Of a stretch of DNA of 64,000 bases, positions 1 through 64,000 are shown piece by piece. Numbering within the stretch: position 1 is the stretch's first letter; each line of letters begins with the position of its first letter. Below the pieces are notes generated by a model. It saw nothing but the letters and a program-made list of their open reading frames with translations, did no database searches and was not told the DNA's origin. The stretch is taken from the IMG/VR virus record IMGVR_UViG_3300037307_000895; one strand, written 5' to 3'. The translations under genes were made by a program, and so were the position numbers. The DNA is from an uncultured virus (IMG/VR IMGVR_UViG_3300037307_000895) (taxonomy: Duplodnaviria > Heunggongvirae > Uroviricota > Caudoviricetes).

Positions 1-993
1 TTACAACCATTTACCAGTGGCAAAACATATGATTTAGAATTTGTTACAGGCGACAATGACTTCTTAAAATTAACAAATGCGGGAAATCCTTTCAGTATTT
101 CAAATTTAATATTCGGTAAAATATTAAAAGATTTTATATCATCTAAAAATCCAGATACAATCAATATTGAACCTACTCCACCCGAAGATGAAGCTAGTAG
201 ATATGATAATAAAAAACACTCTAAATATTACCTTTATTTAAGAACATTAAATAGAGAATTCAAAAATTCTGATTGGAAAATCATAAAGTTAGAATATGGT
301 TCTGAATATGAAGATGTTAAGAGAATATTATTAATAAACACCAAATCTGATTTTTGGAAAAATAATATTGATGACTTTTTAAATTCTTTAAATAATAAAA
401 TAAATGAAGAATTGAGAGTAACTTCAAGAACATCTGGTTCTGGCCGAACAAAAGAGGTGGATGTCATTTTAGATGATCCATCCTCACCAAAGACATTAAG
501 TTCATATGTCTTATTAAGAAAAAAATTAAAGGAAGAAGAATTAGAAAGTGAACTAGCGGAATTAACAGGAGTATCACAAACTAAATCATCTCCGAAAAGA
601 AAGATAAATTTACATAAAATTAAAACATCTATTGTACGTCAACACGAAAGAAGAATGGATAGATTGGTAATATTGATTAATAATATGAATTTCTTAAAGG
701 ACCAACTAGAAGAAAATGGCATCTTAAAATGTGAATATTGTGGTGGTGGACCTCTCTATATCTATGATCCATTTACAAAAGAAGAACATCAAGATGATCA
801 AAATCAGTATATTAGATATTCTAATTTTAAATGGAATGGAGCAACTTGTGACCATAAAAATCCAAGGTCTAAAGGGGGTGATGTCTTTGATTATGATAAC
901 TTAGCTGTTTGTTGTAGGAAATGTAACCTTAAAAAAGGAGCTAAAAGCTATAACAACTGGATAGAAATAATCAAAAATAAAAAAGGAAGATAG
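1..993 (+). CDS. 5'-truncated protein with C-terminal HNH endonuclease domain
   Basis: Frame 1 is open from base 1 to TAG at 993 (the track's 412 start is internal); CEYCG...TCDHKNPRSKGG...NLAVCCRKCNLKKG HNH signature. Confidence 0.8.
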   Translation, partial: LQPFTSGKTYDLEFVTGDNDFLKLTNAGNPFSISNLIFGKILKDFISSKNPDTINIEPTPPEDEASRYDNKKHSKYYLYLRTLNREFKNSDWKIIKLEYGSEYEDVKRILLINTKSDFWKNNIDDFLNSLNNKINEELRVTSRTSGSGRTKEVDVILDDPSSPKTLSSYVLLRKKLKEEELESELAELTGVSQTKSSPKRKINLHKIKTSIVRQHERRMDRLVILINNMNFLKDQLEENGILKCEYCGGGPLYIYDPFTKEEHQDDQNQYIRYSNFKWNGATCDHKNPRSKGGDVFDYDNLAVCCRKCNLKKGAKSYNNWIEIIKNKKGR

Positions 994-1000
994 TAAGTCT

Positions 1001-1009
1001 TAATATATA
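1001..1009 (+). promoter_or_regulatory. TAATATATA motif, putative phage (late) promoter element
   Basis: Same 9-mer recurs upstream of gene starts at 9042, 21864, 28969, 29697, 42092, 53672 (+) and 3574, 42023, 53619, 62781 (-). Confidence 0.5.
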
Positions 1010-1107
1010 ATTAATAACTGTTCATTAACTTATGTCGAGTAATTCCGGGTTACTTTGAGTGTTTGAAAAGACACAAAGATATAGGTCCAAAAATCAAGAA
1101 TAGTAAA

Positions 1108-2043
1108 ATGAAAGCAATCAAAACAAGATCTCACGCAGATCAAAAACCAAATGCATGGGTAGTTAACCCAAAAGACCGTGGAAGAAAGTCAATTAAAAAA
1201 GACAACAAAATCTATCTAAAAGACGGTCAAAATTTCGAAATCGAATTATTTAATCCTCTCACAGAGTCGGTTTTAGCTGAAATTAAAGTCAATGGAAAAT
1301 CGGTATCATCAGCAGGTTTAGTTTTAAGACCAGGTGAAAGATTCTATTTAGACTGTTTTATAGATGACAAAAAAAAGTTTGTCTTTAAAACTTATGAAGT
1401 AGAAAATTCAGAAGAAGTAAAAAATGCCATATCAAAAAATGGTATCGTAGAAGTTTTCTTTTACAAGGAAGAGACTCTTAAAGTGAATAACTGGAAAACT
1501 ATTATACATCCAGTTATAGAAAAACACTATTATCCTTATTATCCCTGGTATCAACCATATTGGTATTACGGAACTGTCTATGGCGGAACAACCACAAATA
1601 CAGTTTGTATCAATAATGGTGATCTAACTTATGGTTCATCCTTAAATAATAATTATACTTTAACTTCTAATGGTACTAATAATTTAATTGTTGGATCAAC
1701 TTTGAATAATAGTTATACTTCTAATGCTTTTTATTCTAATTCAAATTCAACACCTATAAGTTCTAATTATTCCTCTAAGATAGAAACAGGAAGAATAGAG
1801 AAAGGAGAAAAATCTAAACAACAATTTCAAGAAGTTGATATGAACTTTGAAAGTTATTACATATCAAGTGTAATATATCAAATTTTACCAGAATCTCAAA
1901 AACCAATTGAAACTAAAGAAATAAAAAAAGAAGTTAATCAAAATAATTTCTGTTCAAAATGTGGTAGAAAATCACAAAAGGATGAAAATTTCTGTCCTCA
2001 ATGTGGAAATAAATTGAAAGTGGTAGATGTTGTTTTAGTCTAA
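1108..2043 (+). CDS. Hypothetical protein with Tyr/Pro and Asn/Ser-rich middle and C-terminal zinc ribbon
   Basis: ATG at 1108 preferred over TTG at 1063; C-terminal CSKC...FCPQCG. Confidence 0.7.
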   Translation: MKAIKTRSHADQKPNAWVVNPKDRGRKSIKKDNKIYLKDGQNFEIELFNPLTESVLAEIKVNGKSVSSAGLVLRPGERFYLDCFIDDKKKFVFKTYEVENSEEVKNAISKNGIVEVFFYKEETLKVNNWKTIIHPVIEKHYYPYYPWYQPYWYYGTVYGGTTTNTVCINNGDLTYGSSLNNNYTLTSNGTNNLIVGSTLNNSYTSNAFYSNSNSTPISSNYSSKIETGRIEKGEKSKQQFQEVDMNFESYYISSVIYQILPESQKPIETKEIKKEVNQNNFCSKCGRKSQKDENFCPQCGNKLKVVDVVLV

Positions 2044-2048
2044 AAAAG

Positions 2049-2077
2049 AAAGAGAGGGGTTAAACCCTCTCTTTTTT
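2049..2077. terminator. Bidirectional intrinsic terminator
   Basis: aaagagaggg/ccctctcttt stem flanked by A- and T-tracts between convergent genes. Confidence 0.8.
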
Positions 2078-2078
2078 A

Positions 2079-2462
2079 TTACCAAGATATTTTTATTAAA
2101 TAGGTTCCTTCTTCAAGGTATCCATCTTCGTATAAACAATCAAATATATAACCAATTGAATACATTGGGTATTTACCACTTCTTATTTGTTCTTCTTTCT
2201 TTTTATCGGGGTACCTATATTTAGAAGGAACAGTTTGCTCTACATAAGAACTATTTCCCATTTCTTGTATTGCTACTATCTCAAGATTACCACCATAAAT
2301 AGAATTGACAAATTGCTCAAAATCGCTATAATCAACTTCTAAAACAGTCTTCTTAACTACATTTAATTTTTTAAATTCTTTTTCTTCTGGCTTTTTAGGA
2401 TTCTTTGCCCAATCTGAAAAAGATTTTTGAATATCACTTTCAAATGTTTTAATATTTTTCAT
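2079..2462 (-). CDS. Hypothetical protein with N-terminal MKNIKTFES tag
   Basis: ORF 127 aa; shared N-terminal motif. Confidence 0.7.
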   Translation of the reverse strand: MKNIKTFESDIQKSFSDWAKNPKKPEEKEFKKLNVVKKTVLEVDYSDFEQFVNSIYGGNLEIVAIQEMGNSSYVEQTVPSKYRYPDKKKEEQIRSGKYPMYSIGYIFDCLYEDGYLEEGTYLIKISW

Positions 2463-2468
2463 TATAAT

Positions 2469-2987
2469 TTATTTAATTTTTCTAACAACAAATTCTTCGT
2501 TCGATAAGAGGTCTTTTAAAAATTGATATTCAATTTTATTTTTATTTTCATCGTGTGTCTTATTGACTATATTCTTCATGCCTTGCATAAGAAAAGCTTT
2601 AGTGATTCTATTAAATCCTTCTGCCCATCCTATTACGTCTCTTTCATCAAACTGTTCTGTAAAAAATACTTCAAATTTAGTATCAACATAAGCCTTGTCA
2701 CCTTCAATTTTAAAATCAAGGTTATCAAAAAAAAGATTTTCGATTTCTACTCCCTTGGCCAATTGCCATTTAGCCAAAGGATATTTATCATACTCCTCTT
2801 TCATTTTTTTATTATGTTCTTCTTTAAAATCAAGATGTTCTGTGTAAGTATTAATATCTAAAAGTTTATCAACATCATCTGATGTCAACCCATTTAGTTT
2901 AGCATGTGATTTTACTGTAACCCTCCATAAATTAGTTTCCTTTGGGCCCTTTTCTTCAAATTCGGCAAATTCTTTAATTATTCTCAT
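2469..2987 (-). CDS. Hypothetical protein (N-term MRIIKEFAEFEE)
   Basis: ORF 172 aa in tightly packed minus-strand run. Confidence 0.7.
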   Translation of the reverse strand: MRIIKEFAEFEEKGPKETNLWRVTVKSHAKLNGLTSDDVDKLLDINTYTEHLDFKEEHNKKMKEEYDKYPLAKWQLAKGVEIENLFFDNLDFKIEGDKAYVDTKFEVFFTEQFDERDVIGWAEGFNRITKAFLMQGMKNIVNKTHDENKNKIEYQFLKDLLSNEEFVVRKIK

Positions 2988-3550
2988 AGATTTAAATGTC
3001 TTTTTAACTTTTCTAACATCAATTCAGTAATTACATCAGAAGAATTTAATGAATTCAAATATTTTACATCTATTTTGCCTGTTTTAGACATATCTTCAAA
3101 TTTTGTACCATCGCCTTTTATCATAATTTCATGGTAATCATTTTCAGTTAAAGTCAATATACAGGGGAAATATCTTGTTGAAGTGTGTTTAGCAACAAAA
3201 AGTGGTTTATCGAATTCGATTTTAAAATCCTCTCTAAGAACAATACCACCTTCCTCTTGTAACTCTCTCAACAATGCCTCTTCTGGAGTTTCACCCATTT
3301 CAATTCCACCACCAACTAGAGCTAAATGATACTCCTGTCCGGATGCATATTTATATGATGGAATATATTCTTCCCTAACAATAATTTGATTAGTTTCTAT
3401 CAAATATGGAATACAGATAACACCATCTTTTTCGCTAACTACTGTATAATCTTCATAGTTTAAAATTTTTAAGTAGTCATTTTGAAATAAAATATCATCC
3501 TCTTCCTTTTTTACCAAACCTTCTGGTTTTAATTTACTGAATTTATTCAT
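2984..3550 (-). CDS. NUDIX hydrolase
   Basis: Nudix box GGGIEMGETPEEALLRELQEEGG. Confidence 0.85.
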   Translation of the reverse strand: MNKFSKLKPEGLVKKEEDDILFQNDYLKILNYEDYTVVSEKDGVICIPYLIETNQIIVREEYIPSYKYASGQEYHLALVGGGIEMGETPEEALLRELQEEGGIVLREDFKIEFDKPLFVAKHTSTRYFPCILTLTENDYHEIMIKGDGTKFEDMSKTGKIDVKYLNSLNSSDVITELMLEKLKRHLNL

Positions 3551-3626
3551 TAATTTATAATAATTTTATAATCTATATATTATTTTACAAAATAAAAAAG
3601 GGTAATGTGATAATTACCCAAATAGA

Positions 3627-3815
3627 TTAACTGATTGCTAAATCTTTAATTTCATCTTCAAAATCTTCGTAATCGATTTTGTTCAAATCTAATTCCATTA
3701 GAATATCATCAATAATATCCATACGAACTTCAATTTCGTCAGTTTCAAACAATTCGTCAAGAAGATCATTGACTTCGGGAATGTTGAATTCTTCAAGTTT
3801 TTTAATAATGTCCAT
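3627..3815 (-). CDS. Small very acidic protein
   Basis: 62 aa, D/E-rich; start overlaps the ligase stop. Confidence 0.55.
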   Translation of the reverse strand: MDIIKKLEEFNIPEVNDLLDELFETDEIEVRMDIIDDILMELDLNKIDYEDFEDEIKDLAIS

Positions 3816-4456
3816 TAAAATTTATAGTTTTTAGTAGGTTTACGTGCCTTTACTTGTGATTTAGAGTTATTATTTTCAGTTGTACCCAATTCCAACTTTG
3901 CATTTTTGCGTTTCATAACTAGTCCTTCAACCATATCAATCTTAGATAACTGATTGAAGATATTCAAGAAATCATTATCGTAACTTTTAACACGATAAAT
4001 GTTTTCAGTAAATTGATAGAGATAACTTTTATTACATTCAGTTTTACCATATAATTCATCCAACAGAGAAACTCTTTCTTCAAAAGTAGTTCCCACCATA
4101 TATTCTGAATTATAAACCAAAATATCAAAAATAATCAGTTTGTGATTAAATACTTCACCCTTTTCATCCCTTTTAGATTTATTAAGATATTCACCATTAA
4201 TAACAATCCACTCACCTGGTTGACAAACTGAATAGAGTTTCTCCATTTCTTTTCTATCGAGTTGAAAATTTGTCAAGTTCTGACTATGACGGTTCATTGG
4301 AATAAACTTCTGCCCGTTCATAAAAAGAACGCAGTTAGAACCATTCATCTTAGGTTGTGCAATCATCATACCATTATCCCATACGGGAATATTCTTAGTA
4401 GGAATGGCATTCTTTGGACGAGGCGGGTAGATATATGAATATTCTTTGTATTTCAT
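3815..4456 (-). CDS. ATP-dependent ligase-type nucleotidyltransferase (adenylation domain only)
   Basis: Motifs QPKMNG (I), INGEY (III), FDIL (IIIa), EGLVMK (IV), terminal K (V); ATG 4456 chosen because the track's TTG start lies in the promoter. Confidence 0.75.
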   Translation of the reverse strand: MKYKEYSYIYPPRPKNAIPTKNIPVWDNGMMIAQPKMNGSNCVLFMNGQKFIPMNRHSQNLTNFQLDRKEMEKLYSVCQPGEWIVINGEYLNKSKRDEKGEVFNHKLIIFDILVYNSEYMVGTTFEERVSLLDELYGKTECNKSYLYQFTENIYRVKSYDNDFLNIFNQLSKIDMVEGLVMKRKNAKLELGTTENNNSKSQVKARKPTKNYKF

Positions 4457-4460
4457 ACTA

Positions 4461-4492
4461 CAAAGATACAAAATTTATTTGAAATTGCCAAA
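4461..4492 (-). promoter_or_regulatory. Bacteroidota sigma70-type promoter (-33 TTTG / -7 TATCTTTG)
   Basis: caaagata 4461-4468 and caaa 4489-4492 on + strand, 20-nt spacer. Confidence 0.75.
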
Positions 4493-4598
4493 TCTATTGA
4501 TAATCAATGATTTATACGATTTCTAATGTTTTTAGACTTTTTAACAATCTTATATGCTGTGAAAATCAAGCAAAAAGATAATATAATTCCTAATATTA

Positions 4599-4994
4599 TC
4601 ATCTTAATATATCGTTTATAATTAAATCTCTTCTTTTTGAGTTATTTGAATATTTATCTTTCAAAGTGTTTATTCTATTTTCATGTTCTTCTTCTGTTAA
4701 ATCAGGAAATGTAGGAATATGACTAAATACATGGTCTGTAATATGAGGCAAAGTATACCAATTATCATCTCCAAAGTAATATTCAAATTCACAATATTGC
4801 ACATAGACAGACATTTTTTCTTTTTGGGTTAGTGAATTCCACCAAAAAGTATCATTAATTTTTTTACCAAAAGGAATAATTGACCTTTTTAGTGAATTTT
4901 TAACTACATTCAAATATCCATTATTATCAAAATCATTGGGCTTGTTTTGCCATTGATAATTTGATTTAATAGTATGTCTATCTTTATATTTCAT
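4599..4994 (-). CDS. Hypothetical protein, C-terminal RDLIINDILR tag
   Basis: ORF 131 aa; shared C-terminal motif. Confidence 0.65.
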   Translation of the reverse strand: MKYKDRHTIKSNYQWQNKPNDFDNNGYLNVVKNSLKRSIIPFGKKINDTFWWNSLTQKEKMSVYVQYCEFEYYFGDDNWYTLPHITDHVFSHIPTFPDLTEEEHENRINTLKDKYSNNSKRRDLIINDILR

Positions 4995-4995
4995 A

Positions 4996-5358
4996 TTAAT
5001 GCCAATATAAATAAATAATTAATTCATCAGGTAGTTCTTTTATAAAAGAGATAGCAGCTCGATTTGCATAACTCATAGGTTGATAATCTCTCAAAGCATC
5101 TTTTAAATATTTTGATTTAACTCCTTTAATTACATCTCCGTATGGAGTTTTATAAGTATCACCAAAGCAAACATCATCATAATATTCAGAACTTCCGGTA
5201 TAAGAAGTGATTGGATTGTCGATTTCGATTCCATATTTTTTTGAAGTTTCGTCGATAATATCAAAAAGTTTCCCGTCTCTACCGCAACTGATTAGAGTAT
5301 TAGCAAAATCGGGAGAACTTGTTGAATAAGATACTAATAAATTTAAATCAAGCCCCAT
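4996..5358 (-). CDS. Hypothetical phage protein
   Basis: ORF 120 aa, MGLD... start and ...YWH end. Confidence 0.65.
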   Translation of the reverse strand: MGLDLNLLVSYSTSSPDFANTLISCGRDGKLFDIIDETSKKYGIEIDNPITSYTGSSEYYDDVCFGDTYKTPYGDVIKGVKSKYLKDALRDYQPMSYANRAAISFIKELPDELIIYLYWH

Positions 5359-5792
5359 TAGGATAAAAGTGATTTAATGATTTCTGAAACTACTTTATTA
5401 TCAGCCTTACCTGATAGCTTCTTAGAGGCAATACCCATTACTTTACCCATTTCACGAGTAGATGTTGCACCTGTTTCTGTTATAACTTCTGAAACAACCT
5501 GTTTGATTTCGTCAATAGAGAGTTGCTTTGGAAGAAATTCTTCAATTACAGAAATATCTTCTATTTCAACTAAATATAGGTCTTCGCGGTTATTTGCTTT
5601 ATAGATATCCGCGCTTTCTTTACGTTGTTTAACCATTCGTTGTAGAGCAGTTAACTGCATTTCTTCTGTTACTTCTTTACCACTGGAGTTTAATAAATCT
5701 AATTGAGATTTGATACTCCTTAATGCTCGAAGTCGGCTTGCGTCTTTTTGAAGCATCGCCGACCTAATTTCCTTCATAATCTTTTCTTGCAT
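5358..5792 (-). CDS. yqeY: GatB/YqeY domain protein
   Basis: KQRKESADIY...REDL...E...IEEFLPKQLS...EMGKVMG...GKAD pattern of YqeY. Confidence 0.9.
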   Translation of the reverse strand: MQEKIMKEIRSAMLQKDASRLRALRSIKSQLDLLNSSGKEVTEEMQLTALQRMVKQRKESADIYKANNREDLYLVEIEDISVIEEFLPKQLSIDEIKQVVSEVITETGATSTREMGKVMGIASKKLSGKADNKVVSEIIKSLLS

Positions 5793-5857
5793 ACAATTAA
5801 AATTTTCTTAATACATAAATGCGAAATCGTCTTAGTGGTTGATAGTACTTTAATTTA

Positions 5858-6208
5858 TTATAAATATGTTCTATTCAGTAAATTCTTTTGTGAAGTAACT
5901 GAATTAAAAACGCTAGAATTAGAATCTGCAATTAACATTACACTACTACCATCCAATAAATCATAATAGTCAACAAATTCATACCCATTATCCCAATTAA
6001 TTTTATTATGTTTGATGTCCTCATTGATATCATCAATTTCATCTTGTGTCATATATGAATCTACAATCAACTCAATTTTAATTTTTTCATTAATGATGGT
6101 CAATTTAAAATCAATATCATCATAGTGTTCACCATATAATTGAAAACCCGGAATTTTAGCGGAGTTTACTTTTGTACCATCTTGCCTTTTAAAGTGTAAA
6201 AATTTCAT
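5858..6208 (-). CDS. Hypothetical protein
   Basis: ORF 116 aa in operon-like run. Confidence 0.6.
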   Translation of the reverse strand: MKFLHFKRQDGTKVNSAKIPGFQLYGEHYDDIDFKLTIINEKIKIELIVDSYMTQDEIDDINEDIKHNKINWDNGYEFVDYYDLLDGSSVMLIADSNSSVFNSVTSQKNLLNRTYL

Positions 6209-6209
6209 A

Positions 6210-6446
6210 TTAATTTAAAATTTTATCTATATTTTTATTTCTATTTGACTGTTTCACTAACATTAGTGTCTTTTCATATCTATTAAGATATTCTGGAATT
6301 TCAAGATGACTTTCTAACGCAAGTTGATGTGGCTCTGATATTTTAGCTGCGCATCTATTTGGTATTTTAAATACATCAGCATAATATGCACAATATGTTT
6401 TATCATCTTCAATTTTTAGACATAACCTACAATCTAAACAAATCAT
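6210..6446 (-). CDS. Small Cys-rich protein with C-terminal RNKNIDKILN tag
   Basis: CxxCxxC...C...C; shared C-terminal motif. Confidence 0.6.
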   Translation of the reverse strand: MICLDCRLCLKIEDDKTYCAYYADVFKIPNRCAAKISEPHQLALESHLEIPEYLNRYEKTLMLVKQSNRNKNIDKILN

Positions 6447-8296
6447 TTTAACATATTTTCAAGTTGTTCAACGGTGATAATTTCGATACCGAGTTCAATA
6501 GCTTTCTTTTCTTTAGAAGAACCACTACCAACTGATTTCATTACAAGATGTGTAGTATTTTTAGACACACCATTTGAAATTTTACCTCCTCTTGATTCAA
6601 TTTCTTCTTCCAAATCTGACCTACGAACACCAGTAAATACAAAAACCTTACCAACCATATCATCACCTGTCAAAAAGACTTTAACAGATTCTTCAATAGT
6701 AATAGGTAAATCTTTTATAAAATTAAAGAATTCATCATAACTATCTACATAAGATTTAGCAGAAATTTCAGCAAAACCTTCGATAGACATAACATCTACA
6801 ACATTCGGCTTTTTAGTAAAATGTTCCAACAAAGCCAACTTTTTAGATCCAAGTCCTTTAAAGATGCCAGTAGCATGTTGTAATTTTGACAGAGATACAC
6901 CTTTAATACAATTCTGAATAGAAGTGTGCACCAATTCAGCTTTTCTTTTGCCAAAACGATAGATTTTAAGCATATCATTTTGTGTTAGATTTAAAATATC
7001 TTTAAGTGCAGAGTGAAAAGATGATTTATCTACCAAATCTTCCGCATCCCAAAACTGTTTAATAATACCTTCTGATACACCTTTAGCCTCAAGAATTTCA
7101 AAGAAAGAAACTACACGTTTGAACTTTTGTTCATCGGTTTCAGTAGTAGTAACCAATTCTACACCATTTTCATTCCATTCAATATTAGGAACATCAGGCA
7201 TTACGAAGTCAACAGGATCAATAACATCCGCAATGATAGGAATAACCATTCCCGACCTTTTAACAAGAACTTTGGCACCTACACCAAGTCCAAGGTCTTT
7301 AACAAAACGAGCGTTATTACCTGTTACATTAGACACAGTAACACCATCCAATTTAACTGGATTAATATGAAGAGTAGGTTTAAGATAACCTTGTTTAGAA
7401 ATGTTCCACGAAATACCTGTAACTACAGATTCAGCAGATTGTTCAAAACTTGCGTGTTTAAAGGCACGAGCCCAAACAGGATTATTACTTGATGTTTCAC
7501 GGCCCAATTTTTCTTGAAGGATAAGGTCATTTATTTCAATAATCAACCCATCAATTTCATATTCAACTGACCACTTATGAAACAAATCGATAAGCATTGA
7601 TTCAGTTAAATCAGATATCTTACAAATGTGATAATTAACTTTAACCTTTTGATTTTCATTCAAAAAATCTAATATTTCTTGCTTTGTATCAAATGGATTA
7701 CCATCTGTAGATAATCCGTATTTAATATAATTACAATCTTTCAACGGATCAGTTGCCTCTTTTGAATTAAGTAAACCGCTAACTAAATTCCGGGGATTAG
7801 CAAAATCCTCAGAATATTTATCAATGAATACTTTTTTTGGCATCATTACTTCTCCAAATGTAAAAAATGATTTGAGCTTATATGATGTACCAGAAAGATG
7901 ATTTTGAATTAGATGATAATGATTATCAGATTTTTGGCCGTAGGTTCCATCACCACGGGTCCAAGATTCGTGGCTTATTTCATTAACACAAAGAGAGAGA
8001 CCATCAAATTTAGGTGTGATAATAACTTTTTCAGATTTAGGTATTGATTTTAGGCGACACCAATCATTGATGTCTTCCATAGTTTTTATTTTATTCATTG
8101 ACGCCATTTCAATTGGAAGGCGACTTTTTCTATCATCAGAAACAATGTGTCCAACTTTTGATAACAATTCATCATCAGGGGATAACATAGCTAATTCTTC
8201 CATCAGTGTATCATATTGAGCATCAGACATAATAGGTTTTCCGATACGATACATTTCATTTGCCTTGATAATCTTATTCCTAAGTTCTTGAATCAT
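6443..8296 (-). CDS. ligA: NAD-dependent DNA ligase
   Basis: Y...P.MSDAQYD (domain Ia), PKFDG, TRGDG, NPRN, IDG, OB fold, HhH, C-terminal BRCT (FVFTG...GG...VSKNT...SSKEKKA). Confidence 0.93.
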   Translation of the reverse strand: MIQELRNKIIKANEMYRIGKPIMSDAQYDTLMEELAMLSPDDELLSKVGHIVSDDRKSRLPIEMASMNKIKTMEDINDWCRLKSIPKSEKVIITPKFDGLSLCVNEISHESWTRGDGTYGQKSDNHYHLIQNHLSGTSYKLKSFFTFGEVMMPKKVFIDKYSEDFANPRNLVSGLLNSKEATDPLKDCNYIKYGLSTDGNPFDTKQEILDFLNENQKVKVNYHICKISDLTESMLIDLFHKWSVEYEIDGLIIEINDLILQEKLGRETSSNNPVWARAFKHASFEQSAESVVTGISWNISKQGYLKPTLHINPVKLDGVTVSNVTGNNARFVKDLGLGVGAKVLVKRSGMVIPIIADVIDPVDFVMPDVPNIEWNENGVELVTTTETDEQKFKRVVSFFEILEAKGVSEGIIKQFWDAEDLVDKSSFHSALKDILNLTQNDMLKIYRFGKRKAELVHTSIQNCIKGVSLSKLQHATGIFKGLGSKKLALLEHFTKKPNVVDVMSIEGFAEISAKSYVDSYDEFFNFIKDLPITIEESVKVFLTGDDMVGKVFVFTGVRRSDLEEEIESRGGKISNGVSKNTTHLVMKSVGSGSSKEKKAIELGIEIITVEQLENMLK

Positions 8297-8310
8297 AGAT
8301 ATAATTTTTC

Positions 8311-8341
8311 CAAAGATACGAATTTTTTTGATAAAAACAAA
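8311..8341 (-). promoter_or_regulatory. Bacteroidota sigma70-type promoter upstream of ligA
   Basis: caaagata 8311-8318, caaa 8338-8341, 19-nt spacer. Confidence 0.75.
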
Positions 8342-8385
8342 ACTATTTAAGTATATTTCTCAATAATATTTCTCTTTGTATCGAT

Positions 8386-8784
8386 CTATCCATAACACTT
8401 AGCTATAGGAACTTTTATTTTTTCTGAATGTATAGACCAATTATCAATTATGTCAATTGCTGAATTATTATTAACCACTAATGTGTATTCATTACCTACT
8501 AAAATTAGATATATAGAAACTTCTTCTGATATTTTTAAATAATATGAATTTATTTTACTAACATATTGAGAGGGAACTCTTGGATAATCAAAATCATACA
8601 TAACTGGAGACCAAGAATATTTGCTTGAACTTTTAACTTCTTTTTCTTTTCTTACTTCTGATAATGGTCTTAACTTATGTCCATATAAATACTTTCCGTC
8701 TATCTTTTCATCACGAAAATTACAGACAACAGTAGGTTCAATTTTTTTGAACCCCAAAGATTTTATTTTTTTAACATAATTCAC
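8386..8784 (-). CDS. Hypothetical protein, possibly 3'-disrupted
   Basis: ORF 132 aa; a tag-like C-terminus lies out of frame across and beyond its stop. Confidence 0.55.
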   Translation of the reverse strand: MNYVKKIKSLGFKKIEPTVVCNFRDEKIDGKYLYGHKLRPLSEVRKEKEVKSSSKYSWSPVMYDFDYPRVPSQYVSKINSYYLKISEEVSIYLILVGNEYTLVVNNNSAIDIIDNWSIHSEKIKVPIAKCYG

Positions 8785-9002
8785 TTTAATATTTTATTAA
8801 TTTTTTTATCTCTTTGATCTCGCAAAGGTATTTTACTCATTTTAACAAACCTTGTTTCACACAACATTCGACCTTCATCATCTTTTAAATCTAATCCCCT
8901 AATATCATCTTCTCCTACCACGGTAAATTCGTGTCCAATTTCATATACATAATAACCCATGTCAACTTTTTCGTCTAAACGAACTCTATCTCCAATTTTC
9001 AT
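8781..9002 (-). CDS. Small protein with C-terminal RDKKINKILK tag
   Basis: ORF 73 aa; preceded by TATCTTTG at 9027-9034 (-). Confidence 0.65.
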   Translation of the reverse strand: MKIGDRVRLDEKVDMGYYVYEIGHEFTVVGEDDIRGLDLKDDEGRMLCETRFVKMSKIPLRDQRDKKINKILK

Positions 9003-9070
9003 TTAAATATCAATTAAAAATTATATCAAAGATAAGAAAATTAATATATAACAAAAATTCTATTTTTAAA

Positions 9071-12000
9071 ATGCCGACTCAAACTTCTTATCATACTGTA
9101 GCAGAACAGGTAATTACGTTTAATAATAATTTAATAGAGACTCTATCAAAAATAAATCAATTGGCTACTACGGACGAGTCTACCATTACAGTTAATATTA
9201 CCGATCAATCTGGAATTGTTAGACAGTTTTCTATACCATCTTTTAATTTTTTAAAATCTGAGATAGATAGATTAAATAATAATATTAATTCTATTTATAA
9301 TATTGATAGTACGGGTGCTATGATACAAACATCATCCTCTAACAAATTTAAAAAGGTTGTAACTGTTGATCTTAATAGAGAACCCAATGATATATCTAGT
9401 TTAAATAGTATATCTACTTTCTATTCTAATAAAAATTGGTTTTTTGAGGGATTAATGAATCCTGAATTAACCATTGAAATAGATTTAAGTCAAAAAATAG
9501 AGGAAAATGTTAGAAAAATTTTAAGTAGAAGATATATCGTTGAGTTTGAGAAAGATAGTACAGGTAGTTTTACTACAACTGGTCAATCTGCATTAAATAG
9601 TTTTAATACCTTATTTAGAAATAATAATGCAATTGTTTTAAATGAATTTGAAACTTGGCATAGAACAACACCTGGTGTTTTGAATCCTGATAGTCCTACT
9701 TATGATGAACAAATGTTTGACTTATTACCTAATCAAGTCGAATACAATGGTTTATTTACTGTTGTGAAGACTGAAGAAGATACATTGAATAGGAAATTAT
9801 GGTATCATTTAAACACTTTAGATTATGTTAACAATTTAACAGGAGAAGTTAGACAATTAAATGTTGGTAATGAATTAATCATAAATAGCTCTATTGCTAC
9901 TACAAAATATAAAATAGTAGAAGTGTCTACTGTTTCTTCTAATCCTAAAGTTAGATTAGAAAGAGTAGAAGGTAATGATCCTATTCCAGTTGGGTTGAAT
10001 ACACTTAAAATATATTCATCTGTTTTTTATAATAAAAGAGTTAGGGTATCAATAGGGTATGATGAAAGAAATGTTATTTTTATCAAGCCATTGAATATGG
10101 ATAATTTTTTATTATCAAGAAATTGGAGTAGTGGAACTGGATTTTGGACTAATGATCTTAGATTATCATCGAATGATACTTATAATGGATCAACTATGGA
10201 AAAATTCTATGTTGATAATGTTTATGACTATGGCCAAGTTATTAAAGATTTGGTGGCAAAAAAGATACCAAATACTTTATCAACTCCTCCAAATTCTCCA
10301 ACTCTAAATCCTGCTAATTTTAAAGTTCTTCAAATAAATAAGCATTTAACTGATAATTCAGATTCAAATTTATTGAAGAATAAAAATAATCAACAGAAAT
10401 CTTTAAAGTCTGAAATTGACCAAATTAATGAGGCTATTTCTGAAAAGAATAAACAATTAAGAGTTACAAGATTCTCATCTGATGCGGCACGCAAACAATT
10501 TGAAAATGAATTGGATAGATTAATTAAAAGTAAAGATACTAAAACTAAAGCTTTGAATAGTTTAGTAGCTGAAATATTGGAAATATCAAATGCTGCCGGT
10601 AGTTCTGCTGATTATAAATTCAGATTAAGAGGATTCTGGGATATTCCTTTACCAGTAGTAACCAAAGGAACAAAACCTCAAGAGGTTATACAATTTATAA
10701 TCGAATATAGATATTTAAGTATCGATGGTAAAGAAACACCAATTGAAACATTTACCATTGATAATGATAACAATAAAACCGCTTCTTTTTCTAACTGGGT
10801 ACAATTAAAATCAGAGGTTAGAAGTAGAACATTTAATCCTGAAACAGGGGAATATACTTGGGATCCTGAAGATATTTCAAATCCTGATGCTGTTAATATA
10901 AATCAGGTAGATATACCTATAACTTATAATGAGAGAGTAGAATTAAGAGTTAAATCTGTATCTGAAGTTGGATGGCCAGAATCGCCCGTGATGTCGGACT
11001 GGTCTGATGTTATATCAATTGATTTCCCAGAAGAATTGAGTAATAATTTAAATCAAACTGATGCTATTATTACTGATGCTAATAAAGAGGATATTAAGTC
11101 TAGTATTGAATCTGATCTTAGTGCAAAGGGTTTAGATGTTCATCTATCTGAAACAACTGTAGTTAATAATAAACAATATTTACATACTACTTCAACCATT
11201 TTATCTGGATTTAAAGATTCAAATGGAACTGCTTTAGATTTATTTGAATATCTTTCATTTTTAGAGAATAGAATCAAATCATTAGAAGAACAAATTAAGA
11301 GAGCTAAGGGTGAACTTGAAGTTATTGTATTTAGAAATTCGGAACAATTTATAGTTAAAAATGGTTCAGAGTTAACATTCACTATTGAGTGTGAAGATTA
11401 TTTGGATTCCTATGTAGCAACAGGAGTTCCAACTGGCAGAGTTTATGCTAATAATATTTATTTAATCAAGGATTTCTTATTAAAAGTTAGAAATAAATCT
11501 GCAGATTCTCCTTTAGGATTATTATCAAATAGAACTTACGTTAATTCCACAAACACGGATGTTTATAATCAAAGTGCTCCGCAGATTTTTTGGGTTAATG
11601 ACCAAAACGAATTAATATTTTCAAATGTGACAGGTGATACAAAAACACAATTAGATAATCAATTTATATGGATGGTAAACTATGACAGTGTAAACCAAAC
11701 AGCAATTACTAAGTTATCTGATAATGTTGGTAATAACTTTATACAGTCAAATAGTAATTCTATAACTAGTATATTATCCTCATCTGAATTTAATACAGGA
11801 TACTCAGAAAATTCAATATTAACATTTGTTGGGAACAATAACTCATTAATGGATGTTTCTAAATGGATAGATAATACAATAAGTGTATCTAGTACAAATA
11901 AATTATTAACCACAGTACATCCATCTATCCCAAGATTGGAAAATATTGTAGAGACAAATGCTGAAAAAGTTAGAACACTTGATGGAGGTGCTCAAAGTGA

Positions 12001-12256
12001 TATTGATATTCCAATTAATATTTACTTTAAAATGAATGCGTTGGATCCTAGTCAAAATGGATTAAACTATCAATATATTAATTTAAATTCAGCTAAGACT
12101 ACAATCAGACATACTAAAAAGATAAAGTTTTTATTAGAATCTGATGTTGATAATAGGCCATTTGTATTCACTATTAAGTTTGTGATGAATAGGAATAAGG
12201 TTGTTTTGAATAAAGTTTTAACTCCAGTTCCTAAGAAAATAATAGAAACAATATAA
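9071..12256 (+). CDS. Large probable virion structural protein (coiled coil plus beta-rich regions)
   Basis: 1061 aa, N/S/T-rich, preceded by TAATATATA at 9042; function inferred from composition and context. Confidence 0.55.
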   Translation: MPTQTSYHTVAEQVITFNNNLIETLSKINQLATTDESTITVNITDQSGIVRQFSIPSFNFLKSEIDRLNNNINSIYNIDSTGAMIQTSSSNKFKKVVTVDLNREPNDISSLNSISTFYSNKNWFFEGLMNPELTIEIDLSQKIEENVRKILSRRYIVEFEKDSTGSFTTTGQSALNSFNTLFRNNNAIVLNEFETWHRTTPGVLNPDSPTYDEQMFDLLPNQVEYNGLFTVVKTEEDTLNRKLWYHLNTLDYVNNLTGEVRQLNVGNELIINSSIATTKYKIVEVSTVSSNPKVRLERVEGNDPIPVGLNTLKIYSSVFYNKRVRVSIGYDERNVIFIKPLNMDNFLLSRNWSSGTGFWTNDLRLSSNDTYNGSTMEKFYVDNVYDYGQVIKDLVAKKIPNTLSTPPNSPTLNPANFKVLQINKHLTDNSDSNLLKNKNNQQKSLKSEIDQINEAISEKNKQLRVTRFSSDAARKQFENELDRLIKSKDTKTKALNSLVAEILEISNAAGSSADYKFRLRGFWDIPLPVVTKGTKPQEVIQFIIEYRYLSIDGKETPIETFTIDNDNNKTASFSNWVQLKSEVRSRTFNPETGEYTWDPEDISNPDAVNINQVDIPITYNERVELRVKSVSEVGWPESPVMSDWSDVISIDFPEELSNNLNQTDAIITDANKEDIKSSIESDLSAKGLDVHLSETTVVNNKQYLHTTSTILSGFKDSNGTALDLFEYLSFLENRIKSLEEQIKRAKGELEVIVFRNSEQFIVKNGSELTFTIECEDYLDSYVATGVPTGRVYANNIYLIKDFLLKVRNKSADSPLGLLSNRTYVNSTNTDVYNQSAPQIFWVNDQNELIFSNVTGDTKTQLDNQFIWMVNYDSVNQTAITKLSDNVGNNFIQSNSNSITSILSSSEFNTGYSENSILTFVGNNNSLMDVSKWIDNTISVSSTNKLLTTVHPSIPRLENIVETNAEKVRTLDGGAQSDIDIPINIYFKMNALDPSQNGLNYQYINLNSAKTTIRHTKKIKFLLESDVDNRPFVFTIKFVMNRNKVVLNKVLTPVPKKIIETI

Positions 12257-12259
12257 TAA

Positions 12260-15200
12260 ATGAATAGTTTTTCGATATTAAGGACCAATGTTGGATTAAC
12301 CACAAATATTAAAATAATGGTAGGTGGTAATTATAATTTGTATTTAGAATCTATTGATTCTGATCCACAATTGTCTGTAAGTAGATATAAAAAATTTAGT
12401 ATTAATAAAGATACTTATTATGATGAGGTTCTACCTTCTTTTTATAAAGAAACTCCTATCGATATAGCATTTAAGGTTAAATATGATGAGGATAATGATA
12501 ATATGTTCAATACTTTTGATAAGCAATTTGACGATACTTATCAAATGGGATGTAGAAATATTATTAATAATAAAAACTATAATGAAGAATTTGAATGCTT
12601 CGCTCCTTTATATGTGGGTTCTGATTCTTTTCCTAAAAAATTTGTTATTTTCAGAATTGATGGTCCAGGTTTAATAAGTTTGAGTAGAGATAATTTTCAA
12701 GAAGAAATTGTAAATAAATTAAAATGTGTTAAAGTTTTTGATTTAACTAGAAGTACTCCACTTGGAGAATGGATAGATAATAATTTCCTTAATAATCAAT
12801 ATTATCCTAAATCTCCATTTTATATGGATTTTAGAAGCTTAGAGTTTTCCTCTTGGAATGGTATTGATTATGAAGTCGGTGGGTACACTGCTAAATCATT
12901 CTTTTTGGACTCGACATTAGAGTATGAGAATACTTTTTTTGATATGGAAAAAATGATTTATGATGGATATAAAAACAATAAAGTTGTTTTTCCTAATATT
13001 TTAAATTTAAGTTTTTTATTTGATGATACTCCAGCAACTCCTGATGAATTGAGAAAATGGAGCATTAATCGATATATGGGTTTCTATATGGATGATATGG
13101 AATTAATTGATAGTTTTAGTCCATATTCATTACCACCCGTTAGAACCGATGTTTCTATTTTAGGCGGTAATATTTTAATAAGTCAATCTAATGAAAATCC
13201 ATTTACCGAAGATTGGGATAATATTAAAAATCCATTAGTCGAAATAGATGGACAATTTTATAAAGTTGAAAAATATTCAAGAACATATTCTCCTGATTTC
13301 TTTAAAACAAAATTATCTAAAACTGTATATAGTGATGAAATAAGACAATCTGAAAGGGATTTTTATAAGATAATTAGTGATAGAGACTTATCTGGTTTGA
13401 CTGCATCTTCTATTAATTCAAATACCGTTTTAATAAATAGTGATTCAAATGGATATTATATCGAGTTTGTTAATGGATATGAGTTGATTCCCGATTATGA
13501 TACAGCAGATGTTTGGATAATTGATATAGATAATAAATATCATGTTATTAAAAAAATAGATAATAAATATTATCTAAATAGCGACTATGGATTTAGTTTA
13601 AGTTCAGATAGATTACAATACTGGATAAATAATATAGATCCTAGTTATAGAACTTCAATATTACTTGATCCTTCGAATAACTTAATATCATTTAAACTAT
13701 ACAGATGTAAATTTACTGACATAAAAGATTTTGATACATCAATTGTAGAAACAGAATTTTCCAGATATGAATATGAAAATCAACTAAGACTTACAAATAA
13801 CGATGAGCCTAAGTTATATTCTACTGATTATGATAGTGATATTAATCCAAGGAGTTATAATGATTATATAATAGATGGGAAGGTGGTGAATGTTCCTTGT
13901 TCATCTGAATATACCGCTAATGGAGAAACATTTAGATTGGTTGACAATGAACTATCCCAATTATGGAGAAAAAATCCTGTTAGAGTTAAATGGGGATACC
14001 AAAATTCATTATCATCATATGATTATCCTTATTTACTAAATAATTCTTTCTTATCAGACGATTTTAATCGAACTGTTAATTCTTTTAATCCAACTCCTAA
14101 TAGAATTGAAAGGAATATGGACTGGTTTTATACTATTAATTCAGCGTCAGCTTCTTACACATATCATAGTTTGCATGTAGAGAATGTGGTGGATGGTAAT
14201 ATAGATAATAACTTTGAATTTGATTTAAGTAGTTATATTAATATTAATTATGATTATTTTTCTTATTTTTTCGGAAAGAAATCATCTTTTAATTATGGAT
14301 CTGATACCTTTAATACCAATAAATATTCATTATTTGAAGTTGGTGATAATGTTATTCCAAATTCAACATTATTTAGAGGATTAAAAATAGAATTGCAGAA
14401 TGTAACAGATATAAAATTATCAGATGGTGTAATTGATAATATTAATTTATCAAGTAATAACACATTTCAAGGATACAAATTTTCTACTTTATTGTCTAAA
14501 AATGACTATAAGATTATAGCCTCACAATCAAATTTATCATATGGAATTTTAACTCCGATTTCTAATAATATGGAATGGTATATTATTGATAATTGGTCTT
14601 ATAATAAAGATTATAATCAAGGAGACATTGTAATGTATCAGGATATATTATATATGGCATCAACATTTTCTAATATTAATGATCCAAATTTTAATCCTGG
14701 TAATTTATCATCGTGGACTCCTGATTTATCCACATCCACTATTTTGGGGTATACTTATTCTATTTTATGGGGACCAAGTCAATCATATTCAAATGGTAAT
14801 GTAGTTTATAATAATGGTGAATATTATTACTATCAAAGCTTAAACGGATACACATTTTGGATTCCGGGAAAATTATATTTTACTAATGATATAGTTATTT
14901 ATCAAGGAAGAAAATGGAGAGCAAATACTAATAATATAGTTCAACCTAATTCTTCTGTTTTAAGAACAGATGTTGCGATAACTGATCCAAATCCTTATCA
15001 TTGGACTGAGGTACAATCTGATACTGATTGGAACTTGGTTGAGATATGGACTCCTACTTATAGGTATGAGGAAAATGGGATTATAAAAAATAGTCAATTT
15101 TTTGCTACCCCAGTTTATCCTTATTGTGTCTATAACGATGTTTTATACCAATTTAATCCAATTGGTCCTACTTTTTCATCGGGTGATGTGCCAGGAACTT

Positions 15201-16207
15201 CTGTATTATGGACAAGAGTTTATGGATTAGAGCCCGATACTAATTTTGTCTATACTCCAATATCTAATCCTATAGTAAAGCTAAATAATAGATATTATGT
15301 TTCGACATCCAATACTGATAATTCAACTCTTGATAGCGGTATAACTATTTATATTAATAAAAAATGGAAAAATGTATTGGTTAATATCTATGTAAATGAT
15401 AATACATTATCTAATTTATCAAATTCTAATAGAGATGAAATATATAGTGATTTATATTCTAATTTTACTGCTGTAAATTTTGTAAAAGCAATAAGTGATT
15501 TTTCAGAAAAATATGGTTTTAGTGATTATCTACAGTATGTTATTATTAGAGAAGACGGCACTATAAATACTTACAAGTTTGGTGATAATATATTTGAATT
15601 GCCTTATATGTTAACTTATCAAGCTCCTGATGTTATTTATAGTAGAGTTCAATCATTAAGTATTAATCCTATTTCTCTTGAGAGTAGTCAATATAAATCA
15701 AATCGCCAATTAGATAATGGAAATATTATCACTATAGATATGATTAATTATTATAATGGTAATAAATTAGCCACCACAATAGATAGAAGAAAAGATGATC
15801 AGGAGTTAATAATTAATTACCATGGGTTAAAGAATAATATTTATAACACTATGTATAGGTATAGTGGATATTATAATCCAATTTTTTATAACATACAATT
15901 ATTTAAAGCGCCAGGATTGAGCTCTTCTATAATAGGGAATTATAAATTTGACACATCTTTAACAAGATTTGGTATAATTAAAGAGAGAGTTATGTCTAAA
16001 ATAAATATAAAGGATAATATTTTGAAATTGAGATTTAATCCTGATATTAAATCTATATATCCCATGATAGATGAATTTGGATATACATTCAAAGATTATT
16101 TTATATTTAAGTCAACTTGGGATAACGAATATTATTTTGAGTGCTTAAACATTGATCAATCTGATATATCAGATATATCAACAAATAAAATATTAAGAGC
16201 TGAATAA
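12260..16207 (+). CDS. Large probable virion protein with CBM5/12-like repeats
   Basis: 1315 aa; repeats WSYNKDYNQGDIVMYQDILY, WGPSQSYSNGNVVYNNGEYY, WIPGKLYFTNDIVIYQGRKW. Confidence 0.55.
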   Translation: MNSFSILRTNVGLTTNIKIMVGGNYNLYLESIDSDPQLSVSRYKKFSINKDTYYDEVLPSFYKETPIDIAFKVKYDEDNDNMFNTFDKQFDDTYQMGCRNIINNKNYNEEFECFAPLYVGSDSFPKKFVIFRIDGPGLISLSRDNFQEEIVNKLKCVKVFDLTRSTPLGEWIDNNFLNNQYYPKSPFYMDFRSLEFSSWNGIDYEVGGYTAKSFFLDSTLEYENTFFDMEKMIYDGYKNNKVVFPNILNLSFLFDDTPATPDELRKWSINRYMGFYMDDMELIDSFSPYSLPPVRTDVSILGGNILISQSNENPFTEDWDNIKNPLVEIDGQFYKVEKYSRTYSPDFFKTKLSKTVYSDEIRQSERDFYKIISDRDLSGLTASSINSNTVLINSDSNGYYIEFVNGYELIPDYDTADVWIIDIDNKYHVIKKIDNKYYLNSDYGFSLSSDRLQYWINNIDPSYRTSILLDPSNNLISFKLYRCKFTDIKDFDTSIVETEFSRYEYENQLRLTNNDEPKLYSTDYDSDINPRSYNDYIIDGKVVNVPCSSEYTANGETFRLVDNELSQLWRKNPVRVKWGYQNSLSSYDYPYLLNNSFLSDDFNRTVNSFNPTPNRIERNMDWFYTINSASASYTYHSLHVENVVDGNIDNNFEFDLSSYININYDYFSYFFGKKSSFNYGSDTFNTNKYSLFEVGDNVIPNSTLFRGLKIELQNVTDIKLSDGVIDNINLSSNNTFQGYKFSTLLSKNDYKIIASQSNLSYGILTPISNNMEWYIIDNWSYNKDYNQGDIVMYQDILYMASTFSNINDPNFNPGNLSSWTPDLSTSTILGYTYSILWGPSQSYSNGNVVYNNGEYYYYQSLNGYTFWIPGKLYFTNDIVIYQGRKWRANTNNIVQPNSSVLRTDVAITDPNPYHWTEVQSDTDWNLVEIWTPTYRYEENGIIKNSQFFATPVYPYCVYNDVLYQFNPIGPTFSSGDVPGTSVLWTRVYGLEPDTNFVYTPISNPIVKLNNRYYVSTSNTDNSTLDSGITIYINKKWKNVLVNIYVNDNTLSNLSNSNRDEIYSDLYSNFTAVNFVKAISDFSEKYGFSDYLQYVIIREDGTINTYKFGDNIFELPYMLTYQAPDVIYSRVQSLSINPISLESSQYKSNRQLDNGNIITIDMINYYNGNKLATTIDRRKDDQELIINYHGLKNNIYNTMYRYSGYYNPIFYNIQLFKAPGLSSSIIGNYKFDTSLTRFGIIKERVMSKINIKDNILKLRFNPDIKSIYPMIDEFGYTFKDYFIFKSTWDNEYYFECLNIDQSDISDISTNKILRAE

Positions 16208-16893
16208 TGAGAAGAAATTATATATCACCTGAATATAAGTATCAAACTAAGAATGGTACTTTTAATATGATAGAGCAAACTTCTTTTTTTGGCTCTAAGA
16301 TGATCGACATATTCGATAGAATCTCTGTATCTAATGAGAATTTAATCTATTATCAGAATTCAAATTTTGAACAATTGAATTTTACATCGGAAAAGAATCT
16401 AAGTCCGATAGTTTATTCAACTATACAAGATAAATTAAATAATCATACGATTGTTAAAGATGCGGCTCAAAGTTCTACCCAAGAAAATTATAATACCAGA
16501 TGGATTATAGAAATAAATATTAAAACGATATTAAGTAACTACTTATTTGCGACTTTAAAAAAATATAGAACTTTTGAAGGTGTTAGAAATTCAATTACAT
16601 TATATAACAATGTTAATACTGCCGTATCTGAGTATGTTTCTAAAAATATTATTAATAGGTATAAATATTCAAACATTGAATTTTTTGTTGAATATGAAAA
16701 TTTCTCACAAGATGGATCTCTTAGGTTTAAAAATGATTTTATTGAATTGACCAATTCATCACTTCAAACAAATAAAATACAAGCTATATTGAGTGATGAT
16801 GAATCTAAATTAAAGATAATCTTTAATCAAGAAAAACCATCTTCAGATTATAATTTTAATTATTATTTTAATTTATATTTTGATAAAATATGA
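16207..16893 (+). CDS. Hypothetical probable structural protein
   Basis: 228 aa, translationally coupled to upstream gene. Confidence 0.55.
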   Translation: MRRNYISPEYKYQTKNGTFNMIEQTSFFGSKMIDIFDRISVSNENLIYYQNSNFEQLNFTSEKNLSPIVYSTIQDKLNNHTIVKDAAQSSTQENYNTRWIIEINIKTILSNYLFATLKKYRTFEGVRNSITLYNNVNTAVSEYVSKNIINRYKYSNIEFFVEYENFSQDGSLRFKNDFIELTNSSLQTNKIQAILSDDESKLKIIFNQEKPSSDYNFNYYFNLYFDKI

Positions 16894-17249
16894 AACAAGA
16901 TAGCATATATGAAAATTTAGTTAATATTCTTAATTTATTTAAGGATAGGCCTTATCATCTTGCTAAATATTTAATGGATAACAATGCTTTTAATGATAAA
17001 TTTCTATCAAAAGTTGAAAAAGCTAGAATTGATATTGTTACTGATATGAACTTTAAAGATATAAGTCAAATGCAAGATTATTATAATTCTATATTAGATG
17101 AGAATCTGATGAACAGAAAAAAAACTTTTCAGGAAGTTATATCAGACTTAAATAATAAATTGAATAAATTAATTGAAGAGGAAAAGTATGAAGATGCTTC
17201 TTACCTACGAGATTATATGATTAAACATAATATTCCAAGATTCAAATAA
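16890..17249 (+). CDS. Protein with C-terminal UvrB/UvrC (UVR) coiled-coil motif
   Basis: LNKLIEEEKYEDASYLRD. Confidence 0.65.
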   Translation: MKQDSIYENLVNILNLFKDRPYHLAKYLMDNNAFNDKFLSKVEKARIDIVTDMNFKDISQMQDYYNSILDENLMNRKKTFQEVISDLNNKLNKLIEEEKYEDASYLRDYMIKHNIPRFK

Positions 17250-17306
17250 GTTCCTCATCAACTTTTTATATATTATTAAATAGAATAATTATTAAAAACG
17301 GAAATT

Positions 17307-18398
17307 ATGAATAGAAAATTTATTACTAAGAAGCTTAAGATGATGGAATTAAGCGAAGACTTTGATTTTGACATGGAGAAGTATGAAAGGGAATTTGAAA
17401 TAAAAAATTCGTTACTTCAAAAAATGTATGATGGCTATGAATTCGATGCTCCGGAGCATGGACAAATTGTAAATGCTACCTATGTTGGAGTAACCAATGA
17501 TTACTTTATGTTCGAAGCTTCATTTAAAGATTACATTAGAGTAGAAAACAGACCTAATGAAGCTAAGTACCTCAAAAATACCAATATTGGAGATAAGTTG
17601 GATGTCGCCATTGTTGAGTTAAATGAAGAAAAGTATATTATTAGGGGTAGTTTATCTGCTCTCTATGAAACACGAGCACACGAAACACTCAAATCAATTG
17701 ACGAAGATCAACACGTTAGTGTCTTCATAAGAGAATCAACACCGGCCGGATACAATGTTGATATTCTTTATGAGGGTGTAACTCTTCCAGGATTTATGCC
17801 AAATACGTTGGCTGGTATAAACAAACTTTACGATGTTGACTCAATTGTAGGTAAAAGTTTAGAGGTAATGATCGAATCATTCTCTAGAGAAGAGGGCACT
17901 TATATTGTTAGTCGTAGAAAATATCTTCAGACTTTAATACCAGAGGCAATTAAAGAATTAAAGAGAGGAGAAGTCTATAACGGACACGTTACTGGAACAA
18001 CACCTTTCGGAGTATTCGTAGAATTTGGTGAATGCTTAACAGGAATGATACATAAAACAAATATCAATCCAGATTGGCAAGATAAGATTAGTCAAATTCA
18101 AACTGGAACTGAAATTAATTTCTATGTTAAAGAGATTATAAAAGATAAAATTATCTTGACTCAAATTTTGAGAGAATCTCTTTGGGACACAATCAAAGTT
18201 GGACAAACTTTAGAAGGTAAAGTTAGGGATAATAAACAGTTTGGAACCCTAGTTCAATTGGATGATGAGACTATCGGACTTATTCATGTCTCTGAATTAG
18301 AAAAGACTAATGGAGAAATTAAATCTGGTCAATCCATTAAGGTTAAAGTCATCGCCGTCGATAGACATAATCGAAAAATCTTCTTAACAGTAATGTAA
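17307..18398 (+). CDS. Ribosomal protein S1-like multi-S1-domain protein
   Basis: About four S1 repeats: GFMP..., VSRRKYL, GHVTGTTPFGVFVEF...GMIH, GKV...FGTLVQL...GLIHVSEL...VKVIAVD...KIFL. Confidence 0.85.
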   Translation: MNRKFITKKLKMMELSEDFDFDMEKYEREFEIKNSLLQKMYDGYEFDAPEHGQIVNATYVGVTNDYFMFEASFKDYIRVENRPNEAKYLKNTNIGDKLDVAIVELNEEKYIIRGSLSALYETRAHETLKSIDEDQHVSVFIRESTPAGYNVDILYEGVTLPGFMPNTLAGINKLYDVDSIVGKSLEVMIESFSREEGTYIVSRRKYLQTLIPEAIKELKRGEVYNGHVTGTTPFGVFVEFGECLTGMIHKTNINPDWQDKISQIQTGTEINFYVKEIIKDKIILTQILRESLWDTIKVGQTLEGKVRDNKQFGTLVQLDDETIGLIHVSELEKTNGEIKSGQSIKVKVIAVDRHNRKIFLTVM

Positions 18399-18404
18399 AA
18401 ACAG

Positions 18405-18429
18405 AAACCCCTCAAATGAGGGGTTTTTT
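18405..18429. terminator. Intrinsic terminator between convergent genes
   Basis: aaacccctc-aaat-gaggggttt plus T-tract. Confidence 0.85.
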
Positions 18430-18433
18430 ATTT

Positions 18434-18922
18434 TTATAGGTTGAACTTTTTTTTCATTTTTTCAGTAAATTCTAAACCTTTGGTTCTGAAAAAATTTGAT
18501 GGTGGATAATTTAATGAGAAAAAGTTAGGACTTCTTAACATTTTTCTAATAGGTAGTCTTTTTTCATTTTCGATCCATTCTGATATTTCAGTTAATGATT
18601 TAGGGATAAACCACCAATAGTATTCTTCTCCACCATGTATTCTAACATCATATTCTTCTTTTAAAATTTCATTAACTGATTCAGTGGTATACATCATATA
18701 TGTTTGGTGATAGTATTTCCAATCTCTACCAGTTAACTTTTCAACTAATTCCCAATAAAAATCATTATAGTCTTTGGCTCTTTGGTTGTGTTGAACTGGG
18801 TCATAATCATGTTTTCCTTTGACTACATTTATACCATCTGCATAGAATCTGACTCTATAAATATTATAGTTTGATTTATTAAACGATTCATCGTATCTAT
18901 CGAATTCTTGTATGTGTTTCAT
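18434..18922 (-). CDS. Hypothetical protein, N-terminal MKHIQEFDRYDES tag
   Basis: ORF 162 aa. Confidence 0.65.
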   Translation of the reverse strand: MKHIQEFDRYDESFNKSNYNIYRVRFYADGINVVKGKHDYDPVQHNQRAKDYNDFYWELVEKLTGRDWKYYHQTYMMYTTESVNEILKEEYDVRIHGGEEYYWWFIPKSLTEISEWIENEKRLPIRKMLRSPNFFSLNYPPSNFFRTKGLEFTEKMKKKFNL

Positions 18923-19215
18923 AATTCAGATGATTTTACAACATTTATCTTTTCAAAATCTGCACCCATAAACTCCGATATAAAATCTAATCTTTTATCT
19001 GCAGATGTTTCACTAGCATCATCAATTACATAAGTAATATCAGTATGACCTTTTGACAATAGAGTTTTTAGTGTTGATATAACTCCTGAGTTAGAGTTTC
19101 TACCATAAATTGTAGCATCTTTATATGTAGATGTGACTAAAGGATAAACTCCTTCATCACATACTACAAATTTTGTATCACTACCGTAACTTTCAAAAGT
19201 TTTTATGTGTTTCAT
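18919..19215 (-). CDS. Hypothetical protein, N-terminal MKHIKTFES tag
   Basis: ORF 98 aa. Confidence 0.65.
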   Translation of the reverse strand: MKHIKTFESYGSDTKFVVCDEGVYPLVTSTYKDATIYGRNSNSGVISTLKTLLSKGHTDITYVIDDASETSADKRLDFISEFMGADFEKINVVKSSEL

Positions 19216-19538
19216 TATTTTATTAAATTTTTTGGATATGCATTTTCAATAGAACTCATATCTATGGCTTCAGATGCACCTTCTTGCATAAACTCTTGAG
19301 CAAAATCAGTTAGACTTACATTGTGTTTTATTTTCTCAATAATATCTTTGCGATAAGCATCAATATGATTTTGTACTTCTTCAACCATATATCCTAATAT
19401 TTCCTGACCATCTTTTGTAGTCTTTAAATATTCTATTTCATTATCACACTTGACATCACTCAAGATACTAAATATCAATTCCTTTGATGTAGGCAGTTTA
19501 TTTTCCATATTAGATTCATTAAATCTTTTAATTTTCAT
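19215..19538 (-). CDS. Hypothetical protein, N-terminal MKIKRFNES tag
   Basis: ORF 107 aa. Confidence 0.65.
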   Translation of the reverse strand: MKIKRFNESNMENKLPTSKELIFSILSDVKCDNEIEYLKTTKDGQEILGYMVEEVQNHIDAYRKDIIEKIKHNVSLTDFAQEFMQEGASEAIDMSSIENAYPKNLIK

Positions 19539-19552
19539 ACTTTAATATTATT

Positions 19553-21169
19553 TTATAAAGAATTTTGAATTCTTTTTACAGTTTCATCTTTACCCAAGAT
19601 ATACATAGTCGTAACCAAATCTGGACCTGGAACACCACCAGTTACAGACACTCTCAATGATGGCATCACTTTACCCATTTTAACCCCATTATCGGTACAA
19701 GTATCGAAAATCAATTGCTTGATTTTATCTGATTCCCAATCAATATCATCAACTTTTGTTACAAAGTCAGAGAATACCTTTTTATATTCAGCAGAAAGGC
19801 TATTCAAATCTTTTTCAGATAAAACCACAGGCTTGAAGAAGATGTCAGTTACAACATTCAAGTCAGTTTTGAATGTACTTCTTTTCTTAGCTAAATCTAC
19901 AATCATAGCCATTTTATCATCAGAATATTTATAAATATCACCCATGTTAATATTCTTCATCAATTCATCATCTGATTTATTTTGTAAATAGTTACTATTG
20001 AACCATTTTGCTTTATCAATATCAAATCTAGCTCCCGCTTTATGCACTCTATCTAATGAAAAATCTGAAATCATATCAGCCATTTTATAAAGCTCTTTAC
20101 CATCAGTTGGTGCCCATCCTAAAAGAAGTAAGAAGTTAATAAGAGCATCGGGTTCATAACCTTCGTCTTTAAAACCTTTATATTTAACAACATTACCCTT
20201 ATCATCTACACCTTCACCACCGAATGGAAATACAGGAATACCGTATTTGATACCATCTCTCTTAGAAAGTTTTCCACGGCCATCTGGACGAAGAATAGAT
20301 GGGAGGTGAGCAAAAATTGGAGGATTCCAGCCAAATGCTTCGTATAACATAACGTGAAGAGGGGCGGATGAAAGCCATTCTTCACCTCTGATTACGTGAG
20401 TAGTTCCCATATCATGGTCGTCACAAACACTAGCCATGTGATAAGTAGGAATACCATTTGATTTAACCAATACTTTATCATCAACTTGAGCACTATTGAA
20501 TGAAACATCTCCTCTAACAATATCATTGAAAGAGATTGTTTTATTTTCAGGAACTTTAAATCTTATAACATAAGGTGCACTCGAATCTAACAATTTATCA
20601 ACTTCTTCTTTTGACAACGAAAGAGAGTTTTTCATATTCATTCGTGACTTAGCATCATAAGCAAAATTTTGATTTTCACTTCTGGCTTTAGTCAAATCTT
20701 TTTCAGTATCAAAAGCATAATAAGCATGACCCGCATCTAAAAGAGTCTTGATGTGTTTACTATAGTCTCTTTCAGATTGGCGATAGGGGCCATTCGGACC
20801 ACCTTTCCATGGATCCCAATCAGGTTCAATTCCGCACCATTCCAAAGCATTTTTAATGTAGTCTTCCGCTTCGGCAACAAATCTTTTTTGGTCAGTATCT
20901 TCAATACGAATATAGAATATACCACCATGTTTTTTAGCAAATAAGTAGTTATACAAAGCAGTACGAATGCCTCCAATGTGTAAGAATCCAGTTGGTGAAG
21001 GAGCAAATCTTGTTACTACTTTACCACTTACTTGTGCATCATCCAAAGCATCTAAACTTTTTTGTACATCAGGACTTTGATTTTCATCATTGTCCGATAA
21101 TATTTCCAATGCATTATCTTTTAAATCTTTAGATTCTAGAAACTTTTGTCTGTTCTTAATATACTTCAT
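19553..21169 (-). CDS. gltX: Glutamate--tRNA ligase with about 48-aa N-terminal extension
   Basis: TRFAPSPTGFLHIGG, RIEDTD, GPYRQSER, THVIRGEEW, KLSKR, C-terminal anticodon-binding domain. Confidence 0.95.
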   Translation of the reverse strand: MKYIKNRQKFLESKDLKDNALEILSDNDENQSPDVQKSLDALDDAQVSGKVVTRFAPSPTGFLHIGGIRTALYNYLFAKKHGGIFYIRIEDTDQKRFVAEAEDYIKNALEWCGIEPDWDPWKGGPNGPYRQSERDYSKHIKTLLDAGHAYYAFDTEKDLTKARSENQNFAYDAKSRMNMKNSLSLSKEEVDKLLDSSAPYVIRFKVPENKTISFNDIVRGDVSFNSAQVDDKVLVKSNGIPTYHMASVCDDHDMGTTHVIRGEEWLSSAPLHVMLYEAFGWNPPIFAHLPSILRPDGRGKLSKRDGIKYGIPVFPFGGEGVDDKGNVVKYKGFKDEGYEPDALINFLLLLGWAPTDGKELYKMADMISDFSLDRVHKAGARFDIDKAKWFNSNYLQNKSDDELMKNINMGDIYKYSDDKMAMIVDLAKKRSTFKTDLNVVTDIFFKPVVLSEKDLNSLSAEYKKVFSDFVTKVDDIDWESDKIKQLIFDTCTDNGVKMGKVMPSLRVSVTGGVPGPDLVTTMYILGKDETVKRIQNSL

Positions 21170-21262
21170 GTAAGGATTTATTTTTAATATACTATATATA
21201 AAGAAGCAAAAATAATATATTTAAGTAAAATAAACAAATATTTATTATGTTATAAAATAGGT

Positions 21263-21640
21263 ATGAAATACGCAATTCTTGATGCACAAGAAGAATTAAT
21301 TCCTGAAATTAATCTTGATTTTAACCGATTTATTAAAAATTTATCTAAAAAGTTTGACCGATTTATTGACTTTTCTTCAATAGATGATCTTCTAGAAAAT
21401 AGAAGAGACGACAAAATCAGTGAAATACTTGACCAACCATTTAAAACAACACATGAACGAATAATTGATTTATTAAAAGTCGCACTTGAAAAAGACTCAT
21501 ACTATAACCAACATCGTTCTGGTTTATTAAATGGTGGGATTTATAAAATAGAAAACGACGAAATGAAAGAATTAAGATTGGAAAACTTTCTTTCTGATAT
21601 TGCTAGTTATATTGAAAAAGATTTAGACGACTATTCTTAA
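21263..21640 (+). CDS. Hypothetical protein with internal RDDKISEIL motif
   Basis: ORF 125 aa. Confidence 0.6.
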   Translation: MKYAILDAQEELIPEINLDFNRFIKNLSKKFDRFIDFSSIDDLLENRRDDKISEILDQPFKTTHERIIDLLKVALEKDSYYNQHRSGLLNGGIYKIENDEMKELRLENFLSDIASYIEKDLDDYS

Positions 21641-21835
21641 TTATTTATTAAACCAAATAACTCCATCAGCATCTTCCTTTTCAGTATAAAAAACATCATC
21701 CTTTGAGGATTTTCCATTTTTTATCCAATAACCATGTCCATCATCATCTATAATTGATCCATCTTCAACCATTTCTTCAAATTCAGAAATAGTAAAGACA
21801 TCACCATATTCAGGTAATGGGTCTACATAAGACAT
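21641..21835 (-). CDS. Small acidic hypothetical protein
   Basis: ORF 64 aa ending ...IWFNK. Confidence 0.55.
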   Translation of the reverse strand: MSYVDPLPEYGDVFTISEFEEMVEDGSIIDDDGHGYWIKNGKSSKDDVFYTEKEDADGVIWFNK

Positions 21836-21876
21836 TCCTTTTAAAAAGTCAAATAATTTTTTTTAATATATAATTT

Positions 21877-22386
21877 ATGAAATATTTGAAAAAGATAGAT
21901 GAGTTATATAAAAGTACCTATAAAAGTGCAGCAGATAAGCTTCTCCGTAAACACAAAAAAAGGTCTGAGGATATTATGAAATGGGCGGGTGAAAGAGGAG
22001 AAAGTGAATTGAAGAAAAAAGACGTAGAGAGAGAATACCCACATGCGTTTTCCTTTACTAATAAGGATTTAGAGGATTTAAATTTATTAGGAAAATTTTT
22101 TATCACGGACAGTTATTGTGTCGAAGAAAATGGATATATTATGCCTGCTACAAATATTAGTATCAATATGATAAGTGAGTGGGGATTAAAAATCAATTTA
22201 GAGTTGGTTATTGAAAATGAAACATACGAATTACTTAGATTTAAAATTAAATTTAATAATAAATATGAAAGGAAATTCTTATTTAATAACAGAAAAGATG
22301 CTATAGAGCTTAGGAGATATTTAATACAAAATGTTGATGAAGAATTTACAAAACTTAGAATAAATGATATTTATACCTCAGATTAA
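21877..22386 (+). CDS. Hypothetical protein, N-terminal MKYLKKIDE tag
   Basis: ORF 169 aa directly after TAATATATA (21864-21872). Confidence 0.65.
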   Translation: MKYLKKIDELYKSTYKSAADKLLRKHKKRSEDIMKWAGERGESELKKKDVEREYPHAFSFTNKDLEDLNLLGKFFITDSYCVEENGYIMPATNISINMISEWGLKINLELVIENETYELLRFKIKFNNKYERKFLFNNRKDAIELRRYLIQNVDEEFTKLRINDIYTSD

Positions 22387-22931
22387 ATAATATAGAATTC
22401 AATTTTAATAGCCACTTTATTTGGTTCCATTATAAACCATGGTCTATTAGTAATCCAACCTGGTGGGGTATCTGTGTGATATATTCCTTTTGAATCGTGT
22501 CCAGATCTTTTATCTCCCAATCCTTTAAATTTATAGTCATCATTTTTATTAGTTTTTGGGTTTAAGTCAGATTGATGTTTACCATTTAATTTAATTGAAA
22601 AGTGACAATCAAATAATTTTTCTTCTATTCTCTTTTTAATTGATTGTAATTTATTAACATATCTATAGAATTCAGATTCTATATTTTCTTCATCAAGAAT
22701 ATTTTCCAAATAAATAACTATGGGGCCATATCCTTCTTTGACATCATGATAATAAATATGAAATTTTTCTATTTCTTTAAATTCTAAAAAATAGTCTTCA
22801 ATTATTTCAAGTGGAGTATTTCTTCTATAGTTAAGTTTTGCTAAGGTTTTAAAACTTTTCATAGTATCACTCAATTTAGCTAATTGGTCTTTAAGCTCAT
22901 CAAATGATTCAAATTTCTTTAGATATTTCAT
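22383..22931 (-). CDS. Hypothetical protein, N-terminal MKYLKKFESF tag
   Basis: ORF 182 aa; TATATA upstream. Confidence 0.65.
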   Translation of the reverse strand: MKYLKKFESFDELKDQLAKLSDTMKSFKTLAKLNYRRNTPLEIIEDYFLEFKEIEKFHIYYHDVKEGYGPIVIYLENILDEENIESEFYRYVNKLQSIKKRIEEKLFDCHFSIKLNGKHQSDLNPKTNKNDDYKFKGLGDKRSGHDSKGIYHTDTPPGWITNRPWFIMEPNKVAIKIEFYII

Positions 22932-22952
22932 AAGGGTATATATAAAAATAAT

Positions 22953-22983
22953 TTTGATAATTAAAAAATATTTCGTATCTTTG
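22953..22983 (+). promoter_or_regulatory. Bacteroidota sigma70-type promoter
   Basis: tttg 22953-22956, tatctttg 22976-22983, 19-nt spacer. Confidence 0.75.
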
Positions 22984-22997
22984 TAAAAATTTTAATT

Positions 22998-23852
22998 ATG
23001 GTAAGAAACTTCAAGACTTATAGTAAACAAGAACTTTTTGAGAAAATTGATGCTATTGAGATTTTCAAAGAAGGTGAACAAGTAATCACTAAATACTTCG
23101 GAACTGTAATTAATACAACTCCTGTATCTAAAAGATATGAAATTTTTGACATTCGTGCGTTTTTGAAGGACAAAATTAATCATATTGAATCAAATTTCAA
23201 TATTACTTATTATCGTTTTATTATGAAACGAGGAACTCAAGAATTAACACTTCTCTCAGATAGTGTGGATATTAATGGAAATAAACATTATAAATCATTT
23301 TTCATTCTTAATTCAAGTGATAAATCAAGACGATTGAATATGAACTTGGGTCTTTATCGGAGTGATAATGGCATTTATTTTGTTTCTGGTATTAATAATA
23401 TGTCTTTGTCTAAGAAACATTTGACAGGACTGACTAAAGCGGCTGAAGAGGTTGCAGTATCTATTGATGGAGAAACATTTAATGAACAAATTGAATCTAT
23501 TAAATCTCTTGTAGGTGAAAGAGTTCTCTTTTCAAAAGTCCGTGAAATTATTGTTGATAAAGAACAGAAAATCAATCACCGTAAATTTGATGCTTTTAAG
23601 AACCAACTTTCTTACTCTAATATTAAATGGACAAAAGAACAGTATGCTCTTTTGCGAACCGAATCAGAAAAGTTGGTGATTGACAGTAAAAGTGACTTTG
23701 ATTTGGATGCTTATATGGTATTCAACCTTTATATGCAAGTCTTTCGTAATCAGGATTCTTATGTGGTTAAAAAAGAAACAGAGCGCATCATCAAGATTAC
23801 TCAATGCTTCATTCGTAACGAAAAATTGGAACAACTTTTAATGGAAATTTAA
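22998..23852 (+). CDS. Hypothetical (possibly DUF932-like) protein with C-terminal RNEKLEQLL tag
   Basis: 284 aa; ILNSSDKS...GLYR...H pattern reminiscent of DUF932. Confidence 0.55.
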   Translation: MVRNFKTYSKQELFEKIDAIEIFKEGEQVITKYFGTVINTTPVSKRYEIFDIRAFLKDKINHIESNFNITYYRFIMKRGTQELTLLSDSVDINGNKHYKSFFILNSSDKSRRLNMNLGLYRSDNGIYFVSGINNMSLSKKHLTGLTKAAEEVAVSIDGETFNEQIESIKSLVGERVLFSKVREIIVDKEQKINHRKFDAFKNQLSYSNIKWTKEQYALLRTESEKLVIDSKSDFDLDAYMVFNLYMQVFRNQDSYVVKKETERIIKITQCFIRNEKLEQLLMEI

Positions 23853-24032
23853 AAAATTGATATGAATGGTTTAATAGTTGGTTTTATGTTTGTTGGTGGA
23901 TTTATATTTATCCCTCTAATTGGCATCTTACATGAATATATTATAAACTATAAAAATGAGAATAAGTAAATGGAAAAAAAAGTATAAACAAAATTGGGCA
24001 CACAATTTTATGGCAAAATAAAAATAATTTTT

Positions 24033-24278
24033 ATGACAGTAAGTATGGACGGATTGAGACTTCAACTTCTTTACAATTATAATTCCCTAACACGAAAATT
24101 GAATCGTGGGAATATAGATGGAAAAGTAAAAGTAGAAGCAGATGATATTGAACATGAAATGAATGTTATTCGTGATTGTATTGTTACACTCGCTTTTATG
24201 TATGATGACAGAGAAGGTGGATTTAAAGAACTTGATAATCCAAAATTTGAAACATTTAATCCAATGGAGGAAGATTAA
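24033..24278 (+). CDS. Hypothetical protein
   Basis: In-frame ATG at 24033 within track ORF 23994..24278. Confidence 0.55.
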   Translation: MTVSMDGLRLQLLYNYNSLTRKLNRGNIDGKVKVEADDIEHEMNVIRDCIVTLAFMYDDREGGFKELDNPKFETFNPMEED

Positions 24279-24562
24279 TGGCAAACAATGAAAAAGATGA
24301 AATGATAGGTTGTGGTATTTTAGCAATCTGTTTGGCTGTAGCATTTGCTATAGTAGTGTTCACACTTAAACACATTTGAAATGAATATAAAATATGCTAA
24401 AGTTGGTGAAAAATTTTGTGAAGGCATATGTGACCGAAAAATTATAAAAACAAAAGATGGTCCGATGTTAGTTTGTGATGGATGCCACAGAATTGTAATT
24501 GATCCAATAACATTGAATAAGTTGGCAATCAAAAAAGAAATGCCGAAGAAAACAAATTAAAA

Positions 24563-25060
24563 ATGACCTATAAAGGAAAATTAAATAAAGATAATATCCC
24601 TGAGAATGGGATATTTGTTTTTGGTTCAAATCCATTAGGTATTAATGGTAATCCAAAAAACGGTAAAGGTGGTGCTGCTCTTGTGGCACATCTTGAGTTT
24701 GGAGTAGAACAGGGAGAGTTAATGAATAATTGTTTATCTAAAAGTGGAAAGGCGTATGGTCTTGTAACTGTCAATGCTCCTAAAAAATATATAAGTAACG
24801 AAGAAATTAAGAATAATATTGAAAAGTTATACACATTTGCTAAAGAAAATGTGGATAAATTATTTTATGTTGCATATAGCGGAGAAAATCCAAATTATGT
24901 ATCTTTGAATGGTAAGTCAATAAGGACACTTGCTAATTTATTTTATCAAGCTGGTATGAGTGGTGGTGTAATTTTAAAGATACCCGAAAATATTGTTTTT
25001 GAAGAAAACTTTTATAAGTTAGTGATTCCGTGTGATTTAGAAAAAGGTTTTGATTTTTAA
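24563..25060 (+). CDS. Macro-domain-like phage protein (A1S_2505 type)
   Basis: IFVFGSN...G.GGAAL.A...FG...AYG pattern. Confidence 0.65.
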   Translation: MTYKGKLNKDNIPENGIFVFGSNPLGINGNPKNGKGGAALVAHLEFGVEQGELMNNCLSKSGKAYGLVTVNAPKKYISNEEIKNNIEKLYTFAKENVDKLFYVAYSGENPNYVSLNGKSIRTLANLFYQAGMSGGVILKIPENIVFEENFYKLVIPCDLEKGFDF

Positions 25061-25083
25061 TAATTTTTTATTAATTTTGTGAT

Positions 25084-25557
25084 ATGAAATTTGCTGAAGA
25101 TAATAATGGATTTGTATTCTTCCCCTTAGATGGGCCTAAGATTACAGTTTTACCTGATAATAAGACAATCATTTACATAGTTGCATTTGAGCCAACTTCT
25201 AATAAAAGTTCGCTTTCAAGTATAAATATCACCATGCCTGGCGACTTCATTTCGGACGATGTAGTTGAAAGAATGATTTTGAATGATGTTGTTAAGAGCG
25301 ATGTCATGAAGAATGAATATGATAGTATTTATTTTCCTAATGTTTTAAATGAAAACATAAAAGAAAGAATAGTGTCTATTTCTATGGTAGCTGCTATTAG
25401 TATTGGATGGTCTGATAATGCTTATGAATTTAAAAATGGAACACCTTGGAGAGCTACTTTTCGTGATTTGACAGAAGAAGGAAAAAAGCTTTATTACTCA
25501 ATGAAGAAATTACATAATAATAAAGAAATTAGAATTTTAACATTTAATAATATATAA
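25084..25557 (+). CDS. Hypothetical protein
   Basis: ORF 157 aa. Confidence 0.6.
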   Translation: MKFAEDNNGFVFFPLDGPKITVLPDNKTIIYIVAFEPTSNKSSLSSINITMPGDFISDDVVERMILNDVVKSDVMKNEYDSIYFPNVLNENIKERIVSISMVAAISIGWSDNAYEFKNGTPWRATFRDLTEEGKKLYYSMKKLHNNKEIRILTFNNI

Positions 25558-25558
25558 T

Positions 25559-26935
25559 ATGAGTTTGAGAAAAACTACTGATATTTTTGTATCTGATACA
25601 CTTAAAAAGATTCTGGAAGAAATTTCAGAATCTTCTTCTATTGCTATGTCTCTTTTGAAAAAAAGACATTACAAAGAAGATTTGAAAGAGGATGAACCTA
25701 TTAACTATCTTTCTATATCCGAAAGTGATCCTACAAAACTTTCATATATTAATCACGAAAGATTGATTAAATTGAAGGAAAATGAAGAAGATGTTTGGAC
25801 AAGTTCACGAAGATTTCATGCAAGGCCTGGTTCAGTCGTTAATAAAATATTTAAAAATCTTTCTGCAAAAGAAGTTGAGATATTCAACAATTTTTACCGT
25901 TCCGCAGTTACACGAATTAATTACCAATTCAAAGTTGTTGATGGTAGTGAGATAAAATATTATTATCATATCGAAAATTATAAAAAAGAATCACACTCAC
26001 TTGGAAATTCTTGTATGAAATATGATAATTGTCAAAGATATTTCAATATCTACATTGATAATCCTGAAATTATCAAAATGTTAGTAATGTTAGATGATGA
26101 TGGATTCTTAATGGGTAGGGCACTCCTTTGGAATTTTGATGATTATAAAGTTATGGATAGAATTTATACTATCAATGATGATGAATTGCCTTATCAATTT
26201 AAGAAATGGGCAGGCGAACATGGTTATATGTATAAATATGAACAAAAATGGAATAATACCCTGTTTTTTGAAATGGGTGGTAAAAAAATAGAAAAGAAGT
26301 TTTCTATCAAGTTACCTAATTGGAAGTATGATAGGTATCCATATTTAGACACTTTTAAATTTATGGATATGAAAAGAGGAGTTCTCTATAATTATATCCC
26401 AGATGAAATTACTGTAAAAACTGTATCCGCCCCTGATGGTGGATATTATAATGGAGACTATTTGGGTCATGATTTTATTACTGGGTTGTATCAAAATCGT
26501 GGTGAAATGGTTTCTATTAAATATACTGATGATGGAAAATTAATTGAAAATAGTAATTTATTAACACATTCTTCTAATGTTGAATGGTCTAGTGTTAATG
26601 ATATGTATATTTTGAGAAAAGATCTTAAATATGATGAGGAAATTGATCAATTCATATTTGCCGAACATTTAGATATTTTAAATAATAAAGAAAATATTGA
26701 ACAAAGGAGGATAAGAGAGAAGGAAAGAAGGAAAAAGATAGAAGAACATGAAATTGTTTTTAGAAATATGTTTAGAGGAAATTTTAGTCGCGATATGGAA
26801 CGAGCTATACATGAATTATCAACTAGAATGTTTGATGTTGATTATGGCACTCAATTAATAGAAGAAATGGAACAAACGACGATACCCGGCTCTCCCAGCG
26901 AACCCGTTTCTACTGAGGAAACAGTTGAAGAATAA
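25559..26935 (+). CDS. Conserved phage protein (SCM / GRALLW / DRIY / PYLDT motifs)
   Basis: 458 aa; motif set I recognise from large-phage proteins, function not assignable. Confidence 0.65.
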   Translation: MSLRKTTDIFVSDTLKKILEEISESSSIAMSLLKKRHYKEDLKEDEPINYLSISESDPTKLSYINHERLIKLKENEEDVWTSSRRFHARPGSVVNKIFKNLSAKEVEIFNNFYRSAVTRINYQFKVVDGSEIKYYYHIENYKKESHSLGNSCMKYDNCQRYFNIYIDNPEIIKMLVMLDDDGFLMGRALLWNFDDYKVMDRIYTINDDELPYQFKKWAGEHGYMYKYEQKWNNTLFFEMGGKKIEKKFSIKLPNWKYDRYPYLDTFKFMDMKRGVLYNYIPDEITVKTVSAPDGGYYNGDYLGHDFITGLYQNRGEMVSIKYTDDGKLIENSNLLTHSSNVEWSSVNDMYILRKDLKYDEEIDQFIFAEHLDILNNKENIEQRRIREKERRKKIEEHEIVFRNMFRGNFSRDMERAIHELSTRMFDVDYGTQLIEEMEQTTIPGSPSEPVSTEETVEE

Positions 26936-26968
26936 AAATAGAAGGGTCTATTCCTTATATATAGTGTT

Positions 26969-27664
26969 ATGAACATTATAGGAATAGACCCTTCTCTCAT
27001 ATCAACCGCAGTAGTGGTTAATGGTAAAATATTTAACTATTGTAAAGAATCTTATGCTTCAAATAAAAATGGATTATCAAAGTGGTATAAGCTATGTGAA
27101 CAATATGTGACTTACAGGTTTGTTGATTATAGAGAGTTTTCATCTTATTCAGAAGGTGAATTAACTAAATTAAAAGACTATGATAAGGTAACTGATATGA
27201 TTATTCAGGATATCGAGTCTAATATTGATAAATCATTAGAAACTAAAATTGGAATTGAAGGATATAATTTTGGTGCTAGCGTTGGTGATTTAATTGACCT
27301 TGTTACCTTCTCTACTTTATTAAGAAAAAAATTATTTGATTATATTGGCAAAGATATCTTAGTAATGTCACCTCTTTCTCTTAAGCAAGAATCTTGTAAA
27401 TTAACTTATCCACCAAAAGATATAGGCAAAAAGAAGCCAAAATTAGAATGGAGGAATAACGAAGGAATTGCAGGAGGTAGTTTTACTAAAAGAGAAATGT
27501 TTTTATCTGTTGTTGAAAATCAAACTATCAATGATGAATGGTCAAATCATTTAAGGAATATTAAAGATGAAGTTTTAGAAAATAAAACCATTAAGAAACC
27601 TTATGAGGATATTAATGACGCTTATTTATTGTATAAAATATTAGGAAAAAATGAAAAAAATTAA
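26969..27664 (+). CDS. RuvC-like Holliday junction resolvase
   Basis: IIGIDPS, IGIEG, K..M, DINDAY RNase H-fold acidic residues. Confidence 0.75.
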   Translation: MNIIGIDPSLISTAVVVNGKIFNYCKESYASNKNGLSKWYKLCEQYVTYRFVDYREFSSYSEGELTKLKDYDKVTDMIIQDIESNIDKSLETKIGIEGYNFGASVGDLIDLVTFSTLLRKKLFDYIGKDILVMSPLSLKQESCKLTYPPKDIGKKKPKLEWRNNEGIAGGSFTKREMFLSVVENQTINDEWSNHLRNIKDEVLENKTIKKPYEDINDAYLLYKILGKNEKN

Positions 27665-28301
27665 ATCTTTTAATGAGTCTGTTGCGACAGATAATATTTA
27701 TATTAAATCAGTAGAGGTTATATCAGATGTTAACCCTTTAAAAGCGGGTGTTAAAGTTGACTTCAATAAAAATATAACATTTATTGTAGGGGACAATGGT
27801 GTTGGAAAATCAACTTTATTAGAATGTATTCGTGATTATTTTGGATATGTTGATGATACATATTTGAGAAGGATGGATATGAAACAACATATTAAGATAG
27901 ATAAGGTTAGTGATAATTTTAACTTCACATTCGTAGATTTTCACGGTGACGATAAGAAGTTTGCGTCGGCATTTGGGAGTAATATCGGTTTACAAATACA
28001 ACAAATGAAAGCTTCTTCCGGACAAGTATCTATCTCATTATTAAACAATGCTCTGGGCAACATAGAAAAGGTTAAAAACGGGGTTATTATACTTGATGAG
28101 CCATGTAGAGGACAATCATTAAGGAATAAATGGAATGTTGTTAGACTTATAAATGGATTAACAGAGAGATTTGGTTGCCAAGTTATATTAACTACACACT
28201 CTGATACTATTTTGTCCGCATTTAAAGATAAAGCACAATACTTTGATATAGTAGCGAATAAAGATACTACATATACAGAATATATTTTGTCACAGCTATG
28301 A
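27651..28301 (+). CDS. Stand-alone ABC-type ATPase with N-terminal MKKIKSFNES tag
   Basis: Walker A GDNGVGKST, SSGQ signature, IILDEP, TTHS. Confidence 0.85.
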   Translation: MKKIKSFNESVATDNIYIKSVEVISDVNPLKAGVKVDFNKNITFIVGDNGVGKSTLLECIRDYFGYVDDTYLRRMDMKQHIKIDKVSDNFNFTFVDFHGDDKKFASAFGSNIGLQIQQMKASSGQVSISLLNNALGNIEKVKNGVIILDEPCRGQSLRNKWNVVRLINGLTERFGCQVILTTHSDTILSAFKDKAQYFDIVANKDTTYTEYILSQL

Positions 28302-28912
28302 GCATAGGAATAATAATAGTAAATTGGCGGGCGCCTCAGTATCTTGAACACCAAATATTATCTATTCGTAAATATTTAAGTCCTGATGATATTCATGTTT
28401 TTGAAACAGATTATTATAAACATTGTGAAAGCATTTGTTCTGATAATTATGTTTATTATAATCATTTTTCAACCAGTAATGATTATAGTAAATCACATGC
28501 TAATGCTTTGAATTACGCTTATAAAAAACTTTCTAAAAATTATGATATAATAGGAATAATAGATCATGATTGTTTTCCAACTTCCCATTATAATGTCATA
28601 GAAATGTTAGGAACTTGTGACATTAGAGCGGAAGAACAAAAGAGAGGGGATATATTATATCCAAATACTACTTGTTTATTTATGAAGTCAAATTTAGATA
28701 TTGATTTTATGCCATCACCTGGATTAGATACAGGTGGTAGGTTATCAAACATATATAAAACAGAATGTAAAATGAAAAGATCTGAAGGTCCTTATGGAAT
28801 TGAAATATTTGATGATGTTTTTATGCACATTGGAAAAGGTAGTAATTGGATAAATACTTTAGAAAATCAAGAAAGAGTTGAAAAAGCATTTGAATATATT
28901 AAATTTTTATAA
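28298..28912 (+). CDS. Glycosyltransferase (GT-A fold)
   Basis: HANALN, IIDHD (DxD), DTGG, late His. Confidence 0.65.
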   Translation: MSIGIIIVNWRAPQYLEHQILSIRKYLSPDDIHVFETDYYKHCESICSDNYVYYNHFSTSNDYSKSHANALNYAYKKLSKNYDIIGIIDHDCFPTSHYNVIEMLGTCDIRAEEQKRGDILYPNTTCLFMKSNLDIDFMPSPGLDTGGRLSNIYKTECKMKRSEGPYGIEIFDDVFMHIGKGSNWINTLENQERVEKAFEYIKFL

Positions 28913-28981
28913 TTGTCATTTTGTCACTATAAAAATCCGGTATATTTTTTGATGAAATTTGAGAAAAATAATATATAAGCC

Positions 28982-29275
28982 ATGACTGGAGAATTATCAA
29001 AAGAAGACTTCTTGTATATTGTTAAAGAGTTTAACTTATCCTGTGATTATTCTATATCAAAAATAGATAATAGAAATGTTATTGTTGAAATGTGGTCATC
29101 TAAGAGGAATCCATTTATTAGATTGACACGTATGTATGATTTTAGTTTAGATAACATTAAAGATATTGAAACTGAAAAAAAGAAACAATTACTATCTAAT
29201 ATGCTTCAAGATGCCGTTGATGTTGAAGATTATGAATTCGCGGCTAAATTAAGGGATATAATAAACGAATTGTAA
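28982..29275 (+). CDS. Protein with C-terminal UVR motif
   Basis: LQDAVDVEDYEFAAKLRD. Confidence 0.7.
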   Translation: MTGELSKEDFLYIVKEFNLSCDYSISKIDNRNVIVEMWSSKRNPFIRLTRMYDFSLDNIKDIETEKKKQLLSNMLQDAVDVEDYEFAAKLRDIINEL

Positions 29276-29312
29276 TTTTGTTCGAGTGATATTAAAAAAA
29301 TTAATTTAAAAT

Positions 29313-29690
29313 ATGGCATATAGTGATAAAGTTATTGACCATTATCAAAATCCTAAAAATGTAGGAACTTTAGATAAAAATAAGAAAAATGTGGGAACTG
29401 GTTTAGTGGGCGCTCCTGAATGTGGAGATGTAATGAGATTACAAATCGAAGTTGAAGATGGTATTATTAAAGATGCTAAATTTAAAACATTTGGTTGTGG
29501 TTCAGCAATTGCTTCATCGTCTTTAGCTACAGAATGGTTAAAGGGAAAATCAGTCGATGATGCTTTAACCATTGATAATATGGACATCGTAGAAGAATTA
29601 AATTTACCACCAGTTAAAATACATTGTTCTGTCTTAGCCGAAGATGCAATCAAAGCCGCTATCGATGACTATAGAAAAAAGAACTTATAA
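29313..29690 (+). CDS. iscU: Fe-S cluster scaffold IscU
   Basis: YSDKVIDHY.NP.NVG, APECGD, FGCGSAIASSS, LPPVKIHCS. Confidence 0.96.
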   Translation: MAYSDKVIDHYQNPKNVGTLDKNKKNVGTGLVGAPECGDVMRLQIEVEDGIIKDAKFKTFGCGSAIASSSLATEWLKGKSVDDALTIDNMDIVEELNLPPVKIHCSVLAEDAIKAAIDDYRKKNL

Positions 29691-29710
29691 TTTTTTTAAT
29701 ATATAGTTAC

Positions 29711-30406
29711 ATGAAAAAATTTAGTTTACTCGAAAGCTTCAAATATTCAGATGAAGAAATTGAAGATTTTTTTATGGATTATGTAGATGAAAAAAAATTC
29801 ACTTTAGTTTCTGGTTTTCTTACAAAAGATGATAGATTCTTTACAGATGTAGCTAACACTAATAAAACTACACGTAAATGTAAAATGGTAACAATCGAAT
29901 TAGAGGATGTTGCTAATGGTATCCAAAAACCGGGCGGGGGCCGATCATTAAATAGTTTTGAAACAATAGATAAGATATTATCTGAAATTAAAAAATTCTA
30001 TGCTCGTTCTGGTGAATCACCAAACTTCTCCATAGAAACAAGATGGGAAGATATAACAATCACCTTTTTTATAGTTGGTGGTCTTGTTGAAGAAACAGAT
30101 ACTAATATTCAAGATAATATAATTAAGTTCCAAAAAGAACTTTTACAAATTTGTAAAAATAGAGGATACAAAAGAGTTTCGCTTAAAAATAATAATTGGT
30201 GCGAAATAAGAACACCAGTGAGAGATCCTTACAATATTTATTATGGAACTATAAACATTTTTAATCAACTACGAGATGGAAACCTACCAGTTAATGATAG
30301 GAATCAACCACTGATCGATTGGTATCAAAGATTAACAACGGCTGGATTAACTATTGATAGACGTGGAGGAGACCAACAAATTGTAATTAAATTGCGTAAA
30401 ATTTAG
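29711..30406 (+). CDS. Hypothetical protein, N-terminal MKKFSLLESF tag
   Basis: 231 aa directly after TAATATATA (29697). Confidence 0.65.
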   Translation: MKKFSLLESFKYSDEEIEDFFMDYVDEKKFTLVSGFLTKDDRFFTDVANTNKTTRKCKMVTIELEDVANGIQKPGGGRSLNSFETIDKILSEIKKFYARSGESPNFSIETRWEDITITFFIVGGLVEETDTNIQDNIIKFQKELLQICKNRGYKRVSLKNNNWCEIRTPVRDPYNIYYGTINIFNQLRDGNLPVNDRNQPLIDWYQRLTTAGLTIDRRGGDQQIVIKLRKI

Positions 30407-30434
30407 TATCTTTGTAAAAATAGTTATTTAATAT

Positions 30435-31253
30435 ATGAAAATAGAAACTTTTGAATCATTCAATCCCAGAATTAAACGCAAAGATATTAGGCCATACCAG
30501 TTGCATGTTGAGTATGAACACGGAGATGCTGATTTTACAACACATGAAACTTATTCATTTTCGGATAAAGAAGCATTTGATAAGGTTGTAAACTTTTTTT
30601 ATGATATTATGAATTTTGTTCCAAAGTCGGCATATGGAAATCTAGGTCATTTTGACCCATTGCCTGATAAAATTAATGCTGGGTATGATGAAAAAACAAT
30701 AATGTCTGAAATAGAAAAGATTTCCAAAAAATGGGGAGTTAACTATGAAGAATATCTTTTAGGAGACAACCATTATGACCAAGGATACGCTGGAATTGAA
30801 GGCATAAAAGCTACAATAAATGGTGTACCTAAAGTTTTTGTTTTTCAGAAAGCGTTAGAAACAAATAAAATATCTCTTCCGAATATTGGAGACACTATTG
30901 ATGTCAATGTTAATAATATTCCTGGATATGGACCTTCTGTTTTTGGTGGAACTTGGAAAGATTATTTGCCCAACTCTGGTGTAAAAGATTATCAAGTTAA
31001 TAAATTTAAGGCAAAAGTTATTGATTGTGCGATTAATTTTTATCATGATGAAGATAATGAACATTATACCGAGTATACACATATTCCTTATATGCTTCTT
31101 TTAGAAACGGAACAAGATGTTCTTAAACCAAACCATCCTTTAAGTGGAAAAGTAAATAAATTAGTTATGGAAATGAATGGGTGGGATCCCGAATTTGAAA
31201 CCAAATTTAATAAGGATGAATATGATGGTATGAACTACTATTTAGTTTCATAA
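30435..31253 (+). CDS. Hypothetical protein, N-terminal MKIETFESF tag
   Basis: ORF 272 aa. Confidence 0.65.
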   Translation: MKIETFESFNPRIKRKDIRPYQLHVEYEHGDADFTTHETYSFSDKEAFDKVVNFFYDIMNFVPKSAYGNLGHFDPLPDKINAGYDEKTIMSEIEKISKKWGVNYEEYLLGDNHYDQGYAGIEGIKATINGVPKVFVFQKALETNKISLPNIGDTIDVNVNNIPGYGPSVFGGTWKDYLPNSGVKDYQVNKFKAKVIDCAINFYHDEDNEHYTEYTHIPYMLLLETEQDVLKPNHPLSGKVNKLVMEMNGWDPEFETKFNKDEYDGMNYYLVS

Positions 31254-31272
31254 CTGATTGATTTTAAATATA

Positions 31273-31304
31273 TTTGGTGGTTTCAATAATATTTCGTATC
31301 TTTG
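31273..31304 (+). promoter_or_regulatory. Bacteroidota sigma70-type promoter
   Basis: tttg 31273-31276, tatctttg 31297-31304, 20-nt spacer. Confidence 0.75.
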
Positions 31305-31322
31305 TAGAACAAAATCAAAGAT

Positions 31323-31796
31323 ATGACAGGTCACATTCTGCAACATTCAGACGCCATTAAGTTCATTTTCGCTGGTAATTCTACATTTACTGTTCTGAAT
31401 ACTCAGACAGGTAATCGTTTTACTTATAAGGTAAAATTGGCTAAGAATAGTAAAGAAGATAATCCCATTTTCTTTGTCAAAGTTTTGACCAACCCAGATA
31501 TTTATCAGTTCATAGGTAGTATTTCAAAAAACAATTACAAACACTCTCAGAAGTCTAAGATTTCTGTTGAGGCACAATCTGTTAAGGTTTTTCAATATAT
31601 TTTGGTTCACCTGATTAAAGGTGATTTGAATTCTTGTGTTGAAATTTGGCACGAAGGTCGTTGTGGTAAATGTGGTCGTCCTCTTACTGTTCCACAATCT
31701 ATTGAAATTGGTATCGGCCCTGATTGTTTGAAAACTATGATGGATAAGCAAACAATGAGACAAATTAAATTGAATCAACTTTTAAAGGAAAGTTAA
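31323..31796 (+). CDS. DUF6011-like zinc-finger protein with C-terminal RQIKLNQLL tag
   Basis: CGKCGRPLT.P.SI..GIGPDC. Confidence 0.75.
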   Translation: MTGHILQHSDAIKFIFAGNSTFTVLNTQTGNRFTYKVKLAKNSKEDNPIFFVKVLTNPDIYQFIGSISKNNYKHSQKSKISVEAQSVKVFQYILVHLIKGDLNSCVEIWHEGRCGKCGRPLTVPQSIEIGIGPDCLKTMMDKQTMRQIKLNQLLKES

Positions 31797-31797
31797 A

Positions 31798-32061
31798 ATG
31801 GAAATAGGTGATTATATAATTGATGAAGATGGATTCTGTTGTAAAGTAACAGATAAAAGAGAAACCTCTGTTGAGGTTTTTTTGCTAAAGAAAACAGTAA
31901 GTGGAATTAATTGTAAGAATTGGTTTGACAAAAGGGACTTTGAAAAGAGATTTAAATATGGAATTAAAGGCTATTTAAAATTCCTTGACGATAGTAATAA
32001 CGAAACAATCATATTGTATTTTAAAACAAAAGAAATTTTACAAGAAACAAAAATATGGTAA
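31798..32061 (+). CDS. Hypothetical protein
   Basis: ORF 87 aa. Confidence 0.5.
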   Translation: MEIGDYIIDEDGFCCKVTDKRETSVEVFLLKKTVSGINCKNWFDKRDFEKRFKYGIKGYLKFLDDSNNETIILYFKTKEILQETKIW

Positions 32062-32062
32062 T

Positions 32063-32410
32063 ATGACAGTAGAACAACTTGCAAAATACGAACATCCATA
32101 TTATGGAACAGGAACAATGGGTGAAAGATATGCGGACTTTGATCAATTTTATAATGAAATGAGTGATTATGATGTTGATTTGAACCTTTGTTATCGATGG
32201 GATGTTATTAAACATGATGATGGTACATATTCTTTGACTGTATTTACTATTCAACAAAGAAAAGGACGAATTGTTGAACACACTATTGATAAATTTACTG
32301 ATTCTGATATCCCTCTTTTCTTTGAATATCTGAAAGGTCATATGAAAACGATTAAGAATATGTGGATGCCTTTCGATTTATATGATGGAGATTTAACTAC
32401 ACAAAAATAA
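32063..32410 (+). CDS. Hypothetical phage protein
   Basis: In-frame ATG at 32063; HPYY...DLN...RWD...QRKG. Confidence 0.6.
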   Translation: MTVEQLAKYEHPYYGTGTMGERYADFDQFYNEMSDYDVDLNLCYRWDVIKHDDGTYSLTVFTIQQRKGRIVEHTIDKFTDSDIPLFFEYLKGHMKTIKNMWMPFDLYDGDLTTQK

Positions 32411-32415
32411 TTAAT

Positions 32416-32808
32416 ATGAAAAATGTATATGTAACCAAAACCTTGATAGGTAATGATAACCAATCCGAGTTGGACTTTGTTCTTTATGATGAATTTGGAT
32501 TTAGTTATAACGATATTAGTGATCGATTTGTTGAAATAGAAAAGGTGAAGGGATATTACGCCAACTCTACACCTATCAAGATTGACGATATGATTAGTAT
32601 TCTTCAATCACTGAAGCAAAAAGGATCAACACACGTTCAAATCGAAGACCACTGTGACCATCACGGGTATGATATATCAGGTTTTGAAATCCGTCTTTCA
32701 ACAAATGAAGAAATTGAAGATTATGAATCAAAGAGAAAGATTGAACGAGAGAAGAATGAGAAGATAAAACTTTTACAGGAAGAAATTAATAAAATTAAAG
32801 TATCCTAA
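32416..32808 (+). CDS. Hypothetical protein
   Basis: ORF 130 aa. Confidence 0.6.
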   Translation: MKNVYVTKTLIGNDNQSELDFVLYDEFGFSYNDISDRFVEIEKVKGYYANSTPIKIDDMISILQSLKQKGSTHVQIEDHCDHHGYDISGFEIRLSTNEEIEDYESKRKIEREKNEKIKLLQEEINKIKVS

Positions 32809-33278
32809 TGTTTCCTTTAAAAAAATATAATCACAATGTACCATCACCATATGTTGATCCTGGTGGTTTTGGGACACCAAGGAGACACGATGTTCACACC
32901 GGAGTAGACTTATACTGCGAAAATGGAGATGATGTCCTGGCAATCGAGGACGGTGTTGTGGTCGATATTGTAAAATTTACTGGTTTTGATGAAAGTCCAT
33001 GGTGGGAAGACACATGGGCTATTGTTATTTATGGAAATAGTGGATATATTCTCTATGGTGAACTAACCACTAAACTTAAAATTGCAGATTATGTAAAAGA
33101 AGGTGATATTATTGGTAATGTAAAAAGAGTATTGAAAGTAGATAAAGGTAAAAATCCACCATCAATGTTACATATGGAATTATATAGTGAGTATTCCGAA
33201 CCTGTTTGGTGGAAAGATGAACAACCAAAAGAATTAAAAAATATAACTGATTTATTATGCAAACAGCTTATCAATTAA
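32808..33278 (+). CDS. M23 family metallopeptidase
   Basis: FG..R...HTGVD (HxxxD), A..DGVV, V..G..IG, MLHME. Confidence 0.8.
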   Translation: MFPLKKYNHNVPSPYVDPGGFGTPRRHDVHTGVDLYCENGDDVLAIEDGVVVDIVKFTGFDESPWWEDTWAIVIYGNSGYILYGELTTKLKIADYVKEGDIIGNVKRVLKVDKGKNPPSMLHMELYSEYSEPVWWKDEQPKELKNITDLLCKQLIN

Positions 33279-33730
33279 TTAAAGATATTTACAGTGATAA
33301 AACTGCAAATAGAAGCAAAGTTCCACTCATTAGCCATATTGATGAAGGACTTAAAATCTTAGACTTTATAGGTGCTTCTGATATCGTTAAATCTGCTTAT
33401 TGTTTACACCCAATCCTTCAAAGCGATATTGACTTTGTGAACAACAAAGGAATGAATTTCAGTGGAGTTGAAACTGAGGCTATTATTTTAACCATGGAAT
33501 ATCGAAGGGTGGCAAATAGTTATCTCTCACATAATAAACCAGAAGAATTTGTTGGATTTTCTTGTGATGAAGTTAAACAAATGTTGATTGCTGATAAAGT
33601 TCAAAATTATAAAGATTTTCTTATCTATCATTCACAAACACACCCAAGAAAAGAAGAATTAGATTATTACTTCAATAAGTGGTTTCAACTGTTGGAAATT
33701 GATTATAATCAAATTGTAAAAAGTATTTAA
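33257..33730 (+). CDS. HD-domain-like phage protein
   Basis: P...HIDEG...AYCLHP...LIADKVQN. Confidence 0.55.
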   Translation: MQTAYQLIKDIYSDKTANRSKVPLISHIDEGLKILDFIGASDIVKSAYCLHPILQSDIDFVNNKGMNFSGVETEAIILTMEYRRVANSYLSHNKPEEFVGFSCDEVKQMLIADKVQNYKDFLIYHSQTHPRKEELDYYFNKWFQLLEIDYNQIVKSI

Positions 33731-33731
33731 T

Positions 33732-34097
33732 ATGAGACAAGAAATAAAGAAATTATTGGAAATGGGTTCTACAATAAAGGCACCCTATAAAACTAAAATT
33801 AATGAGTGGTTTGCTGAGGTTAGCATTACTAAATTATGGGATGAATATGATCAGAAGACTACATATTTTATATCACCTTTTGCTCATAATTTTACTGATA
33901 TAGATGAAGCAGTAGATAAATTTATTTCATATGCTTATTCACCTAAAAATTACGGATATATTCAAATTAGATTAACTAACAGAGGAAATCCGCCTTTTGA
34001 CGAATACGATATTGAAAATCCTAGTAAAAAATTAAAAAAAATCTTTGAAGATGAATCAAAGATTGTAGAGGAAGAATATTCACAACTTTTAAATTAA
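33732..34097 (+). CDS. Hypothetical protein
   Basis: ORF 121 aa. Confidence 0.55.
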   Translation: MRQEIKKLLEMGSTIKAPYKTKINEWFAEVSITKLWDEYDQKTTYFISPFAHNFTDIDEAVDKFISYAYSPKNYGYIQIRLTNRGNPPFDEYDIENPSKKLKKIFEDESKIVEEEYSQLLN

Positions 34098-34103
34098 TTT
34101 AAT

Positions 34104-34418
34104 ATGGCAATAGGAATTGGACTACATTGTTGGTATTGTGAACACGGTCCTTGCAACGGAGATTGCAATAAAGATAAAATGATGGCAACTGGTTTGAAAA
34201 CTAAATCACAGAAAAGAGAAGAAAGAATTGATTTATTAACTGATATCAAATTTAAGAATGATTCAGAAAAAATTGAAGAATTAAAAACTTGCCTTGAGAG
34301 CTCATACGACTTGTTACAAAATGCCGATAAGATGGAAGATGTATATGATATAGTTAAAACACTAATTATAGATACACTCGAATCATATCGAAAGGGTGAT
34401 AAATTTATGACATTATAA
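34104..34418 (+). CDS. Hypothetical protein with N-terminal Cys cluster
   Basis: CWYC...C...C; internal REERIDLL. Confidence 0.55.
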   Translation: MAIGIGLHCWYCEHGPCNGDCNKDKMMATGLKTKSQKREERIDLLTDIKFKNDSEKIEELKTCLESSYDLLQNADKMEDVYDIVKTLIIDTLESYRKGDKFMTL

Positions 34419-34464
34419 CTTGGTAATGTCAATATTTATTTGTATACTTGTGTAAATCATAAAT

Positions 34465-34737
34465 ATGCAAAAACAGTTAGCCGATTTAATGCGGGAATAT
34501 CATTCAGGATTTGTCAATTCACAAATCGATTTAAAAAAAGTTAAGACTGCTAAATTGATAGGAGACAATTTTATATTCATTGAAATGGAGAATGGTAATT
34601 CAAGAATATTCCGACTTGAAGATAATAAGGTATCTATATATGGAGCAAGAGAAGTATTACATCCTGATTTTTTACATATTTTTAAGTCTATATTTAGAGA
34701 TGCAAGGATAAGTTCACTAATTGAAGAAGAGATATGA
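34465..34737 (+). CDS. Hypothetical protein, C-terminal RDARISSLI tag
   Basis: ORF 90 aa. Confidence 0.55.
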   Translation: MQKQLADLMREYHSGFVNSQIDLKKVKTAKLIGDNFIFIEMENGNSRIFRLEDNKVSIYGAREVLHPDFLHIFKSIFRDARISSLIEEEI

Positions 34738-35122
34738 ACTACCAAGAAACATTCCTCCAGGTAGTTTGCATAACTTTTCCGAAGAACTTTTAGAATTAAA
34801 CGAAAGATACATCTTCCTAAAAGGATGGTGTGATGTTATTGATAAAACAGTCAAGGATAATAACTATTGGATAATCTTGGGGAAATCAGTAGATGATATG
34901 ATCAAAGAATACTTTGATAATTCTGAATTTGAATATCCTGATGGTGAATATGAATATGATATTTGTGTCAGAATAACACCAACCTATTTTGATGATATGG
35001 GTAGAATCACCGAACAATCATATTTAGAACCTGAATATGAGAAATTTACCTTGATACAAACCATCGAACAAAGAGAAAGAGATAAATCAATTGATACAAT
35101 TTTAGACCTAAATTTTATATAA
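34721..35122 (+). CDS. Hypothetical protein, C-terminal RDKSIDTIL tag
   Basis: ORF 133 aa. Confidence 0.55.
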   Translation: MKKRYELPRNIPPGSLHNFSEELLELNERYIFLKGWCDVIDKTVKDNNYWIILGKSVDDMIKEYFDNSEFEYPDGEYEYDICVRITPTYFDDMGRITEQSYLEPEYEKFTLIQTIEQRERDKSIDTILDLNFI

Positions 35123-36566
35123 TTTCTACCGGATACCCCCATAAATATTCTATATAAGGAATTACTTTTTCTTTATTTAGAATGCCTTTATTATCTAATG
35201 GAGTATATTTAAGTGTTAATTTTCTATCACCGAATAAATCAACATTAACTATTTGTATATCCGGCACATAATAACTTCTATTATATTGCTTAGATAATTG
35301 TTCTCTTATAATCTTGTATCCATTGTCATTATGTATATGTTTAACTAAATAATGATCTTTCTTTTCATCATCATTTAATGTGAATAATTTCATATTTCTA
35401 ATTACATTAGGAGATAAATATTGATGTATAAAAGTATCATCTTTAAAGTTCTCAACAATATATAAAATAGTCTCTTTCCAATTTTTATTACCAGCAATAT
35501 AAGGAAACCATTTTTTATCTTCTTCTGTTGGATCAATCGACATTCTTTTTACGTCTTTAAGAATATTAAATCCTAATGTATAAGGATTAATTCCACTATA
35601 ATACTTACTATCAAAGTCAGGTTGATATATTACATTTGAATGATGATGAAAAAATTCTAACATAAATGAATCACTCAAATAATCATCATCAAACATCTTA
35701 TTAATGATTTCATAGTGTGCAAAGGTAGCTATCCCTTCATTAAGGACCTTAGTTTGCGCTTGAGGATAAAAATATTGTGATATCTTTCTAACTATTCTTA
35801 TTATTTCTCGCTGCCATTCTTTTAATTTTGGAGAATTTTTTTCAATAAAATAAAGTATATTTTCCTCTGGTTGTTCTGGAAAACTAATTTGTGTGGTTAT
35901 TCTATTGTCATTTTGTTGTGGAAGTGTTTTCCATATTTCTGTCAATAAAATTCTATCATCATCAATTTTAGAAGATAATCTTTCCTTTTCTTCAATAGTT
36001 GATATTTTACTTGGTTTTTTATATTTATCAACACCATATTCCATTAGTGAGTGACAAGAATCAAGCATTAATTCCACCTCTTCATATCCATATTTTAGTT
36101 CACAATTTCTAATATAATTTTTAGCAAATATCATGTAATCGATGATAGAATCAGCATGTGTCCATTGTTTGAATAAATAATTATTTTTGAAATAATGATT
36201 ATGTCCTTGCACATGAGCATAAACGAGAGTCATCAAACAAGTATTATTTGTTTCCAAATTATAAGAGATACATGGATTGGAATTTATAACCATTTCATAA
36301 GAAAGACCCATTCTTCCTTTTTTGTACATATTTTCATTTGAAATAAAATCTCTCCCAAATTTCCAATGGTCATAAGAAAGTGGTAGGCCAATTAACGAGT
36401 AAGCATCTAATAATTGTTCGTATGTTACAATTTCAAATTGATTAGGATATACATCTAATCCTAAATGACTTATTGAAATATCATCTATAATTTCACTAAA
36501 AGTAATTATAGTATCTTCGTTCCATTCGGAATTATCTAATATTTTTTTTACTTCATCTTTACTCAT
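35115..36566 (-). CDS. spoVR: SpoVR/YcgB family protein
   Basis: GLP.SY.HW.FG, YEMVINSNPCISY, AHV.GHNH.FKNN, YFYPQ.QTKVLNEG.A, NPY.LG, LWGYPVE. Confidence 0.92.
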   Translation of the reverse strand: MSKDEVKKILDNSEWNEDTIITFSEIIDDISISHLGLDVYPNQFEIVTYEQLLDAYSLIGLPLSYDHWKFGRDFISNENMYKKGRMGLSYEMVINSNPCISYNLETNNTCLMTLVYAHVQGHNHYFKNNYLFKQWTHADSIIDYMIFAKNYIRNCELKYGYEEVELMLDSCHSLMEYGVDKYKKPSKISTIEEKERLSSKIDDDRILLTEIWKTLPQQNDNRITTQISFPEQPEENILYFIEKNSPKLKEWQREIIRIVRKISQYFYPQAQTKVLNEGIATFAHYEIINKMFDDDYLSDSFMLEFFHHHSNVIYQPDFDSKYYSGINPYTLGFNILKDVKRMSIDPTEEDKKWFPYIAGNKNWKETILYIVENFKDDTFIHQYLSPNVIRNMKLFTLNDDEKKDHYLVKHIHNDNGYKIIREQLSKQYNRSYYVPDIQIVNVDLFGDRKLTLKYTPLDNKGILNKEKVIPYIEYLWGYPVEII

Positions 36567-37822
36567 TTAGTTTCTTTATTTTTGGAAAAAAATCTAGTGA
36601 ATAATGGCCATATACCATTTAATTTTTTAATTATCCCATAATCAAAATTTTTATTACTTATCCTTTCATAGGAATTCATTAGACCGCTGGTATCAAGCAT
36701 GTCAGATACTTCAACATACCAAGCCCATTGTATTTGAGATAATATTTCTTTTAACAGTTTTTTTGATAGTGTTGCATCTGATTTATCCCATACATCACCA
36801 TCTGATATTTGTGTTAAATAAATATTATGCTCATTAGTAGAATATCTTTTATTTATTATTTCTTTAGCTAATTTTAAGGCATTACTAACAATTGTTCCCC
36901 CTGTTTCTTTAGAATTGAAAAATTCTTCCTCGTCAACTTCCTTCGCCTCAGTGTGATGTCTGATATAAACAATTTCTATCTTTTCATATTGTTTATTTAA
37001 AAACAAATATAATAACATAAAAAATCTTTTCGCAATATCTTTATGAAACTCAGTCATACTACCTGAAACATCCATTATGCATATCATAACTGCTGATGTT
37101 ATTGGGTAAGGTTTTTGTTCGTAGTTATTATATTTTAAATCTATATCATCCATAAATGGTATAGATTTCTTCATTTTAATGAATTTATCTAATTCTTTTT
37201 TGAGTTCTTCTAATTTAGATTCATCAGTTTCTTTAGATATTTTTTCCTCTATTTCTTTTATTTTTTTATCAAAAAATAAAATTGTGGCCATTTTTCTAAT
37301 TAAAGAGTTTTCATAAGACTTTGTTACACTTAATCTATTTGGTGTTCCTTGGTTTGAATAGCCAGATTTTTTTAATTTGTTCTTAGTTATTGTATTAAAA
37401 TGCTTTTTAACTAAATCGGGTAACTCTAAATCTTCGAAAAAATAATCCAAAAACTCATCTTTATTTATTGTTATTGTAAATTCATCTTCTGATATTTCTC
37501 CACCATTTGAAGCTCCTTTACCAGATCCCTTACCCTTACCTTTTTCTTTTTTGATCTTATCTCCTTCAGAGAATTCTTTATTTCCTGGTAATATAATATC
37601 ATTTTCACCACTTTTTCTGTCATATTGAAAATGCGGATCATCTATCCTTTTTATGGGAACCTTTATTTTATCATTAGAAACTATATCTTTTATATCAGTA
37701 TTTTTAATAATTCCAGGTAAAGCTTCTTTTATTTGATTTTTTACTCTATTTAAAAATCTTTGTCTGTTTTCAGAAGATTTTCCTTTACTATTATTTCTTC
37801 TATCAAGAATATTTATTCCCAT
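36563..37822 (-). CDS. yeaH: YeaH/YhbH (DUF444) vWA-like protein
   Basis: DRR...KS.ENRQRF, PGNKEF..GD, FEDLELP, MDVSGSM, IRHHTEAKEVDE..FF...ETGGT, SDGD. Confidence 0.92.
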   Translation of the reverse strand: MGINILDRRNNSKGKSSENRQRFLNRVKNQIKEALPGIIKNTDIKDIVSNDKIKVPIKRIDDPHFQYDRKSGENDIILPGNKEFSEGDKIKKEKGKGKGSGKGASNGGEISEDEFTITINKDEFLDYFFEDLELPDLVKKHFNTITKNKLKKSGYSNQGTPNRLSVTKSYENSLIRKMATILFFDKKIKEIEEKISKETDESKLEELKKELDKFIKMKKSIPFMDDIDLKYNNYEQKPYPITSAVMICIMDVSGSMTEFHKDIAKRFFMLLYLFLNKQYEKIEIVYIRHHTEAKEVDEEEFFNSKETGGTIVSNALKLAKEIINKRYSTNEHNIYLTQISDGDVWDKSDATLSKKLLKEILSQIQWAWYVEVSDMLDTSGLMNSYERISNKNFDYGIIKKLNGIWPLFTRFFSKNKETK

Positions 37823-37825
37823 TTA

Positions 37826-39757
37826 TTAATTTGAATTTTTTCTAATCCTTAAGAACCATTCAGTTAAAAGCTTTATTTGCTTAATAGTATATCCTCTTTT
37901 TTTCATCCTTTCTACAAAATCATTGTGTTTTTTCTCTTCTTCTTTGGAAGCTTTTGTATTAAAAGAAATAACAGGTATTAAATCTTCTGTTTTTGAGAAA
38001 ATTCTTTTCTCAATTACATTTCTTATTTTTTCATATGAATCCCATGTTGGTGATTCCCCATTTTTGGCTTTGTGTCTTAGATAGAATTGAACAATATCAT
38101 TCCTGAAATCTTTTGGATTTGCTATACCCGCAGTTTTTTCCATTTTTTCTAATTCATCATTTAATAATTTTCTATCAAATTGTTGCCCAGTATCTGGATC
38201 TCTGAAATCATTATCTTGACACCAATGGTCCGCATATGTGACATATCTTTCAAATAAATTCTGGCCATATTCATAGTATGAGTCTACATAAGCTTTTTGA
38301 ATTTCATCTGCTATGAATTCCGCATATTTAGGAACTATATTAGATTTTAAAATATTAAGGTAATATTCTTCAGTTTCTTTATGCAACTGCAATTTCATTA
38401 TTTCTTGCTCTAAAATATAGAATAAATGAACTGGGTTAGCAGCTACTTCTTCATTGTCATAATTAAATACTTTTGATAGTACTTTAAATGCAAATCTTGT
38501 TGATATACCAGCCATGCCTTCACTTACACCAGCATCATCTTTATATTCTTGTAGTGATTTTGACTTTAAATCCACTTCTTTCAAATTTTCACCATTATAA
38601 ACTCTCATCTTAGAAAATAAAGATGAATTTTCGGTTGGTTTAAGTCTTGTCATTACACAAAATTGAGCTAATAACTCTAATGTTAATGGGGAACAAACAC
38701 ATTTTGATAAAGATGATTCTCTTAGTAATTTTTTATATATCATAACTTCTTCATCAACTCTAAGACAATATGGAACTCTTACTATATTTACTCTATCTAA
38801 GAAAGCCTCATTTTTTTTATCATTAGAGAAAGTTTCCCATTCTGATTCATTCGAGTGTGCTAATATTATACCTTGGAAAGGTATTGGAGGCAAATTTTCT
38901 GTACCATTATAATTACCTTCTTGTGTTGCAGTTAATAGAGGGTGTAATATTTTAATAGGGGCTTTGAACATTTCAACAAATTCCATTATACCCTGATTTG
39001 ATTTACATAAAGATCCTGAATAGTTATAAGCATCTGCATCATTTTGTGGGAATTCTGCCAATTTTCTAATATCAATTTTACCAACTAATGATGATATATC
39101 TTGATTATTTTCATCACCAGGTTCTGTTTTGGATATTCCAATCTGTGATGATATTGATAATTTAATTCTTCTAACCTTAAATTTAGAAATATCTCCGTTA
39201 AATTCATCTAATCTTTTCGTTGCCCATGGTGATGGACAAGATGGAACATATCTTTTTGGAATTCCATATTCTTCTTCTAATTTATCTTTATAAGATGAAA
39301 AAAGACCTAAAGGACTTTCCCATACTGGAGAAATATCATTATTTGCTACTAAAACATAAATATATGTTTTTTCCATTAATTGCTTAAGTCTTTCAGATAT
39401 AGAGCTTTTACCACCACCCACAGGACCTAATAAGTATAATATTTGTTTCTTTTCTTCTAATCCTTGTGCGGCATGTTTAAAAAAGGATACAATTTGTTCT
39501 ATCGTATCTTCCATCCCATAAAATTCTGAAAATGCTGGGTACCTTTTAATTAGTCTATTAGAATAAATTCTTCTGAGTCTATCATCTAATTTTGTGTCAA
39601 TTAATTCTGGTTCCCCTATAGATTCTAACATTCTTTCGTGAGGACTCATATAATGTTTTTTATCTTCAGAACATAGTTTTAAATATTCTTCGATACTTAT
39701 ATCCTCATTTTTTAAATTAAAGTCCTTTTTTATTTCTTTAAATAAACTCATAATCAA
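37826..39757 (-). CDS. prkA: PrkA/YeaG family AAA+ serine protein kinase
   Basis: AAQGLEEKKQILYLLGPVGGGKSS, EPGDENNQDIS.LVGK, EFVEMFKAPIK.LHPLLTATQEGNY, AHSNESEW, NEAFLDR. Confidence 0.95.
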   Translation of the reverse strand: MIMSLFKEIKKDFNLKNEDISIEEYLKLCSEDKKHYMSPHERMLESIGEPELIDTKLDDRLRRIYSNRLIKRYPAFSEFYGMEDTIEQIVSFFKHAAQGLEEKKQILYLLGPVGGGKSSISERLKQLMEKTYIYVLVANNDISPVWESPLGLFSSYKDKLEEEYGIPKRYVPSCPSPWATKRLDEFNGDISKFKVRRIKLSISSQIGISKTEPGDENNQDISSLVGKIDIRKLAEFPQNDADAYNYSGSLCKSNQGIMEFVEMFKAPIKILHPLLTATQEGNYNGTENLPPIPFQGIILAHSNESEWETFSNDKKNEAFLDRVNIVRVPYCLRVDEEVMIYKKLLRESSLSKCVCSPLTLELLAQFCVMTRLKPTENSSLFSKMRVYNGENLKEVDLKSKSLQEYKDDAGVSEGMAGISTRFAFKVLSKVFNYDNEEVAANPVHLFYILEQEIMKLQLHKETEEYYLNILKSNIVPKYAEFIADEIQKAYVDSYYEYGQNLFERYVTYADHWCQDNDFRDPDTGQQFDRKLLNDELEKMEKTAGIANPKDFRNDIVQFYLRHKAKNGESPTWDSYEKIRNVIEKRIFSKTEDLIPVISFNTKASKEEEKKHNDFVERMKKRGYTIKQIKLLTEWFLRIRKNSN

Positions 39758-39825
39758 CTTATTATTTTTATATTTTAGTTAAATCAGTTTGGTTTGTTTT
39801 ATATATAATAAAAATAAATCTATAT

Positions 39826-40065
39826 ATGGAAATAACATTTCAAACCCCAAAAAGATTAGTTATAAGACCCGAAGAGTCATTTAGTGCTAGCACAATAACA
39901 ATTAGCCAAATGATTGATTTTCCAAATCAAAGAAAAGTTATGATAGTTATATCTGAAATAAATCATAGCATTACACTTTGGGAAGGTGAAGAATATGATA
40001 ATATAGGACAATGGACTGATCAAGATGTGATTAATAAAATAAATGAATTATTCCAAACTATTTAA
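39826..40065 (+). CDS. Hypothetical protein
   Basis: 79 aa, LWEGEEYD.IGQWTD. Confidence 0.6.
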   Translation: MEITFQTPKRLVIRPEESFSASTITISQMIDFPNQRKVMIVISEINHSITLWEGEEYDNIGQWTDQDVINKINELFQTI

Positions 40066-40090
40066 TTATATTTGTATAAATTTTATATAA

Positions 40091-40516
40091 ATGATTTCAT
40101 TTTTTATAACAATGTCATCAATGATATTTGTTTTTTTGTATGCAATTCAATCACGAAATAGAGAGTACATATCTTACCATTTGAAAAAAGGAATGAAATG
40201 CTATTCGTGTAAATCAGATATCGAATCCGTGATGTATGATTTTTCTGACGCAGAAAATTATCGACAGTGCAAATCTTGTTATAGGGAGTCACAATTAAAT
40301 TCAGTTTTGAAAAAGCCTTTCATTAGCAAACGATTTATTATTTCTAACAAATTTAGTATGATTGGTTTGGGTTGTAATATGATATCAGCCTCGCTTAATT
40401 TATTATCAATTAGTGTTTGGAAGCCATTGGGTATTATTGGATCTTTATTCTTATTTATGGGAATGACAATTTTTTATATTCATTATATATCCATATCAAA
40501 AAAGATTGATAAATAA
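40091..40516 (+). CDS. Membrane protein with CxxC...CxxC and internal RESQLNSVL motif
   Basis: Three hydrophobic segments. Confidence 0.55.
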   Translation: MISFFITMSSMIFVFLYAIQSRNREYISYHLKKGMKCYSCKSDIESVMYDFSDAENYRQCKSCYRESQLNSVLKKPFISKRFIISNKFSMIGLGCNMISASLNLLSISVWKPLGIIGSLFLFMGMTIFYIHYISISKKIDK

Positions 40517-40533
40517 ATCAAATAGTTTTTATT

Positions 40534-40567
40534 AAAAAATCCCAATCAATTTGATTGGGATTTTTTT
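40534..40567. terminator. Bidirectional intrinsic terminator
   Basis: aaaaaatcccaatcaa / ttgattgggatttttt between convergent genes. Confidence 0.8.
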
Positions 40568-40752
40568 ATTTCTTCAATTACACCTCTATCGAATAACTCT
40601 TTGAATACTGATTCACAAGTATACGGTTTATCATAATAGAATTCAATATTTGTAATAATGTTATTGATTCCAGCTTGGTATAATCTATCTATATTGAACT
40701 TCTGTATATCTAAATTATACTTTGATAATAATATGTAGATTTTTTCTCTCAT
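40546..40752 (-). CDS. Hypothetical protein
   Basis: 68 aa downstream of recombinase. Confidence 0.45.
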   Translation of the reverse strand: MREKIYILLSKYNLDIQKFNIDRLYQAGINNIITNIEFYYDKPYTCESVFKELFDRGVIEEIKKSQSN

Positions 40753-40766
40753 TGATTTTTTTATTT

Positions 40767-41999
40767 TTAGCTAAATAAATCATTAGCGTCAACATCATCA
40801 CGGAACTCATTTTCGTCTACTTCATCAGATTCAATGATACTATTAAATTGTCTTTCAACCTCTTCGATTTCATCTAATGATTTAAATCTAAAGTAATCGT
40901 TAACAATTGGTTCCATCTTTTTAAGAACATCCATTGTAAATACTTCTGATGTGAATAATTGTTTGGTTGTTACTGATTTATCTAAGTGTGAAATATACCA
41001 ACGATTTCCACCTGGAACAAATTTGGCTTCTCCTGTTTTCTTGTCAACCTCATATTTGCCTTGAGCAATGCCAATTTGGTCAAAAAATTCTGGGCGACAA
41101 AACGCATCTAATCCAGTGTATGGATTCATTCCGTGTAAAAATGATATTTCAAATTTTATTTTTTTAGGTTTAGCTAATCTGTTTTTAGTAGTTTTAAATG
41201 TTACGACTATACCAGATGATCCTAAATCCATATCATCTTCTTCGGAAGTTTTTAATTTCGCTTTACTCATAAATCCTATAACTGAAGCAGAATATAGAAG
41301 AGCGTTACCTCCTTTTAATTTCTCTACGCTAAATAAATCTAAAGTTTGATATGTATGGTTACATACGATCATTGGAATTTCTAAATATCCTAAGTCAGTG
41401 CTGATTGATCTAAACATAGAACCTAATGCTTTTGCCTTAGTCATATCTTGTTTAATATCACCTTTTAACAAATCTTCTTTTTCTTTATTAGAAGCCATTT
41501 GTCCTAATGAATCTAAAACAATCATTAGATTTGGTAATTCAAATCCAGCTAATTTTTGTTCCTTTAATTCATCTACCAATTGAGTCAATAGAATATTAAC
41601 ATCTTCAACTTTGTTAGAAGAAATAAGTCTAAATTTCTCTAATGAGTTATCAATTCCAAATTTAGGTAAATCTTCCAAATCAATTGACTGTTCTGTATCA
41701 ATATAGATAATTGAATATCCTTCTTTTTGAGCGTGTCTAGCACAAGAATATGCTAAGAATGATTTACCTGCTCCTGATTCACCAGCAAATGCGGTAATTC
41801 TATTATTAGCCACACCACCACCTAATAACTTACCAGATAGAGCGGCATCTAATAGATAAACACCTGTTGTAAGGAATACTTTTTCTTTTATTTCTTTTTT
41901 GATTTGAACTGGAACTGTTTTTGCTATATTATCCAATATAGTTCCTACTTTACTAAATTCGAATTTTTTTACTTCTTTTTCTTTACTAGCTTTTGCCAT
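40767..41999 (-). CDS. uvsX: RecA/UvsX-like recombinase
   Basis: LTTG..LLD.ALSG, Walker A AGESGAGKS, YIDTE, IVLDSLG, NHTY, GG..L.YSAS, KNR. Confidence 0.88.
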   Translation of the reverse strand: MAKASKEKEVKKFEFSKVGTILDNIAKTVPVQIKKEIKEKVFLTTGVYLLDAALSGKLLGGGVANNRITAFAGESGAGKSFLAYSCARHAQKEGYSIIYIDTEQSIDLEDLPKFGIDNSLEKFRLISSNKVEDVNILLTQLVDELKEQKLAGFELPNLMIVLDSLGQMASNKEKEDLLKGDIKQDMTKAKALGSMFRSISTDLGYLEIPMIVCNHTYQTLDLFSVEKLKGGNALLYSASVIGFMSKAKLKTSEEDDMDLGSSGIVVTFKTTKNRLAKPKKIKFEISFLHGMNPYTGLDAFCRPEFFDQIGIAQGKYEVDKKTGEAKFVPGGNRWYISHLDKSVTTKQLFTSEVFTMDVLKKMEPIVNDYFRFKSLDEIEEVERQFNSIIESDEVDENEFRDDVDANDLFS

Positions 42000-42104
42000 A
42001 AAATATAATTATTTTTATACATTATATATTAAAAAACATACCCCCGTTTTCAAGTATTAAAAATAAAAATTAAAAGGGGGGTATAACTTTTTAATATATA
42101 AGTT

Positions 42105-42989
42105 ATGACAAGAAATAATTTTTTAGAAAAAGCAAGAAATAGACACGGTTATAAGTATTCATATGATAATATACCTGATAAAATAACCTTAAAAGACACA
42201 ATAGAAGTTATATATGAGGGTATATCATATTATCAAAAGGCATCAAAACATTTATTAGGAAAATGCCCCGAAAAAATAACACTAAATAAAACAACCAATG
42301 AATTTATTAGGCAATCCAAGGAGATGTGGGGAGATAAATTTGATTATTCCATCACAGAATATATTAATGCTAATACTAAAATAAAAGTAATAGATAAAGA
42401 AACAGGGAATATCATCGAACAATTGCCTAATAATCATTTATACGGTCATCTATCTAACCGGATAGAAAAATATGATTTTATTCAGATGTCAAAATTAGTA
42501 TCTGATTATAGATATGACTACTCAAAATGTGATTATGTGAATAAAATAACTAAAGTTAAAATTATTTGCCCAATTCATGGTGATTTTGATGTTTACCCTC
42601 ATTTACATTTAAATCAAGGATATGTTTGTAGTGAGTGTTATGAGTCAGAAGCTATTCGAGAAATATCTAAGTTTTTAAAAAAATATGATATTAATTACTC
42701 AAAACAACATCGATTCAAAGATTGTAGAAATCGATATGAGTTGCCATTTGATTTTTTTATTCCTTCAATTAGAGGTTGTATTGATTTTAGAGGAAAGCAA
42801 TATTATGAGCCAAGTAAATATTTTGGTGGAGTAGAATCTTATAATCAATTATTGATTAATAATAGAATAAAATTAGAATATTGTGAAGAACATTTTATAG
42901 AACTTATAATAGTTAGATATGATCAAATAGAAGATATTCATCAAATACTATGGGAAGCGTTAAAGAATAAGATAAAGATTAGGATATAA
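42105..42989 (+). CDS. Putative free-standing homing endonuclease (DUF723-like repeats plus Vsr/PD-(D/E)XK-like C-terminus)
   Basis: HGYKYSY, FDYSITEY, YDYSKCDY...IICPIHG, LPFDF...IDF.G.Q. Confidence 0.7.
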   Translation: MTRNNFLEKARNRHGYKYSYDNIPDKITLKDTIEVIYEGISYYQKASKHLLGKCPEKITLNKTTNEFIRQSKEMWGDKFDYSITEYINANTKIKVIDKETGNIIEQLPNNHLYGHLSNRIEKYDFIQMSKLVSDYRYDYSKCDYVNKITKVKIICPIHGDFDVYPHLHLNQGYVCSECYESEAIREISKFLKKYDINYSKQHRFKDCRNRYELPFDFFIPSIRGCIDFRGKQYYEPSKYFGGVESYNQLLINNRIKLEYCEEHFIELIIVRYDQIEDIHQILWEALKNKIKIRI

Positions 42990-43251
42990 CTAATTTCTTT
43001 TTATTCATATCAAACCATTCTTCAATCGTATATATGTTATTTTTTAAAACTTTAATATCTATTTTGTCCATAAATATTCCTTTAAATATTTCAATTTCTT
43101 CCCAATGATCAAATCCACTGTGCCCTAAATATCTCCATTGTTTATCTTTAAAGTAGGAATCAATGAATTCTAAAAATTTTTCTTTAGATTCATATTCAAA
43201 TGGAACAATGGAATAATCACTAAAATTTTTGTGTTTAATAATTAACTTCAT
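42979..43251 (-). CDS. Hypothetical protein
   Basis: ORF 90 aa. Confidence 0.5.
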   Translation of the reverse strand: MKLIIKHKNFSDYSIVPFEYESKEKFLEFIDSYFKDKQWRYLGHSGFDHWEEIEIFKGIFMDKIDIKVLKNNIYTIEEWFDMNKKKLVIS

Positions 43252-43265
43252 TTTGACTCGGTTGT

Positions 43266-44192
43266 TTATAAATTTTTAACAACTATATCAATTAACTCTT
43301 TATGTTCATCTTCTGTTAATTCAATCTTTGATTCATCAAATATCATAAAGTTTTCATTTTTCATTATTCGAATGTCTGGTACTCTAGCTAAGAAAGTATT
43401 AATACCTCTGATATAATATCTATCTGAAAATTCAGAGACAGATAATGCTTTTTTCATACCTTCTTTTGATCCAACCATAGCGGCTGATAATAATTTTAAT
43501 GATGATTTTAAGTGATTTATAAATTTACCTCTTGCTCTTTTAACTAATATTCTAAGTATCCATTTTAATAGTTCATAAGCGGCAATTACAGTTAGTAAAA
43601 TAGTGCCAAACCCCTCGTTCATAGACTCTTCATCTATTTCAAAAAATATATCTAATACCTTTTTAGTTTGTTCGTCACCTTCGAAATACCAAACTTCATT
43701 ATCATGTAGTGATATTTTATTTTTATTTAATAATTTTATCAATAGTGATTCTCTTCTAAAAAGATTCATATCATCATCAGATATGTCAATTTTAACGCAT
43801 CCCTCACCATCTTTTGAAGGTCTTTTATCAGACACAATCGATTCTCTATATACACCACCTACATTATTAGTTTTAACCAGTCTATCATCTGCTCCTCCTT
43901 TATAAGGATAAGATTTAAATGAAAACTCTGTTTCTTTAATCCTTTCGGGATTATCCATGAAATATTTAATAGCAGTTTCTTTAGCAAATTCTAATTCCGA
44001 ATCTTCTTTAGGTATTTCAATTCCTACTTCTTTGCATAATTGTTTAACTGATTCTCCTGCTCCTTGATTGAATATTTTTTCAACATATTCTTTAGCTTTT
44101 AATTGGTCAGCTTGATTATATTCCGGATATGATTGATTATCAACTTCAATACCATCTTTGGAAAAATTTTCATATTTTTTAATATATTTCAT
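43266..44192 (-). CDS. Hypothetical protein, N-terminal MKYIKKYENF tag, one hydrophobic helix
   Basis: 308 aa; internal YRES and MNEG resemble the tag's Glu site. Confidence 0.65.
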   Translation of the reverse strand: MKYIKKYENFSKDGIEVDNQSYPEYNQADQLKAKEYVEKIFNQGAGESVKQLCKEVGIEIPKEDSELEFAKETAIKYFMDNPERIKETEFSFKSYPYKGGADDRLVKTNNVGGVYRESIVSDKRPSKDGEGCVKIDISDDDMNLFRRESLLIKLLNKNKISLHDNEVWYFEGDEQTKKVLDIFFEIDEESMNEGFGTILLTVIAAYELLKWILRILVKRARGKFINHLKSSLKLLSAAMVGSKEGMKKALSVSEFSDRYYIRGINTFLARVPDIRIMKNENFMIFDESKIELTEDEHKELIDIVVKNL

Positions 44193-44242
44193 GATTTAGA
44201 AAAATTTTTGTATATTTGTGTATATAGTGTATATATAAAAAT

Positions 44243-44542
44243 ATGATTATGTCAAATTGTAGAAACATCAAGATAGATGAGATAAATGGTGAATTTAATA
44301 AGAAAGTTGTCATGGAACTTTTAGGTATGGATGGAAACGCATTCGTATTGATGGGTGAATTTTCTAAAAGAGCTCGTAGGCAGGGGTGGGCAAAAGAAGA
44401 AATAGATTATGTTTTGGGAAAATGTATGAGTGGAGATTATAATAATTTATTGAGAACATTGATGCAATACACAACCGAAGATGAAGAAAATCCTGAAGTT
44501 GTATATGTCAATGGAAAAGCATATAGGAGGATTGAAGAATGA
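44243..44542 (+). CDS. Conserved hypothetical protein
   Basis: L.G.DGNAF.LMG...AR.QGW...SGDYNNLL. Confidence 0.7.
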   Translation: MIMSNCRNIKIDEINGEFNKKVVMELLGMDGNAFVLMGEFSKRARRQGWAKEEIDYVLGKCMSGDYNNLLRTLMQYTTEDEENPEVVYVNGKAYRRIEE

Positions 44543-44907
44543 GATACATTTTTGCAAAAGTAAAAGGTGGTGAGAAAGGACAAGTTCTTAGAGATAGTAT
44601 GATTGATATTATCTCACTTGAATTTATAGAAGAAGATAAATTTGACTTGAGTGTATTTAATAAATTCATTAAGGATAAGTCTGTATCATATCCTATTATG
44701 AACAACTCTGATTACAATACTATGATGAATTTAGGGAGAACATTAGTTTATGTTGAAAGAGAAAATGTTATACCTACCGAATATTTTAAACCACAACCAG
44801 TATCAGTAATGATTATTGATATAAAACATGAGTATAATAAAGAAATAAATGCTTTTGTAGAAGCATATATAAGAAATAAAAAAATTGAATTATGTTTGAC
44901 AAAATAA
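44539..44907 (+). CDS. Hypothetical protein, C-terminal RNKKIELCL tag
   Basis: ORF 122 aa. Confidence 0.6.
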   Translation: MRYIFAKVKGGEKGQVLRDSMIDIISLEFIEEDKFDLSVFNKFIKDKSVSYPIMNNSDYNTMMNLGRTLVYVERENVIPTEYFKPQPVSVMIIDIKHEYNKEINAFVEAYIRNKKIELCLTK

Positions 44908-45494
44908 AAATAGACCATCAAAATATATTCTTTATATCTGATTTTCATGTCGGTCACCAAAATGTGATCAGATTTGATAATCGACCATTTAAGAATTTAG
45001 ATGAAATGCATATGACTTTGATTAATAATTGGAACAATGTTGTCGGGGATGATGATATTGTTTTTTATTTAGGAGATTTGTTCTATCGTTGTCATTCTAA
45101 ATATCCTATGTGGTTTGTTCATCAGTTAAAAGGTAAAATACACTTCATTTTAGGAAATCATGATAGATATAGAGATATATCAAAGTTAAATAGGTTTGAA
45201 ACTATATCAACAGAAGCTAAGTTAGATGTAAAAGATGATTCTGTTAAAGGAAGATATCAACATTTTCATTTACATCATCACCCAATTATTTCTTGGAATA
45301 AAGCATCACATGGTGCTATACACTTACATGGTCACTGTCACCAAAAAATGGCAATGAGTCCTGATTATGCTTGGTTGTATAAAAGAAAGATTATGGATGT
45401 AGGGTGTAATGGAATAAACTATACACCTATATCTTATACTCAGGTGCAACAAATAATGAATTCAAAATTAATAGGAAGTGATGAAGAAATCTAA
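44892..45494 (+). CDS. Calcineurin-like metallophosphoesterase
   Basis: SDFH.GH, LGD, GNHD, H.P, HGH.H, DVG. Confidence 0.9.
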   Translation: MFDKIKIDHQNIFFISDFHVGHQNVIRFDNRPFKNLDEMHMTLINNWNNVVGDDDIVFYLGDLFYRCHSKYPMWFVHQLKGKIHFILGNHDRYRDISKLNRFETISTEAKLDVKDDSVKGRYQHFHLHHHPIISWNKASHGAIHLHGHCHQKMAMSPDYAWLYKRKIMDVGCNGINYTPISYTQVQQIMNSKLIGSDEEI

Positions 45495-45954
45495 TTTAGA
45501 TAATATGGCTGAAAAGTTGAGAATTTTTTTGGAATCTGACGAAGGAAAACAATCAATTATCGACTTTAAAAATAAAATGAAGGAAGGAGAAGAAATTAAA
45601 TTACAATATTTTGAGAGTCAAGAGTTTAATGAATCTTTAGAAGAAATAAAGAAGTGGATGATTGATAATGGTATAACAATGATAGATGGTGAAGATTATC
45701 AATACGGAACTTATTATGACACTAAAATTGGTTCAATCGAACTTCCAATTGACGAAGATAGATATTTCAAATTGACTGAATCAGTTTTCAGTAAATTTAA
45801 AGATAAAGAAGATAAATCTATACCTTTTGCAAATGGATATGTTGAATACAAAGAATGGAAATTTTCTTGGGTCAGTGGACAAGGTTCAATTCATAGAATT
45901 GAATTGAATATTGCTAAAATGAGAAATGAATCAATTAAAAAAATATTAAAATGA
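45478..45954 (+). CDS. Hypothetical protein, C-terminal RNESIKKILK tag
   Basis: ORF 158 aa. Confidence 0.6.
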   Translation: MMKKSNLDNMAEKLRIFLESDEGKQSIIDFKNKMKEGEEIKLQYFESQEFNESLEEIKKWMIDNGITMIDGEDYQYGTYYDTKIGSIELPIDEDRYFKLTESVFSKFKDKEDKSIPFANGYVEYKEWKFSWVSGQGSIHRIELNIAKMRNESIKKILK

Positions 45955-46475
45955 GTGCATATTACGAAGAATATTTAGATAGCTGCCCTTTTTGTGATGG
46001 TGTAATCAGAGATAAATCTTATGATAGGGGAATTGTGTTTGTATGTGAAGATTGTGGTCATAGAAAAGATTATCCTGGGTTATTACAAATGGTTAAAAAT
46101 CAATATCCAATACCTTATTCTGACGGTAAAGGTGGTACAAAAGATCCATCTGAAGTAAAGAATCAAGAATATTATCATAAAGATGCTTCTCTAAATGCTG
46201 TTAAAGAATTTAATGATTGGGTAAAAGCTAAAAGACTAGAAAGGAGTAGAGAGAAAAAGTTAAAATCTCTAACTGATCCATATACTTATTATAATTACCA
46301 AAAATATATGAAAGTCTTGAACTCAGCTATAGAAGAAACCGAAAGAAGAATGATGGATTTAGAAAAGCAAAAAATGATTTCTCAACTTACTCACGAAGAG
46401 TGGATACAATGGGAGAAAGGTGAGTTGAAGCTTGAACAAATCATAAGAGATAAACAAATTAATCAAATTATATGA
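45951..46475 (+). CDS. Lar-like zinc-ribbon protein with two tag motifs
   Basis: CPFCDG...CEDCG; REKKLKSL and C-terminal RDKQINQII. Confidence 0.6.
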   Translation: MSAYYEEYLDSCPFCDGVIRDKSYDRGIVFVCEDCGHRKDYPGLLQMVKNQYPIPYSDGKGGTKDPSEVKNQEYYHKDASLNAVKEFNDWVKAKRLERSREKKLKSLTDPYTYYNYQKYMKVLNSAIEETERRMMDLEKQKMISQLTHEEWIQWEKGELKLEQIIRDKQINQII

Positions 46476-47086
46476 TACACATTTTTGATGATGAAATTGA
46501 TTTGGCAAAAATTACTTGTCATTCGGGTGGGGCGCCTGGATCAGATACTTATTGGGAAAAAATGGGGGAGAAAGTAGGAATCAAAGTTAAAGCCTATTCT
46601 TACAAAACCAAATATCATACTTCACCTAATAAGGTTGAAATATCTGAAGATGATTATCAAGAAGGTATCATTCAAGTTAACCGTGCTAATCATTGGTTAA
46701 ATAGATATGGAATTCATAAATATATGAATTTACTGGCTCGTAATTGGGCTCAAGTTAAATATTCAAAACAAATAATTGCTATTGGAACTATTGTGAACCC
46801 CGGTGAAAAATCATCTAAAGGTTATCGTAGTAATGCTAAATATCAATCAGTTGATGGTGGAACAGGATATGCTGTCCAAATGGGAATTGATAATTTGAAA
46901 GAAGTTTATGTGTTTGACCAAGTAAAAGAAAAGTGGTTTAGATGGAGCTATTCATCTATGTCATTCATTGAAACTACTTGTCCTAAAATATTAGCACAAG
47001 ATTTTGCTGGAATTGGAACAAGAGAAATAAATGTTGCGGGTATTAACGCAATTAAAGATGTATATAAAAAAACTTTTAATTTATGA
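46472..47086 (+). CDS. SLOG/DprA-like (YspA-related) protein
   Basis: HSGGAPGSD, RN, GGTGYAV, FAGIGTR. Confidence 0.65.
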   Translation: MIHIFDDEIDLAKITCHSGGAPGSDTYWEKMGEKVGIKVKAYSYKTKYHTSPNKVEISEDDYQEGIIQVNRANHWLNRYGIHKYMNLLARNWAQVKYSKQIIAIGTIVNPGEKSSKGYRSNAKYQSVDGGTGYAVQMGIDNLKEVYVFDQVKEKWFRWSYSSMSFIETTCPKILAQDFAGIGTREINVAGINAIKDVYKKTFNL

Positions 47087-48133
47087 ATGATGTTATAATA
47101 AAAGAAGTTCCACTTGTAAATGGAAAAATTGCAATTTTTAAATATGTGTGTAGTGATGATCCAGTTCATCCTTTAAATGAGGCAATTCGTTTGTATGTAG
47201 GGGATTACAAAGGAATATATCATGAAATGATCGACATTAGCATGGATAACCCTTGGGTTAGAGTTATTATGACCGATATTAATGAAATACAAGAAGGTTG
47301 TGTAGAGCTTACAACTGATATTTTAAGAGATTGGACATTAAAACACTTATTAAATGAAAAATAATAGTATTTATATTAACGATACATTTATTCCATATGA
47401 GAATATTAATATACAAAGAGATATTGTATATTTTCTTATTAGGAAGGAATATTTAGAAAAATGTGTATCTTTACAATCAAATAAGATATTATTTCAACAT
47501 GGATTTACTGTTAAAGATACTGGCGGATCAACCATAATTCCACAACAAGAAAGGCATTGGTGGGAAATAGTGAATTTGGATTCAATGATTTATAGTGAAG
47601 ATGTTTATGCTAGGCCAGGCCTTTTTGAATTATCAATTTCAGGTAAAAGAGAGTTAATTGATATTAAAAGTTTACAAAGAGATTATTTTATTGATAAAAT
47701 ATTAGATATATGAAAAAATGTAAATGTATTAAAGAATCTTCGTGGTTTCTAATTGATGATTCTTTTGATGGAAATTCTAATATTAAGGGAGGAAGATTTT
47801 CTTTTATAGAAAATGATGACTATTATTATTTTGTTGAAAACACCGCTTTTGGTAAATGTTTTTCTGTGATACACCCTAAACATGGAAAAGAAAATCCAGT
47901 TGGATTTTCTGAAGAAAAATTTTTAGAAAACTTTAAAATTTTAGAAAATGAATAAATTTTGGAAATGGTATGATAATTTGAATGAACCATGGAGGTTCCT
48001 TTTTGCAATCTTTGTCTTATGTTCTCCACTTCATATTGGAAATTTGATGGGCCAATTTGATAGTAAATATTTTTTACTTATTGGAATGATGTTGCCTATT
48101 ATGGTTACACGAATAATTTACAATGCAAAGTGA
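47083..48133 (+). CDS. Four small hypothetical ORFs (47083-47364, 47354-47713, 47710-47955, 47948-48133)
   Basis: Overlapping stop/start run; first two end in RDWTLKHLL and RDYFIDKIL tags, last is hydrophobic. Confidence 0.55.
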
Positions 48134-48258
48134 TTATTTATAAAATAAATATTCCCAAAGGTAAGATGATTGAGACTTTAGATAGTTATTTATAAACTTT
48201 TGATGGATTTTTTATATAAGTATATTTAATTCTAATTCTAAACATAAAAAATTAAAAC

Positions 48259-48732
48259 ATGACAAAAATAGCAGTCACGAAATCTGGTCTCAAAAAAATG
48301 GAAGAAGAGATATTCAGATTAAAAGGTAAAGAAATGAGGGAGGCTTTGGAAGCATTATCTGAGGCTAGGGAGAAAGGTGACATTTCTGAAAATTCGGAAT
48401 ATGAAGTTGCTAAGCAGAATATTGATATGCTCAATATTAAAATACAATCTTTAGAAGAAAGATATAGAAACACAGTTGTTGTTAGTAAAGATAATATTTC
48501 AACTGATACGGTGCAATTATTTACCAAAGTAAAAGTTCAAAATATTAAAACTAAAAAAGAACTATTATTTACTATAGTAACTGACGATGAAGTTGATGTC
48601 AAGTCAGGTAAAATATCACAAAATAGTCCTATTGCAAAGGGATTAATCGGTAATTCTAAAGGTAAAAAGGTTAAAATAGATGTACCTGCTGGACAAATGG
48701 AATTTAAAATTATTGATATAAGTTTAGACTAA
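48259..48732 (+). CDS. greA: Transcription elongation factor GreA
   Basis: AREKGDISENSEY..AK, KIS.NSPIAKGLIG, V.I.VPAG. Confidence 0.93.
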   Translation: MTKIAVTKSGLKKMEEEIFRLKGKEMREALEALSEAREKGDISENSEYEVAKQNIDMLNIKIQSLEERYRNTVVVSKDNISTDTVQLFTKVKVQNIKTKKELLFTIVTDDEVDVKSGKISQNSPIAKGLIGNSKGKKVKIDVPAGQMEFKIIDISLD

Positions 48733-48734
48733 AA

Positions 48735-49179
48735 ATGTATAAACGTATTTTTTGCAAACATTGTTTCGTCCCTTTAAGAAATATACATGGTGATGAGATC
48801 AATATTACTAATGCTAGAAGTGAATGGGTTTGCCATAAATGTCAGAAAAGAAAATATGAGTCTATGTTAATATCAGAGTCCGATTTTATAGAATCAAAAA
48901 GAGACATAAAAATTAAAGAGATTTTAGATGGGATTATTACCAAAAGCTAAACGTGTTTATGCTCAAACATATAAACAAGATGAAGTTGAAGAAATCAAAA
49001 AAAGAATCTTTATCGAAAATAGAGATAGAAAAATAATATCTATAATAAATGATTGTGAATATGTTGAACAGAAATTAGAAGATGATCCAGAATTTAAAAA
49101 AATAACACATATTGAGGTTAAACCTTTGCCTAAACCATCATTAAATTTACTTTACATAGATTTCACTTATAAAAATTAA
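48735..49179 (+). CDS. Two small hypothetical ORFs (48735-48950, 48928-49179)
   Basis: RDIKIKEIL and RDRKIISII motifs. Confidence 0.55.
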
Positions 49180-49182
49180 AAT

Positions 49183-49605
49183 ATGAAATATAAAGTCAAA
49201 CCAATTACCAATAAGAAAATCAGTTTCGATTTTGATGGAACACTATCAGATGAATTTGATGGAAGTTTAAATAAACAAAAAGAAGAAGTACAAAGTATAT
49301 TAAAGCAATATGTCGAAATGGGTAACGATGTTTATATCGTTACTAAAAGACATTCGCCACAAAATGGATCATTAGGTAAAGTAAATGAACATATTGATGT
49401 TTTGATGACGGCTTCAAAGTTAGGATTACCTGGGAAAAATGTCATTTTTACTGACAGAAAATTAAAGGCAGAAAAATTAATAGAAATGGAAGTTGATATT
49501 CATTTTGAAAATGGAGATTATGAAATTCTTTATCTAAATTCTTTTAATCATAATATAAATGTGGTGATGGTAACTGATCCATATTGGAGAGACTTAGTTT
49601 ACTAA
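49183..49605 (+). CDS. HAD-superfamily protein
   Basis: ISFDFDGTL, IVT.R, K, HFEN. Confidence 0.7.
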   Translation: MKYKVKPITNKKISFDFDGTLSDEFDGSLNKQKEEVQSILKQYVEMGNDVYIVTKRHSPQNGSLGKVNEHIDVLMTASKLGLPGKNVIFTDRKLKAEKLIEMEVDIHFENGDYEILYLNSFNHNINVVMVTDPYWRDLVY

Positions 49606-50131
49606 TGGAAGTAATTTGTGTAGATAACCCAATGACGTATATAAAAACCGAATTTATTATCGGTAAGAAATACACTTGCTTTAAAAAAGTTTCACATACT
49701 ACAAAAATAGACAAAAATGGAACTCATTCATTTGAAACCAGTATATTAGATGGTTGGTATCTTTTCGATGAGCTTGGAAATACTATAAATGCTATTGAAA
49801 GTTGTTTTATTCCTTTAGAAGAATATCGCCAAAGTAAAATAAAAGAAATATTATGCTAAATCAAAAGGTTTATATAAAACCTGAATATGTTGATTTTGTT
49901 AATCCAATTGTTGGTGAAATGGATAAAATTAACTATCAACCATGGGATGTCATTAAAGTATATGAAGAAAGTCAACTAACGGGAAGTATAAATGATGATA
50001 GTAGAAAATTTATTGTTTATGATTTACAACAAAATAAATTTTTTCTAAAAGCCATTAGAGAAGACTATTTAATAACAATTGAAGATAGAAGAGAAGAAAA
50101 ATTACAACAGTTGTTTGATAAAAACATATAA
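49605..50131 (+). CDS. Two small ORFs (49605-49859, 49853-50131) with C-terminal tags
   Basis: RQSKIKEIL and REEKLQQLF. Confidence 0.55.
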
Positions 50132-50137
50132 TAAAAT

Positions 50138-50671
50138 ATGAAAAATACACTTTTTATTAATTTGTTCGGTGGGCCAGGTGTTGGTAAAAGTACCCTTTGT
50201 GCCATGATATTCTCTGATTTAAAAATTAGAGGAATAGAAACTGAAATGGCATTGGAATATGCTAAAGATGTTGTTTGGGAAGAAAATTATAAGAAACTTT
50301 CAAATCAGGTTTATATCTTTGGAAAACAACATAATCGAATTTATAGATTAAACGGCAAAGTGGATGTTGTTATAACAGATTCTCCACTATTAAACTCGAT
50401 TATTTATGATGAAACAGACAATCAAGAACTAAAAGCTCTTGTTTTAGGTGAATTTAAAAAAATGAATACTTTGAATTTTTATGTTGAGAGGTCATTTGAA
50501 TATTCACAAAATGGACGAGTTCAAGATTATGAAGCAGCTTTAGAAAAGGATAGAATATACAAACAACTTTTGGATGAAAATAATATACCTTATATTAAAA
50601 TTCAAAGTGGAAATAAATCCTTATCTTTGATAATAGAAGAAATTTTAGATAAATGGAAGGGTACACAATAA
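50138..50671 (+). CDS. P-loop kinase (AAA_28/NadR-kinase-like)
   Basis: INLFGGPGVGKST, EYAK, ITDSPLL, GR.Q. Confidence 0.8.
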   Translation: MKNTLFINLFGGPGVGKSTLCAMIFSDLKIRGIETEMALEYAKDVVWEENYKKLSNQVYIFGKQHNRIYRLNGKVDVVITDSPLLNSIIYDETDNQELKALVLGEFKKMNTLNFYVERSFEYSQNGRVQDYEAALEKDRIYKQLLDENNIPYIKIQSGNKSLSLIIEEILDKWKGTQ

Positions 50672-50883
50672 TACATATTGGTAATGGTAAATTTAAGGCA
50701 AAAATGACTAACGGTGATGTAAAGGATGTTGGATCAAGTCTTTGTGGAATGATTAAATATACTTACTTTGAAGATACTGAAGAATTGCCCGAAATTGGAT
50801 GGAAAATTACTAGTAATAAATTGATGGAAGATTATTTTCCTAAAATTCAGAGAGATATTTTTTCCGGTAAAATTAAACCATAA
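50653..50883 (+). CDS. Hypothetical protein
   Basis: ORF 76 aa. Confidence 0.45.
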   Translation: MEGYTIIHIGNGKFKAKMTNGDVKDVGSSLCGMIKYTYFEDTEELPEIGWKITSNKLMEDYFPKIQRDIFSGKIKP

Positions 50884-50885
50884 TA

Positions 50886-51659
50886 ATGGAGGTAAACAAA
50901 ATATACAATGAAATAAATATCGTCACCATGAAAAAAATGGATGACGAATCTATTGATGGGATTATAACATCACCCCCTTATAATATCGGAAAAAAAAGGA
51001 AGGACGGATATTATAATACCGGATATCGTGATGTAGATAATTTAACTACTGATGAATATTTGAGGGTTAGAACTTTAGAATTTAAAGAATTTAGTAGAAT
51101 TTTAAAGAAAGGTGGAGTTATTTGTTACAACCTTTCTTATATGCATGATAATCCAATCCTTCCCAATCTATTAGTTACTAAAATACATGAAGAAACAGAT
51201 TTAACTTTGGGTGATATTGTTTATTGGAAAAAAGGAAATTCAATTCCTTTTCAGAGTAGTCCTAACAAATTATCTAGAATTGTTGAACCTGTTTACATTT
51301 TTGTTCATAAATCTCACGTTAATACATATAAAGCCAATAAAGAAGTTTCAAAAATAAACCCTAAGACTAAGCAATCTTTTTATAAAAAATATGATAATTA
51401 CCTTGAAGCTAAAAACAATGACGGGTTTAAGACATCTTTGAAAGCAGTTTATTCAATTGAATTAGTTTCAAAATTGATTAATATCTATTTTCCAAAAGAC
51501 TCTATAATATATGATCCATTTATGGGAAGTGGAACTACTGCAATGGCTTGCTTAATGTGTGGTAGAAATTATATCGGATCGGAAATGAAAGAAGAATTTT
51601 ATAATGATAGTTTAAATCGTATAAATACATTATATGCCAAAAAGGAAAAAATCAAATAA
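50886..51659 (+). CDS. Orphan site-specific DNA methyltransferase (beta class, N4-C/N6-A)
   Basis: ITSPPY before DPFMGSGTT. Confidence 0.9.
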   Translation: MEVNKIYNEINIVTMKKMDDESIDGIITSPPYNIGKKRKDGYYNTGYRDVDNLTTDEYLRVRTLEFKEFSRILKKGGVICYNLSYMHDNPILPNLLVTKIHEETDLTLGDIVYWKKGNSIPFQSSPNKLSRIVEPVYIFVHKSHVNTYKANKEVSKINPKTKQSFYKKYDNYLEAKNNDGFKTSLKAVYSIELVSKLINIYFPKDSIIYDPFMGSGTTAMACLMCGRNYIGSEMKEEFYNDSLNRINTLYAKKEKIK

Positions 51660-52719
51660 GTTATATGCGATATTAGCCATGCCTCTTTCCATAAAAAGAG
51701 ATAGACAACTTTCGGGAATATTGGATAGTGATTATATTGATAATTATCCAAATAAGATGTATATATCACACTATGGAAATAGCATATACATTAGTTCTAA
51801 TTTTTCATTTATAAAAACATGGAAGACATACAATGGTTGTTTAAACTTTTTAGATAAAGTTATAAATAAATCTGGATCATTTTATAATCCAATTTTTCAA
51901 GATGGTACTGATCAAAACATATATGATTGGTCTAACTGCATTTATGAGGTCGCCAGTATTGAAAAAGAGTGGAACCTACATATTGATAAGAAAATAAGTC
52001 AAGAAAATAAAAGGCATGAGGTTACTATTGATAAACTTTTAAAATCAAAAATACAATGGGATATACAAGATACTACACCATAAAAAATAATTTAGATGAA
52101 ACTAAATTTAAAGAATATTCAAAAATTTGTAAAGAAGTTTGTGAATATTTACAAAAAGAATATGATTATAATTTAGTAAACTATGAGGGGGTAGAAGGAA
52201 CACAACCAGAATTTACTGATAAATTAATATCATTTAACGGTGAAGAAGATCTATCACACGAGTCATTTTCAATCTCAACTATGGGAAGTGGTTTTGATTT
52301 TACGAAAACTGCACGGAAACCATACGACTCTTCAGTTTTAGCTTGTTTATATTTAGCTAAGAAAATTTTCAAAGATAGTATAGATATATCAAGCGATGGT
52401 GAAAATGATGATGAGGAAATCATACCATTAGTAGAATTATTTATTAGAGATAAAAAATTAGAAACTGTATTAAATTAATTATATGACTAAAGAAATTAAA
52501 ATCGGAAATTACTGGAAAACTATTTATGAAGTTAACTATTCACCCGAAGTTGCACAAAAAGTTTTAGATAAAATCATTGAATGGATGGGTGAACACTCAG
52601 CCGCTCATAGTGGCGAGGGAATCATGCAAAATGATGATTGTCTAATTGATGCACCTGAATTGATATCTGATATAATTGATGATATTTTGAAACCAAAATA
52701 TTTAAGAGAAGAAGAATAA
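51634..52719 (+). CDS. Three hypothetical ORFs (51634-52083, 52056-52478, 52483-52719)
   Basis: Contiguous ORFs; second has MGYT...FNG...HE.F...KTARKPYD...SSDG and C-terminal RDKKLETVL. Confidence 0.55.
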
Positions 52720-52771
52720 TTTTTTATCTCAACTTTTATTATTACCTTTATAAAAATTAAAAACAATAAAT

Positions 52772-52993
52772 ATGAAAACAATTCTTAGTAATGGAGTTTA
52801 CGATCGTGTAACCGATGAAGTTGCTGACCACGAAGTTAAAATGGGTCGAGCAAAATTTGTTCCCAAATCTGAGTGGAAAAAGAATGTTCGTGATGTAGAA
52901 AAGGCAGCACGAGCCGAAGCTGAAAAGGCAAAAGCAGAAGCTAAAGCTGCCAAAGCTGAAACTAAGGTCGATAAGGCTAAAAGGAAGGGATAA
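52772..52993 (+). CDS. Small protein with Ala/Lys-rich tail
   Basis: 73 aa, AEAEKAKAEAKAAKAE. Confidence 0.6.
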   Translation: MKTILSNGVYDRVTDEVADHEVKMGRAKFVPKSEWKKNVRDVEKAARAEAEKAKAEAKAAKAETKVDKAKRKG

Positions 52994-52998
52994 AAAAG

Positions 52999-53087
52999 AA
53001 AAATTGATTAGATAGGCTGGTCAAAAACCATATTGACTGTAAGATAGAGCAAATACTATGGTAGTGAAAATCCTTAAATCAATTTTT
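52999..53087 (+). ncRNA. Candidate structured RNA with H-type pseudoknot
   Basis: 11-bp closing stem 52999-53009/53077-53087; hairpin tggtcaa/ttgactg; loop accata complementary to tatggt 53057-53062. Confidence 0.4.
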
Positions 53088-53091
53088 AAAT

Positions 53092-53163
53092 GGTCCCATA
53101 GTTAAATGGATATAACGACTGCCTTCTAAGCAGTGGTTCCAAGTTCGATTCTTGGTGGGACTA
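53092..53163 (+). tRNA. tRNA-Arg(TCT)
   Basis: GGTCCCA/TGGGACT acceptor, ACTGC-CTTCTAA-GCAGT anticodon arm, CCAAG-TTCGATT-CTTGG T arm. Confidence 0.93.
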
Positions 53164-53171
53164 CGATTAAC

Positions 53172-53314
53172 AATCACCAATTAATAACAAACAGTAGTAG
53201 AAGATACAGAGTAGAGTACATCTGTCTGGGCTTTTTGGAATCTCTACCTACTATTCTCAAGTTCTAAGGGTGAGTAGTTTGTGTTAATAAAGCCGTCCTT
53301 AGAAGGCGGTGATT
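53172..53314 (+). ncRNA. Candidate multi-helix ncRNA with kissing loops
   Basis: aatcacc/ggtgatt closure, nested helices, loops ttctaagg (53262-53269) and ccttagaa (53297-53304) complementary. Confidence 0.55.
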
Positions 53315-53320
53315 TTAATT

Positions 53321-53350
53321 AAAAATCCTCTCATTTGAGAGGATTTTTTT
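53321..53350. terminator. Intrinsic terminator
   Basis: aaaaatcctctca / tgagaggattttt plus T-tract. Confidence 0.85.
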
Positions 53351-53355
53351 AATTT

Positions 53356-53598
53356 TTAGCCTTTATCTTGTGATTTAAAGCACCACCTGCAACCATTGAA
53401 TCCACTGTTTAAATAGTGAGTGGCCGCGAATTTTGTCACATTTTTGTAATTATCCATTACTTCTAAATTACAATTGTCTTGTTTGTTTGGTAAATAGTGA
53501 ACTTCTCTTGAGTTGAAATTTACCCTGTATTTATAACCAACAAAACGATTTAGAGAAACTTCTAAGTTAGAAAATAACTTTTTGAAAAAGTATTTCAT
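53356..53598 (-). CDS. Small protein with H/C/CxxC metal-binding pattern
   Basis: EVH...C...GCRWC; preceded by TAATATATA (-). Confidence 0.55.
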   Translation of the reverse strand: MKYFFKKLFSNLEVSLNRFVGYKYRVNFNSREVHYLPNKQDNCNLEVMDNYKNVTKFAATHYLNSGFNGCRWCFKSQDKG

Positions 53599-53696
53599 AA
53601 ATATTTTTTATTTTTTATTATATATTAATTTAAAAAATCAAGAAAAATTAATTATATTTGTTGTTAAAACATAATATATAACAAAAAAGTATATTA

Positions 53697-54170
53697 TTGA
53701 TGAATAAATTTTCAGAATATTTTTTAAAGGAAGGAATGAGTAAAAACTGGAAAATCGGCTTGGACTTACATGGCGTTATAAGTGATATGCCTGAATTTTT
53801 CGCATTTCTGACAGATATTTTAGTCAAGTCAGGTTGTGAAGTTCATATAATAACTGGAGGTGCCACCGATGATGATAAACAACTATTAAGAGATTATAAC
53901 ATACAATACACACACTTTTTTTCTATTGTAGATTATCATAGAAAAATAGGTACACCAACATCAGGAAAACATCCAAAATATGGATTTGAAATGATAAGTG
54001 ATGAAGAATGGGATAAAACAAAGGGAGAATATTGTAAAGAGAATGGAATTGATATGCATATTGATGATACTCTAATTTATAATAATTATTTTTCTACTCC
54101 ATTCTGTAGATTATGGTCTCATAATAATCACGCAAAACCAGAACACAAAGATCCAAGACATTTAGATTAA
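53697..54170 (+). CDS. HAD-superfamily protein
   Basis: IGLDLHGV, IITG, K, HIDD. Confidence 0.7.
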   Translation: MMNKFSEYFLKEGMSKNWKIGLDLHGVISDMPEFFAFLTDILVKSGCEVHIITGGATDDDKQLLRDYNIQYTHFFSIVDYHRKIGTPTSGKHPKYGFEMISDEEWDKTKGEYCKENGIDMHIDDTLIYNNYFSTPFCRLWSHNNHAKPEHKDPRHLD

Positions 54171-54175
54171 AATAT

Positions 54176-54666
54176 ATGTATAAATTAGAAATAATAGATA
54201 ATCAAATAGAAAATTACTATGAGAGTAATGTCTATGTGTGGAAACGTAAGTTTTTTTGGCAAAAAGAAAAATGGGTTTTCGTCGAAGGGCATAAATTAGG
54301 TAAAAAATACATTTGTCCAGAAATATATCATAAAAAGATTACCATAGAAGATTATTTTAAACGAGAATTGTATTATATAAAGAAACGATATAACTTTAAT
54401 GAAATTCACAATATATCAATAAATGTATGAATAAAGAAGAAATAGAAAAGATGTTTAATGGTAGGTTTGTATTAAGCCCGACAACATACGATCATAATAC
54501 ATTTGCGCCCTCATTTAATTTTTTTGATAAAAGATATCAAAAGGCATATTCGATAAAAATGAACGCTACTGACTATGATAAATTTAGAATCGAATACCTA
54601 TCAGATATTGTAAAAAATGATATTGAGACAATTAGGGATGAAAAAATAAATGAAATTTTAAAATGA
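54176..54666 (+). CDS. Two small ORFs (54176-54430, 54427-54666)
   Basis: Second ends RDEKINEILK. Confidence 0.55.
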
Positions 54667-55091
54667 CAAGTATAAGTTCAGGAATAGCTATTTTATATAA
54701 AAATAAAATTTTACTTTGTCATCCAACAAATTTGCCTTGGAGAAATAGTTTTTCTATTCCTAAAGGTGGTGTGGATGATGGAGAAAGTTTAATAGATGCT
54801 GCTATAAGAGAAACAAAAGAAGAAGTTGGAATAACTATTAATAAAGAACAAATAGAAAATATTGAAGATCCTATTGAAGTGCTTTATATTAATAAAGCTG
54901 GTAAACTCTTCAAAAAATGTTATGTTTTTATTGTTAAGATAAAAGATTTGAGTGAAATAAATGTCAACTTTGAAACATTAGATAAAGAAATGCTACAAGC
55001 AACAGAAGTTGATTGGGCAGGATTTATAACTAAGGAAGAAGCTGATGAAAAAATATTTTATCGATTCAAACCTATATTGAATTTAATATGA
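54663..55091 (+). CDS. NUDIX hydrolase
   Basis: PKGGVDDGESLIDAAIRETKEEVG. Confidence 0.9.
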   Translation: MTSISSGIAILYKNKILLCHPTNLPWRNSFSIPKGGVDDGESLIDAAIRETKEEVGITINKEQIENIEDPIEVLYINKAGKLFKKCYVFIVKIKDLSEINVNFETLDKEMLQATEVDWAGFITKEEADEKIFYRFKPILNLI

Positions 55092-55661
55092 ATGATATAA
55101 ATTTAGATAATCCAATTTTTGTTTATTATATAAATGTTCAAAGTTATTCACCACAATATGTAGATCAGATGGTTCAGAATATAAAAAATTCTTTTCCTTC
55201 TAATATTACATTATGGGTGGTTCCTTGTGATTATACCAAAATAGAATGTGTTTTCGATGGATGGAAGATGAAATCCGAATCTTTGAAAAAAATATATACA
55301 TTAATTGAAGAAATGGATGCAGATAATCCTAATTTTGGAGAATTAAAACGACAAATAAGAGAAATTTTACTTATTGATATAATAAATGGCTAATGATAAA
55401 TCTAAATATGATAAATTAGAAAAAGAATATACAGAATCTTGTATTTCTGAATATTATGAGGATTGGGAAAGTTATAATAATTTCTATCCGTCATATTGGG
55501 ATTGGCAAGAAGATTATAGTTACAATTATGATTATTATGTAAATTCTGATGGAGTTAAATTATGTGTTCCTTTTGGTTTACAATATGAAAGGCAGATGAA
55601 GTTAGATGAATTATTGGGTTTAAATAAAAAGCCGACCATCGGAGATATACTTAAAAAATAA
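55088..55661 (+). CDS. Two hypothetical ORFs (55088-55393, 55386-55661)
   Basis: Second is Tyr/acidic with RQMKLDELL motif. Confidence 0.5.
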
Positions 55662-55707
55662 TTTTTTATTTCAGTTTTTATTCGTATCTTTGTAAAAATC
55701 ACAAGAT

Positions 55708-55845
55708 ATGTCAGACCTGTATATTTACATGGAAGAACTGAAAATGAATAAAGACCCTGAATACTATGACTTTATTTGTCAGATGGAAAGGGAACTTCTT
55801 GAACAGCAAATGATGGAGGAACTCAAAGAAGAATTTAACTCTTAA
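55708..55845 (+). CDS. Small acidic protein not in the ORF track (45 aa, MSDLYIYMEELK...EEFNS)
   Basis: Follows TATCTTTG at 55685-55692; ATG to TAA open frame. Confidence 0.55.
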   Translation: MSDLYIYMEELKMNKDPEYYDFICQMERELLEQQMMEELKEEFNS

Positions 55846-55846
55846 T

Positions 55847-55918
55847 GGTTGTGTGGCCGAGTGAATTAGGCTTAGGACTGCAAATCCTACTACGGTGGTT
55901 TGAATCCACCCCCAACCT
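55847..55918 (+). tRNA. tRNA-Cys(GCA)
   Basis: TAGGA-CTGCAAA-TCCTA anticodon arm, GGTGG-TTTGAAT-CCACC T arm, U73 discriminator; one acceptor-stem mismatch. Confidence 0.85.
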
Positions 55919-55931
55919 CAAATAAATTGTT

Positions 55932-56264
55932 ATGGTAAAGTTAAAAAAAATTGACGCGTCTAAAAGTAATTTTGGACCCGCATTTGGAGGCAAATCTGGT
56001 AAAACTGACTTTTATACAATTTTTTATAATAATAAAGAAGTTGGAGAAGTTGAGTTCAATCCTAAACAAAGTGAGATTATGTCTATATACATAGATAATA
56101 CCTTTCGAGGTAAAGGAATTGCTCAAACTACAATCGAATATTTATTCGATATTTATCAAATCGATAAAATAGTAGCATGGGCGGCTAAAACAAGTATTCC
56201 TTTTTGGCGCAAAGTAGCCACGAAAGAATTACCAAACGATTATTTTGTAATTGAAAAAAAATAA
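55932..56264 (+). CDS. GNAT-family acetyltransferase
   Basis: IYI...FRGKGIA, SIPFWRK. Confidence 0.75.
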   Translation: MVKLKKIDASKSNFGPAFGGKSGKTDFYTIFYNNKEVGEVEFNPKQSEIMSIYIDNTFRGKGIAQTTIEYLFDIYQIDKIVAWAAKTSIPFWRKVATKELPNDYFVIEKK

Positions 56265-56272
56265 AAAATTTT

Positions 56273-58820
56273 ATGACATTTGAACAAATTTGCATGTGGT
56301 GGTTTATAATTGGTATCATCAATGCTTTTATTAATGGTGCAATTAGAAAAATAGATACTGATGGAAATATGTTATTAGCTTGGGGATGGGTTGTGTTTTG
56401 GTTTATGACCCCGATTGGACTTATTGCAAGGAATCTTAAAAATATCGAAAATACACTTAATAAACTTTCATGAAATACATTGTTTGGAGAACACCCTTTA
56501 AATCATTTGATTATCCACAAGGTGATGGATATTTTGTTAGATGGAAGAATAAATGTTCAGACGAATTCTCACCAAAATGGTTTGATGCTAAAAAATATAC
56601 AAGTATTGGTTCGGCTCTTAACAGATTGGGCATTGAAATAAATGATCATATTCATTCTTTTGAAGATTTTTATAAAATTAATAGAGTTGATTTTTTCAAA
56701 AAAAGAGAAGACACCATTTCTGAAATATTAGGTGAAGAAAAAAATAACTCTTTATTTTTTATCAAAGGTCATATAGACAAAATAGATGATAAAGGAAATT
56801 TTGTCGGGAATGCTGCTGAAGATATTATCAATTATATTGAAAGTGTCATAGAACAGAACATAGGAAAAAGTAAAAGTTTAAAAAAGAAATTTGAGAAACT
56901 CGGAGTCGATAGTTACATTGACAATTCAATATCTGATGAAGATTTTTGGAAAGAAGTTTTAAAATAAAATAGAATGAAAATAGAATATACCATAGAAGAT
57001 ATAATAGCCGCAGCACAGTATGGTTTCAAATATGCCATTGAAAGTCAAAATGATGGCAAATCTGTTCCTGTTGGGAATATTATGCAATGGATGATGAATA
57101 AAAAAGGTTTAATTACTGTTCCCAAAGATTTTCATAATATTATTTTATCAGAGAGGATCAAAGGAATTATGTCAATTTTACCACCCTCATATAGTGAATT
57201 AGGAATAGTTGGTGGAGATAAGTATATTCAACACATACCGGATGATGTTGAAAAAGCACAATCTGATTTCTTAAAACTATGCTCGGAGGAATTAAAAAAT
57301 GATATTTATATTGATGATAAAATTCACAGACAAGGTATAATTGGTAGATATTTGGATGATTGTGGCATTCCAATTTTATATAAAGTATGGAATAGGTTTA
57401 TGTGTATTGATGAATTATATCGTGAATGGGAGCAACCTTATTACGCTTTTAATTTTAAAAAATATAATGAAACAAATTCAGAATGTGTAAACAAGAAAAA
57501 TCCTAAAATAATTCAATATTTTAGAGATAGAAAAATAGAAAATATTTTATGAGTTGGAGTGTAAAGACATATAAACTTATGAAAACCTTACATCCGATTG
57601 ATGTATTTGACATAATAACAAGGGGGAAGTTTCCCGAACAATGTGAAAGTGAAAGAAAGATAATAGATGAAATTTATGGGGGTGGAATAGATTGGGAAAG
57701 TAAATTAAGATTGGATTCACTTAATTTGTATATATCAGACACATCAATATCTTTATTTACCCGTGTGGAAGAAATTAATGATGTAAAAAATGAGATAGAA
57801 AAATTAGGATTTAAGCCGTATGAACAATTTTATAATGATAGTTATTATAATGTTGGTTTTGCTTATACTTATGATGATTTTGATCTAGCTTATAAAGAAT
57901 GGAATAGAAATAAAATAATAGAAAAAATAATTTAAAAATTAATAATATGGGATGTGACATTCATTTTTATGTAGAAAAGTGGTCTGATGGTACTTACGAT
58001 GGACCATCATCATTGTTGGAAAACCGAGACAATAAAATAACAGACATCGTTGGCGGTGAAAAAAGCTTTAGATGGGTAAGTGCAGATAAATGGACTAAAG
58101 AACTTGACGGTTCATGGGATGTTGATTATGATGATAAATATTACAAAGGTAGAAATTACTATTTATTTTCTATTTTGGCTGATGTTAGAAATTATGAAGA
58201 TAAAAACATGGCAATACAACCACCTAGAGGTGTTCCCAAAGATGTATCTGATGGAGTTTCCTATATTTTAAAAAGGTGGGAAGGTGACTATCACACACCA
58301 TCATTTTATGGATTGCACGAACTATTAAATGTTGATTGGTCTAAATATGAAGAAGAATGGTTGGAAGAATTTAAAGGAACTATAGAGAAAATGAAATTGG
58401 TAGATTCAAATCCGCTCAATGTTAGATGTGTATTCTTTTTTGATAATTAAAAAATAAAATAAAATTAAAATGGCAAAATTATTTTGTGCGAAAGTAAGTC
58501 ATAACCCTTACAAAGAAGAAATGATAACAGAAATTCCAGAAAGGGCAATTCTGATTGATGGTTATGAAGTAGGAGAAAGACTATTAGAAGGTATTCTTTT
58601 TACAGTTTACTTCAATGACAGTGGTGTAACTGGTGTTAAAATTGAAAACGATAGTCAACGTAATTATTTTGAAAGTAATCTTAACTCACGAAAATGGTAT
58701 AGAGAAGTAAAAAATTACGTTGAAGAGTGGATTCTTGAAGGAGATGAAGTGTCTATTCCTGCTTGGCTAGAGAAGAAATATTTTAAAAATGGAATAAATT
58801 GTGCATTTATTGAGCCATAA
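56273..58820 (+). CDS. Six hypothetical ORFs (56273-56473, 56470-56967, 56974-57552, 57549-57935, 57947-58450, 58470-58820)
   Basis: Contiguous same-strand ORFs; tags REDTISEIL, RDRKIENIL, RNKIIEKII, RDNKITDIV; 57947 has MGCDIH...RNY.LF..LADVRN...FFDN. Confidence 0.6.
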
Positions 58821-58904
58821 TTAAAATCTTTTCTTTATATTTATAGGAAATTTAAAAATCGATAAAAAAAGTTTATTAGGGGTATAAAACTAAAAAATAT
58901 ATTT

Positions 58905-59303
58905 ATGAGTATGTTAATTAATCTTCTCTTTTTCATATCTGGCGGCATTACCTCAATTGGATTACTATCTATCATACGAAAAATAAAAAAACATAAAGTT
59001 GCTGAACCCACTTACCTACGCAAAGGTTTACATAAAAGATCTTTTAACATAACAAGTGGATTAGGGGCAAAGTCAACAATGGATGTAGAATTTGAAGTTG
59101 GAGAAATTGAGTCTTCATCAAAAAAGTCCAAGATTAAAATATTAAACACTTGGATAGCTCAATCTCAACATGATAATGATGATAATAAGGAAAAAATCAA
59201 ATCTATGGTTGATGGAACATGGATAGATAAAAATGATGTAGAGTGGCTTGAAAATTCTCTTGATGTTGAGAGAGAGGAAAAGCTTAAAAAAATATTAAAT
59301 TAA
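58905..59303 (+). CDS. Membrane-anchored protein with C-terminal REEKLKKILN tag
   Basis: N-terminal hydrophobic helix. Confidence 0.6.
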   Translation: MSMLINLLFFISGGITSIGLLSIIRKIKKHKVAEPTYLRKGLHKRSFNITSGLGAKSTMDVEFEVGEIESSSKKSKIKILNTWIAQSQHDNDDNKEKIKSMVDGTWIDKNDVEWLENSLDVEREEKLKKILN

Positions 59304-59404
59304 CGTCTATTGTAGTTAAACATTTTAAATATATATTTGTATAATTAGAATAGACGGCAATTTACGGCATTTGATGAAAATCAAAATAAAAATTAAACGG
59401 TATT

Positions 59405-60010
59405 ATGTTAAATTCAACGGCAATTAAATCATTTTCAGAACACGAAAAAATCTTTAAAGAAAGAACAGGAAACGACTTTACTCATTTTTACAAAAAGTAT
59501 TATCCAAAATTAATTTACTACACATCAAAAATGTGTAATGATCAACAAAAAGCAGAAGATGTCACTACTGAATCATTCATGACAGCCTTCGAGAAAATCG
59601 ACAAATACGAAAAAGAAAAATCACAATTTTCAACATGGTTATTTACTATTGCAAGAAATATCATGTTGCAAGAAATTAAAAATCAAAAGAAAACAATATC
59701 CATTGATGTTGAAGTGGACGAAGAAGGCACCACTCTTAAGGATTTTATTCAAGAAGAAGACTCAAAAGAACATATTGTTGACTTATCTACAAGAAAAGCA
59801 GATATAATGAAAAATCATATATCTAGACTTAAAGACCCTTATAAAAAAGTAATTGAAATGAGGGAAATTAAAAAGATGGCTTATAAAGATATCGCAGAAG
59901 AACTTGGCAAGAATCTGTCAACAATTAAATCACAGATAAGAAACGGAAGAGCTTTACTTATAAATCAAACTAAAAAAGAGTTTGATATGCTCGACGAAAT
60001 GTACTTATAA
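59405..60010 (+). CDS. ECF-type RNA polymerase sigma factor
   Basis: AEDV...F..AF.KI..Y...QFSTWLFTIARN (region 2); YKDIAEELG...TIKSQI..GR (region 4). Confidence 0.9.
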   Translation: MLNSTAIKSFSEHEKIFKERTGNDFTHFYKKYYPKLIYYTSKMCNDQQKAEDVTTESFMTAFEKIDKYEKEKSQFSTWLFTIARNIMLQEIKNQKKTISIDVEVDEEGTTLKDFIQEEDSKEHIVDLSTRKADIMKNHISRLKDPYKKVIEMREIKKMAYKDIAEELGKNLSTIKSQIRNGRALLINQTKKEFDMLDEMYL

Positions 60011-60045
60011 AACTTTTTAGTTATATAAAAATATAATTATAAAAT

Positions 60046-60375
60046 ATGATAAATAATATGGCATACATAACAGAACTAAATGATAATAACTTCAATTCTT
60101 TTGTAGAAAAGAATGTTACAATGGTAGATATATGGGCTCCATGGTGTGGTCCTTGCCGTCAAATATCTCCCATTGTAGATGAACTATCAGTACAATTCTT
60201 AGGGAAACTAAGTGTAGGAAAATTAAATGCTGATGATTGTCCTAATACTATAGGAGACTTAGAAATAAGAAGCATACCTACTATCTTAATCTTCAAAGAT
60301 GGTCAAGTTGTTGAAAAATCAATAGGATTAGTTAGTAAACAAAAATTATCTGAATTAGTGGAAAAACACTTATAA
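60046..60375 (+). CDS. trxA: Thioredoxin
   Basis: WAPWCGPC, IRSIPT...FKDG. Confidence 0.93.
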   Translation: MINNMAYITELNDNNFNSFVEKNVTMVDIWAPWCGPCRQISPIVDELSVQFLGKLSVGKLNADDCPNTIGDLEIRSIPTILIFKDGQVVEKSIGLVSKQKLSELVEKHL

Positions 60376-60411
60376 ATTCTGAACACAGAGCGGCAATGCT
60401 AAACGCCACCC

Positions 60412-60441
60412 AAAAAAGTCATCAATATTGATGACTTTTTT
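60412..60441. terminator. Hairpin terminator
   Basis: aaaaaagtcatcaa / ttgatgactttttt. Confidence 0.7.
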
Positions 60442-60455
60442 TGTATATTTGTAAT

Positions 60456-60785
60456 ATGGAAGATAAAAAATATAATACTTACTTACTTTATTTCTATGAT
60501 GAAAATATAGAAGAAGAAAATACTTGTGGACAAACACTATCGTTAGAAAAAGCTAAAGAACAAGAAGAATATGGAACATGGGTTGGGGGTATTTTTCAAA
60601 TGAATAAAGAACAAATACTAAAACAAGTTTGGGATAAAGATGATGTTGATATTTTTGTAAGTCAAAATTTGGAATGTTCTGAATGGACTTTTAAAATTAA
60701 TAAAAATGATGATTTTCGAGGATATTTAAACTACAATCCAATTGAAAAAAAACGTGAATATAGAATATCATCTATTTTTCATTAA
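60456..60785 (+). CDS. Hypothetical protein, C-terminal REYRISSIF tag
   Basis: ATG 60456; the track's TTG start overlaps a TATATTTG promoter box. Confidence 0.55.
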   Translation: MEDKKYNTYLLYFYDENIEEENTCGQTLSLEKAKEQEEYGTWVGGIFQMNKEQILKQVWDKDDVDIFVSQNLECSEWTFKINKNDDFRGYLNYNPIEKKREYRISSIFH

Positions 60786-61205
60786 CTCATTAAAAAGCAA
60801 TTTGTCATGTCTTAATATGTGTTCATCTATCCACTTATTTAAAAATATTGCAATATCAACTAGAAAATAGGGTTTTGAATCATCGTTTCCCCTTTGAAGT
60901 GCATACTTTTCAATTTGTCCGGTAATAAATTCTGGAAATTTTTTATGATCAGATATATGAGCTCTTATATCATCGCATAATGGTTTGTCCCCTATATGAT
61001 TAATTATAAAATCCTCTAAATATTTATTTTCAGTTTTAAAATGATAAGTCGAATAAGCGACAAGATCAATAAGATGTCTATCAACATTTTTGCCTTCATA
61101 ATCAACAATATCTTTGTAAATGGACGCAATTATATTAAATAGTTTCTTATGTTGATCGTCAATTTCCGGGACACCTAGAATATGCTCTTCTGAAAAATGT
61201 TTCAT
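60768..61205 (-). CDS. Bacteriohemerythrin
   Basis: GV.EIDDQHKKLF, HF..E, H...H..F, W...HI...D iron ligands. Confidence 0.85.
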   Translation of the reverse strand: MKHFSEEHILGVPEIDDQHKKLFNIIASIYKDIVDYEGKNVDRHLIDLVAYSTYHFKTENKYLEDFIINHIGDKPLCDDIRAHISDHKKFPEFITGQIEKYALQRGNDDSKPYFLVDIAIFLNKWIDEHILRHDKLLFNELMKNR

Positions 61206-61283
61206 TTTTTTAAAATTTTTCTCCTGCCTTATGTATTAAATAAAAAAAACGTCTTTTTTCTAAAAAAATAATATATTTGCAAT

Positions 61284-61718
61284 ATGTATTGCCCTCATTG
61301 TAAAAAATTGAATAAATGTTTCTGCTCTAATTGTAATAAAAATTCTGAAACAGAAGGAGTGATTATAATAGATAGGGAACATAATATGTACCGTTGTTAT
61401 TTTTGTGGAGAATTATTTCATGAACAAGACTCTGCGGATTATGAATGGGATATGATGATTGAAAGATTTGCAAGAGAAATATCTCCAGATGATTGTTTAG
61501 ATTGGTGGGAGTATGGTTTTAATAAATTTTTAAAAAATTTTAAAGAAATATCATATATAGAAGAAGAAAAAAAGAGAATTAAAAAATTAAAAGAAAAATA
61601 TGGAGAATTTGCATTAGAGCAAGCATTTAAAATTCACTTTAAATATCACCCAGACAATATAAATTGGGAAATATTTTATAAACTTAAACGAGAGAACACA
61701 ATAAATAAATTATTATGA
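61284..61718 (+). CDS. Zn-binding hypothetical protein, C-terminal RENTINKLL tag
   Basis: CPHC...C.C..C...CYFC. Confidence 0.6.
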   Translation: MYCPHCKKLNKCFCSNCNKNSETEGVIIIDREHNMYRCYFCGELFHEQDSADYEWDMMIERFAREISPDDCLDWWEYGFNKFLKNFKEISYIEEEKKRIKKLKEKYGEFALEQAFKIHFKYHPDNINWEIFYKLKRENTINKLL

Positions 61719-62146
61719 AAATTTCAAATAGAAAAGCATATTACGAATATAATATCATTAGAGAATTCATCTGTGGGATCAAATTACTTGGTTCTGAGGT
61801 AAAATCATTAAGAAATGGTGAAGCCAATATGCAAGACTCATATTGTTATGTTTTTAATAATGAGGTTTTTGTCAAGGGTCTTCATATTTCAAAAAACAAA
61901 ATGTCTTCTTATAACAATCACGAAGAAAAGAGAGATAGAAAATTACTTTTAACGAAAAAAGAAATCAGAAATATAATAGGTGAGACAAAGGCTAATAATG
62001 GTATGACTATTATTCCTTTGGAAATATTCGAATCCAACGGTAAATTTAAAATCAAAATAAGCTTAGCTAAAGGTAAAAAACTTCACGATAAACGAGAGTC
62101 AGTCAAGAAGAAAGAAATGGATAGAGAAATTAAAAATTACACATAA
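61715..62146 (+). CDS. smpB: SsrA-binding protein SmpB
   Basis: NRKAYYEY, G..L.GSEVKSLR, NH...R.RKLLL.KKEI, AKGKKLHDKRE. Confidence 0.95.
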   Translation: MKISNRKAYYEYNIIREFICGIKLLGSEVKSLRNGEANMQDSYCYVFNNEVFVKGLHISKNKMSSYNNHEEKRDRKLLLTKKEIRNIIGETKANNGMTIIPLEIFESNGKFKIKISLAKGKKLHDKRESVKKKEMDREIKNYT

Positions 62147-62147
62147 T

Positions 62148-62510
62148 ATGCACAGAGAAGACAATTCAAAATATCTACTTTTTATTGAGCCGAAAAAAGA
62201 AGATAAATTAAAAGAACCCATTAATGACGAACTAACACAAATGATGGAAATGGCTCTTTCTAAAGCAGAAAGAGGAGTATCTATGTACTCTTCTAAATCC
62301 GACAATGGAAATTTTAGAAAAGGTATAGGGTTTAAAGGATTCCACACAACAGATTGTGGTGAAAGGTCAGCATCAACAGATTTTTTATTAGAAAATGGAA
62401 TGATAACTAATTCATTAGCTCCTTTCTATTTAAGATGGTATAGATATTCTATACCCGAATCCGAAATGATTAAAGTAAAAAAATTAAAAGAATACTATGA
62501 AAATAATTAA
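62148..62510 (+). CDS. Hypothetical phage protein
   Basis: 120 aa, GFH...CG..S...D.LL.NG..TNSL. Confidence 0.6.
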   Translation: MHREDNSKYLLFIEPKKEDKLKEPINDELTQMMEMALSKAERGVSMYSSKSDNGNFRKGIGFKGFHTTDCGERSASTDFLLENGMITNSLAPFYLRWYRYSIPESEMIKVKKLKEYYENN

Positions 62511-62634
62511 ATGGTTTGAATGGATTTTTGATTTTTACATCGCACACTTTCTATATAACGAAAGAAAACTATACAGATATGATCGTTATATGAAAGAAAA
62601 ATGGGGTGATAAATATACTAAAATTAAAGACTAA
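62497..62634 (+). CDS. Small ORF not in track (45 aa, MKIIKWFEWIFDFY...)
   Basis: Open frame overlapping the upstream stop. Confidence 0.45.
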   Translation: MKIIKWFEWIFDFYIAHFLYNERKLYRYDRYMKEKWGDKYTKIKD

Positions 62635-62761
62635 ACATAGACTTCAATTTAGTCCAAAAATTTTTTAATAAAGATACAGAAGCCTTTATTATTTGTTTAT
62701 CATTAATCCAAATATCTGCAACTAAAATAACCGCAAATATAATACCTAGTAATTTAATCAT
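62624..62761 (-). CDS. Small membrane protein not in track (45 aa, MIKLLGIIFAVILVADIW...)
   Basis: Hydrophobic N-terminus; TAATATATA at 62781-62789 (-) upstream. Confidence 0.4.
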   Translation of the reverse strand: MIKLLGIIFAVILVADIWINDKQIIKASVSLLKNFWTKLKSMFSL

Positions 62762-62872
62762 AATTGTAATTTATTTTCGATATATATTAGATATAAAAAA
62801 AGAATTTAGTCTAAATATGGAAAAATTTTTGGTTTTTTAAACTTTTTTGTATCTTTGTGTTATAAATAACAA

Positions 62873-63098
62873 CTCGACACTTGATTTATTAGAAAATAAA
62901 TTAAGATAATAAAGGTAGAGTGTCAGAGCTTTATGATGGTAAGTAGTGACGAAATAGGCTTCTACTTCTCCAAGTCGAAAATTCACGAACCATCAAAATG
63001 TAAATTTAATAATTATATTAAATGAAACGGAGAAGGGGTTTAAGTAATATTAGTGGCATCGTTACTTATTATACCTATTAAGATGGATGTCACATTTT
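62873..63098 (+). ncRNA. Candidate independently transcribed structured ncRNA
   Basis: TATCTTTG at 62850-62857 upstream, strong hairpin downstream, no sizeable ORF, multiple helices and pseudoknots. Confidence 0.55.
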
Positions 63099-63106
63099 AG
63101 AAAAAA

Positions 63107-63138
63107 TTCCCCCTAATTGAAAAATTAGGGGGAAATTT
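63107..63138 (+). terminator. Strong hairpin, probable terminator
   Basis: ttccccctaatt-gaaa-aattagggggaa; short T-run on + strand, A-run upstream. Confidence 0.65.
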
Positions 63139-63177
63139 ACTAAAAGAGAGAATAAAAAGTTAATATATAAAAAAAGA

Positions 63178-63209
63178 TTTGGTGGATTCAAAAAGTCACC
63201 GTATCTTTG
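63178..63209 (+). promoter_or_regulatory. Bacteroidota sigma70-type promoter of the tRNA operon
   Basis: tttg 63178-63181, tatctttg 63202-63209, 20-nt spacer. Confidence 0.8.
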
Positions 63210-63242
63210 TGAAACAAATAAACAAATAAAAATATAATAGTC

Positions 63243-63341
63243 ATGTCATACGTTAGCAAACATAAACATTTTAGTAAGTTCCATTTTTGGTTTATCACCA
63301 AGAGTTCAGGAGCTATTGCTGATTTGTTTTATGACGAATAA
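63243..63341 (+). CDS. His/Phe-rich attenuator leader peptide (MSYVSKHKHFSKFHFWFITKSSGAIADLFYDE)
   Basis: 32-aa ORF with 3 His and 4 Phe in codons 7-17, between promoter and terminator. Confidence 0.75.
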   Translation: MSYVSKHKHFSKFHFWFITKSSGAIADLFYDE

Positions 63342-63366
63342 CGTGATTTAACAAAAGTAATAGGTG

Positions 63367-63398
63367 AAACCCTGAACTCAAAAAGTTCAGGGTTTTTT
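63367..63398 (+). terminator. Attenuator terminator (3:4 hairpin)
   Basis: aaaccctgaact-caaaa-agttcagggttt plus T-tract; 5' arm can instead pair with gagttcagg 63302-63310. Confidence 0.85.
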
Positions 63399-63418
63399 AT
63401 TGCTAAATTTTGATGATT

Positions 63419-63592
63419 ATGAAAACAATAAAACTAATCGCGAAAGCGAAGTTGAATATAAAGTCTCTCAAGGAAAAAAATAATAAATCAGAACTTCTGA
63501 TTGAAGAAAGTTGGTTAAAGTATCTTGAGAACAAAAGAAGAGAAGAGATAAAAGATAGGTCACTTATCATAGATAAAATACCTGTCATGTAA
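63419..63592 (+). CDS. Small basic protein lacking His and Phe
   Basis: 57 aa from ATG 63419; first gene after the attenuator. Confidence 0.5.
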   Translation: MKTIKLIAKAKLNIKSLKEKNNKSELLIEESWLKYLENKRREEIKDRSLIIDKIPVM

Positions 63593-63595
63593 TAT

Positions 63596-63686
63596 GGTGT
63601 CGTTGGTCCGAGTGGTCGAAGGAATCTGGCTGTGAACCAGAATGAGTGAACAACAAACAACACGGGTTCGAACCCCGTACGACACC
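63596..63686 (+). tRNA. tRNA-His(GTG), atypical, with about 20-nt variable region
   Basis: 8-bp GGTGTCGT/ACGACACC (G-1:C73), TCTGG-CTGTGAA-CCAGA, ACGGG-TTCGAAC-CCCGT. Confidence 0.8.
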
Positions 63687-63692
63687 CAAAAT

Positions 63693-63764
63693 GGAGACGG
63701 TAGCTCAGAGGGTAGAGCAACGGCAGAAAACCGTGTGTCGTTGGTTCGATTCCAGCCCTCTCCA
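63693..63764 (+). tRNA. tRNA-Phe(GAA), atypical (A33, bulged acceptor stem)
   Basis: GGAGAcGG/CCTCTCC, GCTC/GAGC D stem, ACGG-CAGAAAA-CCGT, GTTGG-TTCGATT-CCAGC. Confidence 0.7.
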
Positions 63765-63774
63765 CGAAACATAA

Positions 63775-63847
63775 GGTGCGGTATCTCAGTTGGTAGAGCG
63801 TGGGCCTGAAGAGCCCAGCGTCGGCGGTTCGAATCCGTCCCGCACCA
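63775..63847 (+). tRNA. tRNA-Phe(GAA) with G37
   Basis: GGTGCGG/CCGCACC, TGGGC-CTGAAGA-GCCCA, GGCGG-TTCGAAT-CCGTC, A73. Confidence 0.9.
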
Positions 63848-63857
63848 CTAAAAATAT

Positions 63858-63933
63858 GGTAAACAAGCTAACTTAGTAGAAGCGTTGGTCTGAAAAACCA
63901 AAGGATCCAGAGCGTAACTGGAGTTTACCACCA
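63858..63933 (+). tRNA. tRNA-Phe(GAA), atypical T-loop, encoded CCA
   Basis: GGTAAAC/GTTTACC-A-CCA, TTGGT-CTGAAAA-ACCAA, TCCAG-AGCGTAA-CTGGA. Confidence 0.8.
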
Positions 63934-63938
63934 AATAT

Positions 63939-64000
63939 GGAGTTTGTAGCTTAGTTGGTTAAAGCGTCAGTTTGTGGCACTGAAGAGCGTGGGTTCGAAT
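63939..64000 (+). tRNA. tRNA-His(GTG), truncated by window end
   Basis: GCTT/AAGC D stem, TCAGT-TTGTGGC-ACTGA, GTGGG-TTCGAAT. Confidence 0.85.

Follow-up and report, generated by a model that had tools for sequence, protein, structure and literature searches.

Leader-peptide attenuation is a textbook mechanism for the control of amino-acid synthesis and of a synthetase operon. In E. coli, the pheST attenuator combines the Phe-rich pheM leader with an intrinsic terminator and with alternative hairpins (1:2, 2:3 and 3:4). Multivalent attenuators of amino-acid synthesis are found in the leaders of ilvGMEDA (Ile/Leu/Val) and thr (Thr/Ile). The trpL and hisL leaders correspond to Rfam families RF00513 and RF00514. 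To our knowledge, this kind of control is not known for tRNA genes, and our literature search returned no published account of a codon-matched attenuator gating phage tRNA genes.

The window studied here is a stretch of 64,000 nucleotides from an uncultured Caudoviricetes virus (IMG/VR IMGVR_UViG_3300037307_000895). Close to its end, an earlier note made from the letters alone had placed an attenuator laid out like those of his, trp and pheST. This layout is supported by the conservation of the unit, by synonymous changes in its codon run and by two-sided changes in its pairings. We consider it likely that the unit is a ribosome-mediated, multivalent leader-peptide transcription attenuator, which would gate a phage tRNA operon and tie tRNA supply to decoding speed. 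It contains an ORF with regulatory codons, a terminator, an antiterminator that shares a strand with it, a 1:2 hairpin holding the codons, and a match between codons and cargo.

All features of the unit lie on the + strand. The promoter at 63178..63209, located by motif scan, has a -33 TTTG at 63178-63181 and a -7 TAnnTTTG at 63202-63209, both where a host-type promoter had been proposed. We take this promoter class to be the Bacteroidota consensus. The promoter stretch is near-identical in the relatives L064 and L078. Next, the leader ORF, read at 63243..63341 and backed by homologues in relatives, has the 32 codons, plus stop, that had been reported. Its codons 7-17 hold three His, four Phe and one Trp, as first counted, with His as CAT at codons 7, 9 and 14, Phe at codons 10, 13, 15 and 17, and Trp at codon 16. 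His and Phe, proposed as the sensed set, are both present, but the set is wider: codons 5-17 (63255..63293) are exclusively Ser, Lys, His, Phe and Trp codons, with Lys, Ser and Trp filling the rest.

Downstream, terminator scan and folding place the intrinsic terminator (3:4) at 63366..63398, where 63366-78 pairs with 63384-96 in a 13-bp stem followed by a T-run, confirming the terminator described ahead of the tRNAs. The hairpin has -17.8 kcal/mol, and 4 terminator-like sites occur in 3 kb, where shuffling gives an expectation of 1.0. The tRNA genes are a tRNA-His (GTG) at 63597..63687, three tRNA-Phe (GAA) at 63693-63765, 63775-63848 and 63858-63933, which differ from one another, and a second tRNA with the GTG anticodon (His) at 63940..64000. 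The order His, Phe, Phe, Phe, His is the one already described, the last gene being cut by the end of the window. The first tRNA-His is 91 nt long with an unusually long variable region, and its sequence shows G-1 and C73.

Like pheST with its pheM leader, the unit has a short Phe-rich leader, competing hairpins and an intrinsic terminator, and its cargo belongs to the translation apparatus, not to biosynthesis. Unlike in pheST, this cargo consists of tRNA genes, joined in some relatives by synthetase-like genes, and the leader mixes five amino acids in a phage-borne unit with a Bacteroidota-type promoter. There is also no sequence likeness to pheST. Among the Rfam leader models (His, Phe, Trp, Thr, Leu) none reached the gathering threshold, the best being Thr_leader with 23.6 bits against 55 (E = 0.095), over the terminator region. 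With ilvGMEDA and thr, the unit shares a single leader carrying the codons of several amino acids, where shortage of any one can yield read-through. Stalling on those leaders reports amino-acid supply, whereas the product of the phage unit is tRNA and the loop would close on decoding capacity. A further likeness is with T-box riboswitches, in which scarce or uncharged tRNA leads to an antiterminator and to expression of aminoacylation-system genes. The T-box, however, binds tRNA directly and needs no ORF, whereas the phage unit has a leader ORF, and the T-box model has no match at E up to 10 within 62600-64000. None of the Rfam tmRNA models passed.

A further 10 distinct copies of the unit were found, each on a contig from a very large uncultured phage; one of them is in the 642-kb public record LR756502.1. 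Together with the window this makes 11 copies in three sequence subtypes, namely type A (the window, L064, L078 and L122), type B (L001, L010, L076, L121, L123 and L125) and type C (L138, in LR756502.1). The leader ORF, expected by the earlier note to be conserved in homologues, is found in the 10 other loci with 28-31 codons. A looser leader pattern matched 113 viral stretches, mostly unrelated, and only those with the full ORF were kept. The leader pattern gave no match in 185,579 species genomes, nor in the records LR756502.1, LR745206.1 and LR756501.1; the LR756502.1 copy, which it had missed, was found by walking tRNA blocks. The exact terminator pattern gave no match in viral contigs, and a comparison of 62800-64000 with cultured and deposited phages by blastn returned generic tRNA likeness only. 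An anchor pattern taken from the 91-nt tRNA-His had the L001 contig as its sole match.

In terms of the leader peptide, the N-terminal 15-17 residues are strictly conserved inside each subtype. Such conservation would suit a small functional protein encoded ahead of an ordinary leaky terminator. The tRNAs would then come from constitutive read-through or from a promoter that was missed, and the likeness to an attenuator would be incidental. We regard this as very unlikely, because the tail of the peptide is unconserved and, across subtypes, the conserved part retains its composition and not its sequence. Substitutions in the run between subtypes remain inside the set of Ser, Lys, His, Phe and Trp, and in type B leaders all 14 residues following the start belong to it. 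Among the four type A copies, codons 5, 11 and 12 of the run are variable, and all the changes are synonymous. Variable codons in the run are synonymous-only in 4/4 cases, and those in the tail alter the amino acid in 16/18. Since changes in the run are synonymous-only, they argue for a translated leader.

The minimum-free-energy fold of 63225-63400 has -52.9 kcal/mol (z = -8.3; 0/200 shuffles equal it). It includes all three 1:2 helices that had been named, at 63283-91/63297-305, 63277-82/63309-14 and 63271-76/63317-22. Segment 1 (63239..63291), delimited by the helices of this fold, is the 5' side of 1:2 and spans the start codon and the sensed run. Segment 2 (63297..63348), delimited by the folds and by the arm test described below, is the 3' side, and its 63302-63310 form the 5' strand of the antiterminator. 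The 1:2 hairpin alone has -34.3 kcal/mol and spans nearly the entire leader ORF, unlike in the trp and his leaders. An apex hairpin over the Trp/Phe codons is present in all three subtypes, with its register shifted in type A.

The antiterminator (2:3; 63302..63379), identified by folding, pairs 63302-10 with 63371-79 and is extended by 63313-20/63356-63 and 63323-28/63350-55. With everything 5' of 63302 masked and the transcript ending at 63379, it is the minimum-free-energy fold (-29.5 kcal/mol). The 9-bp core noted previously is real, and its pairing is kept in relatives, with 69/70 cells paired over 10 sequences; as a control, sliding the partners by 1-3 columns lowers pairing to 11-57% of cells. 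Two-sided changes are seen at 2/7 pairs of this core and at 3/12 pairs of the terminator, where 97% of cells are paired across relatives, both amounting to few events in three clades.

The site 63302-10 is also the best in the ORF for the 5' arm of the terminator (-12.4 kcal/mol), with 2/500 dinucleotide shuffles as good. The best ORF site for this arm always falls in codons 18-24, and shuffles equal it 2-7/500 in 6 loci, while the test is weak in L121 (49/500), L123 (56/500) and LR756502.1 (71/500). These results, and those with a modelled ribosome, exclude L078 and L122, both of which have the same arms as L064. When applied to other leader families, the arm-to-ORF test is not significant in 5/10 units. 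That segment 2 tracks the terminator arm speaks against a mere small-protein gene, for which, on the other hand, a strong terminator favoured at equilibrium can be cited.

When a ribosome is modelled on codons 12-16 of a transcript that is cut past segment 3, the extended 2:3 is the best structure in 5/5 evaluable loci, at -17.7 to -26.8 kcal/mol. Without a ribosome, the cut transcript forms 1:2 and leaves segment 3 free in the window, L064 and L001, while in L010 and L076 it adopts 2:3 even so. The nascent 2:3 is, in this way, dependent on the modelled stalled ribosome in 3/5 evaluated loci. For the full transcript at equilibrium, the stall mask produces no flip to the antiterminator, except in one stall state (L064, L078). 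The masking of leader codons suggested by the earlier note gave a nascent 2:3 under stall and a terminator that still wins in the full-length equilibrium fold.

As the terminator is favoured at equilibrium even with a stalled ribosome, the switch must be kinetic, which is also said of the trp attenuator. The trp and his leaders are alike in this respect, with ribosome position picking antiterminator or terminator, the terminator being more stable and the choice kinetic. Unlike in those leaders, the stop codon is located 29 nt downstream of segment 2, so that a ribosome at the stop leaves segment 2 uncovered and cannot mask it. Termination in replete cells would, on these models, have to rest on refolding of 1:2 or on transit timing.

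The proposed attenuator would work as follows. Transcription would start from the promoter at 63178-63209, and a ribosome would read the 32-codon leader with its Ser, Lys, His, Phe and Trp codons at 5-17. Under fast decoding, or with an untranslated leader, the 1:2 hairpin would hold segment 2, 3:4 would form and transcription would stop at ~63398. A ribosome stalled in the run would cover segment 1 and free 63302-63310, which could then pair with the emerging 63371-63379. RNA polymerase would continue past the terminator into the small ORF and the genes for tRNA-His and tRNA-Phe, and in relatives further, to Trp, Lys and Ser tRNAs, the HisRS-like gene and the TrpRS gene. The product of read-through would relieve the stall, giving negative feedback on tRNA supply. 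We infer the control of read-through by stalling, its timing and its natural trigger from the sequence; this trigger would be the depletion of tRNAs, through either starvation or the action of defence nucleases.

As for the genes under control, in type A relatives the first gene past the terminator encodes a 207-aa HisRS-like core (PF13393, E = 4.8e-18), and a TrpRS gene comes after the tRNA array. The earlier claim that the unit controls a tRNA array stands in that tRNAs are downstream, and is amended in that the unit of the closest relatives also heads these two genes. Their presence could mean a classical amino-acid or synthetase attenuator acting for the phage HisRS-like and TrpRS genes, with the tRNAs as operon passengers. 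This is highly improbable in our view, because tRNAs but no synthetase gene lie past the terminator in LR756502.1, in the window and in all six type B loci, and the leaders of other blocks (in the relatives G001 and G002 and in LR756502.1) have only tRNAs downstream. In the window, the place of the HisRS-like gene is occupied by a 60-codon ORF, read at 63410..63592 (+) between the terminator and the tRNAs. This ORF has no Pfam or PHROG match, and its 60-aa product shows no similarity to the HisRS-like protein of the relatives.

The tRNAs downstream of the copies always include His and Phe, with Trp in 8/9 complete blocks and Lys or Ser in most. The proposed match between leader codon bias and downstream anticodons holds for His/Phe in every copy and for Trp in nearly all. 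The window, up to the point where it stops, shows tRNAs for His and Phe only, and the match for Trp, Lys and Ser codons is drawn from the blocks of relatives.

A separate promoter past the terminator, named in the earlier note among the findings that would count against the proposal, was not recognised. No TAnnTTTG, the only motif class scanned for, occurs on the + strand in 63210-64000. In type B, the end of the T-run is ~10 nt from the first tRNA, and therefore there is no room for a promoter. This lack of space also weighs against a small protein with independently transcribed tRNAs, a reading that draws some support from the window, where the terminator-to-tRNA gap is 198 nt and contains an ORF.

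Type B leaders come directly after a tRNA-Met and have no promoter of their own. Structured spacers are common in tRNA operons, and the hairpins could serve pre-tRNA processing or stability, for example as the 3' end of the upstream tRNA-Met unit, with the ORF left untranslated. We find this very unlikely: in types A and C, each copy has a promoter of its own and lacks an upstream tRNA, the synonymous-only changes in the run argue for translation, and the composition match across many leader families would be left unexplained.

Such families are the other leader-plus-terminator units with codon bias matching their tRNAs, for which the earlier note had proposed a search, and which were found in G001, G002 and LR756502.1. 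Nearly every tRNA block there has its own short ORF and terminator, the ORF being rich in the amino acids of the block, as in a run of 5-7 Gln codons ahead of 3-4 tRNA-Gln genes. For the 7 leaders and 7 blocks of G002, the true pairing comes out on top among 5040 permutations, and for each of the 7 blocks its own leader ranks first. LR756502.1 likewise has 7 leaders and blocks. Unrelated leaders each spelled in the amino acids of their own block would be unexpected if they were unrelated small proteins. In the window, the singletons tRNA-Arg (53092) and tRNA-Cys (55847) are not preceded by a leader-terminator unit in the stretch inspected 5' of them.

We give about even chances to a broader proposal, in which the whole tRNA complement of a clade of huge Bacteroidota phages would be sorted by amino acid, with each block gated by a codon-matched leader attenuator. 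Jointly, these attenuators would gauge decoding capacity codon by codon, and the phage would replenish only those tRNAs for which ribosomes are waiting, also in cases where host tRNAs have been degraded or have been cut by anti-phage nucleases.

The attenuator proposed in the window would form a direct feedback loop, in that it would sense how fast given codons are decoded and yield the tRNAs that decode them. Such control would be the first to be described for phage tRNA genes. The purpose of these genes has long been debated, between codon compensation and the replacement of tRNAs destroyed by host defences, as set out in two sources (PMC10264068, PMC11464382). A block switched on only at stalls on its own codons would fit the replacement role and makes this idea testable. 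The leaders could then be read as a list of the tRNAs that the phage expects to run short of. Being compact and modular (promoter, ~30 codons, terminator), the units are candidates for sensing how fast particular codons are translated in Bacteroidota.

Lastly, a small neighbouring unit at 62828-63135 is absent from the relatives. The same promoter motif class as in the tRNA unit is also seen 5' of other units of the window, at 22953, 31273 and 62828 on the + strand and at 8341 and 4492 on the - strand.

The leader unit of the window begins with a TTTG / TAnnTTTG-type promoter (63178-63209, + strand), a motif pair that we take to be the Bacteroidota promoter consensus. It continues with a leader ORF of 32 codons (63243-63341, +) and a terminator of 13 bp with a T-run (63366-63398, +). 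Next come a 60-codon ORF with no function assigned (63410-63592, +), a tRNA-His gene (63597-63687, +), three tRNA-Phe genes, all different (63693-63933, +), and a + strand tRNA with a GTG anticodon, cut at the window end. Promoter, leader ORF, terminator and tRNAs were each recovered, by motif, ORF, terminator and tRNA scans, where the earlier note had placed them. In the leader ORF, His (CAT) occupies codons 7, 9 and 14, Phe codons 10, 13, 15 and 17, and Trp codon 16; all others in codons 5-17 (the run) are Ser or Lys.

Pattern scans of viral and metagenome contigs, plus inspection, block by block, of the tRNA genes in LR756502.1 (a 642-kb public record), gave 10 further distinct copies of the unit, 11 with the window, in three subtypes. 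Type A (the window and loci L064, L078 and L122 of other contigs) shares this promoter. Type B (L001, L010, L076, L121, L123, L125) lacks a promoter of its own and lies directly after a tRNA-Met gene. For type C (L138 in LR756502.1) the promoter returns, with a motif of the same class. The leader pattern had 0 matches in the species-genome collection. In the viral contigs it also matched mini-ORFs of 8-12 codons ending His-Lys-His, carried by many unrelated contigs (L021, L031, L039, L055, L063, L099, L103 and others).

The earlier note had matched the leader codons to His and Phe tRNAs. This holds in every copy and has to be widened, as Trp, Lys and Ser tRNAs are matched in the relatives too. 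Trp tRNA lies downstream in 8/9 copies with a complete block (the block fetched from LR756502.1 lacks it), Lys tRNA (UUU and CUU anticodons) in L001, L076, L121, L123 and L138, and Ser tRNA in L123 and L125. Past the terminator, type A relatives have first a gene for a 207-aa HisRS-like catalytic core without the anticodon-binding domain (L122 493-1116) and, after the array, a TrpRS gene (L122 2487-2879). The array itself contains an HNH endonuclease gene (L122 1502-2233).

The run appears to be read as codons. Its variable codons in type A (5, 11 and 12) and the single one in type B (codon 4) differ synonymously, while past the run the amino acid is changed in 8/9 variable codons of each subtype. 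Between subtypes the order and length of the run differ, with the same five amino acids throughout; in type B the 14 residues following the start come only from Lys, His, Phe, Ser and Trp. Conserved composition without conserved sequence is as predicted for a sensing leader, not for a functional peptide.

As for RNA structure, the fold of 63225-63400 (-52.9 kcal/mol, z = -8.3) was equalled by 0/200 shuffles. It consists of one long hairpin, in which 63239-63291 pairs with 63297-63348 across nearly the whole ORF, and then the terminator; its 1:2 (anti-antiterminator) helices are those listed in the earlier note. The 9-bp 2:3 (antiterminator) pairing claimed there, 63302-63310 with 63371-63379, is also present and, with two inner helices, extends to -29.5 kcal/mol. 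Non-conservation of this pairing or of the leader ORF had been named as an argument against attenuation; the ORF recurs in all 11 copies, and the pairing is kept across the 10 aligned sequences. On alignment A2 (10 sequences), used to score covariation, the 2:3 core is paired in 69/70 cells, with two-sided changes at 2/7 pairs (A-U, G-U, G-C; G-C, U-A, U-G), and sliding the partner by 1-3 columns lowers pairing to 11-57%. The 3:4 terminator is paired in 97% of cells, 3/12 pairs having changed on both sides; in type B its outer stem and loop are free to vary and the core shared with segment 2 is invariant. Single low-depth contigs represent a second population (run X3), whose differences are concentrated in the linker 63345-63367 and at 63295, with 0 in codons 1-17 and 0 in the 2:3 core.

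The terminator 5' arm has its best ORF partner at codons 18-24 in 8/8 evaluable loci, and shuffles equalled the real site 2-7/500 in six loci (49/500 in L121, 56/500 in L123). In LR756502.1 the partner lies at codons 21-23 with different letters, in a weak test (71/500). With a ribosome modelled as stalled on the run and the transcript cut after segment 3, six loci (the window, L064, L001, L010, L076 and L138) had the 2:3 helix as their best fold. In the ribosome-free model, the window, L064 and L001 form 1:2 and keep segment 3 unpaired; L010 and L076 do not. In the full-length transcript the terminator stays the best fold, so the choice between antiterminator and terminator must happen during transcription.

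The tRNAs probably depend on read-through of the terminator. The T-run ends about 10 nt or less from the first tRNA in type B, and in type A relatives a gene begins about 18 nt past it. A separate tRNA promoter after 63398 had been named as counter-evidence; a motif scan of the window found no TAnnTTTG on the + strand of 63210-64000.

Furthermore, leader-plus-terminator units with matching codon bias were found ahead of other tRNA blocks in three relatives. The contigs of L001 (G001) and L076 (G002) and LR756502.1 carry 36, 45 and 50 tRNAs, sorted by amino acid in all three, and a short ORF rich in the block's amino acids, with a terminator, stands ahead of almost every block. The leader sets are Tyr/Glu/Gly/Ala; Asn/Ile/Leu/Val/Thr/Cys/Arg; Leu/Met; Asp/Pro; and Ser/Arg, and a Gln leader has a run of 5-7 Gln codons ahead of 3-4 tRNA-Gln genes. 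In G002, with 7 leaders and 7 blocks, the actual pairing has the top score of all 5040 permutations, and every block ranks its own leader first. The arm-to-ORF test supported 2:3 pairing in 5/10 of these other units (0/300 twice, 4/300 twice, 20/300) and gave no support in the remaining 5/10. No leader-terminator unit precedes the singleton tRNAs for Arg and Cys in the window or those for Arg and Met in LR756502.1.

The unit most likely works by classical ribosome-mediated attenuation. A ribosome stalled on the run would free segment 2, which would capture the terminator 5' arm and let the polymerase continue into the tRNA genes. Because the read-through products would relieve the stall, the supply of sensed tRNAs would be kept at translation's need. 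Unlike in trp, the leader stop codon lies 29 nt beyond segment 2, so termination in replete cells must rest on the ribosome crossing segment 2 in time, or on 1:2 refolding behind it. As natural trigger, codon-usage mismatch, host shut-off and tRNA-cutting defence systems are all candidates. This class of mechanism is already known; the tRNA cargo and feedback logic are new. Full-text searches turned up no account of leader-peptide control of tRNA genes; older subscription literature may hold a precedent. The words "attenuat", "leader" and "terminator" are absent from the main text of the huge-phage study PMC7162821.

Several tRNAs have unusual forms. In the window tRNA-His (63597-63687), G-1, C73 and the GTG anticodon are all in place, next to an A/C-rich variable region of about 20 nt. 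Other tRNAs of normally short-variable-loop classes likewise reach 81-91 nt (L001 11539-11629, L010 1638-1724, and in L123, L121 and L122), and long-form Lys, Phe and Trp tRNAs are present in relatives. The first window tRNA-Phe (63693-63765) has A in place of the near-universal U33, and ARAGORN could not assign the anticodon loops of its counterparts (L078 2374-2450, L122 1214-1290). Altered anticodon loops in phage tRNAs are proposed (PMC10264068) as an escape from tRNA-cutting defences. Between the two tRNA-His genes of L001, a hairpin of about 60 nt (11475-11538) receives no tRNA call.

The window belongs to a very large phage and codes for a UvsX-like recombinase, homing endonucleases, NAD ligase, SmpB, a GluRS/GlnRS-type synthetase (19553-21169, -), an S1-domain protein (17307-18398, +), an ECF-like sigma factor (59405-60010, +) and a 1061-aa protein (PHROG-only). 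The latter shares 59-60% identity with proteins from two deposited genomes (642 and 635 kb) of uncultured phages, which to judge by their sizes are presumably records from the huge-phage study. More distant matches are in a 735-kb genome, Lak phages of Prevotella, and jumbo phages of Tenacibaculum, Chryseobacterium and Flavobacterium. PMC7162821 predicts that its five genomes >634 kb infect Bacteroidetes, and places them in the "Mahaphage" clade. The contigs of L001, L076, L064, L078 and L010 measure 69-190 kb at a CheckV completeness of only 13-31%, which fits genomes of at least 500 kb.

The promoter word (TTTG, about 20 nt and a shared TATCTTTG-type -7 box) recurs at 22953-22983, 31273-31304, 62828-62857 and 63178-63209 (+) and at 8341-8311 and 4492-4461 (-), a recurrence that suggests one phage promoter class, putatively read by a host sigma factor. 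Just after the SmpB gene (61715-62146) lies a structured 280-nt unit (62828-63135; -67.1 kcal/mol, z = -4.6), flanked by a promoter with this motif (62828-62857) and by a two-way terminator (63107-63134). This unit has no Rfam or viral-contig match and is not present in the relatives, and neither ARAGORN nor Rfam gave a tmRNA. Lastly, the window carries a PrkA kinase / DUF444 / SpoVR trio (35115-39757, -; Pfam E = 1e-140 to 1e-165), which belongs to starvation and sporulation regulons in bacteria.

Follow-up and report, generated by a model that had tools for sequence, protein, structure and literature searches.

The end of the window (the whole 64,000-nt stretch of DNA analysed here) is best explained, with a probability that we put at about 60%, as the first five genes of an attenuator-gated tRNA operon, which would serve as an on-demand, self-limiting back-up supply and whose diverse isodecoders would be kept by selection. 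Five tandem tRNA genes occupy 63596–64000, in the order His-GTG, three Phe-GAA and His-GTG, the last cut by the window end. Upstream of them, the organization of 63178–63400 points to a leader-peptide attenuator giving a demand-driven supply of Lys, His, Phe and Trp tRNAs. The atypical isodecoders, judged by how their sequences have changed among relatives, are old genes under selection, neither recent duplicates nor wrecks. All features described below are on the given (plus) strand.

By its gene content, the source of the window is a huge Mahaphage-like phage. Its UvsX-like protein is 80% identical to that of the 642-kb phage LR756502.1, the nearest matches to its GluRS are from uncultured phages of 634–735 kb, and PMC7162821 places genomes of >634 kb in the Mahaphage clade, with Bacteroidetes hosts predicted. 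The source samples are from freshwater. The host of the present phage is probably a member of the Bacteroidota. SmpB, GluRS, YqeY and an RNA-ligase-like gene are encoded in the window; no tmRNA was found near the SmpB gene by ARAGORN or Rfam. The window has 28.3% G+C, compared with 43–65% in the tRNAs. A blastn search with 63400–64000 against 50,697 phage records returned generic tRNA similarity only (108 records, all with query coverage below 80%), an exact 26-mer from the third Phe gene had no matches in IMG/VR, and a DNA search of two 634–642-kb relatives with the array found short tRNA-like pieces only. In sequencing run X1, a 19-kb contig extends about 4.7 kb beyond the window end. Although runs X15 and X16 bear the label RNA-Seq, they are flagged as probably DNA, and the contigs of the sequencing runs were used for sequence comparison only.

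Leader region upstream of the array

The regulatory element at 63178–63400 was absent from the preliminary description of this DNA. At 63178–63209, two short boxes 20 nt apart form a putative promoter element of the Bacteroidota type, recognized by reading the sequence and conserved before the leaders of relatives. A sigma-70 scan gave only a neighbouring match, at 63209–63238, and the piece 63169–63218 recurs on other contigs of the same samples, where this promoter-like element also precedes another short ORF. Next comes a leader ORF of 32 codons (63243–63341), identified by its codon content and by homologous leaders. Its codons 6–17 comprise three Lys, three His, four Phe, one Trp and one Ser; with Lys and Trp counted, 11 of these 12 are cognate to this type of array as found in relatives. 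Residues that are His or Phe account for 8 of 31, against 7% expected (p = 9e-4). In comparison with the closest relatives, the first 17 codons have three synonymous and no non-synonymous changes, and conservation of the peptide is confined to this codon-rich first half. Diverged homologues of the leader are present at about 10–11 loci, each directly 5' of a His/Phe/Trp/Lys array.

Downstream of the leader ORF is an intrinsic terminator at 63366–63400 (13-pair stem, 5-nt loop and T run), recognized by its fold and by covariation: pairing holds in 99.2% of 127 cells for the 11 relatives aligned, with both-sided changes in seven of 12 pairs, a result reached by none of 500 shuffles. Codons 20–23 of the leader ORF (63301–63311) are a near copy of the terminator 3' arm and make up the putative antiterminator segment. 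Its duplex with the terminator 5' arm is predicted at −16.4 kcal/mol, equal to the terminator, and no dinucleotide shuffle of the leader among 500 attained this value. For the corresponding duplexes of 20 candidate leaders, at most 5 of 500 shuffles did as well in nine cases, while five, at 49–95 of 500, were no better than shuffles. From one relative to another, the terminator arm and its in-ORF copy change in step. On a MAFFT alignment, 295 of 500 column shuffles were as good as the real antiterminator pairing; the alignment register itself was the best one (82.4%, against 71.8% or less when slid). A hairpin at 63271–63322 in the minimum-free-energy fold joins the regulatory codons to the antiterminator segment, in the manner of the 1:2 pairing in classical attenuators. 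It is contained in a fold of 63243–63400 of −50.1 kcal/mol (z = −7.0, with none of 200 shuffles as good), and across the 11 leaders of the MAFFT alignment it is 58% paired, not above controls. Rfam leader families gave no match to the leader above 23.6–26.3 bits, compared with gathering scores of 50–55.

In three relatives (L058, L013 and L029) the T run of the terminator ends about 10–20 nt before the first tRNA, which leaves no room for a separate promoter and therefore argues for conditional termination. In the window the two are separated by 200 nt and a small ORF, so a second promoter would be possible there. This small ORF (63413–63592, 59–60 codons by ORF call) has no Pfam or PHROG match. 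In the closest relatives its place is taken by a gene for a 207-aa protein resembling the HisRS core, and such a gene is located within or next to the His arrays of L040, L041, L019, L020, L044 and L055; a search of the 64-kb window found no mini-HisRS (best tblastn E = 4.7).

The 25 loci scanned in relatives yielded 20 leader-plus-terminator candidates. In fourteen of these leaders, amino acids carried by the tRNAs encoded downstream of the same leader are over-represented (binomial p < 0.01), and in two they are not (p = 0.12 and 0.32); the candidate leader at L015, which does not match its own tRNA set (p = 0.32), was not counted. When seven leader types were set against seven tRNA sets, the true pairing was the unique best of 5040 permutations. 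W01 and W02 are related genomes, and their leaders are not independent samples. In the 634–642-kb relatives, candidate attenuators and duplicated isodecoders occur before or in tRNA blocks for almost all amino acids.

From this arrangement we infer how the operon would switch, that its tRNAs would be expressed and charged, and why they would be diverse. Transcription would start near 63178–63209 and then cross the leader ORF with its Lys, His, Phe and Trp codons. Fast reading of these codons would allow the terminator to form, and little tRNA would be made. A shortage of charged tRNA for Lys, His, Phe or Trp would stall the ribosome, the segment at 63301–63311 would pair with the terminator 5' arm, and by antitermination RNA polymerase would continue into the His, Phe-like, Phe, Phe and His genes and, beyond the window and by analogy with relatives, into those for Trp and several Lys tRNAs. 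Since the switch would be thrown by the decoding speed of the leader codons, the array would be an on-demand, self-limiting back-up, and its diverse isodecoders would most likely keep the supply going despite any agent that eliminates or inactivates tRNAs of the host.

The tRNA genes and their relatives

The set of three Phe-GAA and two His-GTG genes first described in the window was recovered by ARAGORN and the Rfam tRNA model. ARAGORN placed His(gtg) at 63597–63687 (91 nt) and Phe(gaa) at 63693–63765, 63775–63848 and 63858–63933, and all five genes score above the gathering score of RF00005 (29 bits), at 48.7, 35.1, 60.4, 42.5 and, for the cut gene, 47.8 bits. Five matches in 405 bases, with E-values from 2.6e-11 to 2.4e-4, are far beyond chance. 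The closest relatives show the same gene order, with 70% identity across 63661–63999. All three Phe genes of the window have the GAA anticodon and A73 that constitute the bacterial tRNA-Phe identity set, and the differences described among their anticodon loops are evident in the sequence and in cloverleaf drawings; a 7-nt loop with U33 is present in four of the five tRNAs and absent from the first Phe gene (A33). The preliminary description had argued that codon supplementation would not need so many copies. His and Phe make up 1.7% and 5.1% of residues in the window's long ORFs, so codon demand does not explain the copy numbers. It had also named decay without compensatory changes in relatives as the sign of pseudogenes, and covariation across related phages as a check. 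Compensatory changes were found in the tRNA stems, and the pseudogene interpretation fails for the extra-arm His gene, the second and third Phe genes and stems of the first.

The first His gene (63596–63687), found by ARAGORN and Rfam and belonging to an 18-member family, has a class II-like body on 7/5 stems: a 7-bp acceptor stem plus a G-1 (63596) opposite C73, and a 5-bp T stem. Both unusual traits reported for it hold up. The Ser/Leu-like D arm has a 3-bp stem and an 11-nt loop of class II type, and the variable region, put at about 20 nt, has 20 nt unpaired in the centroid fold and only two pairs in the minimum-energy fold, so that it has class II length (at least 10 nt) and lacks the class II stem-loop. 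Though unpaired, this region is conserved in sequence. A sister subgroup has a possible 3-bp stem there, without covariation, and a search within the window for a complementary partner found a trivial self-site only (one match, against 0.45 expected from shuffles). Across the 18 distinct sequences of the family 98.7% of 378 cells are paired, with both-sided changes in 11 of 21 pairs; the three D-stem pairs are invariant in all 18 and the D loop nearly so, and G-1:C73 is kept in 17.

The bacterial tRNA-His identity set consists of an encoded G-1 opposite C73 and a GUG anticodon. The first His gene has all of these, and because these HisRS marks are kept, the extra-arm tRNA most likely still carries histidine. 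Derivation from a Tyr or Ser tRNA, with charging to match, was considered, but C73 and G-1 speak against it under the usual tRNA identity rules. The second His gene (63939–64000, covering model positions 1–58) has its G-1 at 63939 and GTG, with position 73 beyond the window end. Its loop, of the U32/G37 type, is UUGUGGC, that of the first being CUGUGAA, both as originally read. Its nearest relatives are 0.77–0.82 identical, and L040 and L041 have a complete positional orthologue.

The first Phe gene (63693–63765) is a tRNA-like gene read as Phe(GAA), with the lowest Rfam score of the five. Its A33 and 4-bp anticodon stem were correctly described, an A.G mismatch at 27:43 leaving four pairs. 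Its acceptor stem had been called bulged; it is indeed irregular, but the irregularity is a conserved C6.C67 mismatch and there is no bulge. The count of three tRNA-Phe likewise stands for the GAA anticodons of the window copies but not for the orthologues of this gene in the two closest relatives, where GAA does not stand as the anticodon within a loop of 7 nt. Against the 7-nt loop of the window copy, L040 and L041 have loops of 8 nt that differ in sequence, and the X15 and X16 relatives have indels at 63721 and 63724. Among three orthologues, five of 21 stem pairs are kept through both-sided changes, some of them in the acceptor and T stems. Folded on its own, the window sequence favours a shape other than the cloverleaf, and A33 occurs in one of 23 clade Phe tRNAs. 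ARAGORN gave a four-base anticodon for the L041 orthologue and an ambiguous two-letter reading for that of L040 (8-nt loop by hand), and proposed four-base anticodons also in a second Phe-like lineage, L051 and L062. Because loop length and sequence change between close relatives while the body is conserved, the A33 gene is probably not an ordinary, conserved Phe decoder.

The second Phe gene (63775–63848; 65% G+C) is of the G37 type, with the loop CUGAAGA as reported. It also has a U10.C25 mismatch that had not been reported; relatives have G at 63784. In a loose group of five sequences, 13 of 22 pairs are kept through both-sided changes, and U10 is found in the window sequence alone. The positional orthologue in L040 and L041 has a hairpin inserted in the D loop. 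The third Phe gene (63858–63933), of the A37 type, encodes its CCA. A8 and a T-loop without TTC had been noted, correctly; the T-loop has A54 and G55, and with A18 there is no G18–G19 pair of Gs. Elongator tRNAs as a rule have a T54-Psi55-C56 T-loop in elbow contact with G18–G19, a rule that this gene breaks with A54, G55 and A18. In its nine-member family, 16 of 20 pairs have both-sided changes; all nine have the A54 T-loop, while G55 is in the window copy only. U10.C25 in the second Phe gene, G55 and A18 in the third and A33 in the first are defects absent from relatives, and some of the window copies may work poorly.

Anticodon-loop types were compared among 312 distinct clade tRNAs. There are seven among 23 Phe and nine among 41 His tRNAs, versus one among 27 Lys-UUU and three among 23 Trp, so that the loop diversification first seen in Phe and His is specific to these two isotypes relative to Lys-UUU and Trp. 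Four of six arrays with at least two Phe tRNAs hold both the A37 and the G37 type, and nine of 12 with two His tRNAs hold two different loop types. Extra arms are found in 19 of 41 His (a count inflated by the targeted family search), 13 of 36 Lys, seven of 23 Asn and eight of 17 Ile tRNAs. On the evidence of these gene sequences, two anticodon-loop classes per isotype, together with extra-arm versions, are a clade-wide pattern.

Alternative explanations

The preliminary description took the unlike isodecoders to be variants resistant to anticodon nucleases or tRNA-modifying toxins of the host, with the defective-looking ones as decoys. This is plausible, if tentative, and it is compatible with an attenuator-gated back-up supply, since the attenuator could set off the production of variants that replace the host tRNAs and resist attack. 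Consistent with escape, the Phe and the His tRNAs differ among themselves at loop positions 32, 37 and 38, which are almost constant in the Lys-UUU and Trp tRNAs of the same arrays, and the two loop classes stand side by side in diverged phages. In the A33 gene, changes cluster in the anticodon arm when relatives that are otherwise nearly identical are compared (L040 and L041, whose flanking tRNAs are identical, and the X15/X16 indels). The extra arms of the His, Lys, Asn and Ile tRNAs and the RNA-ligase-like gene in the window would fit as well, and there is published precedent in PMC10264068, PMC11555353 and PMC11464382. However, the loops of Lys-UUU, which PMC10264068 gives as the target of PrrC, are identical in 27 of 27 cases. 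The attenuators and duplicated isodecoders for nearly all amino acids in the 634–642-kb relatives also resemble a general self-supply, which accounts for them at least as well as a defence against Phe and His nucleases would. The isodecoders could instead hedge for compatibility, each suiting different synthetases or modification enzymes of hosts, or the phage's own (such as the mini-HisRS of relatives), and so keep translation going across hosts or when host modification fails; we consider this rather unlikely. Enzymes act on tRNA positions 37, 54 and 55, where the A37 and G37 types and the T-loops without T54/Psi55 would differ in what they require. The coexistence of A37 and G37 Phe types, the A54 T-loop throughout the CCA-encoding Phe family and the HisRS-core gene at the His arrays of six relatives all agree with hedging, as does the suggestion, in PMC7162821, that huge phages charge 'their own tRNA variants'. 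The tblastn search for a mini-HisRS in the 64-kb window, which came up empty, speaks against it. More speculative again is the idea that Mahaphage-like phages have private, self-regulating decoding, in which every tRNA block would be gated by a leader of its own codons, the parallel forms of each isotype, in two loop classes and with extra-arm or D-loop-hairpin versions, would be charged by phage mini-synthetases such as the 207-aa HisRS core and be invisible to tRNA-cutting enzymes of host or phage, and translation would persist without the host tRNA pool.

The remaining explanations concern parts of the region, and all are improbable. If the small ORF and hairpin were a short gene with its own terminator, the tRNAs would be transcribed from elsewhere. 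The 200 nt and small ORF that follow the terminator in the window would allow this, and the alignment-based covariation of the antiterminator is weak. Against it, the three relatives mentioned above could not fit a promoter between terminator and tRNA, the residues of seven leader types follow the tRNAs encoded behind them, changes in the terminator arm are mirrored in its copy within the ORF, and it is the codon-rich half of the peptide alone that is conserved. Slightly less probable than this is decay, under which the atypical copies would be pseudogenes or hitch-hiking sequences, retained just to act as processing spacers within a polycistronic transcript. For the first Phe gene only, the rarity of A33 (1/23), the unstable loop length, the lowest score (35.1 bits) and the non-cloverleaf fold would suit it, as would the window-specific defects of the second and third. 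Contrary to decay are the compensatory changes in every stem of the extra-arm His and the second and third Phe tRNAs and in the acceptor and T stems of the first, the G-1:C73 of 17 of the 18 extra-arm sequences, and the conservation of the odd features themselves (A54 T-loop, encoded CCA, class II D arm and variable-region sequence). Least probable of all, the first Phe gene and its orthologues could be four-base (frameshifting) decoders or a regulatory tRNA-like RNA. The ARAGORN four-base anticodons in L041, L051 and L062 and the 8-nt loop read by hand in L040 prompt this suggestion, but the window copy has a 7-nt loop and the proposed anticodons differ between near-identical phages.

Significance and comparison with known systems

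The purpose of phage tRNA genes has long been debated, as codon supply or as counter-defence. A leader ORF made of the tRNAs' own codons would reveal the moment at which the phage needs these tRNAs, namely during slow decoding of the codons. The conserved extra-arm tRNA-His and the parallel Phe and His loop classes would be natural tests of what HisRS, PheRS, RNase P, EF-Tu and tRNA nucleases tolerate, and the diversified tRNAs might be of use as orthogonal tRNA scaffolds.

Leader-peptide attenuators are well known from the enterobacterial trp, his, pheA, thr and ilv leaders and from pheST. The candidate attenuator here resembles them in its short ORF with regulatory codons, its intrinsic terminator, the putative antiterminator overlapping the terminator 5' arm and, in the window, the predicted 1:2 hairpin. 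Like them it would be multivalent, a single leader responding to more than one amino acid. It differs in that the regulated genes would be tRNAs (with a mini-HisRS in some relatives) rather than biosynthetic enzymes, and in being carried by a phage, of a lineage with promoters of the Bacteroidota type. A literature search found no published account of leader-peptide attenuation of tRNA genes. T-box riboswitches bind uncharged tRNA directly and need no translation. As in T-boxes, genes of the translation apparatus would be gated by transcription antitermination according to tRNA charging, but the sensor here would be a translated ORF.

Phage tRNAs that act against host tRNA-targeting defences are described in PMC10264068, PMC11555353, PMC11464382 and PMC12409363 (anticodon-loop variants of mycobacteriophages; retron effectors and PARIS). 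The present phage likewise has non-standard anticodon loops, more than one tRNA gene for an isotype and a gene resembling RNA ligases. It differs in that the diversity is in Phe and His, not in Lys-UUU, the PrrC target named in PMC10264068. The combination of a class II-like body with an anticodon other than Leu, Ser or Tyr is shared with nematode nev-tRNAs (PMC3333845), bacterial allo-tRNAs and the (8/4) tRNA-His and tRNA-Ser of phages, as is the occurrence in phage tRNA clusters; the word 'phage' is absent from the review PMC7609411. As described in PMC5389517, the (8/4) phage tRNA-His has an 8-bp acceptor and a 4-bp T stem, no G-1, and A73 or U73, whereas the window tRNA-His has 7/5 stems with G-1 and C73. 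It also departs from added-arm tRNAs in that its variable region is unpaired and yet conserved in sequence.

The leader, putative antiterminator, and terminator in front of the array

The region between the SmpB gene (61715–62146, + strand) and the five tandem tRNA genes (63596–64000) is poor in ORFs. The preliminary description had recognized the tRNA array, but overlooked what stands upstream of it: a promoter-like element of Bacteroidota-like form (63178–63209, +), then a 32-codon leader ORF (63243–63341, +) and a strong intrinsic terminator (63366–63400, +). Codons 6–17 of the leader comprise three Lys, three His, four Phe, one Trp, and one Ser; its amino acids match the tRNAs that follow, His and Phe in the window and His, Phe, Trp, and Lys in the arrays of relatives. 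Relative to the closest of these (L040 and L041), three changes in the first 17 codons are synonymous and none is non-synonymous; the remaining peptide diverges. A segment within the ORF (63301–63311, codons 20–23) is a near copy of the terminator 3' arm, and its duplex with the 5' arm (-16.4 kcal/mol) equals the terminator in energy, with none of 500 shuffled leaders as good. In the minimum-energy fold of 63243–63400 (-50.1 kcal/mol, z = -7.0), the regulatory codons are paired with this segment and the terminator is formed, which is the classical 1:2 + 3:4 state.

Homologous leaders precede His/Phe/Trp/Lys arrays at ten further diverged loci, including both 634–642-kb genomes. At three of the ten, the T run ends about 10–20 nt before the first tRNA, so that those tRNAs could be made only by read-through. 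In an alignment of 11 leaders, 99.2% of the terminator is paired and both partners have changed in 7 of its 12 pairs, which none of 500 shuffles equals. The antiterminator is 82.4% paired in its best register, a value not above column shuffles; when the leaders are compared one at a time, the copy inside the ORF and the terminator arm change together. No conservation of the 1:2 hairpin (63271–63322) was found across these 11 leaders. The promoter piece (63169–63218) also occurs on further contigs from the source sample, in one case before another short ORF.

The arrangement extends to other tRNAs. In two complete relatives, a terminator and a short ORF precede nearly every tRNA block. A scan of 25 loci gave 20 leader-plus-terminator candidates. 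The peptide has an excess of residues matching its own downstream tRNAs at p<0.01 in 14 of them and at p 0.01–0.06 in four, and two are not enriched; here as in all comparisons, related genomes are not independent samples. When seven representative leader types (Lys/His/Phe, Glu/Tyr, Ile/Gly/Ala, Asn/Leu/Thr/Val, Gln/Asp/Pro, Ser/Arg, and Asn/Ser/Ile/His/Trp/Met) were set against seven tRNA sets, the true pairing was the single best of 5040 permutations. Leaders of the last six compositions, the final one with Arg as well (Asn/Ser/Ile/His/Trp/Arg/Met), were seen with terminators before the matching tRNA blocks in L064–L072 (from LR756502.1 and LR745206.1), L033, L034, and L040 (7578–7693).

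The tRNA genes and their relatives

An IMG/VR search with the neighboring SmpB and sigma factor proteins found 19 loci at 47–88% identity, many with a tRNA array for Phe, His, Trp, and Lys, the last in several copies. In the closest relatives, with a sigma factor 88% identical, the array has the same gene order and ~70% identity to 63661–63999. A pattern search for the first, extra-arm tRNA-His returned 8 IMG/VR loci and 20 metagenome contigs, some contigs being found twice. It also matched a 170-kb contig deposited under a Methanobacterium MAG (L063, PLXT01000115.1), where the phage-type extra-arm tRNA-His sits within a phage-like tRNA array; this is probably a huge-phage contig mis-binned into an archaeal MAG.

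All five genes are on the + strand. ARAGORN called the extra-arm tRNA-His(gtg) (63597–63687; 48.7 bits with the Rfam tRNA model), Phe(gaa) no. 1 (63693–63765; 35.1 bits), no. 2 of the G37 type (63775–63848; 60.4 bits), and no. 3 of the A37 type with encoded CCA (63858–63933; 42.5 bits). His no. 2, with a GTG anticodon (63940–64000), is cut by the window end and was found by the Rfam model only (47.8 bits); its nearest relatives are at 0.77–0.82 identity. G-1 is encoded in both His genes (63596 and 63939), and in the extra-arm gene it is paired with C73. Before each of the five (63590–63945) is the same short A/T-rich spacer, ending ATG ahead of the first G, possibly a shared processing context.

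The structural oddities listed in the preliminary description are all present, with refinements: the acceptor stem of Phe no. 1 is indeed irregular, through a C6·C67 mismatch rather than a bulge, and Phe no. 2 has an additional U10·C25 mismatch. Codon demand cannot account for the copy numbers, with His just 1.7% and Phe 5.1% of residues in long ORFs of the window (Trp 1.2%, Lys 9.6%). Compensatory stem changes, whose absence from relatives had been named as a mark of pseudogenes, are present for the extra-arm His and for Phe no. 2 and no. 3. The extra-arm His family has 18 distinct sequences. Pairing is intact in 98.7% of 378 cells, and 11 of 21 pairs persist although both partners have changed (57 cells), a result that none of 500 shuffles reaches. 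G-1:C73 is conserved in 17 of the 18, and the D arm, which is class-II-like, hardly varies, with three fixed stem pairs and few variable loop positions. The 20-nt variable region has two sequence types. That of the window is A/C-rich and unpaired in the fold, and five diverged relatives with different stems have almost the same sequence there, which argues for a sequence-specific role; no complementary partner to it was found within the 64-kb window.

Double changes keep 13 of 22 pairs in Phe no. 2 (a loose group, n = 5) and 16 of 20 in Phe no. 3 (a family, n = 9), although the two counts share one sequence, the Phe of locus L013. U10 of Phe no. 2 is found in the window only, relatives reading G at 63784; the orthologue of this gene at the corresponding position in L040 and L041 has a D loop enlarged by a small hairpin. 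The A54 T-loop is common to all nine members of the Phe no. 3 family, with G55 and A18 in the window alone. In L040 (~2040–2125 and 2208–2292), and likewise in L041, a small D-loop hairpin takes the place of an extra variable arm in the first His and second Phe. ARAGORN either overlooks these tRNAs or labels them wrongly, calling one Tyr(ata).

Phe no. 1 behaves differently. Its three known orthologues share the C6·C67 mismatch and keep 5 of 21 stem pairs through double changes. The anticodon loop has 7 nt with A33 in the window, and 8 nt with other letters in L040 and L041, despite identical flanking tRNAs between those two. On contigs of two sequencing runs (X15 and X16), relatives at about 96% identity show indels within the anticodon arm, at 63721 and 63724. 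A second Phe-like lineage shows the same 7- versus 8-nt behavior (L045 versus L051 and L062). The single-sequence fold is also non-cloverleaf. We conclude that Phe no. 1 is an RNA whose tRNA shape is conserved but whose anticodon loop is unstable, and that it is not a conserved decoder of Phe codons.

The loci compared contain 312 distinct tRNAs, with seven anticodon-loop types in 23 Phe and nine in 41 His, compared to one in 27 Lys-UUU and three in 23 Trp. The A37 and G37 types occur together in 4/6 arrays with two or more Phe, and 9/12 arrays with two His have two different loop types. Lengths of at least 80 nt are common outside Leu/Ser/Tyr (Lys 13/36, Ile 8/17, Asn 7/23, Trp 5/23); the His figure (19/41) is inflated because the extra-arm family was the search target. 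Such extra-arm versions were seen in loci L013–L073 for Lys, Asn, Ile, Trp, Arg, Gln, Glu, Thr, and Val tRNAs. In several of them the variable arm forms a true stem closed by a four-base loop, and one variable-arm sequence occurs in both a Lys tRNA and an Asn tRNA, from different phages.

Gene content of the window

The window has a G+C content of 28.3%. Its UvsX/RecA-like protein shares 80% identity with its counterpart in the 642-kb uncultured phage LR756502.1 and 78% with the one in the 634-kb LR745206.1, and the nearest homologues of its GluRS (19553–21169, -) are in the same 634–735-kb genomes. The protein set is typical of huge phages, with an NAD-dependent ligase, a complete PrkA/DUF444/SpoVR trio (35115–39757, -), an S1-domain protein, SmpB, a YqeY-like protein (5358–5792, -), and GreA; a sigma factor and a 218-aa RNA/DNA-ligase-like protein (3815–4471, -) are also encoded. 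Al-Shayeb et al. (PMC7162821) place genomes >634 kb in the Mahaphage clade, with predicted Bacteroidetes hosts, count up to 67 tRNAs in complete huge phages, and suggest that phages charge "their own tRNA variants".

ARAGORN and Rfam found no tmRNA in the window beside SmpB. The ORF-poor 730-nt gap after SmpB (62510–63240) contains a strong 12-pair hairpin with T runs (63107–63134) that could be a bidirectional terminator, and the gap might hide a divergent tmRNA-like RNA. An ABC-type ATPase of compact size (216 aa; 27651–28301, +) resembles the ATPase partners of three defense systems, Septu, PARIS, and Gabija (PADLOC PtuA/AriA/GajA, E about 1e-13). Together with the adjacent ORF (28298–28912, +), which has no match, and an HNH protein weakly resembling PtuB at the window start (1–993, +), it may form a phage-borne nuclease system. 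tRNA-Arg(tct) (53092–53164) and tRNA-Cys(gca) (55847–55919) are solitary genes surrounded by small ORFs, and neither is preceded by a leader and terminator; the same pair is present in the relative L042.

Proposed control of the array and comparison with known systems

The analysis establishes the parts in and before the array, their conservation, and the match of leader to tRNA set. Stalling-dependent read-through is most likely what controls the array. A ribosome stalled on Lys, His, Phe, or Trp codons would free the antiterminator, and RNA polymerase would read into the tRNA genes; with charged tRNAs plentiful, the leader would be read quickly and termination would resume. The outcome would be an on-demand, self-limiting tRNA supply, with the unlike isodecoders as a conserved, redundant replacement set.

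The proposal in the preliminary description, that the unlike isodecoders are nuclease-resistant variants and/or decoys, is also plausible. It has published precedents (PMC10264068; PMC11555353, PMC11464382) and matches both the fast-changing anticodon arm of Phe no. 1 and the loop dimorphism of the Phe and His tRNAs. However, Lys-UUU, the PrrC target according to PMC10264068, is without loop variation here, and the same leader-array design covers almost all amino acids. That breadth fits two other readings, a general self-supply of tRNAs and compatibility of the isodecoders with phage enzymes. A candidate for such an enzyme is encoded at six related loci (L040, at 1406–2029, L041, L019, L020, L044, and L055), where the gene for a 207-aa HisRS-core-like protein (Pfam tRNA-synt_His, E = 1e-19) lies within the His array or next to it, separating the candidate attenuator from the His tRNAs or directly following them. 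Its product resembles the catalytic core and lacks the anticodon-binding domain; the gene was not found in the 64-kb window.

The extra-arm tRNA-His is alike in idea to nev-tRNAs and allo-tRNAs, and differs from the (8/4) phage tRNA-His described in PMC5389517 in its 7/5 stems, G-1, and C73. Full-text literature searches, with few subscription journals covered, found no account of leader-peptide attenuation of tRNA genes. The switch predicted here would work as the leader-peptide attenuators of enterobacteria do, but would gate tRNA genes.
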